Part shown: piece after piece, positions 1 to 64,000 of the stretch | Numbering within the stretch: position 1 is the first letter of the stretch | Layout of the letters: each line of letters starts with the position of its first letter | Origin: an uncultured Actinomycetes bacterium | GTDB lineage: Bacteria > Actinomycetota > Thermoleophilia > Gaiellales > JAICJC01 | DNA: 64,000 bases | NCBI GenBank assembly: GCA_963825325.1 | Contig: CAWGSU010000006.1 | Coordinates: 231,978 to 295,977, forward strand | Direction of reading: 5' to 3' | Made by a program: the position numbers and the translations under genes | Notes under the pieces: generated by a model | Databases searched by the model: none | What the model saw: the letters and a program-made list of their open reading frames with translations, nothing else | What the model was told of the DNA's origin: nothing

Positions 1-1060
1 ATCGAATGTGGCGTAGAAGCTGTCGCCTGCGGTGTCGTTCTCATATCCACGCCAGGTCGAGAGCGCCGCTCTGACCACGTGGTTGTGCTTCTCGATGAGC
101 TGCTTCCAGTCGCGATCCCCAAGCCGGGCCTGATGACCGGTCGAGTCGACGACGTCGGTGAACAGGATGGTCGAGAGGATCGTGTCCGGCACGACCGGTC
201 TCGGCTGAAGGCCGATGAAGCGCGCGATGGCGTCCAGACGCGGGCGGTTCACGGCGTCGATGTCCGCGCCGCTCCCCATCCAGTGCTGCTGAGCGAACGT
301 CTCGATGCGAGCGTTTGGAATCAGCGACGCGACGTGGTCTGCCACCGCGAGCGGCTCCTCTTCGCCCTGGGTGACCATGAGCAACGTCGGCGCCTGCACC
401 GTCGAAAGGAGGCCGCGGATATCGGTCTGCCACCAGATGCGTGTCAGCTCCTCGGCCACGTCGGGCGTACACGCGTTTCGGCTCAACCTGGCCCACCACC
501 GAGCCGCCTCCTCCGACGGTCGGTACCGGCCCCCCTGCTCGAACGTATCAGCCCACGCTTCGCCGTACCCCAGAGTCCCCCACTGCTGAAGGTCATCCAG
601 CGCCCCCGCCATGTCCTCCGGCCCCGCGCCCCAGGGGAAGTCCGGCGCCGCCACCATGCGCGGCCAGGGGTTCCACCACACCATCGCCCGCACCCGGGTC
701 GGAGCACCGGCGGCGAGCAGCACGCCCGGAGCGAGACTCTCGAACCACCCACCGACCACCGCGCTCGTCGAGCCGACTGCATCGAGCACCGCCCGGAGAT
801 CGTCCGTCCGTGTCTCCAGATTCGGCACCCGCACGTTGCGGCTGGAGAGACCGCAACCCCGCCAATCGTGCAGGATCAACCGGCCGAGCGACGCCAAGCC
901 CTCGAACCACCCCCGGATCCACTCCGATTCCCACCACACGTCCAGGTTCCCGCCGAAGTCCAACTGCCACGCAATATCGACCGGCCCCTCGCCCACGACG
1001 TGGTAGGCGATGTAGGCACCATCCGGCGTCTTTTAGATACCGAGGATCCGGGATCTCCAC
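1..1060 (-). pseudogene. alpha/beta-hydrolase-fold + class III adenylate/guanylate cyclase fusion (LipJ-like); one-base frameshift near 5' end; runs off window
   Basis: GTG at 1060 after GGAGG gives MEIPDPRYLK. Removing one A from the AAAA run (1031-1034) continues as TPDGAYIAYHVVGEGPVD...LILHDWRGCGLS...TILFTDVVDST...DTAGDSFYATFD to position 1 (cyclase metal-binding motifs). May be a sequencing indel rather than a true pseudogene. Confidence 0.85.
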
Positions 1061-1253
1061 CTATGCCCTCCAGATCGAACGTCGGGCCTAGCAGGGAACG
1101 GCGAGTCTAACGGTCTCCGCCGATCATCGGCCTGTGGGCAGGGTGGTTGACGGCGCTCACCTCCAGTGCATGTCGAGCGAGACAGATCTCAGAGTGATCG
1201 CCTGGTTCACTTCCGATCGAGACCTCTTCGCGAACTGACCAGGAGAGCGTACG

Positions 1254-2789
1254 GTGGGTTCAGAGCCACTCAACGGAGATTCGACGCCACGTGTGAGCGG
1301 CCGCGTTGCGGCAGGCGACTACGAGCTTGAGATCGGCGCGCCTGGGGGGTCGCGTCTGGGGCTCGCCGGCGGCGTCAACGAAGCATCGAAGGCCGAACTG
1401 TGGAACGCACTTGGCGACCCCGGCAGCGAGCTCCGCGCACCAACCGACTTCCTCAAGGGCGTCGTCGACGACGGCTCGAAGGCGGCAGACGCGGTAGAGA
1501 ACTCGATCACGCTTCTGACCGCGGCCACTCGGGGCGGGCTCGCGGATCCGGCCACGATGAATCTCGAGATCAACGTCGTCTTGGGCGCGCTCAGCCGCCT
1601 TGACCGCGATCACCGCTACGACGAGGAGATTGAGTTCGCCCGGACGCTCGCGAGCCTCCTTGCCCTCCTCGAACGGTGGTGGGAACTCGTCGAGACGCTC
1701 CGGCACGCGTTCGCGGCTGCCGAACATCTCGCCTCATCCGAAGCGAAAGGAAACGCGCAGGGATGGGCTCTCCACGAGATCGGCTCGCTCTCGGCGTGTG
1801 CCGGCCGCCGGAATCGCGCTCGAAAACTGCTCGAAAACGCGCGAGCCATCCGGACGCGTATCCACGACCAGGACGGACGCGCCGCTACCACCCAGAACCT
1901 CACGCTGAACGGCGCGCGGCTCGGCGGCGCCGTGGTCCGCAGCCACTGGCGTCCATCGGGTCGCGGATGGTGCGTCGTCGGGTCCGCCACCGCGATCCTC
2001 GTCGGCAGCGCGTTCGGTGCGGCCGCAGAGCACCAAGTCAACGCGACGTCCAGCAAGACCCCCGCGATCTCGCTCGTCGTGGACAAGCACCGCGCGACCT
2101 CACTCGTGTTTCACGGGACAGCCGACACGTCTGCGAGCTACAACGCGTTCGTCGAAGTCCGAGTCTTCCAGGATCCGCAGGGCGGGCTCAAGCTCGTGGG
2201 AACCTCCGGGCAGAGCCGGGTAGGCACGGATGGCTCCTATGGCGGGACGATCGCGTTCAGGACGACCCTTCCGGCCGGCCGATACTACGCACAGGCCAGC
2301 CAGGGCTGGGGCCACGGTGCCGGCCATGCCCAATCGACCGCATTCTGGTTCTTGATCGCTCACACCTCGGCAACGTCGGGCGGGGGGACGACGTCGGGCG
2401 GAGGAACGACCAACCGACCACCCCCACGATCGACCCTCACGCTCGCAACCCCGGCAGACGGCGGGGACGTGCCGGCGTATCCCCCCGATTTCACCGGCAC
2501 ATCGTCGAACATCCCGCAGTCCTCCGACGTCATCGTCGAGGTGTTCGCAGGAACAGCCGCCTCAGGCCCACAGCCGATCCGGTCGCTTGCGACCCCACTC
2601 GCCGCAGACGGCAGCTGGAGCACGATCGCGAGAGGCAAGTTCATCGAAGGGGCGACGTACACAGCCGTCGCGATCCTCTCGGATAGCACCGGAACGATCC
2701 TCCCCGACGCCCTCGAGAGCCAGCCGCACACGTTCACCTTCGGAACCCAACCCATCGTGATCTCGCCCACCGGCGTTGGGGGCACGTAG
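1254..2789 (+). CDS. membrane-anchored protein: TPR-like helical N-terminus, single TM, extracellular Ig-like beta domains
   Basis: SD AGGAG before GTG; WALHEIG...ARAIR...TTQNL helical repeat; hydrophobic stretch WCVVGSATAILVGSAFGAA; Thr/Gly-rich beta C-terminus with TSGGG repeats. Confidence 0.65.
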   Translation: MGSEPLNGDSTPRVSGRVAAGDYELEIGAPGGSRLGLAGGVNEASKAELWNALGDPGSELRAPTDFLKGVVDDGSKAADAVENSITLLTAATRGGLADPATMNLEINVVLGALSRLDRDHRYDEEIEFARTLASLLALLERWWELVETLRHAFAAAEHLASSEAKGNAQGWALHEIGSLSACAGRRNRARKLLENARAIRTRIHDQDGRAATTQNLTLNGARLGGAVVRSHWRPSGRGWCVVGSATAILVGSAFGAAAEHQVNATSSKTPAISLVVDKHRATSLVFHGTADTSASYNAFVEVRVFQDPQGGLKLVGTSGQSRVGTDGSYGGTIAFRTTLPAGRYYAQASQGWGHGAGHAQSTAFWFLIAHTSATSGGGTTSGGGTTNRPPPRSTLTLATPADGGDVPAYPPDFTGTSSNIPQSSDVIVEVFAGTAASGPQPIRSLATPLAADGSWSTIARGKFIEGATYTAVAILSDSTGTILPDALESQPHTFTFGTQPIVISPTGVGGT

Positions 2790-2826
2790 GCCTTCCGAGC
2801 CGGCGCTCGGTAGCGCACCGCTCATC

Positions 2827-4362
2827 TCACAGAAGCGGGGCCGTGCCCTGCTCGACCGCGGCGAGCAGCGACCCATCGCGCAGGCGCCCGGCGAGCTCCT
2901 CGATCTCGGCGCGAGCGAGCGATCGTCGCCGAGGTGCGGCGAGACGGTCGCGGACCGCCGCATGCGCCGCGGCGACGGCCGCCCCCGGCCGCTTCGGCGC
3001 GAGGAAGTCCAGGCCCTGCGCGCCGCACAGGAGCTCGATCCCGAGCACCCGCTCGACGTTCGCGCACACGTGCCACAGGTGCACGGCCGCGGTCGCGCCC
3101 ATCGAGACGTGGTCCTCCTGCCCGGCGCTCGTGGGGATCGAGTCGGCGCTGGCGGGGTGCACGAGCACCTTGCCCTCGCTGACGAGGCTCGCCGCCACGT
3201 ACTGCGCGATCATGAAGCCGGAGTTCAGGCCGCCGTCGGCGGTCAGGAACGGGGGCAGGCCGTTCGAGAGCGCGGGGTTCAGCATCCGCTCGATCCGGCG
3301 CTCGCTGATCGACGAGAGCTCGTGCAGGGCCAGCTTGAGCATGTCGAGCGCGAACGCGACCGGCTGACCGTGGAAGTTGCCGTTGCTCATCACCTCGCCG
3401 CGCTCGGCGAGCACGATCGGGTTGTCGGTGGCGGCGTTCAGCTCGATCGCGACGACGCCCTCGGCATAGGCAACCGCATCGCGCACCGCCCCGTGCACCT
3501 GCGGCGCGCAGCGCAGCGAGTAGGCGTCCTGCACGCGCCCGCACCAGCGGTGCGAGGCGACGATCTCGGAGTCGTCCAGGAGCCGGTAAAGGTTCGCGGC
3601 CGACGCCACCTGGCCGGGGTGCGGCCGCAGCGCCTGCAGCTCGGGCGCAAACGGCGTCCGCGAGCCGCGCACGGCCTCGATCGTCTGGGCGGCGGCGACG
3701 TCTGCGAGCTTCACGAGCCGGTGCGCCCGGGCCAGGACGAGCGCCCCGATGGCCGCCATGAACTGGGTGCCGTTGATCAGCGCGAGCCCCTCCTTGGCCG
3801 CGAGCACGACCGGCTCGAGGCCGGCCCGGGCGAGCGCGTCGGCGCCGGGCATGACCTCATCGCCAACCCGCGCGGAGCCCTCGCCCACGAGCACGAGGCC
3901 CAGGTGCGCCAGCGGGGCGAGGTCGCCGCTCGCGCCGAGCGAGCCGCGCGACGGCACGACCGGATGCACGCCGGCCGAGAGCAGGTCGAGCAGGAGCTGC
4001 ACGGGCTCGACGCGCACGCCGGAGGAGCCCTTCGCGAGCGCGTTTGCCCGCAGCAGGGTCGCCGCCCGCACCACCTCGTCGGGGAACGGCATGCCGACGC
4101 CGCACGCATGGCTGCGCAGCAGGTTGAGCTGCAGCTGCGCCGCCTGGGCCGGTGCGATGTGCACGTCGACGAAGCGGCCGAAGCCGGTGTTCACCCCGTA
4201 GGTGGGCGTGCCCTCGGCGACGACGCGGTCGATCAGGGCGCGCGACGCGGCGATCTGCGCGAGCGCGCGGGCGCCCAGCTCTGCGCGTGCGCCGCCGACC
4301 GCGACCCGCTCGACGTCGTCGACGGTGAGGTCGTGTCCGCTGAGCTCGATCGTGGCCGTCAC
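2827..4362 (-). CDS. hutH: histidine ammonia-lyase
   Basis: YGVNTGFG, LLRSHACGVG, MIO-forming GSLGASGDLAPL, QDAYSLRCAPQVHGA, GNFHGQP. Confidence 0.97.
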   Translation of the reverse strand: MTATIELSGHDLTVDDVERVAVGGARAELGARALAQIAASRALIDRVVAEGTPTYGVNTGFGRFVDVHIAPAQAAQLQLNLLRSHACGVGMPFPDEVVRAATLLRANALAKGSSGVRVEPVQLLLDLLSAGVHPVVPSRGSLGASGDLAPLAHLGLVLVGEGSARVGDEVMPGADALARAGLEPVVLAAKEGLALINGTQFMAAIGALVLARAHRLVKLADVAAAQTIEAVRGSRTPFAPELQALRPHPGQVASAANLYRLLDDSEIVASHRWCGRVQDAYSLRCAPQVHGAVRDAVAYAEGVVAIELNAATDNPIVLAERGEVMSNGNFHGQPVAFALDMLKLALHELSSISERRIERMLNPALSNGLPPFLTADGGLNSGFMIAQYVAASLVSEGKVLVHPASADSIPTSAGQEDHVSMGATAAVHLWHVCANVERVLGIELLCGAQGLDFLAPKRPGAAVAAAHAAVRDRLAAPRRRSLARAEIEELAGRLRDGSLLAAVEQGTAPLL

Positions 4363-4390
4363 CGGCCGCGTAGCCTACCTACCGTTGTCC

Positions 4391-5278
4391 CTACCGGCCG
4401 AACTCGCCGCCCGAGGCGATCTCGAGCAGGCGGTCGGCGGGCATGCCGTCCAGGAGCAGCGCGCGCCCGGCGGCGGCCGCGGCGGTTGCCGCCGGCATCA
4501 GGCCGACGAGCTCGCCCCGCTCCACCTCGACGCCGTGTACCGCCGCGAGCCGCCCCACCTCGGCGACGACCTCGTGCAGCGGGGCGCCCGCCGGGTCGAT
4601 CAGGTTCATCGACACCTGCGCGCGGCCGGTGCGCGGGATCAGGAGGCCGAGCGCCTGGACGCCGCGCAGGCCGCCGTCGCGCTCGCGCACCGCAGCGGCG
4701 ACGGTGCGGGCCACGCCGACGTCGCCCGTGCGCAGGTCGACGTTGAACGCAACCAGCGGTGCCCGCACGCCCAGGAGCACCGCGCCGGCGGTCGGATGCA
4801 GGGTCGCCGGCCCGTACAGCGGCACGACGTCGCCCGCGTCGATCAGCGCCTGCAGGCCCGCCGGCCCCGCCGCGCGGAAGAAGGCCGGACGGCGGCCGGC
4901 GCCGAGCTCGCCGTAGCCGACCACCGGCACGCCGAGGCGGCCGATCCGCTCGCCCAGGGCGCGCGCCGCGTGCTCGGGCCGCGGATCGCCCGGACGGAAG
5001 CGCACGAGCGGCACGACGTCGGCGGCGCCGACACGCGGATGCACGCCCTCGTGGCCGGTCAGGTCGATCCGCTCGATCGCGGCCGCGATGCCGGCGGCGA
5101 GGCCGGCGACGAGCGCGTCGGGCTCGCCGACGCAGGTGAGCACCGAGCGGTTGTGGTCGGGGTCGGAGTGCACGTCGAGCACCGCCGCATGCGCCGCCAC
5201 CGCCGACCGGATCGCGGCCACCGCGTCGCGATCGCGCCCCGTCGAGAAGTTCGGCACCGATTCCAGGAGGCCGCGCAT
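4391..5278 (-). CDS. ftcD: glutamate formimidoyltransferase
   Basis: MRGLLESVPNFSTGRD, DPDHNRSV, HEGVHPRVGAADVVP, AQVSMNL; start trimmed to ATG 5278 (GATAAT -10 just upstream, probably leaderless). Confidence 0.92.
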   Translation of the reverse strand: MRGLLESVPNFSTGRDRDAVAAIRSAVAAHAAVLDVHSDPDHNRSVLTCVGEPDALVAGLAAGIAAAIERIDLTGHEGVHPRVGAADVVPLVRFRPGDPRPEHAARALGERIGRLGVPVVGYGELGAGRRPAFFRAAGPAGLQALIDAGDVVPLYGPATLHPTAGAVLLGVRAPLVAFNVDLRTGDVGVARTVAAAVRERDGGLRGVQALGLLIPRTGRAQVSMNLIDPAGAPLHEVVAEVGRLAAVHGVEVERGELVGLMPAATAAAAAGRALLLDGMPADRLLEIASGGEFGR

Positions 5279-5291
5279 CGGCGCATTATCC

Positions 5292-5330
5292 CGTCCCAAT
5301 TGGCATCCACGGCGGATGTCAATTGGGGCG
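5292..5330. repeat. REP-like palindrome (CCCAATTG core), copy 1
   Basis: 17-bp stem with two G-U pairs, CGTCCCAATTGGCATCC/GGATGTCAATTGGGGCG; related copy at 48008-48040. Confidence 0.7.
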
Positions 5331-5658
5331 CCACGCCAATCGAAAGCACGTCCGCGCCGGCGGGCCTCTGTGAGGCCCGCCCGCGGGACCCGAGGTGGCC
5401 GTTCTTGGGGGGGTGAACGGGCCGACCGCGGCCTGGCTCGCGCTCGAACGTGCCCAGTAAGGACGGGTGCCAGGCCCGGGCAGTTTCCTCCAGGATGGCG
5501 AGGGCTGCCTCCCCTTTTCGGGGGATTCACAGACAGGTCAGAACGCCCATCGAAAGTGGAAATGCGTTCCAGCGCCGAGCGGCTACCCCAAACAGGTGAG
5601 ACAAGTCGCCCCGTACGAGCGACGACGCCGGCCGCGGGGGCGCCGATCATATGGTCAA

Positions 5659-5739
5659 CGGATCGATAAAGGCAAACTCACCGCGAGGTGAGCACGCAAA
5701 GCCAGAGGTCTCTTAGAGACGGCTCGGCTGCCGAAACCG
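5659..5739 (+). promoter_or_regulatory. cyclic di-GMP-I (GEMM) riboswitch aptamer
   Basis: AAAGGCAAAC, P2 CTCACC-GCGA-GGTGAG with GNRA loop, ACGCAAAGCC junction, P3 GTCTC-TTA-GAGAC, CTGCCGAA; P1 CGG.TCG/CGA..CCG. The G at the G20-equivalent position (5671) favours c-di-GMP over cGAMP. Confidence 0.9.
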
Positions 5740-5744
5740 GGAAC

Positions 5745-5950
5745 CGCTCAACATGCGGCGTCCTCACAGGGGCAATAGCCCCGAGTGTGGATCCTGCGAG
5801 TGGGACCCCCAGCAATGGACACCATTGCGACCGCGCCTCCAAGGGTAGGCACCAAGGACGCGCAACCCTCGATCCGAATCGACACGGGATGCGGACGGTG
5901 GACGCTGCGGGGGGCAGTGCCACACAGATGGCAGTGAGGTCTGCCGTCCG
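5745..5950 (+). ncRNA. putative structured RNA (or leader of a <=40-aa peptide) downstream of the riboswitch
   Basis: Long-range helix 5755-5763/5900-5908, inner helix 5791-5796/5885-5890, hairpins 5769-5782, 5812-5828, 5869-5882, 5927-5948; no convincing long ORF. Confidence 0.4.
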
Positions 5951-5956
5951 CGCCCG

Positions 5957-6703
5957 TCACTCTCGCCCACGCGCCATCGCCTCGAACTCCGTCGTCGCCT
6001 CCTCCGCCGAGGCCGGCCGCAGGAGATCCGCCGCGAACCCGTCCGCATCGGGCAGCCCGGTCGCGCGGATCCGCGCCGCCGCCGACTCGAGGTCGTAGTC
6101 CGTGCGCCGCAGCTCGACGTCAGGACCGAGCAGGCACCAGTAGGCGGCGGCAGCGCCCTGGTACGGCATGCCGACGCTGCCCGCGTTCACGGCCCGCTTC
6201 GCGCCGATCGCGCGGTCGAACTGGACGTGGGTGTGCCCGCAGACGACGGTGCCCTCCGCCGCCGCGGCCAGCATCGGGGCGACGCGCTCCGGCGGAGAGA
6301 TCGCCGTGAAGATCTCGGAGTCGCTGCGCGGGGTGGCGTGGCAGAAGCACACCGCACCCAGGCCGTCGATCGCGAGGCTGGCCGTGAGCGGCCACGATCC
6401 GAGATCGGCCAGGTCCGCCGCCGTGAGCCGTCCGGCGGCCCACGTGGCGCGCCGGTCCCACAGCTCGCCCTCGTCCGGGTCGGCGCCGCGGCGCTCGATC
6501 AGCTCCCGCTCGGTGTTGCCGCGCACCCATGCGACACGGTCGCCGAGGGCGACGAGCAGCGCGAGCGTCTCGGCCGGCATCGGCCCCTCGAGCGCGTCGC
6601 CACCGACGACCACGCGGTCTGCCCCGGCGACGTCGGGCTCGGCCAGGACGGCCTCGAGCGCCGGCAGGTTGCCGTGGATGTCGTACAGCGCCGCGACCCG
6701 CAT
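5957..6703 (-). CDS. calcineurin-like metallophosphoesterase
   Basis: YDIHGN, GGD, RGN, CHAT and GHTH motifs; start trimmed to MRVAALYD. Confidence 0.9.
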   Translation of the reverse strand: MRVAALYDIHGNLPALEAVLAEPDVAGADRVVVGGDALEGPMPAETLALLVALGDRVAWVRGNTERELIERRGADPDEGELWDRRATWAAGRLTAADLADLGSWPLTASLAIDGLGAVCFCHATPRSDSEIFTAISPPERVAPMLAAAAEGTVVCGHTHVQFDRAIGAKRAVNAGSVGMPYQGAAAAYWCLLGPDVELRRTDYDLESAAARIRATGLPDADGFAADLLRPASAEEATTEFEAMARGRE

Positions 6704-6726
6704 CGCCGGCACGATATCTTGGCGCC

Positions 6727-8679
6727 GTGCTCGATCGCCTGTTCTCGCCCCTCGCGCTCGGCCCGGTGACGATCGCAAACCGGATCGTGTCGACATCGCA
6801 CCAGACGACGCTCGTGCACGACCATCTGCCGACCGACGACCTGATCGCCTACCACCGCGCCCGGGCCGCGGGCGGCGCGGGCCTGATCGTGATCGAGGCC
6901 ACCGCCGTCCACTCCACCGGCCTGCTCACCGCCCACACGCTCGGCGGCTACCTGCCGCAGATCGTCCCGGTCTACCGGCGGCTCGCAGACGCCGTCCACG
7001 AGCACGGCACGCGGCTCATGTGCCAGCTCTTCCACGGCGGCCGCGAGATGATCACGTCCGGGCCGCGGGCGCCGGCGGTGGCGGCCTCGTCGATCCCGTC
7101 CGCCCGGTTCCTGGTCGAGCCGCGCGAGCTCTCGGCCGCCGAGATTCGCGAGATGGTGGCCGGATACCGCCAGGCCGCGGTGTACGCCCGCGAGGGCGGC
7201 CTCGACGGCGTCGAGGTGTGCGCCGGATTCGGCTACCTGCCAACCCAGTTCCTCTCGGCGCACGCAAACGCGCGCACCGACGCCTACGGCGGCTCGTTCA
7301 CGAACCGGCTGCGGTTCCTGCGTGAGGTGCTTGAGGCGATGCGCGAGGGGATCGGTGCCGACGGTGCGGTCGGCTGCCGCCTGACCGACGAGAGCGGCTC
7401 CTACGACGGCACCGACACGGAGGACGTGGTCGAGGCGGCGGGCGTGCTGGCCGACGACGGCCTGGCGGACTACATCTCGGTCGCGCTCGGCGGCTCCTCC
7501 ACCTACCGCGGCTCGACCTGGATCGTGCCGCCGCCGCCCGCGCGCCGAAACGCTGTCGCCGACTTCGCGCGACTGTTCAAACCCCGTGTGGCGGTGCCCG
7601 TGATCGCCACCGGCCGGATCCTCGATCCCGCCGACGCCGACCGCCTGATCGGCGAGGGCGTCTGTGACGCGGTCGGCATGACGCGGGCGATGATCGCCGA
7701 GCCGGGCCTGGCCAAGAAGACGCGCGCCGGCGAGCCGGTCACCGTCTGCATCGGCTGCAACCAGGGCTGCATCGGCCACTACCACGCCGGTGTGCCGATC
7801 GCGTGCACGGTCAACCCGTGGACCGGCTACGAGGCGACGCTGCCGCGTCCGCGGCGGGCTGGGGCGGCGCAGCGGGTGGTCGTGATCGGCGCCGGGCCGG
7901 CCGGCTGCGCGGCGGCCGCCGCCGCGGCGGCGAGCGGCCACGAGGTGACCGTGCTCGAGCGCGGCGCTGCGCACGGCGGGCAGATGCGGTTCGCGCTCGG
8001 CGCGCCCGGCCACGCCGAGATCGCCGCCGGCCTGATCGACGTGCTCGGGACATGGCTCGCCGCGGCCGACGTCCGCTACGGGGTGAACGCCGGGGTCGCC
8101 GACGTGCGCACGCTCGCGCCCGACCGGGTCGTGCTGGCGTCGGGCGCCGATCCGTATCTCCCCGCGCTCGCCGGCGACGGGGTCGCGATCGTCCACGCCT
8201 GGGATGTGCTCGCAGGCGCCGACGCGGGCGGGAGCGTGCTCGTGAGCGACTGGGGCGGCGACTGGACCGGCTTCGACGTCGCCGAGGCGCTTGCGGCTCG
8301 CGGCGGCCGCGTGCGCCTGATGACGTCGGCGGTCGCCTTCGGCCAGGGCGTGCACCAGTACCAGCGCAACCTCTACCTGGCCCGGCTCGACGAGGCCGGC
8401 GTCGAGCTCCTGCACCATCTGCGGCCCGTCGGCGTGCGCCCGGGCGCGGTCGAGTGCGTGAACGTCTTCTCCCACCGGCCCATGCTGATCGACGGCGTCG
8501 ACACGCTCGTGGTGAGCGCCGGGCGCACGGCCCGCAACCACCTGCACGACGAGCTGCTCGCGGCCGGGGTCTCCGTCGAGCGCGCGGGCGATGTCCAGAG
8601 TCCGCGGTCGTTCGAGGAGGCGATCCGCGAGGGCACGCTGGCCGGGATGGGCATCGCCGAGCCCGCCACCACGCACTGA
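6727..8679 (+). CDS. NADH:flavin oxidoreductase (OYE barrel + 4Fe-4S + FAD/NAD domain; DCR/TMADH-like)
   Basis: LFSPLALGPVTIANRIV, NARTDAYGGS, CIGCNQGC...C, GAGPAG. Confidence 0.9.
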   Translation: MLDRLFSPLALGPVTIANRIVSTSHQTTLVHDHLPTDDLIAYHRARAAGGAGLIVIEATAVHSTGLLTAHTLGGYLPQIVPVYRRLADAVHEHGTRLMCQLFHGGREMITSGPRAPAVAASSIPSARFLVEPRELSAAEIREMVAGYRQAAVYAREGGLDGVEVCAGFGYLPTQFLSAHANARTDAYGGSFTNRLRFLREVLEAMREGIGADGAVGCRLTDESGSYDGTDTEDVVEAAGVLADDGLADYISVALGGSSTYRGSTWIVPPPPARRNAVADFARLFKPRVAVPVIATGRILDPADADRLIGEGVCDAVGMTRAMIAEPGLAKKTRAGEPVTVCIGCNQGCIGHYHAGVPIACTVNPWTGYEATLPRPRRAGAAQRVVVIGAGPAGCAAAAAAAASGHEVTVLERGAAHGGQMRFALGAPGHAEIAAGLIDVLGTWLAAADVRYGVNAGVADVRTLAPDRVVLASGADPYLPALAGDGVAIVHAWDVLAGADAGGSVLVSDWGGDWTGFDVAEALAARGGRVRLMTSAVAFGQGVHQYQRNLYLARLDEAGVELLHHLRPVGVRPGAVECVNVFSHRPMLIDGVDTLVVSAGRTARNHLHDELLAAGVSVERAGDVQSPRSFEEAIREGTLAGMGIAEPATTH

Positions 8680-8682
8680 GGG

Positions 8683-9780
8683 TCAGCCCGGGCGGACGAC
8701 GAGATCGGGCGTGATCTCGGCGACGGCCGCCGCCCCGGCAAGGGCGGCCGCCTCGCGGAGCTGCTCCTCGAGGCTCCCCAGGACCGCGCCGACGCCGGCG
8801 GCGCCCCCACACGCGAGCCCCCACAGGACGGGGCGCCCGATCATCACGGCGCGCGCACCGAGGGCGAGCGCCCGCAGCACGTCCACGCCACGGCGGATGC
8901 CGCCGTCGACGTACACCTCGCCGCGCCCCGCGACCGCCTCCACCACCTCCGGCAGCGCCCGGGCGGTCGCGATCGCACCGTCGAGCTGACGCCCGCCGTG
9001 GTTCGACACGACGACCGCCGCGGCGCCCGCCTCGATGCACGCGTGCGCGTCGTCGCCCCGCAGCACCCCCTTGACGACCACCGGCAGCCCGCCCGACACG
9101 TCCCGCAGCCACGCGATCGTGTCGAACCCGATCGAGGCGTCCTGATCATCGCCGTCGGCGCTCGCGCCGCCACGCTCGCGGTCGGGCCTGTTCACCATCC
9201 ACATGCCGCCGGGGATCTCGAGCGCGCCCGGCGCGGGGCGCAGCTTCGACCCCACCACGGGCGTGTCGGCGGTCAGGACGAGTGCCGAGCACCCCGTCTC
9301 GCGCGCCCGCGCGACCAGGTCGGCGGTCCAGCCGCGGTCGCGCATCACGTACACCTGGAACCAGCGGTGGGCAGTCGGTGCCGCTGCGGCGATATCGGCG
9401 AGCGTGGCGCTCGCCCGCGTCGAGATGACGTAGGCGCTTCCGGCCGCGGCAACGGCCCGCGCGGTGGCGAGCTCGCCGTCGGGGTGGGCCAGGCCGTGGA
9501 TGGCGGTGGGCGCGACCATGATCGGCGCGGCGAGCCGCGTCCCGAGCACCTCGACCGACAGGTCGACCGCGGCCACGTCGCGCAGGACGCGCGGGCGCAG
9601 CTCGATCCGTCCCCACGCGGCGAGGTTTGCCGCGACGGTCGCCTCGCACCCTGCGCCGGCGGCGAAGAAGTCGTAGACGCCCTCGGGCAGCACTCGCCGC
9701 GCCCGCTCCTCGAGCGCGGCGAACCCGTCCGCCCAGATCTCGACCTCCGCACCCATCTCGGGGCGAGTGTAACGAGCCAT
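8683..9780 (-). CDS. FMN-dependent alpha-hydroxy acid oxidase/dehydrogenase
   Basis: LRPRVLRD, WFQVY, VVVKG, SNHGGRQLDG, DGGIRRGVD; start could also be 9756. Confidence 0.92.
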   Translation of the reverse strand: MARYTRPEMGAEVEIWADGFAALEERARRVLPEGVYDFFAAGAGCEATVAANLAAWGRIELRPRVLRDVAAVDLSVEVLGTRLAAPIMVAPTAIHGLAHPDGELATARAVAAAGSAYVISTRASATLADIAAAAPTAHRWFQVYVMRDRGWTADLVARARETGCSALVLTADTPVVGSKLRPAPGALEIPGGMWMVNRPDRERGGASADGDDQDASIGFDTIAWLRDVSGGLPVVVKGVLRGDDAHACIEAGAAAVVVSNHGGRQLDGAIATARALPEVVEAVAGRGEVYVDGGIRRGVDVLRALALGARAVMIGRPVLWGLACGGAAGVGAVLGSLEEQLREAAALAGAAAVAEITPDLVVRPG

Positions 9781-9847
9781 CTTGCGCCCGCCGTCCCGTG
9801 ATATGATTGAGCACGCAACAACCTCCCGGAACCAAAGGAGACTCCCC

Positions 9848-10768
9848 ATGCACCTCGAGGGCATCCATCACGTCACGATGATTACCGGAGACGCACCCGG
9901 AAACGTCGACTTCTACACGCGCGTCCTGGGCCTGCGGATGGTCGCGAAGACCGTGAACCAGGACGACCCCACGGTCTACCACCTCTTCTACGCCGACGAG
10001 CACGGCTCGCCCGGTACGGAGATGACCTTCTTCGAGTACCCCGGCGCCCGCCGTGGGCGCGCGGGCGCGGGCATGGCCCACACGCTCGTCTCGCGCGTCG
10101 GATCGGCGCAGGCGCTCGACTTCTGGGCCGACCGGCTGACGGCCGAGGGCATCGAGAGCGTCCGCGACGGCGACTCGCTGCGCTTCGCCGACCCCGAGGG
10201 CCTCGGCCACGAGCTGCGAGTCGATGCGGGCGCCGAGCTGCTCTCGGCCGAGCATCCGCAGATCCCGCGCGAGCACGCGATCGGGGGCCTGATCGGCGTG
10301 CGCGCCTACAGCCTCGATCCCGAGGCAAGCGCCCGGCTGCTCACCGACGTCCTGGCCGCGACGCCGGCCGGTGAGGGGATCTACGAGCTGCGCGGCGACG
10401 AGCGTGCCGCCACCATCACGTTCGACAGAGCGCCCGCAGCCGGCGTCCCCGGCGCCGGCACCGTGCACCACGTGGCCTGGGGCACGACGATCGCCGAGCA
10501 CCCGCGCTGGCTCGCGCGGCTGGCCGAGCTCGGCGTGCGCTCGACGCCCGTCATCGACCGCCACTACTTCCATTCGATCTACTTCCGCGAGCCGGGCGGG
10601 GTGCTGTACGAGATCGCCGACGACGGCCCCGGCTTCACCGTCGACCTGCCGATGGAGCAGCTCGGCTCGAAGGTGATCCTGCCGCCGTGGCTCGAGCCCG
10701 AGCGCGAGGCGCTCGAGGCGCGGCTGACACCGCTGCCCGACCCGCGCGCATCCTGGACGAAGGTCTGA
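9848..10768 (+). CDS. VOC/glyoxalase-family ring-cleaving dioxygenase (MhqO-like)
   Basis: SD AAGGAG; GIHHVT, KTVNQDDPTVYHLFY, VHHVAW, DRHYFHSIYFREPGGVLYEIA. Confidence 0.93.
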   Translation: MHLEGIHHVTMITGDAPGNVDFYTRVLGLRMVAKTVNQDDPTVYHLFYADEHGSPGTEMTFFEYPGARRGRAGAGMAHTLVSRVGSAQALDFWADRLTAEGIESVRDGDSLRFADPEGLGHELRVDAGAELLSAEHPQIPREHAIGGLIGVRAYSLDPEASARLLTDVLAATPAGEGIYELRGDERAATITFDRAPAAGVPGAGTVHHVAWGTTIAEHPRWLARLAELGVRSTPVIDRHYFHSIYFREPGGVLYEIADDGPGFTVDLPMEQLGSKVILPPWLEPEREALEARLTPLPDPRASWTKV

Positions 10769-10773
10769 GAACC

Positions 10774-10804
10774 GGGGGCTGTCCTCGTGACGGGGACAGT
10801 CCCC
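10774..10804. terminator. hairpin between convergent genes (bidirectional terminator or REP-like)
   Basis: GGGGCTGTCC...GGACAGTCCC inverted repeat; a similar GGGGACGGTCCCC occurs at 63462-63474. Confidence 0.55.
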
Positions 10805-10831
10805 ATTCCCCGAGGCGTCACCCGCGCCGGG

Positions 10832-11242
10832 TCAGCCCGTCTGGCCGAGCCGCGGGCGCCCGGCGGCCGAGAGGTCGATCGGCTCGATCGGCGTCCATAC
10901 GGCCTCGTCGCCGCAGCCCGGGCAGTACCGCGGTGCCGAGGCGTAGTGGTTCGGCTGGCGCAGCGACTCGCGCACGAGCCGCGACTCCACGTCGAACACC
11001 GCTTCGCCCGTGCGAGTGCCGATGCGGTGCGCCTGCTCGTGCAGGACGTTCGCGTCGTAGCCGAGGGTGATGCGGGTGCCGCAGTAGCCGCAGAGCGCCA
11101 TCTGGGCCTGCACGGGGGTGACCTCTGGCCGCACCTCGTCGTGGCGCTTGAAGGCGAGCCACAGCGCCACGCCGATGCCGATCAGCGGCAGCTTCAGCAT
11201 GACCGCCAGGAAGACGACCGCCCAGACGTCACCGGAAAACAT
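10832..11242 (-). CDS. hypothetical membrane protein with two CxxC pairs (Zn-ribbon-like)
   Basis: N-terminal TM helix; CGYC and CPGC; start uncertain (11242 or 11251). Confidence 0.65.
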   Translation of the reverse strand: MFSGDVWAVVFLAVMLKLPLIGIGVALWLAFKRHDEVRPEVTPVQAQMALCGYCGTRITLGYDANVLHEQAHRIGTRTGEAVFDVESRLVRESLRQPNHYASAPRYCPGCGDEAVWTPIEPIDLSAAGRPRLGQTG

Positions 11243-11287
11243 CGAGAGCACCACGCCACCAACAGGATATCCCACACCCGACGCCGC

Positions 11288-11315
11288 TACAGTGACGGGG
11301 CGGGCCCGCCGATCA
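11288..11315 (+). promoter_or_regulatory. sigma-28/WhiG-type promoter
   Basis: TACAG-N15-GCCGATCA, 12 nt before the PilZ ATG. Confidence 0.55.
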
Positions 11316-11327
11316 CCTAAGCGTCTG

Positions 11328-12065
11328 ATGTCGACCCCCAATCCCGCAGACCTGCTCCAGCTTGCCCTCGGCGTGTTCCCGCCCCTGCCGGCGATCGTCG
11401 AGGTGCTGTCCGAGGACGGCGGCGGGTTCGCGCTCCGGGTCGCCGACCGCGACGCCGACCTGCTGCACGCGTACGGCCCCCGCACCCAGCTGCGGAAGGA
11501 CCTGCGGCTGCTCGCCCGTATCACCGACGCCCACCGCGGCCGCTACGAGGTCGAGTTCGAGGTCGACGAGGTGTTCTACCACTCCTCCGCAGACGCGCTC
11601 GTGCATCTGCGTGTGACCGGCGTGCACCACCGCAAGATGCGCCGCGCCGCGCCCCGCGTCGCCGTCAGCGAGCGCGCACACGCCCGCGTGCTCTTCTGCC
11701 GCACCCTCCCCCGCGACACGCGCCTCGACCTGCGCCTAGCCGACATCAGCGCCACCGGCGTCGCGTTCATCGGCATGAGCGCCCTCGATCCCGGCGACCT
11801 GCTGCTCGTGTCGACGCGCATCGGCGGCATGGCGATCCACTTCGAGGCCCGTGTCGTGCGCTCCGACCCGGCGCCGTACGGGCGCTTCCGCACCGGCTGC
11901 GAGATCATCGAGTACGCCGCCGACGCGCGCGAGAACATCGCGGCGATGGCCGAGTCGACGCCCGCGGACGGCTCGGAGGACCAGCGCCGGCCCGAGCAGG
12001 CCGAGGTCATGCAGCAGGTGCGAACCGGCGAGTCCGGCCTGCTCGGCCGCATCCAGCGGCCCTGA
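11328..12065 (+). CDS. PilZ-domain c-di-GMP receptor
   Basis: RRAAPR (RxxxR) and DISATG (D/NxSxxG) motifs; N-terminal beta domain as in YcgR-like proteins. Confidence 0.85.
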   Translation: MSTPNPADLLQLALGVFPPLPAIVEVLSEDGGGFALRVADRDADLLHAYGPRTQLRKDLRLLARITDAHRGRYEVEFEVDEVFYHSSADALVHLRVTGVHHRKMRRAAPRVAVSERAHARVLFCRTLPRDTRLDLRLADISATGVAFIGMSALDPGDLLLVSTRIGGMAIHFEARVVRSDPAPYGRFRTGCEIIEYAADARENIAAMAESTPADGSEDQRRPEQAEVMQQVRTGESGLLGRIQRP

Positions 12066-12168
12066 CCGATCACGCCGACGGGGGATCGCTCAACTCGCGC
12101 AGCGACCCGATACTTGGGGTGGTATGTGCACGTCGCAGGTGCACAAGGTGGTCATGAAAGGGGTCGTC

Positions 12169-12324
12169 GTGAGGGTCTTCGCCAACCAGCGCGGGAGCGT
12201 CGCTTCCGAGCTCAGCTTCGGGGTCATGGTCATCGGGATGCTCGTGCTCGGAGGGCTGTTCATGCTCTCCCAGCTGGAGGGCGTCTCGTTCGCGGTTCTG
12301 CTGCACCAGCTGCGGCACGGCTGA
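12169..12324 (+). CDS. small Flp/TadE-like prepilin
   Basis: SD-like AAAGGGG before GTG; MRVFANQRG|SVASE followed by a hydrophobic helix (class III signal, Glu at +5); alternative ATG at 12154. Confidence 0.55.
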   Translation: MRVFANQRGSVASELSFGVMVIGMLVLGGLFMLSQLEGVSFAVLLHQLRHG

Positions 12325-12421
12325 GCACGCCGCCCGGCCCGGCGGCCGGGCGGCCCCCCGCCCTCGCGGCGGCGGCGAGACCACGGCCGGACGGCCAGGG
12401 TGACGGGATACGCTGCGGCGG

Positions 12422-14221
12422 ATGACGTTTCGCCGCCTGCTCGGATTCCTGCGCCCCTACCGCGGCCAGGTCATCGTCACGACCCTGCTCGCGATCGGCT
12501 CGCAGGCGGCCATCCTCACGATTCCGTACCTGACCGGCAAGGCGATCGACGCCACCCAGCCGGGCCACCACGACCGCCAGGCGCTGATGCGCTACGCCGG
12601 GCTGATCGTGGCCGCCGGCGCGGTCCAGGGCATCCTGATGTTCTTCCGCCGCTACCTGGCCGGGCGGCTGTCGCTCGACGTCGAGTACGACCTGCGAAAC
12701 GCCATGTACCGGCACCTGCAGCGGCTCTCGTTCGGGTTCTACGACCGCCACCAGACCGGGCAGCTCATGTCGCGCGCGACCGTCGACCTGCAGTCGGTGC
12801 GGATCTTCCTCGGCTACGGGCTGATCTTCTTCTCGCAGAACGTCGTCACCGTCGTGATCGTCTGCGGAGCGCTGCTCGCGATCGACTGGCAGCTCGCGCT
12901 GATCGCGATGGCGATCTCGCCGGTCATGATGTACGCCGCCTACCGCTACTCGCGGATCAGCCACCCGATCCTGAAGGACGTGCAGCAACGCGTCGCCGAC
13001 GTCACGACGCACGCCGAGGAGAACATCGTGGGCGTGCGCGTGGTCAAGGCGTTCGCCCAGGAGGAGTGCGAGGTCGACCGCTTCCGGCACCTGGCCCGGC
13101 GCGTCTTTGACCAAGCGATCGCCGCCGCCCGCATCCAGGCCCGCTACCTGCCGCTGCTGCAGAGCCTGCCCAGCCTGGCGATGGCGGCCGTGCTGCTCGT
13201 CGGCGGCTACAACGTCATCCACGGGTCGCTCTCGCTGGGATCGTTCTTCGCCGTGAACGGCTACGTGCTGCTGCTCGTCGTGCCGCTGCGCAGCGCCGGC
13301 ATGTGGGTGGGCCAGTACCAGCGCGCGATGGCCTCCGGCGAGCGCATCTTCGAGGTGCTCGACGTCGACCGCGACATCGTCGAGCCGCCCGCGGCGGCTC
13401 CGCTGCCCGCCGGCCCGGGCCACATCCGCTTCGAGGCCGTCGGGTTCGGCTACGAGGCCGACCGCCCGGTGCTGCGCGGCATCGACGTCGACATCGAGGC
13501 GGGCAGCACGGTCGCCCTGATCGGGCCGACCGGCTGCGGGAAGACGACGCTCACGGCCCTGATCCCCCGCTTCTACGACGTCTCCTCGGGCCGCGTGACG
13601 GTCGACGGCGCCGACGTGCGCGACGTGACGCTCGACTCGCTCCGAGGCCAGGTCGGCATCGTCAGCCAGGACACCTTCCTGTTCTCGACCACCGTCGCCG
13701 AGAACATCGCCTACGGCACCCCTGACGCGACGCCCGAGGAGATCGTCGCGGCCGCCCGCCAGGCCCAGGCGCATGACTTCATCTGCGAGCTGCCCGACGG
13801 GTACGAGACGCGCATCGGCGAGCGCGGCCTGACCCTCTCGGGCGGGCAGCGACAGCGGATCGCGATCGCGCGGGCGCTTCTGATGAACCCGCGCATCCTC
13901 ATCCTCGACGACGCCACCGCGTCGGTCGACGCCACCACCGAGGCCCGGATCAAGCTCGCGCTGCGCGAGGTGATGAAGGGGCGCACGACCCTGATCATCG
14001 CCCACCGCCTGAGCACGATCTCGCTGGCGGAGCGGGTGGTCGTCCTCGACGTGGGCCGGATCGTCGCGCAGGGCACGCATGCCGAGCTGATCGAGTCGAG
14101 CCCCGTGTACCGCCAGATCCACTCCCACGGCCTCGTCGACCGCACCTTCGTCGACCTGGACGGCGACGCGCCGGTCGCCGAGCGGCGGGCGGCGGCGGCG
14201 ACGGCCAGGCGGCTGCCGTGA
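12422..14221 (+). CDS. ABC exporter half-transporter (TMD+NBD), subunit A
   Basis: GPTGCGKT, LSGGQ, non-canonical Walker B ILILDD. Confidence 0.95.
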   Translation: MTFRRLLGFLRPYRGQVIVTTLLAIGSQAAILTIPYLTGKAIDATQPGHHDRQALMRYAGLIVAAGAVQGILMFFRRYLAGRLSLDVEYDLRNAMYRHLQRLSFGFYDRHQTGQLMSRATVDLQSVRIFLGYGLIFFSQNVVTVVIVCGALLAIDWQLALIAMAISPVMMYAAYRYSRISHPILKDVQQRVADVTTHAEENIVGVRVVKAFAQEECEVDRFRHLARRVFDQAIAAARIQARYLPLLQSLPSLAMAAVLLVGGYNVIHGSLSLGSFFAVNGYVLLLVVPLRSAGMWVGQYQRAMASGERIFEVLDVDRDIVEPPAAAPLPAGPGHIRFEAVGFGYEADRPVLRGIDVDIEAGSTVALIGPTGCGKTTLTALIPRFYDVSSGRVTVDGADVRDVTLDSLRGQVGIVSQDTFLFSTTVAENIAYGTPDATPEEIVAAARQAQAHDFICELPDGYETRIGERGLTLSGGQRQRIAIARALLMNPRILILDDATASVDATTEARIKLALREVMKGRTTLIIAHRLSTISLAERVVVLDVGRIVAQGTHAELIESSPVYRQIHSHGLVDRTFVDLDGDAPVAERRAAAATARRLP

Positions 14222-15948
14222 AGCGGGTGCGCATGATCGCGCGGTTCGCGCGCCCCTACCGCGGGCGGGCGCTCTTCGCCCTGTTCACGCTCATCGTCGC
14301 CACGGCGACGAGCGTCGCCGGGCCGCTCGTCGCCAAGGAGGTGATCGACTCCGGGATCCAGCCGGGCGACTACTCGGTCGTTGTCGAGTGGGTGGCGGTG
14401 TTCCTCGTGGTCGTGGTGGTCGGCTGGGCGGCGACCGCCGGGCAGAGCTACCTGACGAGCTGGGTGGGCGAGCGGGTGCTGGCCGACCTGCGCGTGGCCG
14501 TCTTCGCCCACGTGCAGCGGCTCGACCTGGGGTTCTTCGAGCGCACGCCGGCCGGCGTCGTCATCTCGCGGCTCACGAACGACATCGAGGCGATGAACAG
14601 CATGATCACGGACGGGCCGACCACGCTCGTCCAGAACACGCTCACCCTCGTCGGCTCGGCCGCCGTGCTGCTCGTGCTCGACTGGCGGCTCGCGCTCGCG
14701 ACGCTGACCGTGTTCCCGGCGATGGCCGTCGGCTCGGTGATCTTCCGCCGGTACTCGGCGCGCGCATACCGGCGCACACGCGAACGAATGGGCGAGGTCA
14801 CGGCGAGCCTGCAGGAGGACATCTCCGGCGTGCGCGTCGTGCAGGCGTTCCGGCGCGAGGGCGCGAACTACCGCCGCTTCGTCAAGGTGAACGACGGCTA
14901 CCGCGCGGCCAACGTGCAGACGGTGAACGCGGCCTCGATCTACTTCCCGTTCGTGTCGCTGCTCTCGGCGACGGCGACGGCGGTCGTGCTCGGCTACGGC
15001 GGCGTGCTCGTGTTCGACGGCCAGCTCAGCCCGGGCGCGCTCTTCGCGTTCATCGGCCTGCTCGCGAACTTCTTCGACCCCGTCCAGCAGCTCTCGCAGT
15101 TCTACCAGACCCTGCTCGCGGCGACCGCGGCGCTCGACAAGGTCGTCGAGGTGCTCGACACCGAGCCCGCGATGGCCGACTCGGCGAAGGCGCAGCCGCT
15201 GCCCGAGATCACCGGCCGGGTCGAGTTCGCCGACGTCCGCTTCGCCTACGCCTCGACAGCGACCGAGGTGCTGCACAGCGTCTCGTTCGCGGCCGAGCCG
15301 GGCCAGACGGTCGCGCTCGTCGGCCACACCGGCGCCGGCAAGTCGACCGTCATCAAGCTGCTCGCCCGCTTCTACGACCCCACGTCGGGCCGCGTCACGA
15401 TCGACGGCCACGACCTCCGCGACGTGACGGCGCGGTCGCTGCGCTCGCAGCTTGGGATCGTCCCCCAGGAGAGCTTCCTGTTCTCGGGCAGCGTGCGCTC
15501 GAACATCGCCTTCGGCCGGCCCGACGCTGCGCTCGAGGACGTCGTCGCCGCGGCCGAGGCGGTCGGCGCCGACGCCTTCATCCGCGCCCTCCCCGATGGG
15601 TACGACACCGAGATCCAGGAGCGCGGCGCCCGGCTTTCGATCGGCCAGCGCCAGCTGGTCGCCTTTGCCCGGGCGCTGCTCGCCGACCCGCGCATCCTGA
15701 TCCTGGACGAGGCGACGTCGAGCGTCGACATCCCCACCGAGGCCCGCATCGAGGACGCGCTCGAGACGCTCCTGCGCGGGCGCACCGCGTTCGTCGTCGC
15801 GCACCGGCTGAGCACGATCCGGCGGGCGGACGTGATCGTCGTGCTCGAGCACGGAGAGGTGATCGAGGCGGGCACGCACCGCCAGCTGATCGAGCGCCGC
15901 GGGCGCTACTACGCGCTCTACGACGACTGGGTCGAAGCGGTCGCCTGA
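14218..15948 (+). CDS. ABC exporter half-transporter (TMD+NBD), subunit B
   Basis: GHTGAGKS, degenerate signature LSIGQ, ILDE; 4-nt overlap with the upstream gene, consistent with a heterodimer. Confidence 0.95.
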   Translation: MKRVRMIARFARPYRGRALFALFTLIVATATSVAGPLVAKEVIDSGIQPGDYSVVVEWVAVFLVVVVVGWAATAGQSYLTSWVGERVLADLRVAVFAHVQRLDLGFFERTPAGVVISRLTNDIEAMNSMITDGPTTLVQNTLTLVGSAAVLLVLDWRLALATLTVFPAMAVGSVIFRRYSARAYRRTRERMGEVTASLQEDISGVRVVQAFRREGANYRRFVKVNDGYRAANVQTVNAASIYFPFVSLLSATATAVVLGYGGVLVFDGQLSPGALFAFIGLLANFFDPVQQLSQFYQTLLAATAALDKVVEVLDTEPAMADSAKAQPLPEITGRVEFADVRFAYASTATEVLHSVSFAAEPGQTVALVGHTGAGKSTVIKLLARFYDPTSGRVTIDGHDLRDVTARSLRSQLGIVPQESFLFSGSVRSNIAFGRPDAALEDVVAAAEAVGADAFIRALPDGYDTEIQERGARLSIGQRQLVAFARALLADPRILILDEATSSVDIPTEARIEDALETLLRGRTAFVVAHRLSTIRRADVIVVLEHGEVIEAGTHRQLIERRGRYYALYDDWVEAVA

Positions 15949-15968
15949 TCCCGTCCTCGAGATCGAAC

Positions 15969-15995
15969 TCAAGCTCTTCGGCAGGCAACCGATAT
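15969..15995 (+). promoter_or_regulatory. sigma-28/WhiG-type promoter
   Basis: TCAAG-N14-ACCGATAT, 9 nt before ATG 16005. Confidence 0.5.
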
Positions 15996-16004
15996 CTCCT
16001 CCTG

Positions 16005-17147
16005 ATGAAGAGGGTCCTGTCTTCACTCGGCGCGGCGACCGCCGCGGCCGTGCTCGCATTTCCCGGGGTCGCAAGCGCTGCGACCACCCACCCCTTCGCC
16101 GACGTCTCGCCGAGCTTCTGGGCGAACACGCCCATCACCTGGGTCGTGAAGCAGGGCTGGATGACCCCGCGCACCACCACCCACTTCGGCGTCGCACACA
16201 CCGTCAGCCGCCTGACGGCCGCCCGCGTCCTGGCCGACCTCGCCTTCCAGCAGAACGCCACTCCGGTCGCCGCCGATCCCTACGCCGAGGCCATCGCGGC
16301 CGGGTGGATCGGGGCCGGCGCCGGCGCCACGGACCCGATCACCCAGCTCCAGTTCGACCACGGAGTCGTGCGCGTCCTCGGCCTGGGTACGGCCGCAAGG
16401 ACGATGAGCACGCTGCACACCTCGACCGGCTGGCGCCCCCCGCTCCCGGTCGGCTTTGGCGTCGAGCAGATGGTGCGCGCCGTCGGTGCCCGTGCGAACG
16501 TGCCCGAGGGCTTCGACCAGTGGGAGCTGTGGCCGAACGACACGCTGCTCCGCGCCAACCTTGCCTCCGAGGCGTACCAGCTCGGCCACCTGTCGCCGTG
16601 GGCCGTCGACGCCGCACGGGCGAAGACGGCGGTCGTGAGCGCCATGCCGACGTGGACGCCGCTCAAGCGGGCCGTGCTCGGCTTCGCGCTGCGCTACGCC
16701 GGCGCCCCGTACGTCTGGGGCGGCACCTCGCCCCACCCGCAGAGCGAGTTCGGCGCCAACGTGGCCGGCGGCTTCGACTGCTCCGGGTTCGTGTGGTGGG
16801 TCATGAAGATGCAGACCTACACCGCCGGCGGGCACACGTGGAGCGGCAACGCCGCCATCGGCCAGCTGCGCACGACCTACCAGATGTCGCAGGCGGTCAA
16901 GCTCACAAGCCGCGTCTCGCGCGCCGGCCTGCACCCGGGCGACATCCTCTTCTGGAGCTCGGCTCCGAACGGCGTGCACACGTCGTGGCGGACGATCTAC
17001 CACACCGGCATCTACCTCGGGCATAACTGGACGATCAACAGCCACGGCTCCGGCGACGGCGTCACGCTCGACTCCATGGGCCCGGGCACCGGCTGGTATC
17101 ACGATGCGTTCGCGTTCGGCTGGCGCATCATGCCGATGCACAAGTAG
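16005..17147 (+). CDS. secreted NlpC/P60 (C40) peptidoglycan endopeptidase with N-terminal SLH-like region
   Basis: Signal peptide MKRVLSSLGAATAAAVLAFPGVASA; PFADVSPSFWA; PYVWGG, FDCSGF, HTGIY. Confidence 0.88.
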   Translation: MKRVLSSLGAATAAAVLAFPGVASAATTHPFADVSPSFWANTPITWVVKQGWMTPRTTTHFGVAHTVSRLTAARVLADLAFQQNATPVAADPYAEAIAAGWIGAGAGATDPITQLQFDHGVVRVLGLGTAARTMSTLHTSTGWRPPLPVGFGVEQMVRAVGARANVPEGFDQWELWPNDTLLRANLASEAYQLGHLSPWAVDAARAKTAVVSAMPTWTPLKRAVLGFALRYAGAPYVWGGTSPHPQSEFGANVAGGFDCSGFVWWVMKMQTYTAGGHTWSGNAAIGQLRTTYQMSQAVKLTSRVSRAGLHPGDILFWSSAPNGVHTSWRTIYHTGIYLGHNWTINSHGSGDGVTLDSMGPGTGWYHDAFAFGWRIMPMHK

Positions 17148-17190
17148 CGGCGCGGGCGCTCGCGGCACGGCCATCGTCTAGGTTGTGCGC

Positions 17191-18093
17191 ATGAGCGCCG
17201 AGGACGACACCGCACCGGAGACCGAGGAGGTCCCCGCCGGCGCCGACCCGGAGCCCGGCCGGCCGATCAGCGTCCGCGCCGAGCGCGGCGCGCGCATGAC
17301 ACCGGCCGAAGCCGTCCGCGACATGCGCGTCACGCTGCCCGCGCGCGGCAACCGCACGCTGCGCGACATCGTCGACCGCGTGAACCACGACACGTCGCTG
17401 AAGGCGCTCTGGCATGCGGCAAACGTGAATGCCGTCACCCGTCTGCAGATCAACGACCACTCCTGGGTCCACGTCCAGATCGTCACGAACATCGCCCTGA
17501 AGCTTCTGCGCGAGCTGCGCCGGGCCGGCGTCGAGCCCGGGATGGTGAGCGACTACGGGATGCGCCAGGAGGACGCCGAGGTCGTCGTCGTGCTCGGCTG
17601 CCTGACGCACTGCCTGGGCATGGCGATCCACCGCAACGGCCACGAGGAGATGAGCCTCTTCCTGGCCGCCGACCGGCTCCCCCGCCTGCTCGACGGCCTT
17701 TACGAGGAGCCGGAGTCCACCATCGTCCAGGCTGAGGTGCTGCAGGCGATCATCTCGCACCGTTCCGACGGCCAGCCGCTCTCGATCGAGGCCGGTGTCG
17801 TCCGCGTTGCCGACGCGCTCGACATGGCCAAGGGCCGCTCGCGGATCCCGTTCGAGTCGGGACGCGTCTCGATTCACTCGCTGTCTGCCGCCGCCATCGA
17901 GGGCGTGCACATCCGCAGCGACCGGGGCAAGGTGCTGATCGAGATCGAGATGAACAACTCGGCCGGCCTCTACCAGGTCGACAACCTCTTGCGCAGCAAG
18001 CTGCGCGGATCCGGCCTCGAGCCCTATCTGGACGTCGAGGCCACCATCGAGGGCGAGTCGGAAAAGCGGCTGCTGCCCTCGTTCCGGCTGTAG
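17191..18093 (+). CDS. HD-superfamily phosphohydrolase-like protein
   Basis: NDHSWVHV, THCLG in place of the HD motif, ISH, VADALD. Confidence 0.8.
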   Translation: MSAEDDTAPETEEVPAGADPEPGRPISVRAERGARMTPAEAVRDMRVTLPARGNRTLRDIVDRVNHDTSLKALWHAANVNAVTRLQINDHSWVHVQIVTNIALKLLRELRRAGVEPGMVSDYGMRQEDAEVVVVLGCLTHCLGMAIHRNGHEEMSLFLAADRLPRLLDGLYEEPESTIVQAEVLQAIISHRSDGQPLSIEAGVVRVADALDMAKGRSRIPFESGRVSIHSLSAAAIEGVHIRSDRGKVLIEIEMNNSAGLYQVDNLLRSKLRGSGLEPYLDVEATIEGESEKRLLPSFRL

Positions 18094-18100
18094 GCCGGGC

Positions 18101-18128
18101 TCAAGCCGGGGCTCGCGGAGGCCGAATA
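18101..18128 (+). promoter_or_regulatory. sigma-28/WhiG-type promoter upstream of tRNA-Gln
   Basis: TCAAG-N15-GCCGAATA; an extended -10 TGGTATCCT follows. Confidence 0.45.
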
Positions 18129-18154
18129 CCCCTCTGGTATCCTTGTGCCGCCTT

Positions 18155-18225
18155 TGCGGGGTCGTCTAATGGTAGGACGCCTGACTCTGGATCAGGTAGT
18201 CGGGGTTCGAGTCCCTGCCCCGCAG
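18155..18225 (+). tRNA. tRNA-Gln (anticodon CTG)
   Basis: Acceptor TGCGGGG/CCCCGCA, anticodon arm CCTGA-CTCTGGA-TCAGG, T-loop TTCGAGT; CCA not encoded. Confidence 0.96.
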
Positions 18226-18348
18226 CCTCACTATCCAAGCCGAGTCCCTCCGTTTGCACGAAGGCAGCGTGCTCGGGGAGTAACACAGGCGTGTGACGAC
18301 AGCCGCGGCGCCACCGCACGACCTCGTGATTGGTGATACAATCTCGGC

Positions 18349-18485
18349 AGGCGATGAGGTCGCCCACTACGGGTTCGGTTTCGGCCCGCCCACTACGGCT
18401 TTTGGACGGCCATGACGGGGCGCTCTGCGTCCGTCACACGGCTTTGGGGAGGCCCCCGGCGAGTACATCCGCCGGGGGCCTTTCT
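18349..18485 (+). ncRNA. candidate small RNA with internal direct repeats
   Basis: TGaTACAAT extended -10 (18334-18342), CGCCCACTACGG twice, terminator hairpin at the end. Confidence 0.45.
18450..18485 (+). terminator. intrinsic terminator
   Basis: AGGCCCCCGGCG-loop-CGCCGGGGGCCT followed by a short T-rich tail. Confidence 0.75.
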
Positions 18486-18814
18486 CCCGAGTACTCCAGG
18501 AAGCCGGCCATCAGCGCGGGCCGCCGGTAGGCGGACGAGCTTCGCCTGGTCGCAAACGAGCTCGCCAGGCCGGTGCCGCCGGGCGAGGGTGTGCGGCAAA
18601 CCCGCAGGCGCGCCGCGGGGCGTCCCCGATGCGCCCGCGGCGACGGCGGACAAGACTGAGCCTGCGCCCACCGGCTACCGCCCGGCCGCCGGAGACCGGA
18701 CGCGGGCGAGGTGCCGAGAGGCGCTTCGGCCGTGGCCTCTGGACAGGCTGAGCCGGTGGCGCGCATCTCTCCCGTGCGCGCACCTCAGCCGGCAGCCCTC
18801 AGGGGCGCTGGTCG

Positions 18815-19858
18815 CTAGCGTTCATCGGCGGGCAACGAACCGGTCACCGCGGCCGCGTGGTCTCCGCCGAGCCGCCTTCGGAACACGTAGTAGGCCCAGC
18901 CCTGGTAGAGCACGATCAGCGGTGTGAAGATCACCCCCGCCACGGTGATCACCCCGAGGGCGTAGTGCCCGGTGGCGGCGTTTTGGATCGTCAAGCTGTT
19001 GCCGAAGCCGGGATCCGAGACGAGCACGCGCGGGTAAAGGCCGGTGAAGATGGTGGCGATGAAGCCGATCACGCCCAACCCCGTGGCCGCGAACGCCCAG
19101 CCGTTGCGATCGGTGTGTGTGAGCACCAGCGCGAGGACGAGCGTGCCCGCGGTCAACACGGCCGGGACCGTCGTCGGCAGGATCGCGCGGTCGTTGTTCT
19201 GGTGCGCCACGAGCACCGTCCACGCGGCGACGCCGCCGCCGAGGATGATCGCGGGCAGCGCCGATCGCCGGGCAGTGCGCGCGGCTCGTTCGCGGAGGTC
19301 GCCGGCAGTCCGCAAGCTGAGATAGGTGGCGCCGTGCAGTGCGAACGTCGCCACGACCGCGAGTCCGGCGGCGACCGTGTAGGCGCTGAAGAGGTCGGTG
19401 ATCCCGCCGGTGAAGACGTGGGCGGAGTCGAGCGGGACGCCCTGGACGAGGTTCGCAAGCGCGACTCCCCACAGGAATGGCGCGCCGAGGCTCCCGATCG
19501 CGTTCGCCCAGAGCCAGGTCGCGCGCCAGCGGGCGCCGGCGCGCTTCTCGCGCCACTCGAACGACACCACGCGGACGATCAGCAGCACGAGGATCAGCAG
19601 AAGGGCCACGTAGAACCCTGAGAACAGGGTCGCGTACCAGGCGGGGAAGGCGGCGAACGTCGCGCCGGCGGCAACCACCAGCCACACCTCATTGCCGTCC
19701 CACACCGGTCCGATCGACTCGAACATGAGGCCGCGCTCGCGCTCGTCGCGGGGGAGCACGGGCAGCAGCATGCCGACGCCGAAGTCGAACCCCTCGAGCA
19801 GGAAGTAGCCGCTCCAGAGGACGCCGATCAGGACGAACCAGACCTCCTCGAGGCCCAT
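18815..19858 (-). CDS. cydB: cytochrome bd ubiquinol oxidase subunit II
   Basis: LEGFDFGVG, IGPVWDGNEVWL, FAAFPAWYA; SD GGAGG. Confidence 0.96.
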   Translation of the reverse strand: MGLEEVWFVLIGVLWSGYFLLEGFDFGVGMLLPVLPRDERERGLMFESIGPVWDGNEVWLVVAAGATFAAFPAWYATLFSGFYVALLLILVLLIVRVVSFEWREKRAGARWRATWLWANAIGSLGAPFLWGVALANLVQGVPLDSAHVFTGGITDLFSAYTVAAGLAVVATFALHGATYLSLRTAGDLRERAARTARRSALPAIILGGGVAAWTVLVAHQNNDRAILPTTVPAVLTAGTLVLALVLTHTDRNGWAFAATGLGVIGFIATIFTGLYPRVLVSDPGFGNSLTIQNAATGHYALGVITVAGVIFTPLIVLYQGWAYYVFRRRLGGDHAAAVTGSLPADER

Positions 19859-19859
19859 G

Positions 19860-21272
19860 TCAGTCACCTCCGTACGAGAAGGGCTGCGGCATGGGGGCGC
19901 CCGCTCCAGCCCGGTCGACCTGTGGCGGGTCAAGCCGTGCGTAGTGCCGCATCAGCATGAACTCGACGACTCCGAGCACGGTGTACAACAGCAGGAAGAC
20001 CGTGAGGCTGACGGCAATCGTGGCCGTGCTGAGGCCGGTCGACACGGCGGCGGAGGTCTTCAGCAGGTTCTGCACGATCCACGGCTGGCGGCCCATCTCG
20101 GTCAGGATCCAACCGGCCGTCGCGGCGATGTACGGGAACGACATGCCCACCACGGCGATCCACAGAAACCACCGCCTCGTCTGCAGCTTCCGCCTGTGGT
20201 ACAGCCACGCCCCCGCCGCGGCGATGACGAACATCGCCACCCCCAGCATCGCCATCACCCGCATCGACCAGTACATCAGCCTGACGTTCGGCATGTAGTT
20301 CCCACGGCCGTACGACCGCTGTTCCTGCTGTTGCAGCTGGTTCAAGCCCTCGACCTTGCCGCCGAACGAGCCGGTCGCCATCCATGACAGGACGTCGGGG
20401 ATCGTGATCGAGAAGCTGGGCGTTTCGTCCTGCTGGGAGAAGCCGCCGATCTGGAAGATCGAGAAGCCGCACGGCTCGCAGGTGTTCCATTGCGCCTCGG
20501 ACGCCGCGATCTTCATGCCCTGCGCACTGGTCACCGCCTCGCCGAAGCGGTTGCCCACCGAGAGCTGGATCAACGTCGCCGGCACCGCCACAATCAGGGC
20601 CAGCTTCGCGGCCCGGCCGAACAGCTCGACGTTTCGCTCGCGCAGCAGGTGCCAGCAGCTGATCCCGAACATCACCATCGACCCGAAGATGAGACCGGCC
20701 AGGATCACGTGGATCCAGGCGATGATCGCGAAGCTGTTCGTAAGCAGCGCAGACACGCTGGTGAGCTGCGCCTTGCCGCCGACCATCTTGTAGCCCACCG
20801 GGTGCTGCATCCACGAGTTGGCCACCAGGATCAGGTAGGCCGACAGCCAGGTCGCCAGGGCCACGATCCAGATCGTGGCCAGATGCAGACGGCGCGGGAG
20901 CTGCTCCCAGCCGAAGATCCAGAGCCCGAGAAACGTCGCCTCCAGCATGAATGCCGCCAGACCCTCGATCGCAAGCGGCGCGCCGAACACCCCTCCGACG
21001 AAGTTGGAATACACCGACCAGCTCATCCCGAACTGGAACTCCTGCACCAGGCCGGTCGCCACTCCGATCGCGAAGTTGATCAGAAGCAGCGCGCCGAAGA
21101 AACGGGTCAGCCGCAGCCAGGCATCGTCGTGCGACCGGTACCAAAGCGTCTGCATGGCCGCCACCAACGGCGCCAGCCCGAGCGTGAGCGGCACGAAGAG
21201 GAAGTGGTAGATCGACGTCGTCGCAAACTGGATCCGGGCCAGGTCGACCGTGGTCGAGGCCAGCGGCATCAT
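19860..21272 (-). CDS. cydA: cytochrome bd ubiquinol oxidase subunit I
   Basis: HFLFVPLT, EFQFG, GAPLAIEG, ANSWMQHP, GWILTEMGRQPW. Confidence 0.96.
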   Translation of the reverse strand: MMPLASTTVDLARIQFATTSIYHFLFVPLTLGLAPLVAAMQTLWYRSHDDAWLRLTRFFGALLLINFAIGVATGLVQEFQFGMSWSVYSNFVGGVFGAPLAIEGLAAFMLEATFLGLWIFGWEQLPRRLHLATIWIVALATWLSAYLILVANSWMQHPVGYKMVGGKAQLTSVSALLTNSFAIIAWIHVILAGLIFGSMVMFGISCWHLLRERNVELFGRAAKLALIVAVPATLIQLSVGNRFGEAVTSAQGMKIAASEAQWNTCEPCGFSIFQIGGFSQQDETPSFSITIPDVLSWMATGSFGGKVEGLNQLQQQEQRSYGRGNYMPNVRLMYWSMRVMAMLGVAMFVIAAAGAWLYHRRKLQTRRWFLWIAVVGMSFPYIAATAGWILTEMGRQPWIVQNLLKTSAAVSTGLSTATIAVSLTVFLLLYTVLGVVEFMLMRHYARLDPPQVDRAGAGAPMPQPFSYGGD

Positions 21273-21408
21273 GCGACTGCGCCCCGGACGTGCGCGCCAT
21301 ACTCGACTCGGAATTGGGCTAGCACAGGCCGCTTCTTAGGGTCACGGCCCCGACCGGGCATCGTCCGATTCGGGCGAACCCCGTTTCGCGGTCGACCCTT
21401 CGAGCAGG

Positions 21409-22113
21409 TCATCCGGGCGGCCGCGGCAGCTGTACGAGCTGGATCAGCGAGAAGAGCACCAGGACTGCTCCGATCGCGACCAGGCCGTAGCGAGCGCCGA
21501 GCAGCGGGAAGTGACCGCTGATCCCGATCAGGAACAGCACCGTCGCCAGATACACGGTCACCCGGATGTACTTGTCGGCGGTCGCGCCGGCCGCCGAGCC
21601 AGCCGCGAAATGCACGTCCGCGGCGGCATCGAGGGCGCGGGTCGCAGCCTGCCCGGGCTGACGGTACTGCGGCATGTACGTCGGTCCCCGCGGCGCGTTC
21701 GGGTTGGTCGCGGGATGCGTCGCCAACCAAGCCCGGAAGGCAACGCGGAACGCGGGCGAGAAGCGGCGTGCCGCCAGGCGCTCGCCGCGCGGGTTGCGGG
21801 CGATGTACGCCGTGAACCACGCGTTGAACGTGGAGGCGTCGAAGTTGCGCTGCGACATCGCTTCGAGGTCGGCCCGGTTGGCCTTGGTGCGGTTGGCCGC
21901 CGCCGATGCCAACTCCACCGCCGAGTGCGTGCTCCACTGCGCAGCGGTGTACCCCGAATACGCCGCCACGATCGCGACGACCGACAGGATCACCGCCTCG
22001 GTGATCGTCACCCAGCGGTGCTGCTTGCGATCACCGTCGTCGTCCTCGGCAGCGTGCTTTCCGTGCTCGGCGATCTCCTTGCCGACCTCGGAGCTCGACA
22101 GTCCTTCCGGCAT
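21409..22113 (-). CDS. hypothetical membrane protein (3 TM)
   Basis: MPEGLSSSEVGKEIAEH start; TM ITEAVILSVVAIVAAYSGY; two C-terminal TMs. Confidence 0.75.
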   Translation of the reverse strand: MPEGLSSSEVGKEIAEHGKHAAEDDDGDRKQHRWVTITEAVILSVVAIVAAYSGYTAAQWSTHSAVELASAAANRTKANRADLEAMSQRNFDASTFNAWFTAYIARNPRGERLAARRFSPAFRVAFRAWLATHPATNPNAPRGPTYMPQYRQPGQAATRALDAAADVHFAAGSAAGATADKYIRVTVYLATVLFLIGISGHFPLLGARYGLVAIGAVLVLFSLIQLVQLPRPPG

Positions 22114-22254
22114 GCGCGACAGGCTACACGGGCCTACGCCCGGCGACGAACCGCCCCGGCGCCGCTTCCCCGGACGTTCACCGGGCGGCGCCGCGAGTCG
22201 TCCGCATCGGATGAGGCGCCGTCGCAACCGCTGGAACTACGTTGGAGTCGCAGC

Positions 22255-23577
22255 ATGCCGGCCCAGTCAGAACAGACGCGCGCGGGGCGACCCCGCGTCC
22301 TCATCCTCGGCGGGGGCTTCGCCGGCCTCGGCGCCGCCAGGAAGCTGCGGGACGCCGACGCCGATGTCGTGCTGATCGACAAGCACGACTACCACACCTT
22401 CCAGCCGCTGCTCTACCAGGTCGCGACCGCCCTGCTCGACACCCCGTCGGTCGGGCACCCGCTGCGCGACCTCTTCCACGACCAGGACAACGCCGTCGTG
22501 CACGAGGCGACGGTCGAGGCGATCGATCTCGACGCGCGGGAGGTGCGGTTTACGGAGATGCCGCCGCTCGGATACGACCACCTCGTGCTCGCCTGCGGCG
22601 CGGTGGTCAACTTCTTCGGGGTGCAGGGCGCGGCCGAGCACGCGTTTCCGCTCTACACGCTCGCGGACGCCGTCCGGCTGAAGGAGCACATCCTCGATCG
22701 GTGGAAGGCGGCCGACCGCGACCCCGCGCTCGTGGACGACGGTGCGCTGAACGTCGTCGTCGTGGGCGGCGGCCCGACCGGGGTGGAGAGCGTCGGCGCG
22801 CTCGCGGAGCTCTACCGCAGCAACCTCGCCGAGGACTACCCGGGCATCCCGCACGAGCGGGTGCGGCTGACCCTCGTCGAAGCGGGGCCGACGCTCTTTT
22901 CGATGTTCAAGAGCGACATCCGCAAGTACACGATGAGGGTGCTCGCGAAGCGCGGGGTCGACGTCCTCCTGGGAGAGGTGGTGGCCTCGGTCGCCCCCAC
23001 ACGCGTGACGCTCAAGTCGGGCAGGGTGCTCGACGCCCACACGCTCGTCTGGGGAGCAGGCCTGCAGGCGAACTCGATCGCCGGCTCGCTCGGCCCGAAG
23101 CTCGAGCGCGGCGGTCGCATCCCGGTCGAGCCCGATCTCACGATCGCCGGGCGTCCCGAGGTGTCCGCCGTCGGCGACATCGCCTGGATCACGGACACGA
23201 AGACGAACAAGGTGCTGCCCCAGCTGGGGTCGGTCGCACTCCAGTCGGGCGAGCGCGCGGGCGAGAACATCGCCCGCGTCCTCGCGGGGAAGGGGACGGA
23301 GCCGTTCGGCTATCTCGACAAGGGCACGATGGCGACGATCGGCCGCGGCGCTGCCGTGATCCAGATGCCTCGCGGCCGGACGATGAAGGGCAAGGCGGCG
23401 TCGCTCGCATGGGGCACGGTGCACCTCGCCCTGCTGTCCACCGGCGAGGATCGTGCCAAGGCCGTGGTCGACTGGACGTGGGCGGGGTTCACGCACGAAC
23501 GTGCCGCCCGCATCACGGTGCACACGGATCGCGGCGAGCGCGAGCCCGCCGAGTCCAAGCCGGTCGGCGCGCGCTGA
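22255..23577 (+). CDS. ndh: type II NADH dehydrogenase
   Basis: GGGFAG, FQPLLYQVAT, GGGPTGVE, YLDKGTMATIGR. Confidence 0.9.
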   Translation: MPAQSEQTRAGRPRVLILGGGFAGLGAARKLRDADADVVLIDKHDYHTFQPLLYQVATALLDTPSVGHPLRDLFHDQDNAVVHEATVEAIDLDAREVRFTEMPPLGYDHLVLACGAVVNFFGVQGAAEHAFPLYTLADAVRLKEHILDRWKAADRDPALVDDGALNVVVVGGGPTGVESVGALAELYRSNLAEDYPGIPHERVRLTLVEAGPTLFSMFKSDIRKYTMRVLAKRGVDVLLGEVVASVAPTRVTLKSGRVLDAHTLVWGAGLQANSIAGSLGPKLERGGRIPVEPDLTIAGRPEVSAVGDIAWITDTKTNKVLPQLGSVALQSGERAGENIARVLAGKGTEPFGYLDKGTMATIGRGAAVIQMPRGRTMKGKAASLAWGTVHLALLSTGEDRAKAVVDWTWAGFTHERAARITVHTDRGEREPAESKPVGAR

Positions 23578-23719
23578 GATGCGCCCGTCCGGATGCTCAT
23601 CCCATCAGGGGGATGCCTGTCCGGCGGCCCCCACCTACGTTCCCCGCCGGACTCGAAATCACGCGGCCCGCGCCGGCTAACGACGACCGCGTGCCATGGC
23701 CGTACGCGAGGAGCACCAG

Positions 23720-25168
23720 ATGACGACGAGCGCAGGATCCGCTTTGAAGACACCCCGGCGGCGTGCCGGCAAGACCGCGGGCACGAAGGCCGCCGACGTG
23801 CTGGTGGTGTTCGGCATCACCGGCGACCTGGCGAAGGTGATGACGTTCCGCTCGCTCTACCGGCTCGAGCAGCGCGGGTTGCTCGACTGCCCGGTGGTGG
23901 GCGTCGCCGTGAACGACTGGACGGTCGAACACCTGCGCGAGCATGCCCGCGACGCGATCGCGGGCACCGGAGAGAAGGTCGACGACAAGGTGTTCGACCG
24001 CTTCGCGAAACGGCTGGCCTACGTCGACGGCGACTTCGGCGACGCCGCGACATACGAGCGGGTGGCAGAGGCGATCAAGGGCGCCTCGTCGCCGGTCTTC
24101 TATCTCGAGATCCCGCCGTTCCTCTTCGGCAACGTCGTCAAGGGCCTTGCCGGCGCAGACCTCGTGAGCGGCGCCCGCATCGTCGTCGAGAAGCCATTCG
24201 GGCACGATCTCGAGTCCGCGCGGGCGCTCGCCGCCGAGCTGCATCAGTACGTGGACGAGTCCCAGCTCTACCGCATCGATCACTTCCTCGGCAAGATGGG
24301 CCTCGACGAGATGCTCTACCTGCGGTTTGCGAACACCATCCTCGAGCCGATCTGGAACCGCAACTACCTCGAGTGCGTCCAGATCACGATGGCGGAGAGC
24401 TTCGGCGTCGCCGACCGGGGGCACTTCTACGACCCCGTCGGTGCGCTCCGCGACGTCGTCGTGAACCACCTCATGCAGGTGGTGGCGGGGGCGGCGATGG
24501 AGGCCCCGGCCGCGAACGATGCCGACACGCTGAACAACGCGAAGGTGGCGGTGTTCCGGGCGATCCAGCCGGCCGACCCGGCCTGCTACGTGCGCGGCCA
24601 GCACGACGGATACCGCAAGATCGACGGCGTCGCGCCGGACTCGGAGACCGAGACGTACGCCGCGCTGCGGCTCGACATCGACAACTGGCGCTGGTCGGGC
24701 GTGCCCTTCTTCATCCGCACCGGCAAGCTCCTGCCCGCGACCCTCACCGAGCTACGGCTCGTGTTCAAACACCCCCCCGGCCTCGGGTTCAAGCAGGCCG
24801 GCGTCCGCCGGCCGGAGCCCGACCAGCTCGTCATCAAGCTCGACCCCACGACGGGCGTGCGGCTCATGGTCGATGCGCACCGGGCGGATGCGCCGGGGCC
24901 GGAGGCGATCGAGCTCGACATGGAGTTCGAGCAGGAGGGCGGCGAGGGGCCGACTCCGTACGAGGTCCTGCTGCACGCGGCCATGGTCGGCGACAACACC
25001 CACTTCACGCGCCAGGACGGCGTCGAGGAAACCTGGAGGATCATGCAACCGCTGCTGGAAAACCGCCCCGCGGTCAAGCCGTACGCCCCGGGCAGCTGGG
25101 GCCCGGAGGCCGCCGAGAAGCTCGTCGCCGGCCACGGCGGGTGGCGAGACCCGTGGATGCCGGCATGA
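23720..25168 (+). CDS. zwf: glucose-6-phosphate 1-dehydrogenase
   Basis: FGITGDLA, EKPFGHD, RIDHFLGK, WRWSGVPFFIRTGK; SD GAGGAG. Confidence 0.93.
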   Translation: MTTSAGSALKTPRRRAGKTAGTKAADVLVVFGITGDLAKVMTFRSLYRLEQRGLLDCPVVGVAVNDWTVEHLREHARDAIAGTGEKVDDKVFDRFAKRLAYVDGDFGDAATYERVAEAIKGASSPVFYLEIPPFLFGNVVKGLAGADLVSGARIVVEKPFGHDLESARALAAELHQYVDESQLYRIDHFLGKMGLDEMLYLRFANTILEPIWNRNYLECVQITMAESFGVADRGHFYDPVGALRDVVVNHLMQVVAGAAMEAPAANDADTLNNAKVAVFRAIQPADPACYVRGQHDGYRKIDGVAPDSETETYAALRLDIDNWRWSGVPFFIRTGKLLPATLTELRLVFKHPPGLGFKQAGVRRPEPDQLVIKLDPTTGVRLMVDAHRADAPGPEAIELDMEFEQEGGEGPTPYEVLLHAAMVGDNTHFTRQDGVEETWRIMQPLLENRPAVKPYAPGSWGPEAAEKLVAGHGGWRDPWMPA

Positions 25169-27078
25169 GCGCCAAGACCCCGACACGGAACCGCAAGCCG
25201 GCCCAGGAGCCCCAGCCGCAGAGCGCGGCGGCGCCCTCGCCGTTCCCGCCGATCGCCGAGTACGCGTTCATCTCGGACTGCCATACGGGCGCGCTGATCG
25301 CCCCCGACGGCGCGATCGACTGGCTGTGCGTTCCCCGCTTCGACGCGCCCAGCGTGTTCGGCAGCCTGATCGACCGCGAGGCGGGGTTCTTCCGGTTCGC
25401 GCCGTACGGGATCAATCACCCGACGACCCGGATCTACGAGCCCGGCACGAACGTCCTCCAGACCACCTGGAAGACGCCGGCGGGGTGGGTGCTCGTCCGC
25501 GACGCGCTGACGATGGGCCCGTGGGACCACGAGGACCAGGTGACGCCGCACACCCGGCCGCCGGCCGACGACGACGCCGATCATATGCTCGTGCGCACCG
25601 TGGAATGCCTCGAGGGCAACGTCGAGGTCGAGCTCGTCTGCGAGCCGGCCTTCGACTACGGCCGCGAGCCCGCCGTGTGGACCGCGGTCGACGGCGGGCG
25701 GCACGCGGCCGACGCCCACGGCGCGGGCCAGACGATGCGCCTGTGCACGGACCTCGCGCTCGGCATCGAGGGCAACCGCGTCCGCGCCCGGCACGTGCTG
25801 GCGGCGGGCGACCGCGCCTACTGTGCACTCTCGTGGGCAGAGCAGGCCGCCGCCCCGGCGAACGCCGACGAGGCGGACGCGCGGATCCGGGCGACGACGC
25901 GCTTCTGGCGGGCATGGCTCGGTCGCGCCCGCATACCCGACCACCGCTTCCGCGAGCCGGTGCAGCGCTCGGCGCTGGCGGTCAAGGGCCTGACCTACAT
26001 GCCGACCGGCGCGACCGTGGCCGCGCTGACAACGTCGCTCCCCGAGACCCCGGGCGGTGAGCGCAACTGGGACTACCGCTACACGTGGATGCGCGATACG
26101 ACGTTCACGCTGCAGGCGCTGCACTGGCTGAACCTCGACTGGGAGGCCGACGAGTTCATGCAGTTCGTCGCCGACCTCGAGCCGACCGAGGACGGATCGC
26201 TGCAGATCATGTACGGGATCGACGGCCGTCGCGACCTCACCGAGACGACCCGGGACGACCTCACCGGCTACGCGGGTGCGCGCCCGGTCCGGGTCGGCAA
26301 CGGCGCGTTCGACCAGCGCCAGAACGATGTCTTCGGTGCCGTGCTCGACTCCATCCTGCTCCACACCAAGCGCAGCGAGCGGCTGCCGCGGCGGCTGTGG
26401 CCGATCGTGCAGTCGCAGGCCGAGTGCGCGACGAAGGTGTGGCGCAAGCCCGACCAGGGCATCTGGGAGGCACGCGGCAAGCCGCAGCACTACGTGTCGT
26501 CGAAGCTGATGAGCTGGGTGGCGCTCGATCGCGCGGCGAAGCTCGCCGACGTCCGTGGCGACCCGGGGTTGCAGAAGACCTGGCAGGCGACCGCCGAGGA
26601 GATCCGGGCGGACATCCTCGAGCACGGCCTGAACGAGAAGGGCGTCCTCGTCCAGCACTACAACACGGACGCGCTCGACGCCTCGACGCTCCTCGCCGCG
26701 ATCTTCGAGTTCCTCCCCGGTGACGACAAGCGACTGCGCGCAAGCGTGTTGGCGATCGCGAACGATCTCACCGAGGACGGCTTCGTGCTGCGCTACCGCA
26801 CCGGCGAGACCGATGACGGCCTCTCGGGCAAGGAGGGCACGTTCCTGATCTGCTCGTTCTGGCTCGTCTCCGCGCTGGCGATCGTCGGCGAGCTCCAGCA
26901 GGCGCGTGATCTGATGGAGCGGCTGCTGCGGATCGCCTCCCCGCTCGGGCTCTACGCCGAGGAGTTCGACGCCGGCACCGGCCGCCACCTGGGCAACTTC
27001 CCGCAGGCCTTCTCGCACCTCGCGTTGATGGAGGCGGCCGCACGGATCATGCTGCCCGAGCTGATGGAGCAGTACTGA
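25165..27078 (+). CDS. glycoside hydrolase family 15 (trehalase/glucoamylase-like)
   Basis: PFPPIAEYAFISDC, TTSLPE...RNWDYRYTWMRD, GIWE, LGNFPQAFSH; ATGA overlap with zwf. Confidence 0.93.
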   Translation: MSAKTPTRNRKPAQEPQPQSAAAPSPFPPIAEYAFISDCHTGALIAPDGAIDWLCVPRFDAPSVFGSLIDREAGFFRFAPYGINHPTTRIYEPGTNVLQTTWKTPAGWVLVRDALTMGPWDHEDQVTPHTRPPADDDADHMLVRTVECLEGNVEVELVCEPAFDYGREPAVWTAVDGGRHAADAHGAGQTMRLCTDLALGIEGNRVRARHVLAAGDRAYCALSWAEQAAAPANADEADARIRATTRFWRAWLGRARIPDHRFREPVQRSALAVKGLTYMPTGATVAALTTSLPETPGGERNWDYRYTWMRDTTFTLQALHWLNLDWEADEFMQFVADLEPTEDGSLQIMYGIDGRRDLTETTRDDLTGYAGARPVRVGNGAFDQRQNDVFGAVLDSILLHTKRSERLPRRLWPIVQSQAECATKVWRKPDQGIWEARGKPQHYVSSKLMSWVALDRAAKLADVRGDPGLQKTWQATAEEIRADILEHGLNEKGVLVQHYNTDALDASTLLAAIFEFLPGDDKRLRASVLAIANDLTEDGFVLRYRTGETDDGLSGKEGTFLICSFWLVSALAIVGELQQARDLMERLLRIASPLGLYAEEFDAGTGRHLGNFPQAFSHLALMEAAARIMLPELMEQY

Positions 27079-28631
27079 TGGATGCCTACGACGTCATCAT
27101 CGTGGGGACGGGCGCGGGCGGCGGTACGCTCGCCCGCCATCTGGCCCCCTCGGGCAAGCGCATCCTCGTGCTCGAGCGCGGCGACTGGCTCCCTCGCGAG
27201 CCGCAGAACTGGCTCGCCCAGGACGTCTTCGTCGACAACCGGTACGTCTCGCCCGACACCTGGTACGACGAGAACGGCAAGCCGTTCCAGCCCCAGATCC
27301 ACTACTTCGTCGGCGGCGCCACGAAGCTCTACGGAGCCGCGCTCTACCGGCTGCGCGAGGAGGACTTCGGCGAGCTCCGCCATCACGACGGGGTGTCGCC
27401 CGCATGGCCGATCTCCTACGACGAGCTCGAGCCGTACTACACGCTGGCCGAGCAGCGCTACGAGGTGCACGGCAACCACGGCGAGGATCCGACCGACCCG
27501 CCGGCGAGCGCGCAGTACCCCTTCCCGGCCGTGTCGCACGAGCCCCGCATCCAGCAGCTCTCGGACGACCTCGCCGCGGCCGGCTACCACCCGTTCCACG
27601 CCCCCTGCGGGATCCGGCTCAACGAGGCCGACATGCCCCACAGCGCGTGCGTGCGGTGCATGAACTGCGACGGCTTCCCGTGCGTCGTGCACGGCAAGTC
27701 CGACGCCGACGTGCTCGGGATCCGGCCCGCGCTCGAGCACCCGAACGTCACGCTCCTGACGGGCGCCGTTGCGACCAGGGTCGAGACGAACCCGGCGGGC
27801 ACGGCGGTGACGGGGGTGGTCGTCGAGCGCGACGGCGCGACCGAGACGTTCACGGGCGACCTGGTCGTGCTCGCCTGCGGCGCCGCCAATACGGCCAAGC
27901 TCCTGCTCATGTCGGCGAACGACAAGCACCCGAACGGGCTTGCGAACGCGAGCGACCAGGTCGGCCGCAACTACATGTTCCACAACAGCCAGGCCGTGCT
28001 CGCGCTCTCGCGCGAAGAGAACCCGACCATCTTCCAGAAGACGCTTGGGCTGAACGACTTCTACCTCGCAGGCGACCGGTGCGAGTACCCGCTCGGCAAC
28101 ATCCAGATGGTCGGCAAGTCGCAGGCGCCGATGTTCCACGGCGAGAAGCCGGCCGAGACGCGCCTCGCGCCGCACTGGTCGCTCGAGAGCATCGCCCGCC
28201 ACGCGATCGACTTCTGGCTCTCGACCGAGGACCTGCCCCTGCCTGACAACCGGGTGACGGTCGACGGCGGGGGTCGCGTGACGCTGCGCTACCGGTCGAG
28301 CAACGACGTCCCCAAGCAGCGCCTCTACTCCGAGCTCAAGTCGATCCTGGGCAAGCTCGACATGGACCCGGATCATCTGATCCATCGCTTCGCATACATG
28401 AAGAACGAGATCCCCGTAGCCGGCGTGGCGCACCAGGCGGGCACGTGCCGCTTCGGCACCGACCCGGCGACCTCGGCGCTCGACCCCGACTGCCGTGCCC
28501 ACGATCTGGACAACCTCTACGTCGTCGATACGAGCGTGTTCCCGAGCATCGGCGCCGTGAACCCTGCGCTCACGGCGATGGCCAACTCCCTTCGCGTCGG
28601 CGACAGGCTGCTCGAGCGGATGGGCGTCTGA
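27078..28631 (+). CDS. GMC-family FAD oxidoreductase
   Basis: GTGAGGG, VGGAT, AHQAGTCRFG, NPALT. Confidence 0.92.
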   Translation: MDAYDVIIVGTGAGGGTLARHLAPSGKRILVLERGDWLPREPQNWLAQDVFVDNRYVSPDTWYDENGKPFQPQIHYFVGGATKLYGAALYRLREEDFGELRHHDGVSPAWPISYDELEPYYTLAEQRYEVHGNHGEDPTDPPASAQYPFPAVSHEPRIQQLSDDLAAAGYHPFHAPCGIRLNEADMPHSACVRCMNCDGFPCVVHGKSDADVLGIRPALEHPNVTLLTGAVATRVETNPAGTAVTGVVVERDGATETFTGDLVVLACGAANTAKLLLMSANDKHPNGLANASDQVGRNYMFHNSQAVLALSREENPTIFQKTLGLNDFYLAGDRCEYPLGNIQMVGKSQAPMFHGEKPAETRLAPHWSLESIARHAIDFWLSTEDLPLPDNRVTVDGGGRVTLRYRSSNDVPKQRLYSELKSILGKLDMDPDHLIHRFAYMKNEIPVAGVAHQAGTCRFGTDPATSALDPDCRAHDLDNLYVVDTSVFPSIGAVNPALTAMANSLRVGDRLLERMGV

Positions 28632-29962
28632 CCCCGGATCGCCCACCCGACCCGGCGACGCTGCGCCGCAGCCGGAGCTACGTCGTGATCCTCGCGCTCG
28701 GAGGGCTGGTCGGGGTGCCGGTGGCGGCGGTCGCGTACTTCTTCCTGAAGCTCGTCAGCGAGACGCAGCACTGGGTGTTCACAACCCTCCCCGGTGAGGT
28801 CGGGTTCACGAGCGTGCCGACATGGTGGCCGATCCTGCCGTTGACCGTGAGCGGCCTCCTGGTCGCGCTCACGCTGCGCCATCTGCCCGGAACCGGTGGA
28901 CACAGGCCCGCCGAGGGCTTTCATACGGGCGGTCCGGTCGACCCGAAGGACCTGCCCGGGATCGCCATCGCCGCCTTCGCAACCCTGAGTCTGGGAGTGG
29001 TTCTCGGACCAGAGGCGCCGCTGATCGCGATCGGCAGCGGGCTCGGCGTGCTGGCGGTGCACCTGCTCAAGCGCGACGCGCCGAAGACGGCCACGATGGT
29101 GATCGGCGCAGCGGGCAGCTTCGCGGCCATCAGCACCCTCCTCGGCTCGCCGCTCGTCGGCGCATTCCTGCTGATGGAGGCAAGCGGCCTCGGCGGGCCG
29201 ATGCTCGGCGTCGTGCTCCTGCCGGGGCTGCTCGCGGCTGGGATCGGCTCTCTGATCTTCGTCGGCCTCGACAACTGGACCGGCTACGGCACGTTCTCGC
29301 TCGCAATCCCGAACATCCCGGCGTTCACCACGCCGACCCTCGCCGAGTTCCTGTGGGCGATCGCGATCGGCGTCGCGGCGGCGGTGCTCGGGTCGGCCAT
29401 CCGCCGGGGCGCGCTCGCGCTGCAGCCGGTGGTCGAGCCCCGCCAGGTGCAGCTGATGCCGGTTGTCGGGCTCGCGATCGGCGTCTTGGCCGTCGTCTTC
29501 GCCGAGCTGACCGATCACCCGGGATCCGAGGTGCTCTTCTCGGGTCAGGACGCGCTTCCCGGCCTGATCGAGGGCGCGGCCGGCTGGACGGCCGGCGCGC
29601 TCATCCTGCTCCTCATCTGCAAGTCGCTCGCCTACGGCCTCGCGCTCTCGAGCTTCCGCGGCGGCCCGGTGTTCCCCGGGATGTTCATCGGCGCGGTCGG
29701 CGGGATCGCGCTCTCGCACCTGCCCGGCCTGCCGATGATCGCCGGTGCCGGTATGGGCATCGGCGCCATGACCGCCGTCATGCTCGACCTGCCGTTGACG
29801 GCGCTGCTGCTCGCCTCGATCTTCCTGAGCGCCGACGGCCTCGCGCTGACGCCGCTGATCATCGTCGCGGTGGTCGTCGCGTATGTCGCCTCTGCCCGGC
29901 TTGCGCCTGCTCCCGTCACGCCCCCGGCCGACGAGCCGGCGGCGCCGCCGGCTCCGGCGTAG
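28628..29962 (+). CDS. ClC-family chloride/fluoride channel or antiporter
   Basis: LGPEAPL, FRGGPVFP, many TMs; start unclear (in-frame CTG 28628 or GTG 28685). Confidence 0.85.
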   Translation: MTPDRPPDPATLRRSRSYVVILALGGLVGVPVAAVAYFFLKLVSETQHWVFTTLPGEVGFTSVPTWWPILPLTVSGLLVALTLRHLPGTGGHRPAEGFHTGGPVDPKDLPGIAIAAFATLSLGVVLGPEAPLIAIGSGLGVLAVHLLKRDAPKTATMVIGAAGSFAAISTLLGSPLVGAFLLMEASGLGGPMLGVVLLPGLLAAGIGSLIFVGLDNWTGYGTFSLAIPNIPAFTTPTLAEFLWAIAIGVAAAVLGSAIRRGALALQPVVEPRQVQLMPVVGLAIGVLAVVFAELTDHPGSEVLFSGQDALPGLIEGAAGWTAGALILLLICKSLAYGLALSSFRGGPVFPGMFIGAVGGIALSHLPGLPMIAGAGMGIGAMTAVMLDLPLTALLLASIFLSADGLALTPLIIVAVVVAYVASARLAPAPVTPPADEPAAPPAPA

Positions 29963-30029
29963 CCTCTCCGCCCGAGCGCCGCGCCGCCGGCCGCGGTCAC
30001 GCCGCGGCCGGCTGCCTATAATCGCCGCG

Positions 30030-30461
30030 ATGCTCACAGACGGTGACGGCCGGGCCCACGTCCTCGAGTACCTGGGACAGCGCGAAGCGAGCGGCGGGCT
30101 CGACCTCGTGTTCACGGTCGTGCCCGAGACGGGCGACCAGCGCTTCTGGCAGTGCGTGCAGAACGAGCTGGGACGGCGCGGGCTCGCGAACGCCGAGTGC
30201 TTCGGCGACGGCACGATGCACCAGATCACCCTCACCGTCGAGCCGTCGGCCTACGCGGCCTCCGTCGACGCGCTCGACGGCGCGATCACCGACGCGAGCA
30301 GGGACTACCTCGAGCGGGTGCTGCCGGCGCACCGGGCCGCGCTCGCCGAGGCGGCCGAGCGCAAGGCCCGCGCAGCCCGCGAGGCGGAGATGATCGACAA
30401 CGCCCTGCGGTCGCGGTTCCCGGGCGGGCGCGCCGTCCCGGGAACTCCGGGGGACATCTGA
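30030..30461 (+). CDS. hypothetical protein (leaderless)
   Basis: TATAAT at 30017-30022, 7 nt before ATG; GC3-rich codons. Confidence 0.7.
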   Translation: MLTDGDGRAHVLEYLGQREASGGLDLVFTVVPETGDQRFWQCVQNELGRRGLANAECFGDGTMHQITLTVEPSAYAASVDALDGAITDASRDYLERVLPAHRAALAEAAERKARAAREAEMIDNALRSRFPGGRAVPGTPGDI

Positions 30462-30474
30462 GCGTCCCACCTCG

Positions 30475-30933
30475 GTGCAGCTTGCGCACCCGGATAGCTC
30501 TCCGTACGCGACGGGCCGCAGGCGCATCGCCGCGGCTGCATGTGCCGGGGTGCTTGCGGCCGCCGCGGGCGCCCTGTGGCTCACGTCGCGGTCGGTGCCC
30601 GCCCCGTCGGGCGCGTCCGCAACGGCCGTCGCGATCACCGGTGACGTTGTCGTCAGCGGCGGCGCAACCGTCGTCCGCTCAGCGGCACCGACACACCCGA
30701 TCCGCTCCGCGCCGATGCTCGTGCGCGGCGTCACCGGCTCGGGCCGGCGGGTCGTCCGCCGCTTCACCGCCGGCCGCGACGGCCGGTTCACGCTCGTCCG
30801 CCCACCCGGCGCCTACACGTTCACCGCGGTGGTCTACCAGGGGGCGATCCCGCTCTCGCAGGAGCCCCACCAAACGGCTCGCGTCCGTTCGGGACAGCAC
30901 CCGCACATCCACATCGAAGAGGTCGTCGTCTGA
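30475..30933 (+). CDS. hypothetical secreted/anchored beta-sandwich protein
   Basis: N-terminal hydrophobic helix; DGRFTL..PPGAYT prealbumin-like pattern. Confidence 0.55.
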   Translation: MQLAHPDSSPYATGRRRIAAAACAGVLAAAAGALWLTSRSVPAPSGASATAVAITGDVVVSGGATVVRSAAPTHPIRSAPMLVRGVTGSGRRVVRRFTAGRDGRFTLVRPPGAYTFTAVVYQGAIPLSQEPHQTARVRSGQHPHIHIEEVVV

Positions 30934-31515
30934 TCAGCTGCTGGGGACGCTGACCGTCGAGACGATCGTCGTCGTCACGGTCTGGGTGTGGATGATCGTC
31001 TGGGTGCGGAACACCGTCGTCGGCACCGGCACGGGCTGTGTGCGGGTGCGCACCTGCGTCTGCGTCTGGGTCAGGTCGACCACCTTGCGGGGCTGCTTGA
31101 TCGTCTTGCCGTGCCGGGTGACGGTCTTCGCCGGCACGATCACCTTCACCGGCTTGCCCTTCAGGGTGAGCACCTTGCCCTTGAGCGTCACCGTGGTTAT
31201 GAGGCTCGCCGCGCTCGGATCGGAGCCGAGCATGTTGCCGAAGTAGAGGCCGCCGCCGAACAGGAGCGCGATCACGGCGATGCCGGGCACGAGCATGTGC
31301 GCCGGGACGTCCAGCTCGGGCATGCGCAGCCGGCCGAGGGCGGGGATGACGAGCCATCGCGGCCGCGTCCACTCGCGGTCGCGCAGCCGCTCCATGTCGG
31401 GGCCGTGCAGCCGGCGGGGCCGCTTCGGGCGATCCCAGCGGTCACGCAGGCGGTCGAGGTCGGGCTTCCGCGGACGCCATCCGTCCGGGATCCTGAACCG
31501 TCTCATGTCCGGCAT
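30934..31515 (-). CDS. hypothetical single-TM protein with Arg-rich repeats and Thr/Val-rich tail
   Basis: SD GAGGG; PDLDRLRDRW/PDMERLRDREW repeats; TM; T/V-rich C-terminus. Confidence 0.65.
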   Translation of the reverse strand: MPDMRRFRIPDGWRPRKPDLDRLRDRWDRPKRPRRLHGPDMERLRDREWTRPRWLVIPALGRLRMPELDVPAHMLVPGIAVIALLFGGGLYFGNMLGSDPSAASLITTVTLKGKVLTLKGKPVKVIVPAKTVTRHGKTIKQPRKVVDLTQTQTQVRTRTQPVPVPTTVFRTQTIIHTQTVTTTIVSTVSVPSS

Positions 31516-31640
31516 CGGTGTTCCCTCACAGTTGCTCCTTCGCGTGGTGCCCACACGCGGCCCGAGCCTCCCTGGGTGGATGGCCCGCTGCCCGACGGAA
31601 TCCTACCGCGATCCCGCCGAGATCGGAACCCCTCTGCGCC

Positions 31641-32255
31641 CTATGCCGTTGCGGCCGGGCTGACGCCGGCGTCGCGCCGCCACGAGAACGCCTGTCCCAG
31701 CACGCGCGGCGTCGCAACGGTGCCGCCCAGCCCGAGCCCGGCCTCGGCCAGCACCCGCACGCTCGTCCCCGGCGCGGTGAGGACGATGACCACGTCGTCG
31801 TCTCCCAGCGCGATCTCGTGGCAGCGCACATCGTCGCGGTCGAGCTCCGCCGGAACGCCGCGTCCCAGAATCTGCTCGAGCTCGGCCCGGCGACCGGAGC
31901 GGATGCGCGCGGCGATCGCGACGGTGCACACCTGCGCGGAGGCGGCCGGCCGCCCTCCCGCGAGCGGCCCGGCGAGGGCGTCGGCCAGGTGGTGCGCGGC
32001 CCCCCAACCTCCCATCAGCAGCTCGATCACCACCGGGCGGCCGTCGTGCACCGCCGACAGCGAGGGCAGCGCGGATGACCGGCGCAGCTCCACGCGCTCG
32101 ACCGCGCCGCCGTCGAGCGCCAGGTGCTCCTCGGCGTGCTGGGTGCCCCCCTCACGGCCGACGAGCATCAGCCCGTCGTCGGCGACGGTCGCCGAGCCCA
32201 CGAGCCGGGGGCCGGCCTCGCGCTGCCACGCGACCGGATAGCTCACCGGCGGCAT
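31641..32255 (-). CDS. hypothetical protein
   Basis: MPPVSYPVAW... GC3-rich frame; the true start may be the out-of-frame ATG 32302 with GAGGAG. Confidence 0.6.
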   Translation of the reverse strand: MPPVSYPVAWQREAGPRLVGSATVADDGLMLVGREGGTQHAEEHLALDGGAVERVELRRSSALPSLSAVHDGRPVVIELLMGGWGAAHHLADALAGPLAGGRPAASAQVCTVAIAARIRSGRRAELEQILGRGVPAELDRDDVRCHEIALGDDDVVIVLTAPGTSVRVLAEAGLGLGGTVATPRVLGQAFSWRRDAGVSPAATA

Positions 32256-32436
32256 GACGGCCCTGGTCGAACGATGCTCCGGGTTGCGATGCGGGTGCCC
32301 ATCAGCTCCTCGTGGCCTGCGGTCGAGATCCTCCTTAGGATCGGCAATCGCGCAGCCGCCGCCATCGGTGCACGCGCGGATCCGGGCCGGGGAAACTACG
32401 GAACCGGCCGGCGGGCGGCGGGCTACGATCAGCGCC

Positions 32437-33036
32437 GTGGACACCTTCGCCGACCTGCGCCCGCAGCTGAGCGGCCGTGTCGTCGCCCTCGAGCCGTTGC
32501 GCGCCGACCACGAGCCGGGGCTCCGGGCCGCCGCCGCAGACGACCGCGTGTGGCGCTTCATGCGCACGGTCGCCACGCAGCCCGACGCCTTCCACGAGTG
32601 GTTCGGTGAGGCTCTGGCAGCCGCAGACGCCGGGCTCGAGGCGCCGTTCTGCATCGTCCGCCGCAACGACGACCGTGCGATCGGCAGCAGCCGCTACCTG
32701 GCACTCCGGCCCGCCGACCGCGTCCTCGAGATCGGGTACAGCTGGGTGACCCCGGCGGCCTGGGGCAGCGGCGCGAACACCGACGCGAAGCTGCTGCTGC
32801 TCACCCACGCGTTCGAGCGGCTCGGCTGCCTGCGGGTCGAGTTCAAGACCGACGCCCGCAACGAGCGCTCGCGGGCGGCGCTGGCCGCGATCCCGGCCAC
32901 GTTCGAGGGCGTGTTCCGCAAGCACATGCTGGTGCGGGGCGGCCAACGGCGCGACTCGGCCTGGTACAGCGTGATCGACGACGACTGGCCGGCCGTCAAG
33001 GCCGTGCTCGCGGCGCGGGTGGAGGCGAAGGCATGA
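32437..33036 (+). CDS. GNAT N-acetyltransferase (RimJ/RimL family)
   Basis: LEIGYSW, WGSGANTDAK, RVEFKTDARNERS, RDSAWYS. Confidence 0.92.
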   Translation: MDTFADLRPQLSGRVVALEPLRADHEPGLRAAAADDRVWRFMRTVATQPDAFHEWFGEALAAADAGLEAPFCIVRRNDDRAIGSSRYLALRPADRVLEIGYSWVTPAAWGSGANTDAKLLLLTHAFERLGCLRVEFKTDARNERSRAALAAIPATFEGVFRKHMLVRGGQRRDSAWYSVIDDDWPAVKAVLAARVEAKA

Positions 33037-33431
33037 CCGAGCGCCGCCACCATTCCAGCAACACCGAGTTCGAGGCCCGGATCGGCTATGACCGGGCGGT
33101 GCGCGTCGGCGATGTCGTGCACGTCTCCGGGACGCTCGGCATCGGGCCCGATGGGCATCCGCCCGAGGGCGCCTACGCCCAGGCGGTCGCCTCGCTGCGC
33201 CGGATCCAGGCCGCGCTCGAGGCGCTCGACGCATCGCTCGCCGACGTCGTGCGCACACGCATGTACGTCGTCGACGTCGAGCGGCACCAGTTCGACGTCG
33301 GCCGGGCGCATGGCGAGTTCTTCGCAGACGTCCGCCCCGCCTCGACGATGATCGGGATCGCCGGGCTCGTCGGCCCGGAGTTCCTGGTCGAGATCGAGGT
33401 CGAGGCGATCGTCTCGTCGGACCCGGCATAA
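33033..33431 (+). CDS. RidA/YjgF-family protein
   Basis: IGYDRAVRVG, DVVRTRMY, RPASTM, LVEIEVEA. Confidence 0.92.
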   Translation: MTERRHHSSNTEFEARIGYDRAVRVGDVVHVSGTLGIGPDGHPPEGAYAQAVASLRRIQAALEALDASLADVVRTRMYVVDVERHQFDVGRAHGEFFADVRPASTMIGIAGLVGPEFLVEIEVEAIVSSDPA

Positions 33432-33460
33432 CCGCCTTGCTACACTTGCCGCCGGTCCCT

Positions 33461-33533
33461 GCCGCATTCGTCTAGGGGCCTAGGACGCCGCCCTCTCACG
33501 GCGGTAACACCGGTTCGAATCCGGTATGCGGTA
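33461..33533 (+). tRNA. tRNA-Glu (anticodon CTC)
   Basis: Acceptor GCCGCAT/ATGCGGT, anticodon arm CCGCC-CTCTCAC-GGCGG, TTCGAAT; TGcTACACT promoter upstream. Confidence 0.96.
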
Positions 33534-33540
33534 CTCCCGA

Positions 33541-33565
33541 GAACCCCAGGAGCCTCCTGGGGTTC
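33541..33565. terminator. terminator hairpin after tRNA-Glu
   Basis: GAACCCCAGGAG...CTCCTGGGGTTC inverted repeat followed by a T-rich tract. Confidence 0.7.
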
Positions 33566-33610
33566 TGGGTGTTTTGCACGCCATCAACGTCGATGGCGAT
33601 CGCGCAAGAG

Positions 33611-35056
33611 CTAGCTTCGGCTGCGGGCGCCAACCTGGTCGAAGTGGTGCTCGTCGACGGCGGCGTGAGGGATGGAGAATCGGATCTGCGTGCCCTGCTC
33701 GGGGGCCGTTTCGATGTCGAGGCTTCCGCCGGCGACGGAGACGCGTTCCCGCATCGACGCGAGGCCGATATGCAGCCGCATCAGGTTACGGTCATCTGCC
33801 GCGGCCATGTCGAACCCGACCCCGTCGTCCTTGACGTCGCACGTGACGGCGTCTGCGTCGTCGGTGATGATGACGGTCACCTGATGGGCGTGGGCGTGCG
33901 TTCGGATGTTCGCGATCGCTTCCTGGAGTATGCGGTAGGCGAGTTGCTCCAACTGCCGGTGACGACGCGCATCCCCCTCGACGGCGAACTCGAACCCGGC
34001 GGTCTTGCTCGCGTCCTGGAGAAGGCCGATGACGGCGGCGCGCAAGCCCTGCGCGTCGAGCGCTTCTGGGCGGAGGCTGAACATGATGTGACGGGCGCGC
34101 TCGGTCGCCTCCAGCAGTGCTGACTCGGCGTTGATTGCGGCCGCCTGTACCTTGTCCAAGTCGCCGCGCACGATCGCCGCCCGCATCCGTTGCAGGCTGA
34201 GGGTGGTCGCCACCAGCACCTGGATCGTGTCGTCGTGCAGGTCTGACGCCAGGCGCGCGTTCGCGTTCTCCTCGGCGTTCAGAAGCGCGCCGAGGACGTA
34301 CCGGCGCTGGTCTTCCAGCGCGTTCATCGCCGTCACGCGGTTGGCACGGTCGAAGGCGACGCCGATCTGGCGGCCAATGTCAGCCAGCTGCTCCATCAAC
34401 CCGTCGTCTGACCACAGCCTGTCAGAGCCAAAGCACTCCAGCACACCGATCGTCCCGCCCAAGCTGACGACGGGGACAAAGAGGACGCTTCGCAGACCCA
34501 GGCTCTCCAGCAGATCGCCGCGCCGGAACCGGTCGTGGTGCTCGTGAATGTTCGGGATGACTACCGGCTGGCCGGACTGCCACACCTCCCCGAGCATGCC
34601 CTGCCCGGCAACGAACTCGATCGTGCGGCTCTGCGAGATGAACTCGCGCGCGTCGACCACGGGAGATCGCCACACGCCCGCGAGCCGCAGCCGCTGATCG
34701 GCGGCATCCACACGCCAAGCCGCACCGAGCGGAAACCCGAACGTTTGACACACCGCTTCCAGAATCCGGTCCGCGGTCTCCTCGAGCGTGCCCGCTTCGG
34801 CGAGCGCGCGGGCGGCGGCGCTCTGCAGCTTGACTCGCATCCGCGCACGGTCGCGCTCGTCTGCAAGCATCGACTCCCTGGCCGCGAGGATGGCCGAGGC
34901 GACGATCGCCGCACACGCCCACGCGGCAGCCATCACCCAAAACCAGCGGCCCGGGTTGGTGAACCCACCGACCAAGAGGGCCACGGCTCCTGCGACCGCG
35001 AACGCGATGATCGGCATCGCGGGAGCAAAGCTCCGCGGCAGATGCCGAGGTACCAC
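33611..35056 (-). CDS. membrane GAF-domain sensor histidine kinase (HisKA_3/NarX-like)
   Basis: Two TMs, GAF (GQGMLGEVW), LHDDTIQ, EAIANI, DDGVGF, GLASMRER; start may be 35017. Confidence 0.92.
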   Translation of the reverse strand: MVPRHLPRSFAPAMPIIAFAVAGAVALLVGGFTNPGRWFWVMAAAWACAAIVASAILAARESMLADERDRARMRVKLQSAAARALAEAGTLEETADRILEAVCQTFGFPLGAAWRVDAADQRLRLAGVWRSPVVDAREFISQSRTIEFVAGQGMLGEVWQSGQPVVIPNIHEHHDRFRRGDLLESLGLRSVLFVPVVSLGGTIGVLECFGSDRLWSDDGLMEQLADIGRQIGVAFDRANRVTAMNALEDQRRYVLGALLNAEENANARLASDLHDDTIQVLVATTLSLQRMRAAIVRGDLDKVQAAAINAESALLEATERARHIMFSLRPEALDAQGLRAAVIGLLQDASKTAGFEFAVEGDARRHRQLEQLAYRILQEAIANIRTHAHAHQVTVIITDDADAVTCDVKDDGVGFDMAAADDRNLMRLHIGLASMRERVSVAGGSLDIETAPEQGTQIRFSIPHAAVDEHHFDQVGARSRS

Positions 35057-35349
35057 TCGATCACCCTAGCACCGACGATAACAACGTCACCTCGCAGATC
35101 GGCCGCGATGGCTCTCCTTCGATCGGGCGAACGCTGGGATCGCGCGATCACCGGCGAGAACGGCGTCCAAGACGCCGACCCCGCTCCCGCCTAGGATCAG
35201 CCGTCGACCGGGAGTCGACGAGCGCGAGCGACCGCTACGCACCGCGCCGCGCGGGCCGTTTGCCGAAACGGGGGCCGTATTCGTGGCGATGGCTACACTC
35301 ACAGCCAGACCCCTGCGCATGGCGCGAGGCTCTGACGAAGGGCGGCTCT

Positions 35350-35520
35350 ATGAAGCCGACCACCTGGTACGTCGTCGTCCCGTCTACCCACGAGACCCAC
35401 GGACTTTCGACGCTCGGCCCCTACCCCACTCGCGACGTGGCAGAGGGCCACGCTCGCGACGCGAGGGCTGTTCACTACCAGATCCTCGAGTGGCCCGCGA
35501 CCAAGGCAGGACGGCCATGA
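35350..35520 (+). CDS. small hypothetical protein
   Basis: SD-like AAGGG; MKPTTWYVVV...LGPYPTRDVAE; ATGA-coupled to the next ORF. Confidence 0.5.
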   Translation: MKPTTWYVVVPSTHETHGLSTLGPYPTRDVAEGHARDARAVHYQILEWPATKAGRP

Positions 35521-35777
35521 GCGGCCGCCTCACCTACGTCCAAGTCCGCTACCGCCGGGGGGAGCGATGGGTGACCGTCACGGCATCGGAGGATCGTGTG
35601 ACCGCGCGAGCCGCTGCTGCCAACGCCTACCACGGCCTACGCGACTCGCAGGATGAGTCGCCGACCCAAGTCCGGCTCGTGACTGCCGCCCAACTCACCC
35701 GTGAAGCGGGCGACCACGGCGTCCGCATCGCCGACGCCGCCGTCGCCCGGCATGCCGGTCGCAACATCCAGCCCTAG
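35517..35777 (+). CDS. small hypothetical protein
   Basis: SD AGGA, ATGA overlap; MSGRLTYVQVRYRRGERW. Confidence 0.55.
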   Translation: MSGRLTYVQVRYRRGERWVTVTASEDRVTARAAAANAYHGLRDSQDESPTQVRLVTAAQLTREAGDHGVRIADAAVARHAGRNIQP

Positions 35778-35893
35778 CAGGATCGGGCCGCGATTGGCCC
35801 GAGCGGGCCTCGCCGCTCGACGATTGCGGTATCGCTCGAGAGCCTCCGGGAAACCGGGGGCTCTCCGCGTTCACGGGAGCGTGCCGGCCGGTA

Positions 35894-36316
35894 TCAGTGG
35901 CCGCGGACGGCGCGCGGCACGATCCGGACCGGCACCGAGTAGTCGGCGGCGAACGACTCCGGCGTCCACCCGTTGCCCGCGATCATGTCGGCGTACTTCG
36001 CGACGTAGGCGGGCGCCAGATGGGCGGGCGGATCGTCGCTTCGGCGGGCGCGCCCCGAGACGGTGATCACGTCGCCGCCGCGGCCGTCGTCGTTCAGGTG
36101 CAGCGCCACCCGCGGATTCGCGGCGATGTTGCGCAGCTTGGGCGTGTCCGGGCGGCTGTAGACCAGGAACGAGTCATCGTCGAGCAGGAACCAGACCGGG
36201 ACCGGCGCGGGCGCGCCGGCACCGTTCACCGTTACCAGCCAGCCGATGAGGTCACGCGCGAGACGGTGCGCAGCTCGTGCTCCGAACGGAGTCGCCGGAT
36301 CGAGCGGGAGCGCCAT
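35894..36316 (-). CDS. PPOX-class F420-dependent oxidoreductase
   Basis: IGWLVTV, PVPVWF, PKLRNIAANPRV, YSVPVRI. Confidence 0.9.
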   Translation of the reverse strand: MALPLDPATPFGARAAHRLARDLIGWLVTVNGAGAPAPVPVWFLLDDDSFLVYSRPDTPKLRNIAANPRVALHLNDDGRGGDVITVSGRARRSDDPPAHLAPAYVAKYADMIAGNGWTPESFAADYSVPVRIVPRAVRGH

Positions 36317-36816
36317 CCACCCATGGTAGCCAGCGCCGCGCCCGAGCCCCGCGGCCGCACCGCGCCGTCGTAGTCGGCTCCGTACCAGCCACCGGAGAGG
36401 CGGTTGACCGACACGACCGTGCCGGTGTGCGGCGCGTGGATGAACCGGTCGCCGCCAATGTACATGCCGACGTGACCCAGGCCGGCGAAGAACACGAGGT
36501 CGCCCGGACGCAGGTCGCGCCGCGGCACTCGCGGCCCGGATGTCCACTGCGCGTAGCTCGAGTGCGCGAGGTGGATCCCGAGCTTGCCGTAGACGTAGCT
36601 CGTGAACCCGGAGCAGTCGAATCCAGCCGGGGTGCTGCCGCTCCAGACGTACGGCACGCCGCGCAGGCGCATCGCATCGCGCACGGCAGCGGCGGCGATT
36701 GTGTTGGCGGCGATCGGGGTACGACCGACGTGCGGCGCAACGTCGATGGCGGTGGCCCGGGCGGTCGCCGGAAGTGACAGGAGCAACATGATTCCGATGG
36801 CAAGTGAGCGTCTCAT
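36232..36816 (-). CDS. secreted NlpC/P60 (C40) peptidase
   Basis: Signal peptide; GVPYVWSG, GFDCSGF, HVGMY, IHAP; 3' tail overlaps the next gene, so the end is uncertain. Confidence 0.88.
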   Translation of the reverse strand: MRRSLAIGIMLLLSLPATARATAIDVAPHVGRTPIAANTIAAAAVRDAMRLRGVPYVWSGSTPAGFDCSGFTSYVYGKLGIHLAHSSYAQWTSGPRVPRRDLRPGDLVFFAGLGHVGMYIGGDRFIHAPHTGTVVSVNRLSGGWYGADYDGAVRPRGSGAALATMGGWRSRSIRRLRSEHELRTVSRVTSSAGW

Positions 36817-36931
36817 TGGCGCCAACCTAGCGGCACCCACCTGCATGAGCAACCCATGCCAACAGAACCCTTACTCCTTGGGGGACCCGCAGTCCCCGGA
36901 ACGCCGTAGTAGCGGCTAGGGTGCCTGAGGT

Positions 36932-37873
36932 ATGCCGATCCGTACCCACCCGCAAGAGGTGAGCGGGACGCCTACGGACGCGGAGCTCGGTGACACGGAG
37001 GTCGTGTCGCCGCCGCAGCCGCAGCGGCGCCTGCGGGCCCGCGACACCGGCGGCGTGCTGCTTCGCGCCGGGCGCCGGGCCCGTGACGATCACGCCACGA
37101 ACCTGGCCCAGGCGGTCGCCTTCAACCTGTTCCTGAGCATCCCGGCCGCCGCGCTCGTCGCGGTGGGCGTGTTCGCGAGCGTCGCCAACGAGGGCACCGC
37201 CGGGCGCCTGTTGAAGCACCTCGACACGATCCTGCCGGCGAGCGTGATCACGCTCCTCAACCACAGCCTGACGCAGGTCGCACACCACCACGCCGGCGGG
37301 ACGGCCATGATCGTCGTCGGCGCCGTGGTCGCGGTGTGGTCGCTGACCGGGGCGATGAAGACGCTCATGTGGGCGCTCAACATCGCGTTTGACCGCACCG
37401 AACGGCGCAGCTTCGTGCGCACCAGGCTGGCCGCGATCGCCATGCTCATCTGCGTGGTCCTCGCGTTCCTGCTCGCGTTCGGCTTGCTCGTGCTCGGACC
37501 GCAGGCGAGCGGATGGGTGGGATCGGCGCTCAACCAGCGCACGATCGTCTCGTGGGTGTGGTGGGTGGCCGAGTGGCCCGTGCTCGTGGCGGCGCTCCTG
37601 ATCGCCTTCGCCGGCATCTACCGCTTCGGACCGGATTTCGACCGCCCGAGCTGGCGCCTGGTGTCCCCCGGGGCCGTGACCGCGCTCGTCGTTTGGCTGG
37701 CCGCGTCGGGCGGGTTTGCGTGGTACGTCTCGAACTTCGGCTCCTACAACAAGACGTGGGGCTCGCTCGCCACGGTCATCGTGATGCTGACCTGGCTGTG
37801 GCTCTCGAGCCTCGCCCTGCTCGTCGGCGCCGCAATCGACGCCGAGATCGTCCGCACCCGCGGGCGGGCCTGA
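36932..37873 (+). CDS. YihY/BrkB family membrane protein
   Basis: AVAFNLFLSIP, ALNIAF, YNKTWGSLATVIVMLTWLW. Confidence 0.92.
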   Translation: MPIRTHPQEVSGTPTDAELGDTEVVSPPQPQRRLRARDTGGVLLRAGRRARDDHATNLAQAVAFNLFLSIPAAALVAVGVFASVANEGTAGRLLKHLDTILPASVITLLNHSLTQVAHHHAGGTAMIVVGAVVAVWSLTGAMKTLMWALNIAFDRTERRSFVRTRLAAIAMLICVVLAFLLAFGLLVLGPQASGWVGSALNQRTIVSWVWWVAEWPVLVAALLIAFAGIYRFGPDFDRPSWRLVSPGAVTALVVWLAASGGFAWYVSNFGSYNKTWGSLATVIVMLTWLWLSSLALLVGAAIDAEIVRTRGRA

Positions 37874-37880
37874 GACCGCG

Positions 37881-38318
37881 TCAGGGCCGCGGCGAGCCCG
37901 CCGCGGCGCGTGCCTGCGCCTCGGTCTCGTGCGAGCTCGCCCGCCACACCATGCCGTCGCGCAGCGCGACCATCCACACGACCTGGTAGTCGCGCATGCC
38001 GCGGGCCGGCTCGGAGAGCTGCATCCGCCCGTACGCGAGCCACACCGCCGGCGCGGCCTCCTGCACCCTGTGCAGATAGGCGCGATACGACCCGGCCGTG
38101 CGCCGGTACCAGCGCAGCACCGCCTCGCGGCCGTGCAGCCGCAGCGCGGACTCGACGAACGCCGAGATCCGCACCTCGATGTCGGGGTGGAGCGCGGCCT
38201 GGAGCCGGACGACGTCGCCCTCGACGAAGGCGCGGATCACCTGCCCGGCGTCGCCGGGATCGTCGCCACCTGGTGCCGTCCGCTCGCCGTCCGCCAAAGC
38301 CCGGCGACGATAGCGCAC
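37881..38318 (-). CDS. SnoaL/NTF2-like protein
   Basis: AFVEGDV..LHPDIE, HGREAV, LRDG; start uncertain. Confidence 0.65.
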   Translation of the reverse strand: MRYRRRALADGERTAPGGDDPGDAGQVIRAFVEGDVVRLQAALHPDIEVRISAFVESALRLHGREAVLRWYRRTAGSYRAYLHRVQEAAPAVWLAYGRMQLSEPARGMRDYQVVWMVALRDGMVWRASSHETEAQARAAAGSPRP

Positions 38319-38328
38319 CAGGGCCGGT

Positions 38329-38493
38329 TTAGAGCGAGCTGATGACGTTCGAGAGCGTGTTCGAGATGGCCGTGCTGAGCAGACCGAGGGTGATCACGAC
38401 CGCGATGGTGATGACGCCCAGGACGACGGCGTACTCCGCCATGGTCTGGCCGGACTCGTGCGACGATCCGAGGTGCAGGAGGCGCTCGATCAT
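38329..38493 (-). CDS. flp: Flp family type IVb prepilin (54 aa, not in ORF track)
   Basis: MIERLLHLGSSHESG|QTMAEYAVVLGVITIAVVITLGLLSTAISNTLSNVISSL with the canonical G|xxxxEY Flp motif; SD GAAGGGGG. Confidence 0.92.
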   Translation of the reverse strand: MIERLLHLGSSHESGQTMAEYAVVLGVITIAVVITLGLLSTAISNTLSNVISSL

Positions 38494-38614
38494 GGTGACC
38501 CCCTTCTGGGTTTGGGAGTGCCGCTTCGGTGGTGTATCGGTATCCGCTCAAATGCGGCGATCACCCGCCCGGGGGCGCCGCCCTACCGCAAGCCGTGCTC
38601 CTTCGGGGGCATCC

Positions 38615-38642
38615 TCAAGTCACCCTTTCGACATGCCGATAC
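38615..38642 (+). promoter_or_regulatory. sigma-28/WhiG-type promoter of rfbH
   Basis: TCAAG-N15-GCCGATAC, 9 nt before ATG. Confidence 0.65.
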
Positions 38643-38651
38643 GCCGTCGAG

Positions 38652-39977
38652 ATGACGCCGGACCCCCGCACGACCCGCATCCTCGAGCTGGTCGCCGAGT
38701 ACGCGCGCGACCGCCACGCGCCGCAGCCGTTCGACCCGTCGGCGCCGCGGGTGCCGTGCTCGGGGCGCGTCTTCGGCGCCGAGGAGGTCGTCGAGCTCGT
38801 CCGCTCGAGCCTGGACTTCTGGCTCACCCACGGGCCCGAGGCGGCCGCCTTCGAGCGCAGGCTGCGCGAGGTCACCGGCCACCGCCACGCCCTGCTCGTC
38901 AACTCCGGCTCGTCGGCCAACCTGCTCGCGCTCACGGCGCTGACCTCGCCGCGCCTGCGCGACCGCCGCCTCGTCCCGGGAGACGAGGTGATCACGGTGG
39001 CGGCCGGCTTCCCGACGACCGTGAACCCGATCATCCAGAACGGCCTCGTGCCCGTGTTCGTGGACGTCACGCTGCCGGAGTACAACATCGACGTGACCCG
39101 GCTCGAGGCGGCGGTGAGCGATCGCACGCGGGCGGTGATGGTCGCCCACACGCTCGGCAACCCGTTCGATCTCGACGCCGTCGCGGCGTTCTGCAGGCGC
39201 CACGGCCTCTGGCTCGTCGAGGACTGCTGCGACGCGCTCGGCTCGACCTGGCACGGCCGCAGCGTCGGCACGTTCGGCGACCTTGCCACGCTCTCGTTCT
39301 ACCCCGCCCACCAGATCACCCTCGGCGAGGGCGGCGCCGTCCTCACCGACCGGCCGCTGCTGAAGAAGGTCGTCGAGTCGTTCCGCGACTGGGGCCGCGA
39401 CTGCTGGTGTGAGCCCGGCGCCGAGAACACCTGCGGACAGCGGTTCTCGTGCCAGCACGGCTCGCTGCCCTTCGGCTCCGACCACAAGTACGTCTACTCG
39501 CACCTGGGGTACAACCTGAAGGCGACCGATATGCAGGCCGCGATCGGCCTCGCCCAGCTCGACCGGCTCGAGTCGTTCGTCGCCACGCGGCGCACCAACC
39601 ACGCCTTTCTGCGCGAGGCGCTCGCCCCCCACGCCGACGTGCTCGTGCTGCCCGATCCGACGCCCGGCGCCGAGCCGTGCTGGTTCGGGTTCGCCGTCAC
39701 GGTGCGCCCCGACGCCGGCTTCACCCGCCGCGACCTCGTCACCCACCTGCACGCGCGCGGGATCGACTCGCGCCAGCTGATGGGCGGAAACCTGCTGCGC
39801 CAGCCCGCCTACGCGGGCGTCACGCACCGCGTTGCCGGCGGCCTCGAGACGACCGACCTGATCGCCGAGCGCTCGTTCTGGATCGGCTGCTACCCCGGCC
39901 TCGACCGCGCCGCGCTCGAGTATGTGGCCGAGACCTTCGCGGGGTTCCGCGCCGGCTCCGCCGCCCGCGCGGCCTGA
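38652..39977 (+). CDS. rfbH: CDP-4-keto-6-deoxyglucose 3-dehydrase (E1, DdhC)
   Basis: [13 protein letters not shown] with His in place of the PLP Lys, EDCCD, RDCWC...TCG Fe-S cysteines, [14 protein letters not shown]. Confidence 0.93.
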
Positions 39978-40001
39978 TCGATCCGGCCCGGCTCTCCGGC
40001 G

Positions 40002-41810
40002 CTATGCAGCCTTGCCGACCGCCGAGGCGGCCACGGCGCGGCGGATCTCCTCGCCGATGCGGGCGACCTGGTCGCGGCGCAGGCGCACGCCGCTCGGGAG
40101 GTTGATGCCGCGCTCGCCGATCGTGTTCGCCACCGGCGCCGGCACGGCGCGGCGCTCGTCCCAGATCGGGTAGGTGCTGATGAGTGGGAACGTCGGCCGG
40201 GTGTCGATGCCCGCGGCGGCGAGTGCGGCGCGCATACCCTCGCGGTCGATCCCGCAGGCCGGGTCGACGAGGATGCTCGTCATCCAGTAGATGCTGCGCG
40301 CCCACTCGGCCTCGTGGTTCAGGGTGATGCCGGGGACGCCGTCGAGCTCCTCGGCGTACCAGGCGAAGATCTCGCGCTTGGCCTCGATCAGGTGGTCGAC
40401 GCGGTCGAGCTGGCCGAGGCCGATCGCGGCGGCCACGTTCGGGAGCTTGTACTTGAGGCCATGGGCGTCGATCCAGAACCCCCTCGAGCGCTCGACGCCG
40501 AGATCCCAGGCCTTGTAGGCGCGGGCGTAGACGTCGGGGTCGTTCGTGACCAGCATGCCGCCTTCGCCGGTGACGAGCAGCTTCGCCCCCTGAAAGCTGA
40601 ACGCGCCCGCGGTGCCGAGCGCGCCGACGCGGCGGCCGCGCAGCTCGGCGCCGATCGCGGGCGCGGCATCCTCGATCAGCGGCAGCCCATGGCGGTCGGC
40701 AACGGCCTGAAGTGCGTGCATGTCGGCCGGATGGCCGTAGAGATGCACGGGCACGATCGCCTTCGTGCGCTCGGTGATCGCGGAGTCGACAGACGCCGCG
40801 TCCAGGCACCAGCTGATGGGCTCGACGTCCGCGAAGACGGGCGTCGCGCCGGTGTAGGAGACGGCTTTGGCGGTGGCCACCCAGGTCTGCTCGGGCACGA
40901 TCACCTCGTCGCCCGGGCCGAGGCCGAGCGCGACCATCGCCAGGTGCAGGGCGCCGGTGCAGCTCGACGTGGCGATCGCGTACTCGGCGCCGACGTACTC
41001 GGCGAACTCGCGCTCGAACCGGGTGATGTAGCCGCTCCAGCGCCGGTTCCAGCCGTGCCGGGCGGCGTCGGTGGCGTAGGCGACCTCGCGCGGCGTGATC
41101 GACGGCCCGGCGGTCAGGATCGGCTCGCCGCTGTCCGCCCGCCCGGGGACCCACTCCATGCCGAGGAACCAGCGGTCGGCGGGTGCGCCCGCTGCGGGCA
41201 CATACCGCACCGTCTCGCCATCGAGCTCTCGCCGAAGCGGCGTGCGGGCGCCGTCCCGGAACCCGAGCCTGCGGTAGAAGCCGATCGCGTGCGCGTTGTC
41301 TGCGAACACCCGCAGATGGATCCGCGCGGGCCGGAAGCAGTCCTGCGCCCAGGCCAGGAGCCCCTCGAGCGCTGCGCCCATCAGGCCCGGCTGCGCGCCC
41401 TGCTCGCCACGCACGACGTTGTCGACCTCGAGCGAGCGGTCGGTGCTTGACGCCGACGCGAAGCCGAGATGGCCGACGGTGTGGCCGAAGCGATCCTGAA
41501 CCAGGAACAGGATCCGGTCGGGCACGTCCAGGAGGCCGTGCCGCAGCCACGTCGCCGTCCCGGCCTGCGTGACGGGGAACTGGGTCGGGAAGGCGAAGGC
41601 GTTCTCCTCGCGCCAGCGCGCGAGCGCGCCGATCAGCCGCTCGTCGCCGGCGTGCAGCTCGCAGACCGGCACGAGCATCCCCGCACCTGCGGCCAGCGGT
41701 ACCGAGCGCGCGACGAGCTCCTCGAGCGTCGCCGCGGCCTTCATGAACGCGAGCTCGTGGCGCACGGCCGCGCGGAACACCTCGCCCCGCCGGCTCACGT
41801 CGTCGTGCAT
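40002..41810 (-). CDS. GNAT + DegT/DnrJ sugar aminotransferase fusion
   Basis: N-terminal GNAT (VDNVVRG, LRVFADN.HAIGFYRRLGF); C-terminal SSCTGAL, EDAA, SFQGAKLLVTGEGG. Confidence 0.88.
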   Translation of the reverse strand: MHDDVSRRGEVFRAAVRHELAFMKAAATLEELVARSVPLAAGAGMLVPVCELHAGDERLIGALARWREENAFAFPTQFPVTQAGTATWLRHGLLDVPDRILFLVQDRFGHTVGHLGFASASSTDRSLEVDNVVRGEQGAQPGLMGAALEGLLAWAQDCFRPARIHLRVFADNAHAIGFYRRLGFRDGARTPLRRELDGETVRYVPAAGAPADRWFLGMEWVPGRADSGEPILTAGPSITPREVAYATDAARHGWNRRWSGYITRFEREFAEYVGAEYAIATSSCTGALHLAMVALGLGPGDEVIVPEQTWVATAKAVSYTGATPVFADVEPISWCLDAASVDSAITERTKAIVPVHLYGHPADMHALQAVADRHGLPLIEDAAPAIGAELRGRRVGALGTAGAFSFQGAKLLVTGEGGMLVTNDPDVYARAYKAWDLGVERSRGFWIDAHGLKYKLPNVAAAIGLGQLDRVDHLIEAKREIFAWYAEELDGVPGITLNHEAEWARSIYWMTSILVDPACGIDREGMRAALAAAGIDTRPTFPLISTYPIWDERRAVPAPVANTIGERGINLPSGVRLRRDQVARIGEEIRRAVAASAVGKAA

Positions 41811-42736
41811 GCCGGCCTCCCGTCGAGCAGGTCGCGGGCGGTCGCGGCGACGGCGCCTGCGGAGGCGCCGTAGTGGCCGACGAGATGGTCGCGCGAGCCG
41901 ACGGTGTGCGCGAACGTGTCCGGGAAGCCGACGCGGCGCAGCACGGCGCCGACGCCTGCCTCGGCGAGCGCCTCGGCGGCGGCCGAGCCGAAGCCGGCCA
42001 CGATCGAGTGCTCCTCGACGGTGACGACGGCGCGGGTACGGGCCGCGGCAGCGACCAGCGCGGCGGCGTCGAACGGCTTCACCGTGCCGAAGTGGAGCAG
42101 CGTGGCGGCGATTCCCTCGGCGGCGAGCAGGTCGGCGGCAGCGGTCGCCTCGCGCAGCGCGGTGCCCGTGGCCGCGATGGTGACGTCGCCGCCGCTGCGC
42201 AGCTCGAGCGCGTGGCCGATCGCGAAGGAGGCGTCGGCGGGGAGCAGCGCGGGTTCGTGGTTCTTGCCCAGCCGCAGGTACACCGGCCCCTCGTGCGCGG
42301 CCGCAGCGCGGACGGCGCGTCCGGCCTCGGCCGGGTCACCCGGGGCGACGACGGTCATGCCCGGCAGCACCCGCATCAGCGCGAGGTCGTCGATGGCGTG
42401 GTGGGTCGGCCCGAGCGTCCCGTAGGAGACGCCGCTGCCGACGCCGACGAGCTTCACGTTGGCCTCGGCGCAGGCGACGTCGACCCGCACCTGGTCGTGC
42501 GGCCGCGACGTGATGAACGGGGCGATCGAGTAGGCGAACGGCACCTTGCCCGCGTAGGCGAGCCCGGCGGCGACGCCGACGAGCGTCTGCTCGGCGATGC
42601 CGACGTTCAGGTAGCGCCCGGGGGCGACGGCCTCGAACGGCTCGAAGAGACCCACCCCGAGGTCGCCCGTGAGCGCCCACACGCGCTCGTCCGCAGCGCC
42701 GACCTCGGTGAGCGCGCGGAAGAAGGCGTCCCTCAC
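41795..42736 (-). CDS. split transketolase, C-terminal (pyrimidine-binding) subunit
   Basis: NVGIAEQ, GPTHHAIDD, GPVYLRLGK, VEEHS. Confidence 0.92.
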   Translation of the reverse strand: MRDAFFRALTEVGAADERVWALTGDLGVGLFEPFEAVAPGRYLNVGIAEQTLVGVAAGLAYAGKVPFAYSIAPFITSRPHDQVRVDVACAEANVKLVGVGSGVSYGTLGPTHHAIDDLALMRVLPGMTVVAPGDPAEAGRAVRAAAAHEGPVYLRLGKNHEPALLPADASFAIGHALELRSGGDVTIAATGTALREATAAADLLAAEGIAATLLHFGTVKPFDAAALVAAAARTRAVVTVEEHSIVAGFGSAAAEALAEAGVGAVLRRVGFPDTFAHTVGSRDHLVGHYGASAGAVAATARDLLDGRPACTTT

Positions 42737-43527
42737 GCCGCCGCCTGCCGTTCGTCGAGGCCGGCGAAGAGGAGGTCGCGCTCGTGCGGCCGGAACGATC
42801 GGTAGTGCGACATGAACTCGCCCTCGAGCACGGGCACGCCGTAGCCCTTGACCGTGTGGGCGACGATCACCCGCGGCCGGAACCAGCCCCCCGCGAGCCG
42901 CTGCTCGAGCGCGGCGTGGTCGTGGCCGTCGACCTCGTCGACCGCCCAGCCGAAGGCGCGGAACCTGTCGGCGAGCGGCCCCAGGGAGCAGACGTCCTGC
43001 ACCCTCCCGAGGCCCTGGAACCCGTTCGCGTCGACGATCAAGGCGATGCCGCGGATGCCCAGATGGCCCGCGAGCGCGACGGCCTCCCAGATCGAGCCCT
43101 CGTTCAGCTCGCCGTCGCCGACCAGGCAGTACGTGCGCCGGTCGCGTGCGTCGCTGCGGTCGGCGAGCGCGTAGCCAAGGGCGACGGCGACGCCGTGGCC
43201 AAGCGAGCCCGCGGTGACCTCGACGCCGGGGACGTGGCGCTCGGGATGGCCCGCGAACGCGCCCCCGTCGCTGCAGTAGCCGGCGATCACCTCGCGCTCG
43301 TCGAGCGCGCCGGTGCGGGCGAGCACGGCGTAGAGCGCCGATGCGGCGTGGCCCTTGCTGAGCAGGAAGCGGTCGCCCGCCTCCGCCCGCAGGGTGCGGA
43401 AGTAGAGCACCGTCAGGATGTCGACGATCGAGAGCGAGCTGCCGATGTGGCAGGTGCCCGCGGCCAGGGCGGCCTCGAGCACGATCCGGCGCACGGCGTC
43501 GGCCTCGACCCGCAGGTCGGCGCTCAC
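42733..43527 (-). CDS. split transketolase, N-terminal ThDP-binding subunit
   Basis: HIGSSLS, LSKGHA, GSLGHG, GDGELNEGSIWEA, TVKGYG. Confidence 0.92.
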   Translation of the reverse strand: MSADLRVEADAVRRIVLEAALAAGTCHIGSSLSIVDILTVLYFRTLRAEAGDRFLLSKGHAASALYAVLARTGALDEREVIAGYCSDGGAFAGHPERHVPGVEVTAGSLGHGVAVALGYALADRSDARDRRTYCLVGDGELNEGSIWEAVALAGHLGIRGIALIVDANGFQGLGRVQDVCSLGPLADRFRAFGWAVDEVDGHDHAALEQRLAGGWFRPRVIVAHTVKGYGVPVLEGEFMSHYRSFRPHERDLLFAGLDERQAAA

Positions 43528-44378
43528 GCGGCCGCCTCGAGGTCGCTGCGGCGGCGGCGCGGGCTCGGCGCAACGCGCCCCAGGCGGTCGTCCCAGATCC
43601 GCCACGGCGCCCGGCCGCTGTCCCACAGGCCGCGCAGGAGCTCCACGTCGCGCACCGTGTCGGCGCACTGCCAGAAGCCGCCGTGCTCGTAGACCATCAG
43701 CTCGCCGTCGCGGGCAAGACCCTCGAGCGGCTCGCGCTCGAGCACACAGCCGGCGTCGAACTCCAGCCGTTCGAGCACCCTGCGGTCGAAGATGAAGAAC
43801 CCGCCCGAGACGAGCCCCGACCCACCGGCCGGCTTCTCGGCGAAGCGGGCCACCCGGGCGCTCGTGTGCACGAGCTCGCCGAACCGCGACGGCGGGTGCA
43901 CGCCGGTCAGCGTCGCGAGCTTGCCATGGGAGCGGTGAAACTCGAGCGCGGCGGCCACGTCGATGTCGGCCAGGCCGTCGCCGTAGGTGCACAGGAACAG
44001 GTCGCCGGCCAGGTGATGGGCCACGCGCTTCACACGGGCGCCGGTCATCGAGTCGTCACCCGTGTCCACCAGCGTGACGTTCCAGTCCTCGCTCTCGGAC
44101 GAGTGGTACTCGACGTCGCCGCTGCGCAGGTTGACGCTCACGTCGGCGGCCAGGCTGCGGTACTCGAGGAAGTACTGCTTGATCATCGCGCCGCGGTAGC
44201 CGAGGCAGCAGACGAAGTCGGTGAGACCGGCGGCCGCGTAGATCTTCATGATGTGCCAGAGCAGCGGGCGGCCGCCGACCTCGACCATCGGCTTGGGCCG
44301 GTACTCGGTCTCCTCGCGCATGCGGGTACCCTGGCCACCGCACAGGATGACGACCTTGGCGTTCGATGAGGGGGGCAT
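43524..44378 (-). CDS. rfbF: glucose-1-phosphate cytidylyltransferase
   Basis: ILCGGQGTRMREET..PKPMVEVG, TYGDG, GFWQCADT.RD. Confidence 0.95.
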   Translation of the reverse strand: MPPSSNAKVVILCGGQGTRMREETEYRPKPMVEVGGRPLLWHIMKIYAAAGLTDFVCCLGYRGAMIKQYFLEYRSLAADVSVNLRSGDVEYHSSESEDWNVTLVDTGDDSMTGARVKRVAHHLAGDLFLCTYGDGLADIDVAAALEFHRSHGKLATLTGVHPPSRFGELVHTSARVARFAEKPAGGSGLVSGGFFIFDRRVLERLEFDAGCVLEREPLEGLARDGELMVYEHGGFWQCADTVRDVELLRGLWDSGRAPWRIWDDRLGRVAPSPRRRRSDLEAAA

Positions 44379-44389
44379 CGTAGGACCCT

Positions 44390-44417
44390 CAATCGGTGCC
44401 GCGGGCGCGAAGCTTTA
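44390..44417 (-). promoter_or_regulatory. sigma-28/WhiG-type promoter of the rfbF-transketolase-aminotransferase operon
   Basis: TAAAG-N15-ACCGATTG on the minus strand. Confidence 0.65.
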
Positions 44418-44434
44418 GCCGCGCGCGCGGGCGC

Positions 44435-44462
44435 TCAAGTTCGCCTCCGGGATCGCCGATGG
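44435..44462 (+). promoter_or_regulatory. sigma-28/WhiG-type promoter of the rfbG-glycosyltransferase operon
   Basis: TCAAG-N15-GCCGATGG, 7 nt before ATG 44470. Confidence 0.65.
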
Positions 44463-44469
44463 GGCTCGC

Positions 44470-45498
44470 ATGAGCGCTCCCCCCGCGCGCATGCCCGCAT
44501 CCCCCGACGGCTCCTTCTGGAGCGAGCGCCCCGTGCTCGTCACGGGAGCCACCGGCCTGCTCGGATCGTGGCTCTGCGAGGCGCTCGTGGCCCGTGGAGC
44601 CGAGGTGGTCGCACTCGTCCGCGACCTCGTGCCGCAGAGCCGGTTCTTCACCGGCGCCTCGGGCAGCCGGTGCACGACGGTGTTCGGCGACCTGCGCGAC
44701 GGCCGGCTGATCGAGCGCGTCCTGGCCGAGTACGAGATCGACGCGGTGTTCCATCTCGGGGCGCAGACGATCGTCGAGCACGCCCTGCGCGACCCGGCCA
44801 ACACGATGCGCTCGAACGTCGAGGGCACATGGGAGGTGCTGGACGCGTGCCGGCGCAGCGGCCGCCCGGCGCGGATCGTCGTCGCCTCGTCGGACAAGGC
44901 ATACGGCACCCAGCCCGACCTGCCCTACCAGGAGCACCATCCGCTGCGTGGCCGCCATCCCTACGACGTCTCCAAGAGCTGCGCCGACCTGATCGCGCAG
45001 AGCTACGCCGCCACGTTCGGCCTGCCGGTCGCGATCACCCGCTGCGGCAACCTGTACGGCGGCGGCGACCTGAACTACAGCCGCCTCGTCCCCGGCACGA
45101 TCCGCTCCGCCCTGCAAGGGCAGCGGCCCGTGCTGCGCAGCGACGGCACCCTGATCCGCGACTACCTCTACGTCGAGGACGCCGCCCTGGCCTACATCGC
45201 CCTCGCCGAGCGCGCCCACGAGCCCGGGATCGCGGGCGAGGCCTGGAACTACTCCAACGAGTTGCAGCTGACGGCGACCGCGATGACGCTGCGCGTGCTC
45301 GCCGCCTGTGGCCGCACCGACCTGCAGCCCGACATCCGCGGCGAGGCCGTGCACGAGATCGCCCACCAGTACCTGTCGGCGCAGAAGGCCCGTGAGCGGC
45401 TCGGCTGGACGCCGGACTACGGCCTCGACGAGGGCCTGCGGCGCACGGTCGCGTGGTACCGCGGCCACCTCGGCGGCAGCGACCGGCTGGCCGCATGA
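44470..45498 (+). CDS. rfbG: NDP-sugar 4,6-dehydratase (CDP-glucose 4,6-dehydratase-like)
   Basis: [38 protein letters not shown]; adjacent to rfbF. Confidence 0.8.
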
Positions 45499-46689
45499 GC
45501 CGCCCGCTGCTTGCGATCTGCATCCCGACGTACAACCGGGCGGCGGCGCTCGGCCGGCTGCTGGAACGGCTGCGGGACGACCTCCGAGGCTCGGCCGACG
45601 TCGTGGTACATGTCTCTGACAACGCGTCGCCGGACGAAACCCCCGAGCTGCTCGAGCGGATGGCGGCCGCGATGCCGGCTCTGCGGTGGTACCGGCAGGA
45701 GACGAACGTCGGCGTCGTCAGGAACCACCGCTGGCTGGTCGCAAACGCGCCGGAGTGCGACTACCTGTGGCTCATGGGCGACGACGATGAGCCCGAGCCG
45801 GGGGCGATCGCCTACATCCTCGAACTGCTGCGGACGCATCGGCCCGCGTGGCTGCATCTGCCGCACCGTTTCATCCACCCTGACGGGCGCGTGAAGGTCG
45901 AGTCGCGCCGTCCGCAGGCCCCCGAGGTGCACGCCGACCCCGGCCGCATGTGGGTCGCGCAGACGCACTGGCTGACATTCCTGTCGGCGTCGATCGTCCG
46001 CCGCGATCAGCTCCGCGCCGTCGAGGCCGAGTCGACCAGCGAGAACATGTACTTCCCGATGATCTGGTACGTCCAGGCGTCGCTCGACGGCCCGTGCGTC
46101 GTCGCCGATCGCCTGCTCGTCTGGGGCTCGACCAACATCTCCTGGGGCGCGCGCATGGCCGAGACGATGACTCACCACTTCGTGGGGCTGTATGACGAGG
46201 CCTTCGCGGGGCTCGTCACGCCGCGAGGAGTTCGGCCGCAGCATGGACACGCACTACACCGGCGACCACTACTGGTGCTTCAAGGAGGCCGGCGTCGAGT
46301 TCCTGATCCAGACGGTGCGGCGGTTCCCGCACAGCCGCGTGCTGCGCCGGTACCTGTGGTCGCTCGGCCGAGAGCTGCGTGATCCGCGCTGCGTCGCCGA
46401 GGTCGCCGCCGCGACCGCAGCCGCCGGCGACGACGCGGCCGCGAAGGCGCTGATCGAGCAGGGCGAGGCGGCGTTCGGGCGGGGCGACGCCGCGGCCGCC
46501 GCGCAGATCTTCACCCGGGCCCTCGAAGAGGCGCCCGCGACGGCCGAGGCCTGGAACGACCTTGCGGTCGCGCTGCACGCGCTCGGCTCGCCCGAGGCGC
46601 GCATCGCAGTCGCCACTGCGGTCGAGCTCGATCCGGCCGACGAAAACGCCTGGTGCAACCACGTCGCGATCATGGCGGCAGCGGCGTGA
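45495..46689 (+). pseudogene. GT2 glycosyltransferase with C-terminal TPR, one-base frameshift near 46221
   Basis: ICIPTYNR, SDNAS, GDDD; the frame switches at GLVT/REEF into a TPR (AEAWNDLAVAL, ELDP..ENAW.N). May be a sequencing indel. Confidence 0.75.
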
Positions 46690-49361
46690 GGGCCGCGATC
46701 CTGATCGTGGCACGTGACAACCCGGCCGCGCTGTGGGCGCAGATCGAGGCGCTCGTGGCCTGCGACCTGGCCGAGGACGTCGAGGTCGTCGTCGTCGACG
46801 ACGCGTCGGGCCCCGAGACGCGCACGTTGCTCGCCCGGCTCGAGGGCGACGTCACCATCCATCGCAGCGATCGCCCGGTCGGGCGCCGCGCGGCACTCGC
46901 CGCGGCGGCGCAGGCGGCGTCGGCCGAGGTCTGCATCGCGCTCTCGAACATCGCCCGCCCGCTGCCCGGGTTCGTCGACCCGCTGGTCGCCGCGATCGCC
47001 GCCGGCGCCGGTCTGGCAGCGCCCGTGATCGAGACCGGCGCGGGCAACGCGCACGGGTACCGGATCGCGGAGGACGGCAGCCTGTGGCCGCTGCACTCCG
47101 GCGACGGCCCGCCCGCCGCGCTCGCGCTGGACTGCCTGGCCGCCGGCCGGCGCTTCTGGATCGAGCGCCAGCCGCTGCACACCGCCCGCGAGGGCCACTA
47201 CGAGACGCTGGTCGCCCAGGCGGCGCCCGGCCCGCTCGTCGTCGCTGCCGCGGCCCGGTCACGCCGGGCATCGGAGGGCCCGGCGGCGAGCGTGATCGTC
47301 TGCACGCGCGACCGGCCGGAGGAGGTCGGGCCGTGCGTCGAGGCCTGCATCGCCCACGGCGTGCTCGCCGACGGCGGCGAGATCGTGGTAGTCGACAACG
47401 GCAGGGAGCCGCTCGCCGCGAGCCTGCCCGATGGCGTGCGCGTCGTGCGCGAGGCCGTGGCCGGCCTCTCGCGGGCGCGCAACACCGGCGCCGCGGCCGC
47501 GCGCACCGACGTGCTCGCCTACCTCGACGACGATGCCCGCCCCGGGCCGGGCTGGATCGAGAGCCTGCGCGACGGCTTCTGCGACCCGCGGGTGGCGGTG
47601 GCGGGCGGCCCGATCCAAGGGCTGTGGCCGGCCGAGCGCCCGGCGGGCTGGCCGCCCACGGGCATGGAGTCATTCTTCAGCGTGCTCTCCCTCGGCGACG
47701 CCGATCAGGACTTCCCCGGCCGGGCCGAGGTCTACGGCGCCAACTGGGCCATCCGCCGCGCCGCGTTCGACGGCGTGGGCGGGTTCGACGCCGGCTTCGG
47801 CACCGGCGAGGGCGGCGCGCTGGGCGGCGACGAGTTCATGGCCGCCACCAACGTGCACCGGCTCGGCCTCGGCATCGGCCGCTACCTGGCCGCGGCGGCG
47901 GTCGGCCACCGCATCGAGCACCACCGCATCGACGAGAGCTACATCGTCCTGCGCGCGTTCCACAACGGCCTCGAGACGGTGGGGTACGAGCGGGCGGGGC
48001 GCGACGACCCAATTGGCATTCAGGCGAAGCGCCAATTGGGAGACACCGCCGCCCCGGCCCCAGCCCCCGAACCCGATCCCGCGCCGCTGCTCGCCGGCCT
48101 CGCCGCCGCGACCGATGTCCCGCTCGCGCTGCGCGTGCGCCAGGCGGTCGACCTGGGCGTACGCACCGCCCGCGAGGCGCCCGCGTCACGGGCTGCGCAC
48201 GGGATCGTGACGCGGCCCCCGCTCCAGATCCCCCACGCCTCCGGCCCGCAGGGCGAGCGCGCGTCGGTGCTCTTCTTCTATCCCGACATGCCCGAGCCGA
48301 GCCGCAGCGCCGGCCACACCCGCGCGGCCGAGATCGCCCACGCCCTGCGCCGGCTCGGCTACCGGACGACGCTGATGTGCGAGACGTCCGCGGGCTACGA
48401 GGCCGCCGCCGCGCGCTTCGCAGGCGACGGGATCGAGGTGGCCGCCGCCGACCGCGGCGACGACCTGGACGCGCTCCTGCGGCGCGGGTTCGACGCCGCC
48501 ATCGTGTCGTTCCACACGCTCGCGGGACGGGCCGTCCCGGCCCTGCGCGCCATCTCGCCGCGCACGCGGATCGCGGTCGACTCGGTCGACGTGCACTTCC
48601 TGCGCATGCGCCGCGCCGCCGAGCTTGCGGGCGACGAGGTGGGCCTCGCCCGCGCCGAGCGCGAGCGCGCTCAGGAGCTCGCCGTCTATGCCGCCGCCGA
48701 CGTCGTCCTGGCCGTGACCGAGGACGAGCGCGCGCTGCTCGCCGGCCTCCTCCCGGGCACCGATGTGCAGGTGCTCGGGAACGTCCACCGCCTCACCGAG
48801 GCGGTCGCGCCGCTCGCGGGCCGCCACGGCGCGCTCTTCGTCGGCAGCTACGGCCACGCCCCGAACGCCGACGCGGTGCGCTGGCTGTGCGCCGAGGTCA
48901 TGCCGCTCCTGCAGGCCGCGGAGTATCCCGGCCCCGTCGTCGTCGCCGGCGCGGGCATGCCCGACGCCCTGGCGCGGCTCGCGGCCGCGGCAGGCGCCGA
49001 CCCGCGCGGCTTCCTGCCGTCGATGCACGACGAGCTCGCCGCGCGCCGGCTCTCGATCGCCCCGCTGCGCTTCGGCGCGGGGCTGAAGGGCAAGGTCGGA
49101 GAGTCGCTCGCCGCCGGCGTTCCGGTCGTCGCGACGACGATCGCCGCGGAGGGCTTCGACCGCCCGGAGCGCGGCATGCTGATCGCAGACTCCGCCGCGG
49201 GCTTCGCCGAGGCGATCGTCCGCCTCGAGCGCGACGACGCGCTCTGGGCGCGCCTGTCGCAGGGCGGCCGCGAGCTGGTCTCGGCGACGCTCGGCACGGC
49301 CGCGTGCGAGACCTCGCTCGAGCGCATCCTGGCGAGCCTCGTCGCGCGCAGGGCGGCGTGA
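46686..49361 (+). CDS. multidomain glycosyltransferase (degenerate GT2 + GT2 + GT4)
   Basis: VVDDAS; VIVCTRDR, GLSRARN, YLDDD; DSVDVHFLR, FVGSYGH.PN.DA, APLRFGAGLKGKV. Confidence 0.9.
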   Translation: MRAAILIVARDNPAALWAQIEALVACDLAEDVEVVVVDDASGPETRTLLARLEGDVTIHRSDRPVGRRAALAAAAQAASAEVCIALSNIARPLPGFVDPLVAAIAAGAGLAAPVIETGAGNAHGYRIAEDGSLWPLHSGDGPPAALALDCLAAGRRFWIERQPLHTAREGHYETLVAQAAPGPLVVAAAARSRRASEGPAASVIVCTRDRPEEVGPCVEACIAHGVLADGGEIVVVDNGREPLAASLPDGVRVVREAVAGLSRARNTGAAAARTDVLAYLDDDARPGPGWIESLRDGFCDPRVAVAGGPIQGLWPAERPAGWPPTGMESFFSVLSLGDADQDFPGRAEVYGANWAIRRAAFDGVGGFDAGFGTGEGGALGGDEFMAATNVHRLGLGIGRYLAAAAVGHRIEHHRIDESYIVLRAFHNGLETVGYERAGRDDPIGIQAKRQLGDTAAPAPAPEPDPAPLLAGLAAATDVPLALRVRQAVDLGVRTAREAPASRAAHGIVTRPPLQIPHASGPQGERASVLFFYPDMPEPSRSAGHTRAAEIAHALRRLGYRTTLMCETSAGYEAAAARFAGDGIEVAAADRGDDLDALLRRGFDAAIVSFHTLAGRAVPALRAISPRTRIAVDSVDVHFLRMRRAAELAGDEVGLARAERERAQELAVYAAADVVLAVTEDERALLAGLLPGTDVQVLGNVHRLTEAVAPLAGRHGALFVGSYGHAPNADAVRWLCAEVMPLLQAAEYPGPVVVAGAGMPDALARLAAAAGADPRGFLPSMHDELAARRLSIAPLRFGAGLKGKVGESLAAGVPVVATTIAAEGFDRPERGMLIADSAAGFAEAIVRLERDDALWARLSQGGRELVSATLGTAACETSLERILASLVARRAA
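48008..48040. repeat. REP-like palindrome, copy 2, inside the glycosyltransferase CDS
   Basis: CCCAATTGGC/GCCAATTGGG perfect 10-bp arms; shares CCCAATTGGCAT and the 33-nt span with 5295-5327. Confidence 0.65.
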
Positions 49362-52300
49362 GCGCGCCCCGCGTCACGCTTGGGATCGCCGCCTACAACG
49401 GCGAGCGGTTCCTGGCCGAGGCGATCGAGAGCTGCCTGGCCCAGGACCATCCCGACTTCGAGCTCCTGATCGTCGACGACGCCTCGACCGACTCGACGCC
49501 CGACGTGATCGCCCGCTACGCCTCCGACCCGCGCGTGCGCGTCGTCACTCACACCCGGAACCGCGGCATCGCCGCCGCCTACAACTCGATCGTCGAGCAC
49601 GCGCGCGGCGAGCTGATCGCGCGGCTCGGCCACGACGACATCGCCCTGCCCGACCGGCTCAGCCGCCAGGTCGCGATCTTCGACGCGCATCCGGACACGG
49701 GGGTCGTGCACGGCGACGCCGTCACGATCGACGCCACCGGGCGCGTGGTCGGCGAGTGGCGCTCTGGCGAGCTTGACCAGGCTGCGCTCGTGCAGTCGCT
49801 CGTGCGCAGGCACAACTACCTGGTCGACCCGACGACGATGATCCACCGGCGCGTGTACGAGCAGGTCGGCGGATACGACGCCGCCTACCCGATGTGCAAC
49901 GACTTCGACCTGTGGCTGCGGGCCGCCCCGCGGTTCCGCTTCCGGCACTGCGGGGGCGGCCCCCTCATCCGCTACCGCCGCCACGGCGCGAACTTCTCCG
50001 ACGAGTCGGCGCGCGCCCGCGAGATCGACGAGGTCTCGCGCGCGCTCGAGGCCGCGATCGAGCGCGAGGACTGGGCCGCGCTGGCGCCCGAAGCGGTCTC
50101 GCGTGAAGGCGCGCTCGTGCTGCTCGCCGATGCGCTCGAGCGGCGCGCGCTGCCCCTGCCCGACCTGGCGGCGCGCCTGCGCGAGCGCGGGCTGCACGGC
50201 CGCCGCCGGATCGTGATGACCTCGTTCGGCTACAACGACTCCGGCGGAGGCACGATCGTGCCGCGGCAGGTGTCCCAGGAGCTCGCCCGGCGCGGCTACG
50301 ACGTGACCGTCTTCCACGCCGCCCTCGGCCGGGTCGAGCCGGCCGAGCCGTATCAGGTGCGGGAGTGGTGGCAGGACGGCGTGCGTCTCGTGGGGGTGTT
50401 CAACCGCCCCCACGGTCTGCTCGACCTGGGCAATCCCGATCGCGAGGTCGACGACCCGCCGATCACACGCGCGTTCGCAGAGCTGCTCGATCGCGTGCAG
50501 CCCGACGCCGTCCACTTCAACAACCTGCACAACCTGGGCGCCGCGCTGATCGACGAGGCGGCGGTGCGTGGGATCCGCTCGCTGTTCACGACGCACAACT
50601 ACTGGCTCGCCTGCCCGCGCGGCTACCTGTTCACCGACCGTCTCGAGCTGTGCCACGGCCCCGGCGACCGCGGCGGCGACTGCGCGGCCTGCGTCGGCAG
50701 CCTCGATGCGGACGGCTACCGCCGCCGCCTGAGCGAGATCCGCGGCCGCTTCACTCGCGGTGTGGACGTCTGCCTGGCGGTGTCGGAGGCGATGCGGGCG
50801 ACGCTCGCCGGTGCCGGATACCCCGCCGACATGATCGACGTCGTCCCCCAGGCGATGCCCGAGGACGACGCGATCTGGGAGTCGCTCGGCCGCGACCGTG
50901 AGCCCGGCCGGATCGGCCCCGAGCTCGTCGTCGGGTTCTTCGGCTCCGCCCTGCCCCAGAAGGGGCCGAGCCTGCTGGTCGACGCCGCCCAGCGCACTCA
51001 GGCGCGCATCCGCGTCCGCATCCACGGCGAGGTGCCCGAGGCGTTCGCCGCAGAGCTCTGCGCCCGCGACGCGCGCGGCGTGGTCGAGATCTGCGGCGGT
51101 TTCGGCCACGACGACCTGCCCACGCTGCTGGCCGGGGTGGACGTCGCCGTCATCCCGTCCGTCTGGTGGGACTGCGCGCCGTTGATGGTGTCCGAGTGCC
51201 TGGCCGGCCGCGTCCCCGTGCTGGCCGCGCGCATGGGCGGCATCCCCGACTTCGTCTCCGACGGCGAGAACGGCCTGCTCTTCGACGGCCGCGACGGCGC
51301 CGACCTGGCGCGCAAGCTCGACCGAATGGCGAGCGAGCCCGGCCTGCTGGAGCGCCTCCAGGCGGGGATCTCGGCCCCGCGCCGCTTCGCCGACCACGTC
51401 GACGAGCTCGAGGCTTACTACCGCGGCGAGCGGCCGCGGCGCACGCATGCGGGCACCGCACCGGTGAGCGTGCGCTGGCGCGGCGACCACGCCTCGACGC
51501 AGAGCCTGGCCGGCGTGAATCGCGGGGTGTGCGACCGCTTGGAGGGGATGGACGGGATCGCGGTCGAGCGCCTCTCGCGCGCCGGTGCAGGCGGCGGCCC
51601 CGCCCTGCCGCTGCCGGCCCAGGTCGAGGTGCGCCACCAGTTCCCGCCCGACCTGCGCCCGCCGACGTCCGGCCGCCTGGCCGTGATCCAGCCGTGGGAG
51701 TTCGGGGCCGCGCCGGTGGAGTGGGTCGAGGGCATCAACCGCAACGTGGACGAGCTGTGGGTGCCCAGCGAGCACGTGCGGACGACCTATGTGGACTCGG
51801 GTGTCGATCCTGCCCGCGTGGAGGTGATCCCGAACGGGGTCGACCTCGAGCTGTTCTCGCCGGACGGGCCGCGCATGCAGCTCGAAGACGCCCCCGGCGT
51901 GCGCCTGCTCTTCGTGGGCGGACTGATCGACCGCAAGGGGCCGGACATCCTGCTCTCGGCGTTCCTGGATGCCTTCCAGGGCCGCGACGACGTCACGCTG
52001 GTCGTCAAGGACTTCGGCGCCGACAGCATCTATCCGATGTCCGACCGCAGGCGCCTGCGCGACTACGCCGACTCCGGCCAGCATCCGCGCATCGTCTACC
52101 TGCACCGCGACATGACGGCCGACGAGGTCGCGTCGCTCTACCGGGCCTGCGATGTGCTCGTGCATCCATACCGCGGCGAGGGCTTCGGCATGCCGGTGCT
52201 CGAGGCGATGGCGTCCGGGCTGCCCGTGGTCGTCACCGCCGGCGGCCCGACGGACGAGTTCTGCCCCGACGACGCCTGCTGGCGCGTGCGCGCCGAGCGG

Positions 52301-52978
52301 CGGAACTATCCCGAGGATCGCGCCGGCAGGTGGGTCACCGCCGGCCGGCCGTGGATGCTGGAGCCCGACACCGCGCACCTGCGCGAACTGCTGGTCGAGG
52401 CGGTCGCCGACGCCGGCGCCCGCGCGGCGCGCGGCCATGCCGGGCGCGCGGCTGCCGCGACGCTGTCGTGGGATGCCGTCGCCGAGCGGTACCGCGAGCG
52501 GATCGCCGCGCTCGCAGCCCTGCCGCCACGACATGCCGCGCCGGAGGCCGATCCGCTCGCGCTGGAGGATGCGCGGATCCGGCTGCTGGCGACACCCGCC
52601 TGGCGGGGCGATGACCGCCTGGGCGACCTGCTGGCCGCCTGGGTCGGAGGGGTCGAGCCCGGGAACGGCGCATGCCTCTTCCTGCTCGCCGATCCGCGCA
52701 CCGCGCCGGGCGAGGACGCCTGCACCGAGCGCGTGCTCGCGGCCGCGGCGGCCGCCGGCGTGAGCCTCGATCGCGCCGCCGACATCCTCATCCTCACGCA
52801 CGCGCTCGCGGGCGGCGACGCGGCCCGCCTGCACGCGGCCGTCGACGGGTACGTGCCGCTGCACGCCGCCTGCTCCGGCCACGAGCGCCTGGCCGGCCTG
52901 GCCGGCCGGCCCGTGCTACCGCCCGACGCCTCCGCCCTCGCCGCGTGGTCGGCGCAGAGCGGGCGCCTGGCGGCCTAG
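49358..52978 (+). CDS. large multidomain glycosyltransferase (GT2 + GT4 + GT4), 1206 aa
   Basis: IAAYNGERF, VDDASTDST; HNYWLACPR, KG, PSVWWD; RKGPD, PYRGEGFGMPVLEAMA. Confidence 0.92.
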   Translation: MSAPRVTLGIAAYNGERFLAEAIESCLAQDHPDFELLIVDDASTDSTPDVIARYASDPRVRVVTHTRNRGIAAAYNSIVEHARGELIARLGHDDIALPDRLSRQVAIFDAHPDTGVVHGDAVTIDATGRVVGEWRSGELDQAALVQSLVRRHNYLVDPTTMIHRRVYEQVGGYDAAYPMCNDFDLWLRAAPRFRFRHCGGGPLIRYRRHGANFSDESARAREIDEVSRALEAAIEREDWAALAPEAVSREGALVLLADALERRALPLPDLAARLRERGLHGRRRIVMTSFGYNDSGGGTIVPRQVSQELARRGYDVTVFHAALGRVEPAEPYQVREWWQDGVRLVGVFNRPHGLLDLGNPDREVDDPPITRAFAELLDRVQPDAVHFNNLHNLGAALIDEAAVRGIRSLFTTHNYWLACPRGYLFTDRLELCHGPGDRGGDCAACVGSLDADGYRRRLSEIRGRFTRGVDVCLAVSEAMRATLAGAGYPADMIDVVPQAMPEDDAIWESLGRDREPGRIGPELVVGFFGSALPQKGPSLLVDAAQRTQARIRVRIHGEVPEAFAAELCARDARGVVEICGGFGHDDLPTLLAGVDVAVIPSVWWDCAPLMVSECLAGRVPVLAARMGGIPDFVSDGENGLLFDGRDGADLARKLDRMASEPGLLERLQAGISAPRRFADHVDELEAYYRGERPRRTHAGTAPVSVRWRGDHASTQSLAGVNRGVCDRLEGMDGIAVERLSRAGAGGGPALPLPAQVEVRHQFPPDLRPPTSGRLAVIQPWEFGAAPVEWVEGINRNVDELWVPSEHVRTTYVDSGVDPARVEVIPNGVDLELFSPDGPRMQLEDAPGVRLLFVGGLIDRKGPDILLSAFLDAFQGRDDVTLVVKDFGADSIYPMSDRRRLRDYADSGQHPRIVYLHRDMTADEVASLYRACDVLVHPYRGEGFGMPVLEAMASGLPVVVTAGGPTDEFCPDDACWRVRAERRNYPEDRAGRWVTAGRPWMLEPDTAHLRELLVEAVADAGARAARGHAGRAAAATLSWDAVAERYRERIAALAALPPRHAAPEADPLALEDARIRLLATPAWRGDDRLGDLLAAWVGGVEPGNGACLFLLADPRTAPGEDACTERVLAAAAAAGVSLDRAADILILTHALAGGDAARLHAAVDGYVPLHAACSGHERLAGLAGRPVLPPDASALAAWSAQSGRLAA

Positions 52979-52980
52979 AT

Positions 52981-53229
52981 CTAGCCGCGCGTACGCGACC
53001 GGCCGGTGACCGCCAGGCTGGCCGCACCCACCACCATCACGATGGCCGCCGCCCACTCGATGCGGGCACGCAGCGGATGGATCCGGTGGGTCTGGCCGAC
53101 GAGGCACACGCCGGTGTCGGGGCATGCCGTCGGCGCGGTCTGGTTCCAGGTGTAGGCACCGAGCAGCGCGAGCGCGACGGCCGCAACGGCGGCAAGGAGC
53201 ACCGCGCGGTTGCGGAGCCGTTCTCGCAT
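52981..53229 (-). CDS. small 2-TM membrane protein
   Basis: Two hydrophobic helices flanking a CPDTGVC loop. Confidence 0.6.
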   Translation of the reverse strand: MRERLRNRAVLLAAVAAVALALLGAYTWNQTAPTACPDTGVCLVGQTHRIHPLRARIEWAAAIVMVVGAASLAVTGRSRTRG

Positions 53230-53258
53230 GGCGGGAAGCGTACCGGCCGGGCCGGGGG

Positions 53259-53600
53259 TCAGCGGGGGGCGCGGGCGCGGCTGCGCTCGTGCAGCATGCC
53301 GAGCATGCCGAGGAACACGAGGGCACCGGCCAGGAGCCCTGCTTCGACGGTGAGCGCCGCCCGCTCCGAGGCGACGCCGATCAGCCAGTAGTACAGGGTG
53401 CAGGTCGCACCGGCCACGAAGACGGCCGCGCTGCCCATGACCGCCATCGTCCGCGCGAGCGCGAACGCGGCCTCACCGGGGAGCATGATCGACGCCGACA
53501 TCTGCACGCCCAGCAGGGCCGCGATCAGGCAGCCCATGCCGGCCAGCACGGCCGTTGCCCCGGCCCACTGGGCCAGATCCTGCAGCAGGTAGACCCCCAT
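53259..53600 (-). CDS. small multi-TM membrane protein
   Basis: MGVYLLQDL...; three TMs; TAGAGT -10 just upstream. Confidence 0.6.
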   Translation of the reverse strand: MGVYLLQDLAQWAGATAVLAGMGCLIAALLGVQMSASIMLPGEAAFALARTMAVMGSAAVFVAGATCTLYYWLIGVASERAALTVEAGLLAGALVFLGMLGMLHERSRARAPR

Positions 53601-53692
53601 GCGCGCCACTCTACCCCCGCCCGGCGGTGCTGTCGCCCAGCCGGGCGAAACCCCCCTCGCCCCACGCCTGCAACCCCCCCGAACGGGTGGGG

Positions 53693-53926
53693 TCAGGGGG
53701 TGGAGCCGCGGGCGGCGCGGTAGCCGGCCGAGTATCCCCGCGTGTAGGCCTGGGCCTGGAGGCTCGTCACCTTCGCGGGCGTGTACTGCGAACCGGTGTG
53801 GTTGCCGAGCGTCCATGCGCCCACGCCGACCGCCGTCGCGATGCCCGCCGACAGGCTGCACCACAGGATGACGCCCGCAACCGATAGGCGCGCGATCGAC
53901 TCCGAGATGTGCAGTGACCCGTACAT
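53693..53926 (-). CDS. small hypothetical membrane protein
   Basis: One TM followed by AYTRGYSAGYRAA; SD-like AAGGTG. Confidence 0.5.
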   Translation of the reverse strand: MYGSLHISESIARLSVAGVILWCSLSAGIATAVGVGAWTLGNHTGSQYTPAKVTSLQAQAYTRGYSAGYRAARGSTP

Positions 53927-53983
53927 GCCCGGAAACACCTTGGGCGTGCGACGGCCGAATCCTGCAAAATCCGCCCGCGCCGA

Positions 53984-55411
53984 TCAGGCGGCGAGCGCGG
54001 TGACGGCCGCGTCGATACGGCGCAGCGACTCGTCGCGGCCGACGAGCTCGAGGCTCTCGTAGAGACCGGGCGACACGGTGCTCCCGGTCAGCGCCACCCG
54101 CACGGGCATGAAGAGCACGCGCGGCTTGACCCCCTCGCGCTCGCAGGCGCCGTGCAGCGCGGCCTCGAGCGCATCGGCCCGCCATTCTGCGACCTCCGCG
54201 AGCGCGGTGCGGGCGGCCGCAAGCGACGCCGGCGCCCGCTCGTCGCGGCGCACCCGCTCCCATGATGCGGCGTCCAGCTCGGGCGGCCCGAACAGGAACC
54301 CGGCCAGGCGCTCGAACTGCGCGAGCACGCGCATCTTCTCCTGCACGAGCGGCGCCGCCTGGGCGACGCGCCCTGGCTCGGCGGCGAGTGCCGACCCCGA
54401 CGACTCGAGGTAGGCCTGCAGCGCTGCGGCGAACTCGCCCGGCGCGAGCGCGCGCAGATGCTCACCGTTCAGCCACTCGAGCTTCTCCGGGTCGAACACC
54501 CCCGGGCTGCGGTTCACCCGCTCGAGCGTGAAGCGCTCGATCAGCTCGGCACGGGTCATGAAGGTCGTATGGTCGTCGTAGCTCCACCCGACGAGCGCGA
54601 GGTAGTTCACGAGCGCGTCGGCGATCACGCCGACGTCGACGAACTCCTCGACCGAGATCGCGCCGTGGCGCTTGGAGAGCTTGCGTTTATCGGGCCCAAG
54701 CACCATCGGCAGGTGGGCGAACGTCGGCTCCGGCGCCCCCAGCGCGCGGTAGAGGGCGAGCTGGCGGGGCGTCGAGGGCAGCAGATCCTCGCCGCGGATC
54801 ACGTGGGTGACGCCCATCTGGATGTCGTCGAACGGGTTGGCGAACTGGTAGGTCGGCGAGCCGTCGGAGCGCAGGATGACGTGGTCGCCCTGCAGCGCGT
54901 TCTCCCACTCGACCGTCCCGTGGACGACGTCCTCGATCACCGTCGTCCCCGTCTCGGGCAACGCGAGGCGCACGACCGACGGCAGCCCCTGGGCGGCGAG
55001 CGCCTCGCGCTCGGACGCCGGACGGGTGCGGCAGCGCCCGCCGTAGACGAGCGGCCGGCCCTCGGCCTGGCGCTGCGCCCGGTCGGCCTTCAGCTCCTCC
55101 TCGGTGCAGAAGCAGCGGTAGGCGGCGCCCTGGGCGATCAGCTCCTCGGCCGCGGCCCGGTAGAGGTGGTAGCGCTGCGTCTGCCGGTAGGGACCGTCGT
55201 CCCAGTCGATCCCGAGCCAGCGCAGCACCGATTCGGCGTGTGCCACGGCCGCCTCGGTCGAACGCACGACATCGGTGTCCTCGAAGCGCAGCACGACCCG
55301 GCCGCCGTTCCGGCGGGCGAAGAGCCAGTTGAAGAGCATCGTCCGCACCGTGCCGACGTGGAAGAGCCCGGTGGGGCTCGGCGGCATGCGGACGCAGACG
55401 GGGCGGGACAC
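53984..55411 (-). CDS. gltX: glutamate--tRNA ligase
   Basis: PSPTG..HVG, RFEDTD, CFC, THVIRGED, KLSKR, anticodon-binding domain. Confidence 0.96.
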   Translation of the reverse strand: MSRPVCVRMPPSPTGLFHVGTVRTMLFNWLFARRNGGRVVLRFEDTDVVRSTEAAVAHAESVLRWLGIDWDDGPYRQTQRYHLYRAAAEELIAQGAAYRCFCTEEELKADRAQRQAEGRPLVYGGRCRTRPASEREALAAQGLPSVVRLALPETGTTVIEDVVHGTVEWENALQGDHVILRSDGSPTYQFANPFDDIQMGVTHVIRGEDLLPSTPRQLALYRALGAPEPTFAHLPMVLGPDKRKLSKRHGAISVEEFVDVGVIADALVNYLALVGWSYDDHTTFMTRAELIERFTLERVNRSPGVFDPEKLEWLNGEHLRALAPGEFAAALQAYLESSGSALAAEPGRVAQAAPLVQEKMRVLAQFERLAGFLFGPPELDAASWERVRRDERAPASLAAARTALAEVAEWRADALEAALHGACEREGVKPRVLFMPVRVALTGSTVSPGLYESLELVGRDESLRRIDAAVTALAA

Positions 55412-55456
55412 GGCGGGTCAGTCTAGTTCGGCAGCAGGGCCGGGTACGATCGGCAG

Positions 55457-56341
55457 ATGCACTACGGAGCCCATCTGGGCGTGGCGGGCGGCGCGCACAA
55501 AGCGCTCGAGCGGGCGCGCGCGATCGGCGCGACGTCGCTGCAGATCTTCACCCAGAGCCCGCGCATGTGGCGCCATCCCGCCGTTGATCCCGAGGCGGCG
55601 GCGCGCTTCCGGGCGGCGCGCAAGCCCGCCCGCGTCAAGGTGGTCGTCTGTCACGCGACCTACCTGATCAACCTGGGCGCATCCGATCCCGAGGTGTACG
55701 GCAAGTCGGTGCAGGCGCTGCACGACACGATGGCCGCCGCCGAGGCGATCGCGGCCGACGGCGTCGTCTTCCATATCGGCAGCCACCTCGGCCGTGGCCT
55801 GGACGCCGTCCTGCCGCAGGTGACCGAGGCGATGGCGGGCGTGCTGGCGGCGGCCGACCCCGCATCGGCCACGCAGCTTGTGATCGAGAACTCCGCCGGC
55901 GCCGGCGGCACCCTGGGGGTCGGGCTCGACGAGATCGACGCCGTGTTCGCGGCGCTCGGACGGCCCGCGCGGCTCGGCGTGTGCCTCGACACCTGCCACC
56001 TGTGGGCATCGGGCGTCGACGTCACCGATCCGGGGCGCGTGGACGCGCTCATGGCCGAGGTCGACGAGCGCTTCGGCCTCGAGCGGCTCACCTGCCTGCA
56101 CGTGAACGACGCCGCCGTCGCCCTCGGCTCCAACCGCGACCGCCACGCCGAGGTCGGCAAGGGCGTGATCGGGAAGGGCCTCGCGACGTTCCTCGGCCAT
56201 CCAGCCGTGCACGACCTCGCAGCGATCATGGAGACCCCCGGCGACGACGAGGAGGTGCCGTACGCGCGCGGGATGAGGACGCTGCGGCGGCTCCACCGCG
56301 CCGGCGTGCGTGCGCGGGCGACCGAGCAGGCCGGTGCTTGA
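55457..56341 (+). CDS. nfo: endonuclease IV (AP endonuclease)
   Basis: HATYLINL, ENSAG, DTCH, HVND, DRH, METP. Confidence 0.95.
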   Translation: MHYGAHLGVAGGAHKALERARAIGATSLQIFTQSPRMWRHPAVDPEAAARFRAARKPARVKVVVCHATYLINLGASDPEVYGKSVQALHDTMAAAEAIAADGVVFHIGSHLGRGLDAVLPQVTEAMAGVLAAADPASATQLVIENSAGAGGTLGVGLDEIDAVFAALGRPARLGVCLDTCHLWASGVDVTDPGRVDALMAEVDERFGLERLTCLHVNDAAVALGSNRDRHAEVGKGVIGKGLATFLGHPAVHDLAAIMETPGDDEEVPYARGMRTLRRLHRAGVRARATEQAGA

Positions 56342-56786
56342 CATCGGCGCGTCGCGTCCGCTGCCCCCCGCCGAGCTCGAGTTCCGGGCGACGCGCAGCG
56401 GCGGGCCCGGCGGCCAGCACGTCAACACGTCCTCGACGCGGATCGAGCTGATCTTCGACCTCGCGGGCAGCCCCACGCTGACCGACCCCGAGCGCGACCG
56501 CGCCCGTCGCCGCCTGCGCTCGCGGCTCGACGCCGAGGGGCGCCTGCGCATCGTCGCCCAGGACGAGCGCAGCCAGTACCGCAACCGCCGCCTCGCGACC
56601 GAGCGGTTCTGCGAGGTCATGCGCGCGGCGCTCGCGCCGCCCCCTCCCCCACGCCGGCCCAGCCGGCCGACGCGCGCGGCCACCGAGGATCGGCTCGAGA
56701 GCAAGCGCCGCAACACGGTGCGCAAGCGCATGCGCCGGCCGCCGGCCGGTCCCGACGATCACGTGGAGGTCATCCGTGCGGCTTGA
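56334..56786 (+). CDS. arfB: alternative ribosome-rescue peptidyl-tRNA hydrolase
   Basis: RSGGPGGQHVN, RSQYRN, basic C-terminal tail. Confidence 0.93.
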   Translation: MLDIGASRPLPPAELEFRATRSGGPGGQHVNTSSTRIELIFDLAGSPTLTDPERDRARRRLRSRLDAEGRLRIVAQDERSQYRNRRLATERFCEVMRAALAPPPPPRRPSRPTRAATEDRLESKRRNTVRKRMRRPPAGPDDHVEVIRAA

Positions 56787-57498
56787 AGGCAAGACGGTGC
56801 TCGTCACCGGCGGCGGAACCGGCATCGGCGCGGCGATCGTGCGCCGCTTCGCCGCCGAGGGCGCGACCGTGTGGGCGATGGGGCGCCGCCGCGAGCAGCT
56901 CGAACGTGTGTGCGACCACGTGATCGCGGGCGATGTCGGCGCCGCCGGGGATCGCGAGCGCGCGCTCGCAGCCACCGGCCCGCTCGACGTGCTCGTGAAC
57001 AACGCCGGCCTCGGCGACGCGGGCTGGGACGACACGATGGCCGTCAACGTCACGGCCGCACACGCCCTCTCGGCGCTCGCCGCCGACGGGCTCGCCGCGC
57101 GCCGCGGCGCGATCGTGAACGTGGCGTCGGTCGCCGCACTCGTCGCCGGCCCGGGCGAGCCGCAGTACGCGGTGTCGAAGGCGGCGCTGGTCATGCTGAC
57201 GAAGTCGCTCGCGGTCACGCTCGGGCCGCGCGGCGTGCGCGCGAACGCGATCTGTCCCGGCTGGGTGCGAACGCCGATGGCCGACGCCGAGATGGCGGCG
57301 CTCGGATCGGACACCGACGCGGCCTACGCCCGCGTCACCCGCCACGTCCCGCTCGGCCGCCCGGCCGAGCCCGACGAGGTGGCCGCGGCGGCGCTCTTCC
57401 TGGCGTCGGCCGACGCGGCGTACGTCTCCGGCGCGGTGCTCACCGTCGACGGCGGCATGATGGCGGTCGACGTGGGCACCATCGCCTTCGCTGAATAA
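56776..57498 (+). CDS. short-chain dehydrogenase/reductase
   Basis: TGGGTGIG, NNAG, YAVSK, PG.V.T. Confidence 0.93.
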   Translation: MRLEGKTVLVTGGGTGIGAAIVRRFAAEGATVWAMGRRREQLERVCDHVIAGDVGAAGDRERALAATGPLDVLVNNAGLGDAGWDDTMAVNVTAAHALSALAADGLAARRGAIVNVASVAALVAGPGEPQYAVSKAALVMLTKSLAVTLGPRGVRANAICPGWVRTPMADAEMAALGSDTDAAYARVTRHVPLGRPAEPDEVAAAALFLASADAAYVSGAVLTVDGGMMAVDVGTIAFAE

Positions 57499-57519
57499 CC
57501 GCTGCCCGGCACCGGGTGT

Positions 57520-58032
57520 TCAGGCGGGCGGCGCGATGTGGCGCAGCTCGTGGAACGCCGCGCGCACCCTCGCAGCGAACCCGCGCCGGAGGTGGCTGTA
57601 CTCGACCCACAGCCGGCCGCTCGACTCCGACCCCGCGATGTCGCCGGGTGGAAACTCCGCGTTCAGGCGCTGGACGGCGCGATCCGCCTGACGGCCGAGC
57701 AGGGCGATCAGCATGTGCGCGCCCCCGGCGGCGCGCCACATCGCCACCGTGTCGCGCCGGATCGGCGCAAACCGTGGCCGCAGGACGGCGGCATCGTCGC
57801 GGGCCAGACGGACGTTGTGATCGGCGAACGCACGCTCGACCTGGACGGCCGTGGGCGCCGAGCCGACCATCAGCGGAAGCACGTTCGGGGACGTCAGGGT
57901 CGCGCCGGCGGAGATCGAGTGCGACCGCGTCGCCCACGTCGCGGCCGCCGCTGCCAGCAGCACCGCGGCGACGAGCACGGTCACCGTCGTTGCGGGGCGC
58001 CAGGTATTGGGATGACGGCCGGCCGACAGCAT
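57520..58032 (-). CDS. hypothetical exported/anchored protein
   Basis: Hydrophobic VTVLVAAVLLAAAAATWA near the N-terminus; follows the gcv-linked genes. Confidence 0.55.
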   Translation of the reverse strand: MLSAGRHPNTWRPATTVTVLVAAVLLAAAAATWATRSHSISAGATLTSPNVLPLMVGSAPTAVQVERAFADHNVRLARDDAAVLRPRFAPIRRDTVAMWRAAGGAHMLIALLGRQADRAVQRLNAEFPPGDIAGSESSGRLWVEYSHLRRGFAARVRAAFHELRHIAPPA

Positions 58033-58052
58033 GTGTGACGGATGATACTCAG

Positions 58053-58451
58053 TCAGTCGTCGGCGCCGCGGATGACGCGGAAGCTGGGCCGGTCGGGAAG
58101 CTCGTGAAACTCGGGGTTGATACACCCCATCGGATCCTCGCGGTTCTCGTAGGCGCGCTCGACGTCGGCCGGGCAGATCGGCAGCGGCTCGCGCACGGCC
58201 CGCACCGAGCCGAACCCATTGCGGCGGCGGCGTGCGCGCTCGAGCACCTCGAGGTCGATGTCGGCGGCGAAGATCTCCTGCGTGCAGCCGACGTACGTGC
58301 GCCCGAAGGCGTCGTAGGCGTACAGGAACGGACACTGCTGGTCGAGACAGCGGGACGGGTGCACCACCTTCTGGCACACCACTCCGCAGCGCCGGCACTC
58401 CACCTCGGACGAGCGCGGAGCAACGGGCAGCGGCTGGCGGATACGGCCCAT
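58053..58451 (-). CDS. cysteine-rich hypothetical protein (8 Cys)
   Basis: CRRCGVVC plus five more Cys; starts 2 nt after the HAD stop. Confidence 0.75.
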   Translation of the reverse strand: MGRIRQPLPVAPRSSEVECRRCGVVCQKVVHPSRCLDQQCPFLYAYDAFGRTYVGCTQEIFAADIDLEVLERARRRRNGFGSVRAVREPLPICPADVERAYENREDPMGCINPEFHELPDRPSFRVIRGADD

Positions 58452-58453
58452 CG

Positions 58454-59182
58454 TCAGATCTTACCGGGCGATCCGGATCGGACAAGACCTGCGACGATTT
58501 CCAGCACGTGCAGGGGTTCTGTGCAGATCGGCACAGACCTCCCGATGTCGCCGGGATCGTGCCGGTACCAGGCCGCCAGGCACGCCGCCATGCCCGCCGC
58601 GAGCGGGCCGGCGACGTCGTCCGAGACGCGGTCGCCGACGAACAGCACCTCGTCAGGCGCGACGCCGAGCGCCCCGCAGACCGCGGCGTAGACCGCCGGG
58701 TGCGGCTTGCGCACGCCGAGCTCGCACGAGAGCACGATGGCGTCCACGCGCTCGGCGATGCCCTGCGCGCGCAGGTCGGCGCGGAAGAGGCCGGGCGGGT
58801 CGAACGTGTTGGCGACGACGGCGCAGCGGAGGCCCTGCGCATGCACGCCTGCGAGCAGGGCGAGGGCGTCGGGGTGGACGTGCCGCGCGGGCGCCCACGC
58901 CCGGTACTCGGCCTGGATGCCGCGCCGCACGAGCGGGGCGGGCGTATCGACGCCGAGCTCGCCCAGCACCGCGGCGACCGCCGCCGCGTAGTCGAGCTCG
59001 GCCAGGTCGGCCGGGTCGCGATCGGCAACTCGGCCGCGCAGCAGGGCCGCCGCCCGCCCCGTCTGCCCCGCGTCGACGCCCGCGGCCGCGAGCAGCGCCG
59101 CGACGCCACGGCGCCAGAGGCCATCGTCCCAGCGGAACTCGGCCAGCGTGTTGCGGTAGTCGAACGCGACCGCGCGCAGCAC
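58454..59182 (-). CDS. HAD-superfamily hydrolase
   Basis: AFDYRNTL, RKPHP, FVGD...DDV.G. Confidence 0.88.
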   Translation of the reverse strand: MLRAVAFDYRNTLAEFRWDDGLWRRGVAALLAAAGVDAGQTGRAAALLRGRVADRDPADLAELDYAAAVAAVLGELGVDTPAPLVRRGIQAEYRAWAPARHVHPDALALLAGVHAQGLRCAVVANTFDPPGLFRADLRAQGIAERVDAIVLSCELGVRKPHPAVYAAVCGALGVAPDEVLFVGDRVSDDVAGPLAAGMAACLAAWYRHDPGDIGRSVPICTEPLHVLEIVAGLVRSGSPGKI

Positions 59183-59192
59183 CGCGCGCCGG

Positions 59193-60637
59193 CTACCCGG
59201 AGGTCGGGTGCTCGTCGAAGCCGTAGCGCACCAGCAGGCGCTTGGCGGCCTCGGCCTCGTCCAGCCGCGAGACCGGCCGCGTGTGCGGCGCGTCCTTGAG
59301 CATCTGCGGGTCGTCGGCCGCCTCGCGGGCGATGGCGAGCATCGCGTCGCAGAACGCGTCGAGCGTCTCGCGCGTCTCGGTCTCGGTCGGCTCGATCATC
59401 AGTGCCTCCGGCACGATCAGCGGGAAGTAGATCGTCGGCGGGTGGTAGCCGTGATCCATCAGCCGCTTGGCGACGTCCAGGGCGGTGACGCCGTGCTCGC
59501 GCTTGAGCGACCGCGCCGAGACGACGAACTCGTGCATGCAGTGGCGGTCGACCGGCACGTCGTAGGCCTCGCGCAGCCGGGCGAGCACGTAGTTGGCGTT
59601 CAGCACCGCGATCTCGGACATGTCGCGCAGGCCCGGGCCCCACATGCGCATGAACGCGTATGCGCGCACGAAGACGCCGAACGGGCCGCCGAAGCCGCGC
59701 ACCTTGCCGATCGTCTTGGGCCGGTCGTACTCGAGCCGGAAGCGGTCGCCCTCGCGGACGACGACCGGCACCGGCAGGAACTGCTCGAGCTCCTTGCGCA
59801 CGGCCACCGGCCCGCCGCCCGGCCCACCGCCTCCATGCGGCTGCGAGAACGTCTTGTGCAGGTTGTAGTGGACGATGTCGAAGCCCATGTCGCCGGGCCG
59901 CGAGATGCCGCAGACCGCGTTCAGGTTCGCCCCGTCGTAATAGAGCAGCGCGCCGGCCGAGTGGAAGATGTCGGCGATCTCGGTGATCCCCTCCTCGAAC
60001 AGGCCGAGCGTCGAGGGGTTCGTCAGCATGAGGCCCGCGGTGTGCGCGCCCACCTTGCCGCGCAGGTCGTCGAGGTCGACGTTGCCGCGCTCGTCGGTCT
60101 GGACGCGCACGAGCGTGTATCCCGCCATCGCCACGCTGGCAGGGTTGGTTCCGTGGGCGGTGTCGGGGATGACGACCTCGGTGCGATCCTCGCCGCGGTC
60201 GGCGAAGTAGGCCCGCATCAGCGTGAGCCCGGTCAGCTCGCCCTGCGACCCGGCGGCGGGCTGCAGCGTGACCGCGTCGAGCCCGACCACCTCGGCCAGC
60301 ATCTCCTGCAGCCGCCACATGAGCTCGAGCGCGCCCTGGGCGCCGTCGTCCTCCTGATGGGGGTGCAGGTCGGCGAACCCGGGCAGGCCGACCGCGCGCT
60401 CGTTGATGCGCGGGTTGTACTTCATGGTGCACGAGCCCAGCGGGTAGAAGCCGGTGTCGATGCCGAAGGTGCGCGTCGAGAGCTCGGTGTAGTGGCGCAC
60501 GAGCTCTGGTTCGGCCAGCTCGGGCAGCCGCGGCGGCTCGCGCCGGGCCAGCTCAGCCGGCACCTCTGCGGGAGCGACCCCGGGGTCGGCGATCCGCCCC
60601 GCTCGCCGGCCCGGCTGCGACTTCTCGTAGATGAGCT

Positions 60638-60641
<4 letters not shown>
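59193..60641 (-). CDS. gcvPB: glycine dehydrogenase subunit 2
   Basis: [34 protein letters not shown]. Confidence 0.96.
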
Positions 60642-61971
<1,330 letters not shown>

Positions 61972-61975
<4 letters not shown>

Positions 61976-62364
61976 AGCGTCTCGAGCAGCGCTCGGTAGG
62001 CGCCTGCCGCCATCAGCCCGTCGACCTGGCCCGGGTCGCTGAGCTTCACCTTGATCAGCCAGCCGTCGCCGTAGGGGTCGTCGTTGATGGTGCGCTCGTT
62101 CCCGTCGAGCGCCTCGTTCACGGCGACAACCTCGCCCGAGAGCGGCGCCACCAGGGCGGACACTGCCTTGGTTGACTCGAGCTCGCCGTAGTCGGCGTCC
62201 TTGGCCAGCGTGGCGCCGACCTCGGGCGGGCTGTAGAAGACGACCTCGCCGAGCGTGTCCTGCGCGTACCAGGTGATGCCGAACGTGGCCGTGTCGCCGT
62301 CGACGCGCACCCAGTCGTGGGCCTCGTGGTAGCGCAGCTCTTCGGGGTAGCTCTCGTCGCTCAT
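61972..62364 (-). CDS. gcvH: glycine cleavage system H protein
   Basis: HDWV, GIT.YAQ..LG, lipoyl Lys in ESTKAV, INDDPYGDGW. Confidence 0.96.
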
Positions 62365-63428
62365 GATGCGTTCTCCTTGACATACAGGGGCTTCCGTGAA
62401 ACCCGCGCGGCCACCGGCCGGCCGCGGGCGTCGATCTCGAGCTCGGTGCCCTCGGCCGCCAGGCCGGCGGGCACGTACGCCATGCCGATGCCGATCTCGA
62501 GCGACGGCGACATCGTGCCGCTCGTCACCTCGCCGGCCGGCCGCACCGGCATGCCCTGCCGGGGGATGCCGCGGCCCTCGACCCGCAGCGCGACGAGCCG
62601 GTCGTGGTTGCCCGCCTCGCGCTGGGCGCGGAGCGCGTCGGCGCCGATGAAGTCCTTGCGATCGAGCGCGCACACCCAGCCGAGCCCGGCCGCGAGGGCC
62701 GTGTGCGCCTCGTCGAGGTCGTTGCCGTAGAGCGGATAGCAGACCTCGAGCCGCAGCGTGTCGCGCGCCCCGAGTCCGGCCGGGGTCGCCCCCGCCGCCG
62801 TCAGCCCGTCCCACAGCGGCCCGGCCCGCTCGGCCGCCACCAGCAGCTCGACGCCCGGCTCGCCGGTGTAGCCGGTGCGGGCGACGATCGTGCGCACGCC
62901 GCAGACGTCGGCCTCGGCAAACGCGAACGGCTCGAGCGCCGGCAGCTCGACGAGCCCGGGCGCGGCGGGGCCTTGCAGCGCGAGCATCGCGATCCCCTCG
63001 GACAGATCATCGAGCTCGACGCCCTCGGGCAGGTGGCGCAGGAGCCACTCGCGGTCGGCGTCGACGCGCGAGGCGTTCACGACCAGGAGGACGTGGTCAT
63101 CGGCGAACCGGTAGGCGATCAGGTCGTCGATCGGGCATCCACGCTCGTTCAGGAGCAGCGTGTACTGGGCGTGGCCCGCGGGGATGCGGTCGAGGTCGTT
63201 CGAGAGCATCCGCTGGACGAACGGGATCGCGCCGGCGCCGCGGATCTCGAGCTGGCCCATGTGCGAGACGTCGAAGATCCCGGCGTGGGAACGCACCGCG
63301 CGGTGCTCCGGAATGACCCCCTGGTACTGCACCGGCATCTCCCAGCCGGCAAACGGGACCATCCGTGCTCCCGCGGCCACGTGACGGTCGTGGAGCGGCG
63401 TGCGGCGAAGGGCCTCGGACGCGTGCAT
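62361..63428 (-). CDS. gcvT: glycine cleavage system aminomethyltransferase
   Basis: RTPL, FAGWEMPVQY, FDVSHMG, RTGYTGE.G.E, GLGARDTLRLE. Confidence 0.97.
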   Translation of the reverse strand: MHASEALRRTPLHDRHVAAGARMVPFAGWEMPVQYQGVIPEHRAVRSHAGIFDVSHMGQLEIRGAGAIPFVQRMLSNDLDRIPAGHAQYTLLLNERGCPIDDLIAYRFADDHVLLVVNASRVDADREWLLRHLPEGVELDDLSEGIAMLALQGPAAPGLVELPALEPFAFAEADVCGVRTIVARTGYTGEPGVELLVAAERAGPLWDGLTAAGATPAGLGARDTLRLEVCYPLYGNDLDEAHTALAAGLGWVCALDRKDFIGADALRAQREAGNHDRLVALRVEGRGIPRQGMPVRPAGEVTSGTMSPSLEIGIGMAYVPAGLAAEGTELEIDARGRPVAARVSRKPLYVKENAS

Positions 63429-63481
63429 CCGGACGGGCAGTCTACCGATTCGCGCGGCGGCGGGGACGGTCCCCTGGCGGG

Positions 63482-64000
63482 TCAGACGCCGTCGGCCAGC
63501 CCGCCGATGATGGCGCCGATCCCGGCCGCCTTCAGGTTGCCCGATCCGGCGTCTCCCTCGACGAGCGCGGCCGGGTTGTAGAACATCGTCTGGATGCCGA
63601 TCCGGCCGGGGCCGGTGAACCGGTTCCAGGTCAGCTTGCCGCCGCCGCCGAAGAGCCCCGTCTTCAGGCCCAACGTCACCGCCTCCATGCGCACCGACGC
63701 CTCGCGGTAGAGCCAGCTGCCCGCCTCGATGTCGATCTGCTCATTGGCGTCGAGCACCGCCTCGAACACGTCGCCGGCGCCCATGATCCACACCGACGCG
63801 CGACCGTTCGACGCGCTGAACTTGTCGACGAAGAAGCCGGTGCCGCCGAACACCATGCTGCGCACACCCTTCACCCGCTCGAACGTGTAATCCAGGTTCT
63901 CGGTCGCGGCCAGGAAGTGGTGCTCTCGCACGAGCAGCCCCTGGCCGGGCTCGAGGTGGTGGTCGAGGATCTTGCCCGGGGCGTCGTGGCTGAACGCGAT
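63482..64000 (-). CDS. AIM24-family protein (5' part outside window)
   Basis: VREHHFLAAT, FGGTGFFVDKF, FTGPGRIGIQT. Confidence 0.85.
   Translation of the reverse strand: MAFSHDAPGKILDHHLEPGQGLLVREHHFLAATENLDYTFERVKGVRSMVFGGTGFFVDKFSASNGRASVWIMGAGDVFEAVLDANEQIDIEAGSWLYREASVRMEAVTLGLKTGLFGGGGKLTWNRFTGPGRIGIQTMFYNPAALVEGDAGSGNLKAAGIGAIIGGLADGV

Follow-up and report, generated by a model that had tools for sequence, protein, structure and literature searches.

A c-di-GMP-I riboswitch joined to a conserved structured tail instead of a gene: a probable stand-alone RNA of former mRNA origin in a family of uncultured Gaiellales

Riboswitches are nearly always read as gene switches. To our knowledge, gene-less RNAs headed by a riboswitch amount to a handful of cases, and their function is debated. 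The dual-function small RNAs SgrS/SgrT and RNAIII/hld act as RNAs by base pairing, and their peptide has been lost in some lineages. The locus reported here resembles them in that a transcript can be both an mRNA and a functional RNA, the coding part of which can vanish while the RNA function stays. It differs in that base pairing is the known function of those RNAs, whereas the RNA considered here is headed by a riboswitch.

The merRNA of Bdellovibrio bacteriovorus is an RNA of several hundred nucleotides that is headed by a c-di-GMP riboswitch, carries no conserved ORF and is restricted to its lineage; it was proposed to soak up c-di-GMP (PMC3627812). In Clostridioides difficile, according to a review, a c-di-GMP-II aptamer is joined to a group I ribozyme, and the switch put forward for it relies on the P1 strand pairing alternatively with a distant partner (PMC9481103). 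A survey counted 152 c-di-GMP riboswitches in antisense vs. 2,554 in sense arrangement (PMC9943018).

The window, that is, the whole stretch of 64,000 nucleotides analysed here, comes from an uncultured Actinomycetes bacterium assigned to the Gaiellales (Thermoleophilia). Its positions 5657-5959 on the + strand probably constitute a stand-alone non-coding RNA of about 300 nt of the merRNA kind, which is predicted to bind c-di-GMP and to have arisen from a former mRNA. The anatomy and the origin of the element are well supported; its function we infer. Among described systems, the closest analogue seems to be merRNA in function and the pair of c-di-GMP-II aptamer and group I ribozyme in design. 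With merRNA, compared by its published description, the element shares the RNA size class, the c-di-GMP riboswitch at its head, the want of a conserved ORF and the confinement to one lineage. It belongs, however, to another phylum and has a traceable coding origin and a covarying multi-helix fold, whereas massive expression is a feature of merRNA. The likeness to the C. difficile system lies in a c-di-GMP aptamer joined to a large structured RNA and in an alternative pairing of the P1 strand. In that system, however, the aptamer is of class II, the ribozyme is a recognised one and a gene follows, while no ribozyme family is matched here. With the antisense-acting riboswitches (PMC9943018), the locus has in common a riboswitch facing a convergent gene within 500 nt; it differs from them in that the convergent gene is absent at many orthologous loci which keep the element. 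The aptamer fits the c-di-GMP-I family (RF01051) from end to end but, instead of standing in the 5' UTR of a gene, is joined to a structured tail of 220 nt. A literature search yielded no paper on c-di-GMP riboswitches in Thermoleophilia or on riboswitches in Gaiellales. The element offers a family-wide case of a gene-less riboswitch RNA, with about 110 sequences. It exists in two states, at the front of a functioning gene and as a gene-less RNA under selection, a rare view of the passage from coding to non-coding RNA. It also provides a defined construct of 300 nt for asking whether c-di-GMP controls the fold of an RNA rather than a gene.

A sequence-only reading of the window had placed a GEMM-I aptamer at 5659-5739 of the + strand and proposed an Infernal/Rfam scan as a check. 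The scan bore this out, above the gathering threshold and within the GEMM-I clan. At 5662-5736 (+), which an extension of P1 by 3 bp enlarges to 5659-5739, RF03167 (c-di-GMP-I-GGC) scores 68.4 bits with an E value of 4.6e-14, and RF01051 (c-di-GMP-I) scores 64.6 bits vs. a gathering score of 35, covering model positions 1-87 end to end. The fold comprises two hairpins and a GNRA loop (GCGA). The margin of RF03167 over RF01051 is only 3.8 bits. At the variant column, the RF03167 model reads ACGCG and the window ACGCA, so that the G of the GGC variant at the middle variant position is replaced by A, as it is in all 30 orthologous aptamers compared. We take this column to be A47 of the Vibrio aptamer, the position that defines the GGC variant. 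The window reads ACGCAAAGC where the GGC model shows ACGCGAAGC, which is consistent with A47. The ligand contacts of the canonical aptamer are G20, A47 and C92 (Vibrio numbering); the placing of G20 and C92 on the window is tentative. At 20 further orthologous loci, all 20 of which score above the threshold, the best model turned out to be RF03167 in 15 and RF01051 in 5. Because the variant column holds A, not G, and the orthologues flip between the two models, the aptamer is read as an ordinary c-di-GMP-I aptamer with predicted ligand binding, despite the top score of RF03167. Neither model matches elsewhere in the 4.16-Mb assembly, so the aptamer is single-copy in this genome; the GGDEF domain gives 31 matches in the same assembly (about 30 genes). 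The sole c-di-GMP-I riboswitch thus stands amid about 30 genes of the diguanylate cyclase type, in a widespread uncultured soil lineage. The aptamer is present, usually once per genome, in 28 of the 30 genomes examined in the genus, where it is orthologous, and in 34 of 36 in the family.

Upstream of the aptamer, the sequence-only reading had marked a -10-like box at 5642-5649. A box is indeed present, and its position is better set at the hexamer GATCAT (5645-5650, +), which appears to belong to the element's own promoter. A hexamer of the pattern NANNNT, ending 7-11 nt ahead of the P1-strand C, is conserved in 52 of 55 loci. A consensus scan for promoters and terminators gave no + strand site; its two - strand sites both lie inside the aptamer hairpin and were discarded. 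The RNA 5' end may lie at 5657-5658 (+), 7 nt after the hexamer. For this there is a weak hint from the ends of RNA-library contigs, which cannot prove RNA ends: in run X5 one contig starts at 5658, and in run X6 one contig has an adapter-like loose end directly before 5657, which we take to be adapter sequence. Part of the stretch is contained in 20 public runs from 12 studies, and 16 of the 20 are recorded as RNA. Contigs from four RNA libraries of four studies together cover 5644-5991, with the proviso that such contigs give no RNA ends, strand or level and that DNA may have been carried over into the libraries. They comprise a contig of 160 nt in X1 that is 100% identical to the window at 5684-5843, contigs at 5658-5821 and 5843-5991 in X5, many contigs from close relatives across 5683-5924 in X6, and a contig at 5644-5817 in X9. 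In X6, 5270-5647 and the sequence past 5972 were left uncovered, to which no weight is given.

The aptamer is followed by a tail of about 220 nt (5737-5959) that is conserved, folded and covarying. When 25 loci of the genus were aligned, conservation continued behind the aptamer to about 5959 and then stopped abruptly. The tail appears to lie outside every RNA family described in Rfam 15: with permissive filters and E values up to 10, no family was found within 5737-5956, and a permissive scan of 5200-6050 returned nothing besides the aptamer, the three rows at E 4.8-6.6 being noise. Its distribution was followed with a covariance model built on the 3' half of the tail (R1), which scores 137.9 bits in the window. 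R1 detected a single copy in 43 of the 45 genomes sampled from the family; no match turned up among 105 genomes from the order's four other families. The aptamer and the tail occur together in all 55 genome loci. When every GTDB species, represented by one genome, was scanned with a sequence pattern, 52 matches came up, all of them in metagenome-assembled genomes titled Gaiellales, Thermoleophilia or uncultured Actinomycetes. A looser pattern run over the JGI metagenomes hit 74 contigs, 59 of which were confirmed by R1, the other 15 being chance matches. At least 250 nt of upstream sequence are available for 51 of the 59 members, and the 5' strand of the aptamer is present in all 51; the remaining 8 have less than 180 nt upstream. 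Judging from these searches, the element is confined to one family of uncultured Gaiellales, with none elsewhere searched, and it is kept across at least five genera. An unpublished genome, G016, contributes one row to the alignments and counts, and no claim depends on it alone.

Within the window's clade, the tail shows an identity to the window of 0.85-0.96. For the neighbouring formiminotransferase gene, the identity is about 0.79, 0.77 and 0.58 at codon positions 1, 2 and 3, respectively. Since the tail has changed less than its neighbour has at codon positions 1 and 2, and its stems are kept by compensatory changes, these comparisons indicate that it is under purifying selection at the nucleotide level.

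The sequence-only reading had described the gap behind the aptamer as densely paired, and the tract does fold far beyond shuffled sequences (-112 kcal/mol, z -4.55; none of 200 shuffles as good). All helices discussed here are on the + strand. P2 is a long irregular hairpin (5739-5808) pairing 5744-5767 with 5785-5803, with its tip at 5769-5782, and closed by GGG 5739-5741/CCC 5806-5808; MFE folds and compensatory changes between clades point to it. In the P3 hairpin (5812-5828), two pairs changed on both sides between clades, from AU to GC and from UA to CG. The P4 hairpin (5833-5863) was predicted in five independent folds and has a near-invariant 7-nt loop, GTAGGCA (5845-5851); the block AGGCACC of P4 is invariant in 35 of 35 rows. 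In the P5 hairpin (5869-5882), the 5' half (5869-5876) is an exact complement of the aptamer's P1 5' strand (5659-5666). The 3' domain (5884-5957) forms a three-way junction of P6-P8, made up of an outer P6 (5884-5888/5953-5957), P6 (5891-5903/5939-5951), P7 (5905-5908/5914-5917, loop GGGGG), P8 (5919-5922/5929-5932) and the junction AGTGAG (5933-5938). The hairpins that had been proposed at 5769-5782 (the tip of P2), 5812-5828 (P3) and 5869-5882 (P5) are thus real and conserved. Three other proposed helices did not survive the comparison: the 9-bp helix 5755-5763/5900-5908, the inner helix 5791-5796/5885-5890 and the final hairpin 5927-5948 can all be formed by the window sequence, but none recurs in the second clade of the genus. 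Their place is taken by the comparatively supported P2 (5744-5803), P4 (5833-5863) and P6-P8 (5884-5957).

For the 3' domain, an alignment of 61 distinct sequences shows pairing in 96.9% of cells and changes on both sides in 13 of 35 pairs, vs. 5.8 +/- 1.2 in shuffles and 3-5 with slid partners; this alignment was fitted to the model structure and so favours pairing. A count based on MAFFT gave 9 pairs changed on both sides vs. 2.8. In the whole tail within the genus, 94.4% of cells pair vs. 29-45% with slid partners, and nine pairs, located in P2, P3 and P6, changed on both sides, mostly in one split between two clades. P5, P7 and the base of P6 never vary and are neither supported nor contradicted by covariation. 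Run on a MAFFT alignment of 35 tails, RNAalifold covers the 3' half only; the 5' half was tested within the genus alone because it is misaligned between genera. Five divergent members folded individually show the same architecture, with P2, P3, P4 with its 7-nt loop, P5 and the P6-P8 junction.

As to its origin, sequence comparison indicates that the tail shares ancestry with a gene for a small secreted protein and corresponds to that gene's first ~70 codons, including the start region, the signal peptide and the mature N-terminus. Three relatives (G066, G102 and G166) have an open frame whose start codon lies within the 3' strand of P2 and which traverses the tail and extends some 70 codons beyond it; the G102 frame opens with GTG, which follows GGAGGA at a distance of five bases. 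In these relatives P3 and P4 encode the signal peptide, P3 its hydrophobic core. Small secreted proteins of G126 and G141 align with the C-terminal half of this product and with the part that P6-P8 encode; in these two genomes the protein is encoded separately, about 130 nt behind a complete aptamer and tail. A blastn comparison of the tail with these separate gene copies gave no match longer than 26 nt. The nucleotide conservation of the tail therefore does not stem from the protein, since G126 and G141 encode the same segment by unrelated DNA. The spacer behind the tail of G126, compared with truncated relatives, shared one short word with them, which is not robust. A Pfam search with three versions of the small protein gave no family, and its look-alikes in the ESM Atlas, with a best score of 0.86, are without family; the Atlas neighbours SCPU (0.79) and DUF4402 (0.77) fell below a meaningful level and were dismissed.

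A protein profile built from four proteins was run over 65 genomes of the family. The full gene appears in 7 and broken versions in two more, while in the other genomes, those of the window's genus among them, all matches are weak (E 1e-9 to 1e-4), fall on the tail and frequently contain in-frame stops. By form, the 55 genome loci comprise 46 truncated, 3 fused open, 4 fused and broken or cut by a contig end, and 2 with a separate gene; the 59 metagenome members comprise 42, 7, 3 and 7, respectively. These classes are heuristic and crude, e.g., G164 is filed as broken though the profile finds a full-length copy. The truncations end within a few bases after P6, at slightly different bases between lineages. 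In a tree of the oxidoreductase encoded next to the element, the genomes that bear the gene are confined to one of its two main clades, where truncated ones are interspersed; 3 state changes are needed in this poorly resolved single-gene tree, and well-supported branches force only 1. The sequence-only reading had held that a normal CDS behind the aptamer in related genomes would point to a local deletion or misassembly. Such a CDS does exist in the 7 genomes with the full gene, and it reveals the source of the tail. The truncated form is nevertheless neither a local deletion nor a misassembly, because it is the prevailing one and under purifying selection.

The coding capacity of the tail was lost in the window's genus. 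At most truncated loci, stops close the frame equivalent to the protein 12-54 nt upstream of the anchor, 21-30 nt downstream of it, or on both sides, and the P4-P5 linkers of the genus show length differences of 0-4 nt. The Phe codon of the real proteins became Ser, Leu, Cys or Pro in truncated tails, with the P6 pairing kept. As in a stand-alone riboswitch RNA, no conserved ORF stands behind the aptamer; the frames are broken and not shared between the clades.

The genes around the element bear on two rival readings. In one, which we consider unlikely, the aptamer and the tail form an unusually long leader that controls read-through, by termination or Rho, into a gene for an NADH:flavin oxidoreductase similar to FadH (6715-8679, +; Pfam Oxidored_FMN and Pyr_redox_2), with the tail as its expression platform. 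This gene is the next co-directional one at 47 of the 55 loci, and at about 20 of these its start is separated from the tail by 31-73 nt; it keeps its synteny with the element across genera. Its start codon (GTG, 6727) is preceded at a distance of 6 nt by the -10-like TATCTT (6715-6720). TANNNT is the actinobacterial -10 pattern, and its closeness to a start codon is the layout of a leaderless mRNA. Among the 55 loci examined, such a hexamer ends 5-9 nt before the oxidoreductase start in 47 of the 47 where a start was found, which leaves no room for a Shine-Dalgarno site. Going by these motifs, the oxidoreductase has its own leaderless-type promoter, and no gene appears to be left for cis control by the element. 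A classical cis leader precedes a co-directional gene that depends on the leader's promoter, but here the next gene is convergent: as the sequence-only reading had noted, an ORF at 5957-6796 (-), with the gene set at 5957-6703, encodes a metallophosphoesterase (Pfam Metallophos_2, E 4e-14). A convergent gene of 750 nt separates the tail from the oxidoreductase in the window's clade and in members of two further genera, and yet the tail is equally conserved; moreover, no U-tract terminator follows P6. The other reading makes the element an antisense riboswitch, in which ligand-controlled transcription from 5657 into or over the 3' end of the metallophosphoesterase gene lowers its expression. 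The stop codon of that gene (5957-5959) overlaps the last bases of the RNA, likewise in G114 of another genus, and an RNA-library contig spans 5843-5991. In the antisense survey, c-di-GMP riboswitches are the class most enriched in such arrangements (PMC9943018). The gene is missing, however, from many loci that keep the RNA, namely in the second clade of the genus and in other genera, and there the element is equally conserved; an antisense promoter, furthermore, would need no conserved folded tail of 220 nt. The idea that the RNA is antisense to the metallophosphoesterase thus fails as a general function, and we regard this reading as improbable. An antisense role would be at most an additional one, in some lineages.

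The readings that concern the tail itself fare worse. A decaying pseudogene fragment with no present function, conserved through recent common descent, would be homologous to an intact gene of relatives and have a broken frame, and in having an intact homologue and a disrupted frame the truncated form does look like a unitary pseudogene. Neutral decay, however, does not fit the conservation of the tail and the compensatory changes in its stems: the adjacent gene has diverged more at codon positions 1 and 2 than the tail has, base pairs survive changes on both sides, and the element is retained in at least five genera, with truncations that lie a few bases at most from the end of P6 and do not coincide exactly. 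This makes decay very unlikely. Hardly more credible is a micropeptide encoded by the tail, be it by one of the two short ORFs that had been proposed as such, at 5753 (31 aa) and 5815, or by a signal-peptide-like remnant. Both ORFs exist, and ATG or GTG occupies the 5753 column in most of 29 genus rows, but neither ORF is conserved across the two clades of the genus. The 5753 peptides (31 aa vs. 58 aa) share only their first four residues between clades, the 5815 ATG is missing from the second clade, and indels of 1-4 nt occur inside the tail. In another genus, 8 genomes have a 28-codon ORF with the same TGA end; it is kept in the remnant by one subclade, some members of which may still make a peptide. 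The most improbable of the proposals is a CsrA-type sponge of GGA triplets. The count of eight GGA in 223 nt was correct, and the genome encodes a CsrA homologue (76.6 bits), but dinucleotide shuffles contain 5.6 +/- 1.7 and reach 8 in 138 of 1000 cases, i.e., the count is no more than chance. A single triplet is conserved (33 of 35 rows), at a position within the P6 stem rather than in a loop; the other seven are present in 5-21 of 35 rows.

A c-di-GMP-gated structured RNA, which was the core idea of the sequence-only reading, remains the best reading of the locus once its sponge and micropeptide proposals have been set aside. A structured-RNA output is favoured because the tail is conserved and covarying without a conserved frame, and because the neighbours converge or carry their own promoter. 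The element at 5657-5959 (+) would form a single transcription unit, in which a canonical c-di-GMP-I aptamer is followed by the conserved five-helix tail. In the ancestral gene, P2 would have concealed the start codon and drawn on bases that also belong to the 3' strand of the extended aptamer P1. Binding of the ligand would probably have switched translation on, as the base of P2 uses the bases that extend P1 and P2 buries the start codon in intact genes. Most of the family, the window's genus included, would then have lost the remainder of the gene, and the frame would have decayed, with the RNA nearly unchanged. The RNA having been kept almost unchanged though the frame decayed, it would now function as RNA.

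As for how the ligand might act on this stand-alone RNA, the most likely switch, in our view, is one that involves the P1 strand. The perfect complementarity between the P1 5' strand (5659-5666) and 5869-5876 corresponds to a long-range helix of 8 bp, and complementarity of at least 8 nt arose in 27 of 2000 shuffles. The predicted MFE structure of the whole RNA (-150.8 kcal/mol, z -5.81) includes this helix, as do those of four other members. With ligand, the P1 5' strand would pair inside the aptamer and P5 would form; without it, the strand would pair with 5869-5876, the RNA would close in a circle-like manner and P5 would dissolve. Such a switch would alter the shape, the stability or the partner access of the invariant P4-P8 domain. 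The output of the gene-less RNA could possibly be the buffering of the ligand, a trans target or a protein partner. A bolder version is a natural allosteric device, a trans-acting sensor made from the coding region of an mRNA, in which c-di-GMP flips a P4-P8 domain with its own activity (catalysis, protein or RNA binding); it seems to us a rather doubtful prospect.

The long-range helix may, on the other hand, be a by-product of the palindromic ATCGAT repeats. Its strands are nearly invariant, the 5' strand in 55 of 55 loci and its partner in about 52 of 55, and because both are invariant the helix draws no support from covariation. In the metagenome sequences both strands are invariant as well, with one contig carrying a single uncompensated change.

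A truncated tail, the conserved folded RNA behind the c-di-GMP-I (GEMM-I) aptamer, retains an ORF of 28 codons in one subclade of the genus g5 (riboswitch loci L011, L069, L075, L077–L079, and L081). The ORF consists of a signal-peptide-like stretch plus five residues, and an identical TGA closes it in eight genomes. It may be a retained micropeptide. The small secreted-protein family, of which the tail is a remnant, is not limited to the riboswitch locus, since a paralogue lies apart from it at G061:C12:21570-21914 (genome:contig:positions; E 2e-14). At the riboswitch locus L051 (genome G102, ~1917-2885), an integrase/transposase-like ORF is found immediately behind the intact small-protein gene and occupies the usual place of the oxidoreductase.

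GEMM-I matches were also found in a sister family of the same order, at three to six per genome, including G040:C201:4634-4834, G052:C324:2541-2749, G056:C12:16954-17186, G044:C53:15484-15715, and G048:C31:4746-4917. Some are paired, with about 10 nt between the members, and these pairs look like tandem c-di-GMP-I riboswitches. The tail was detected behind none of the sister-family matches. Within the genus, one genome carries a second, weaker GEMM-I aptamer of 55.3 bits (L041, G010:C9:118900-118977), which lacks the tail and is followed directly on its 3' side by an ORF beginning with a hydrophobic signal-like stretch.

In the window, the formiminotransferase start (5278, minus strand) is separated from the riboswitch promoter by about 350 nt (5290-5640) that are conserved at the genus level. 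This region contains hairpins, e.g., at 5361-5386, as well as a CCCC/GGGG hairpin near 5510-5530; it gave no match in Rfam, and a single RNA-library contig maps to 5349-5457. It could act as a 5' UTR for the divergent hut-type operon or represent a different RNA. On the other side of the riboswitch, a spacer of 23 nt within 6700-6730 divides the divergent metallophosphoesterase (start ~6703, minus strand) and oxidoreductase (GTG at 6727, plus strand). Its palindrome GATATC yields one TANNNT hexamer per direction, and both genes look leaderless.

Two further observations concern individual genomes. The Gaiellales genome of the window encodes a CsrA-family ORF (76.6 bits) at G000:C6:889143-889298. 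Genome G025 contains two copies of the whole riboswitch locus, identical in sequence and placed on separate contigs (C10:152282 and C11:9518), which are probably an assembly duplicate.
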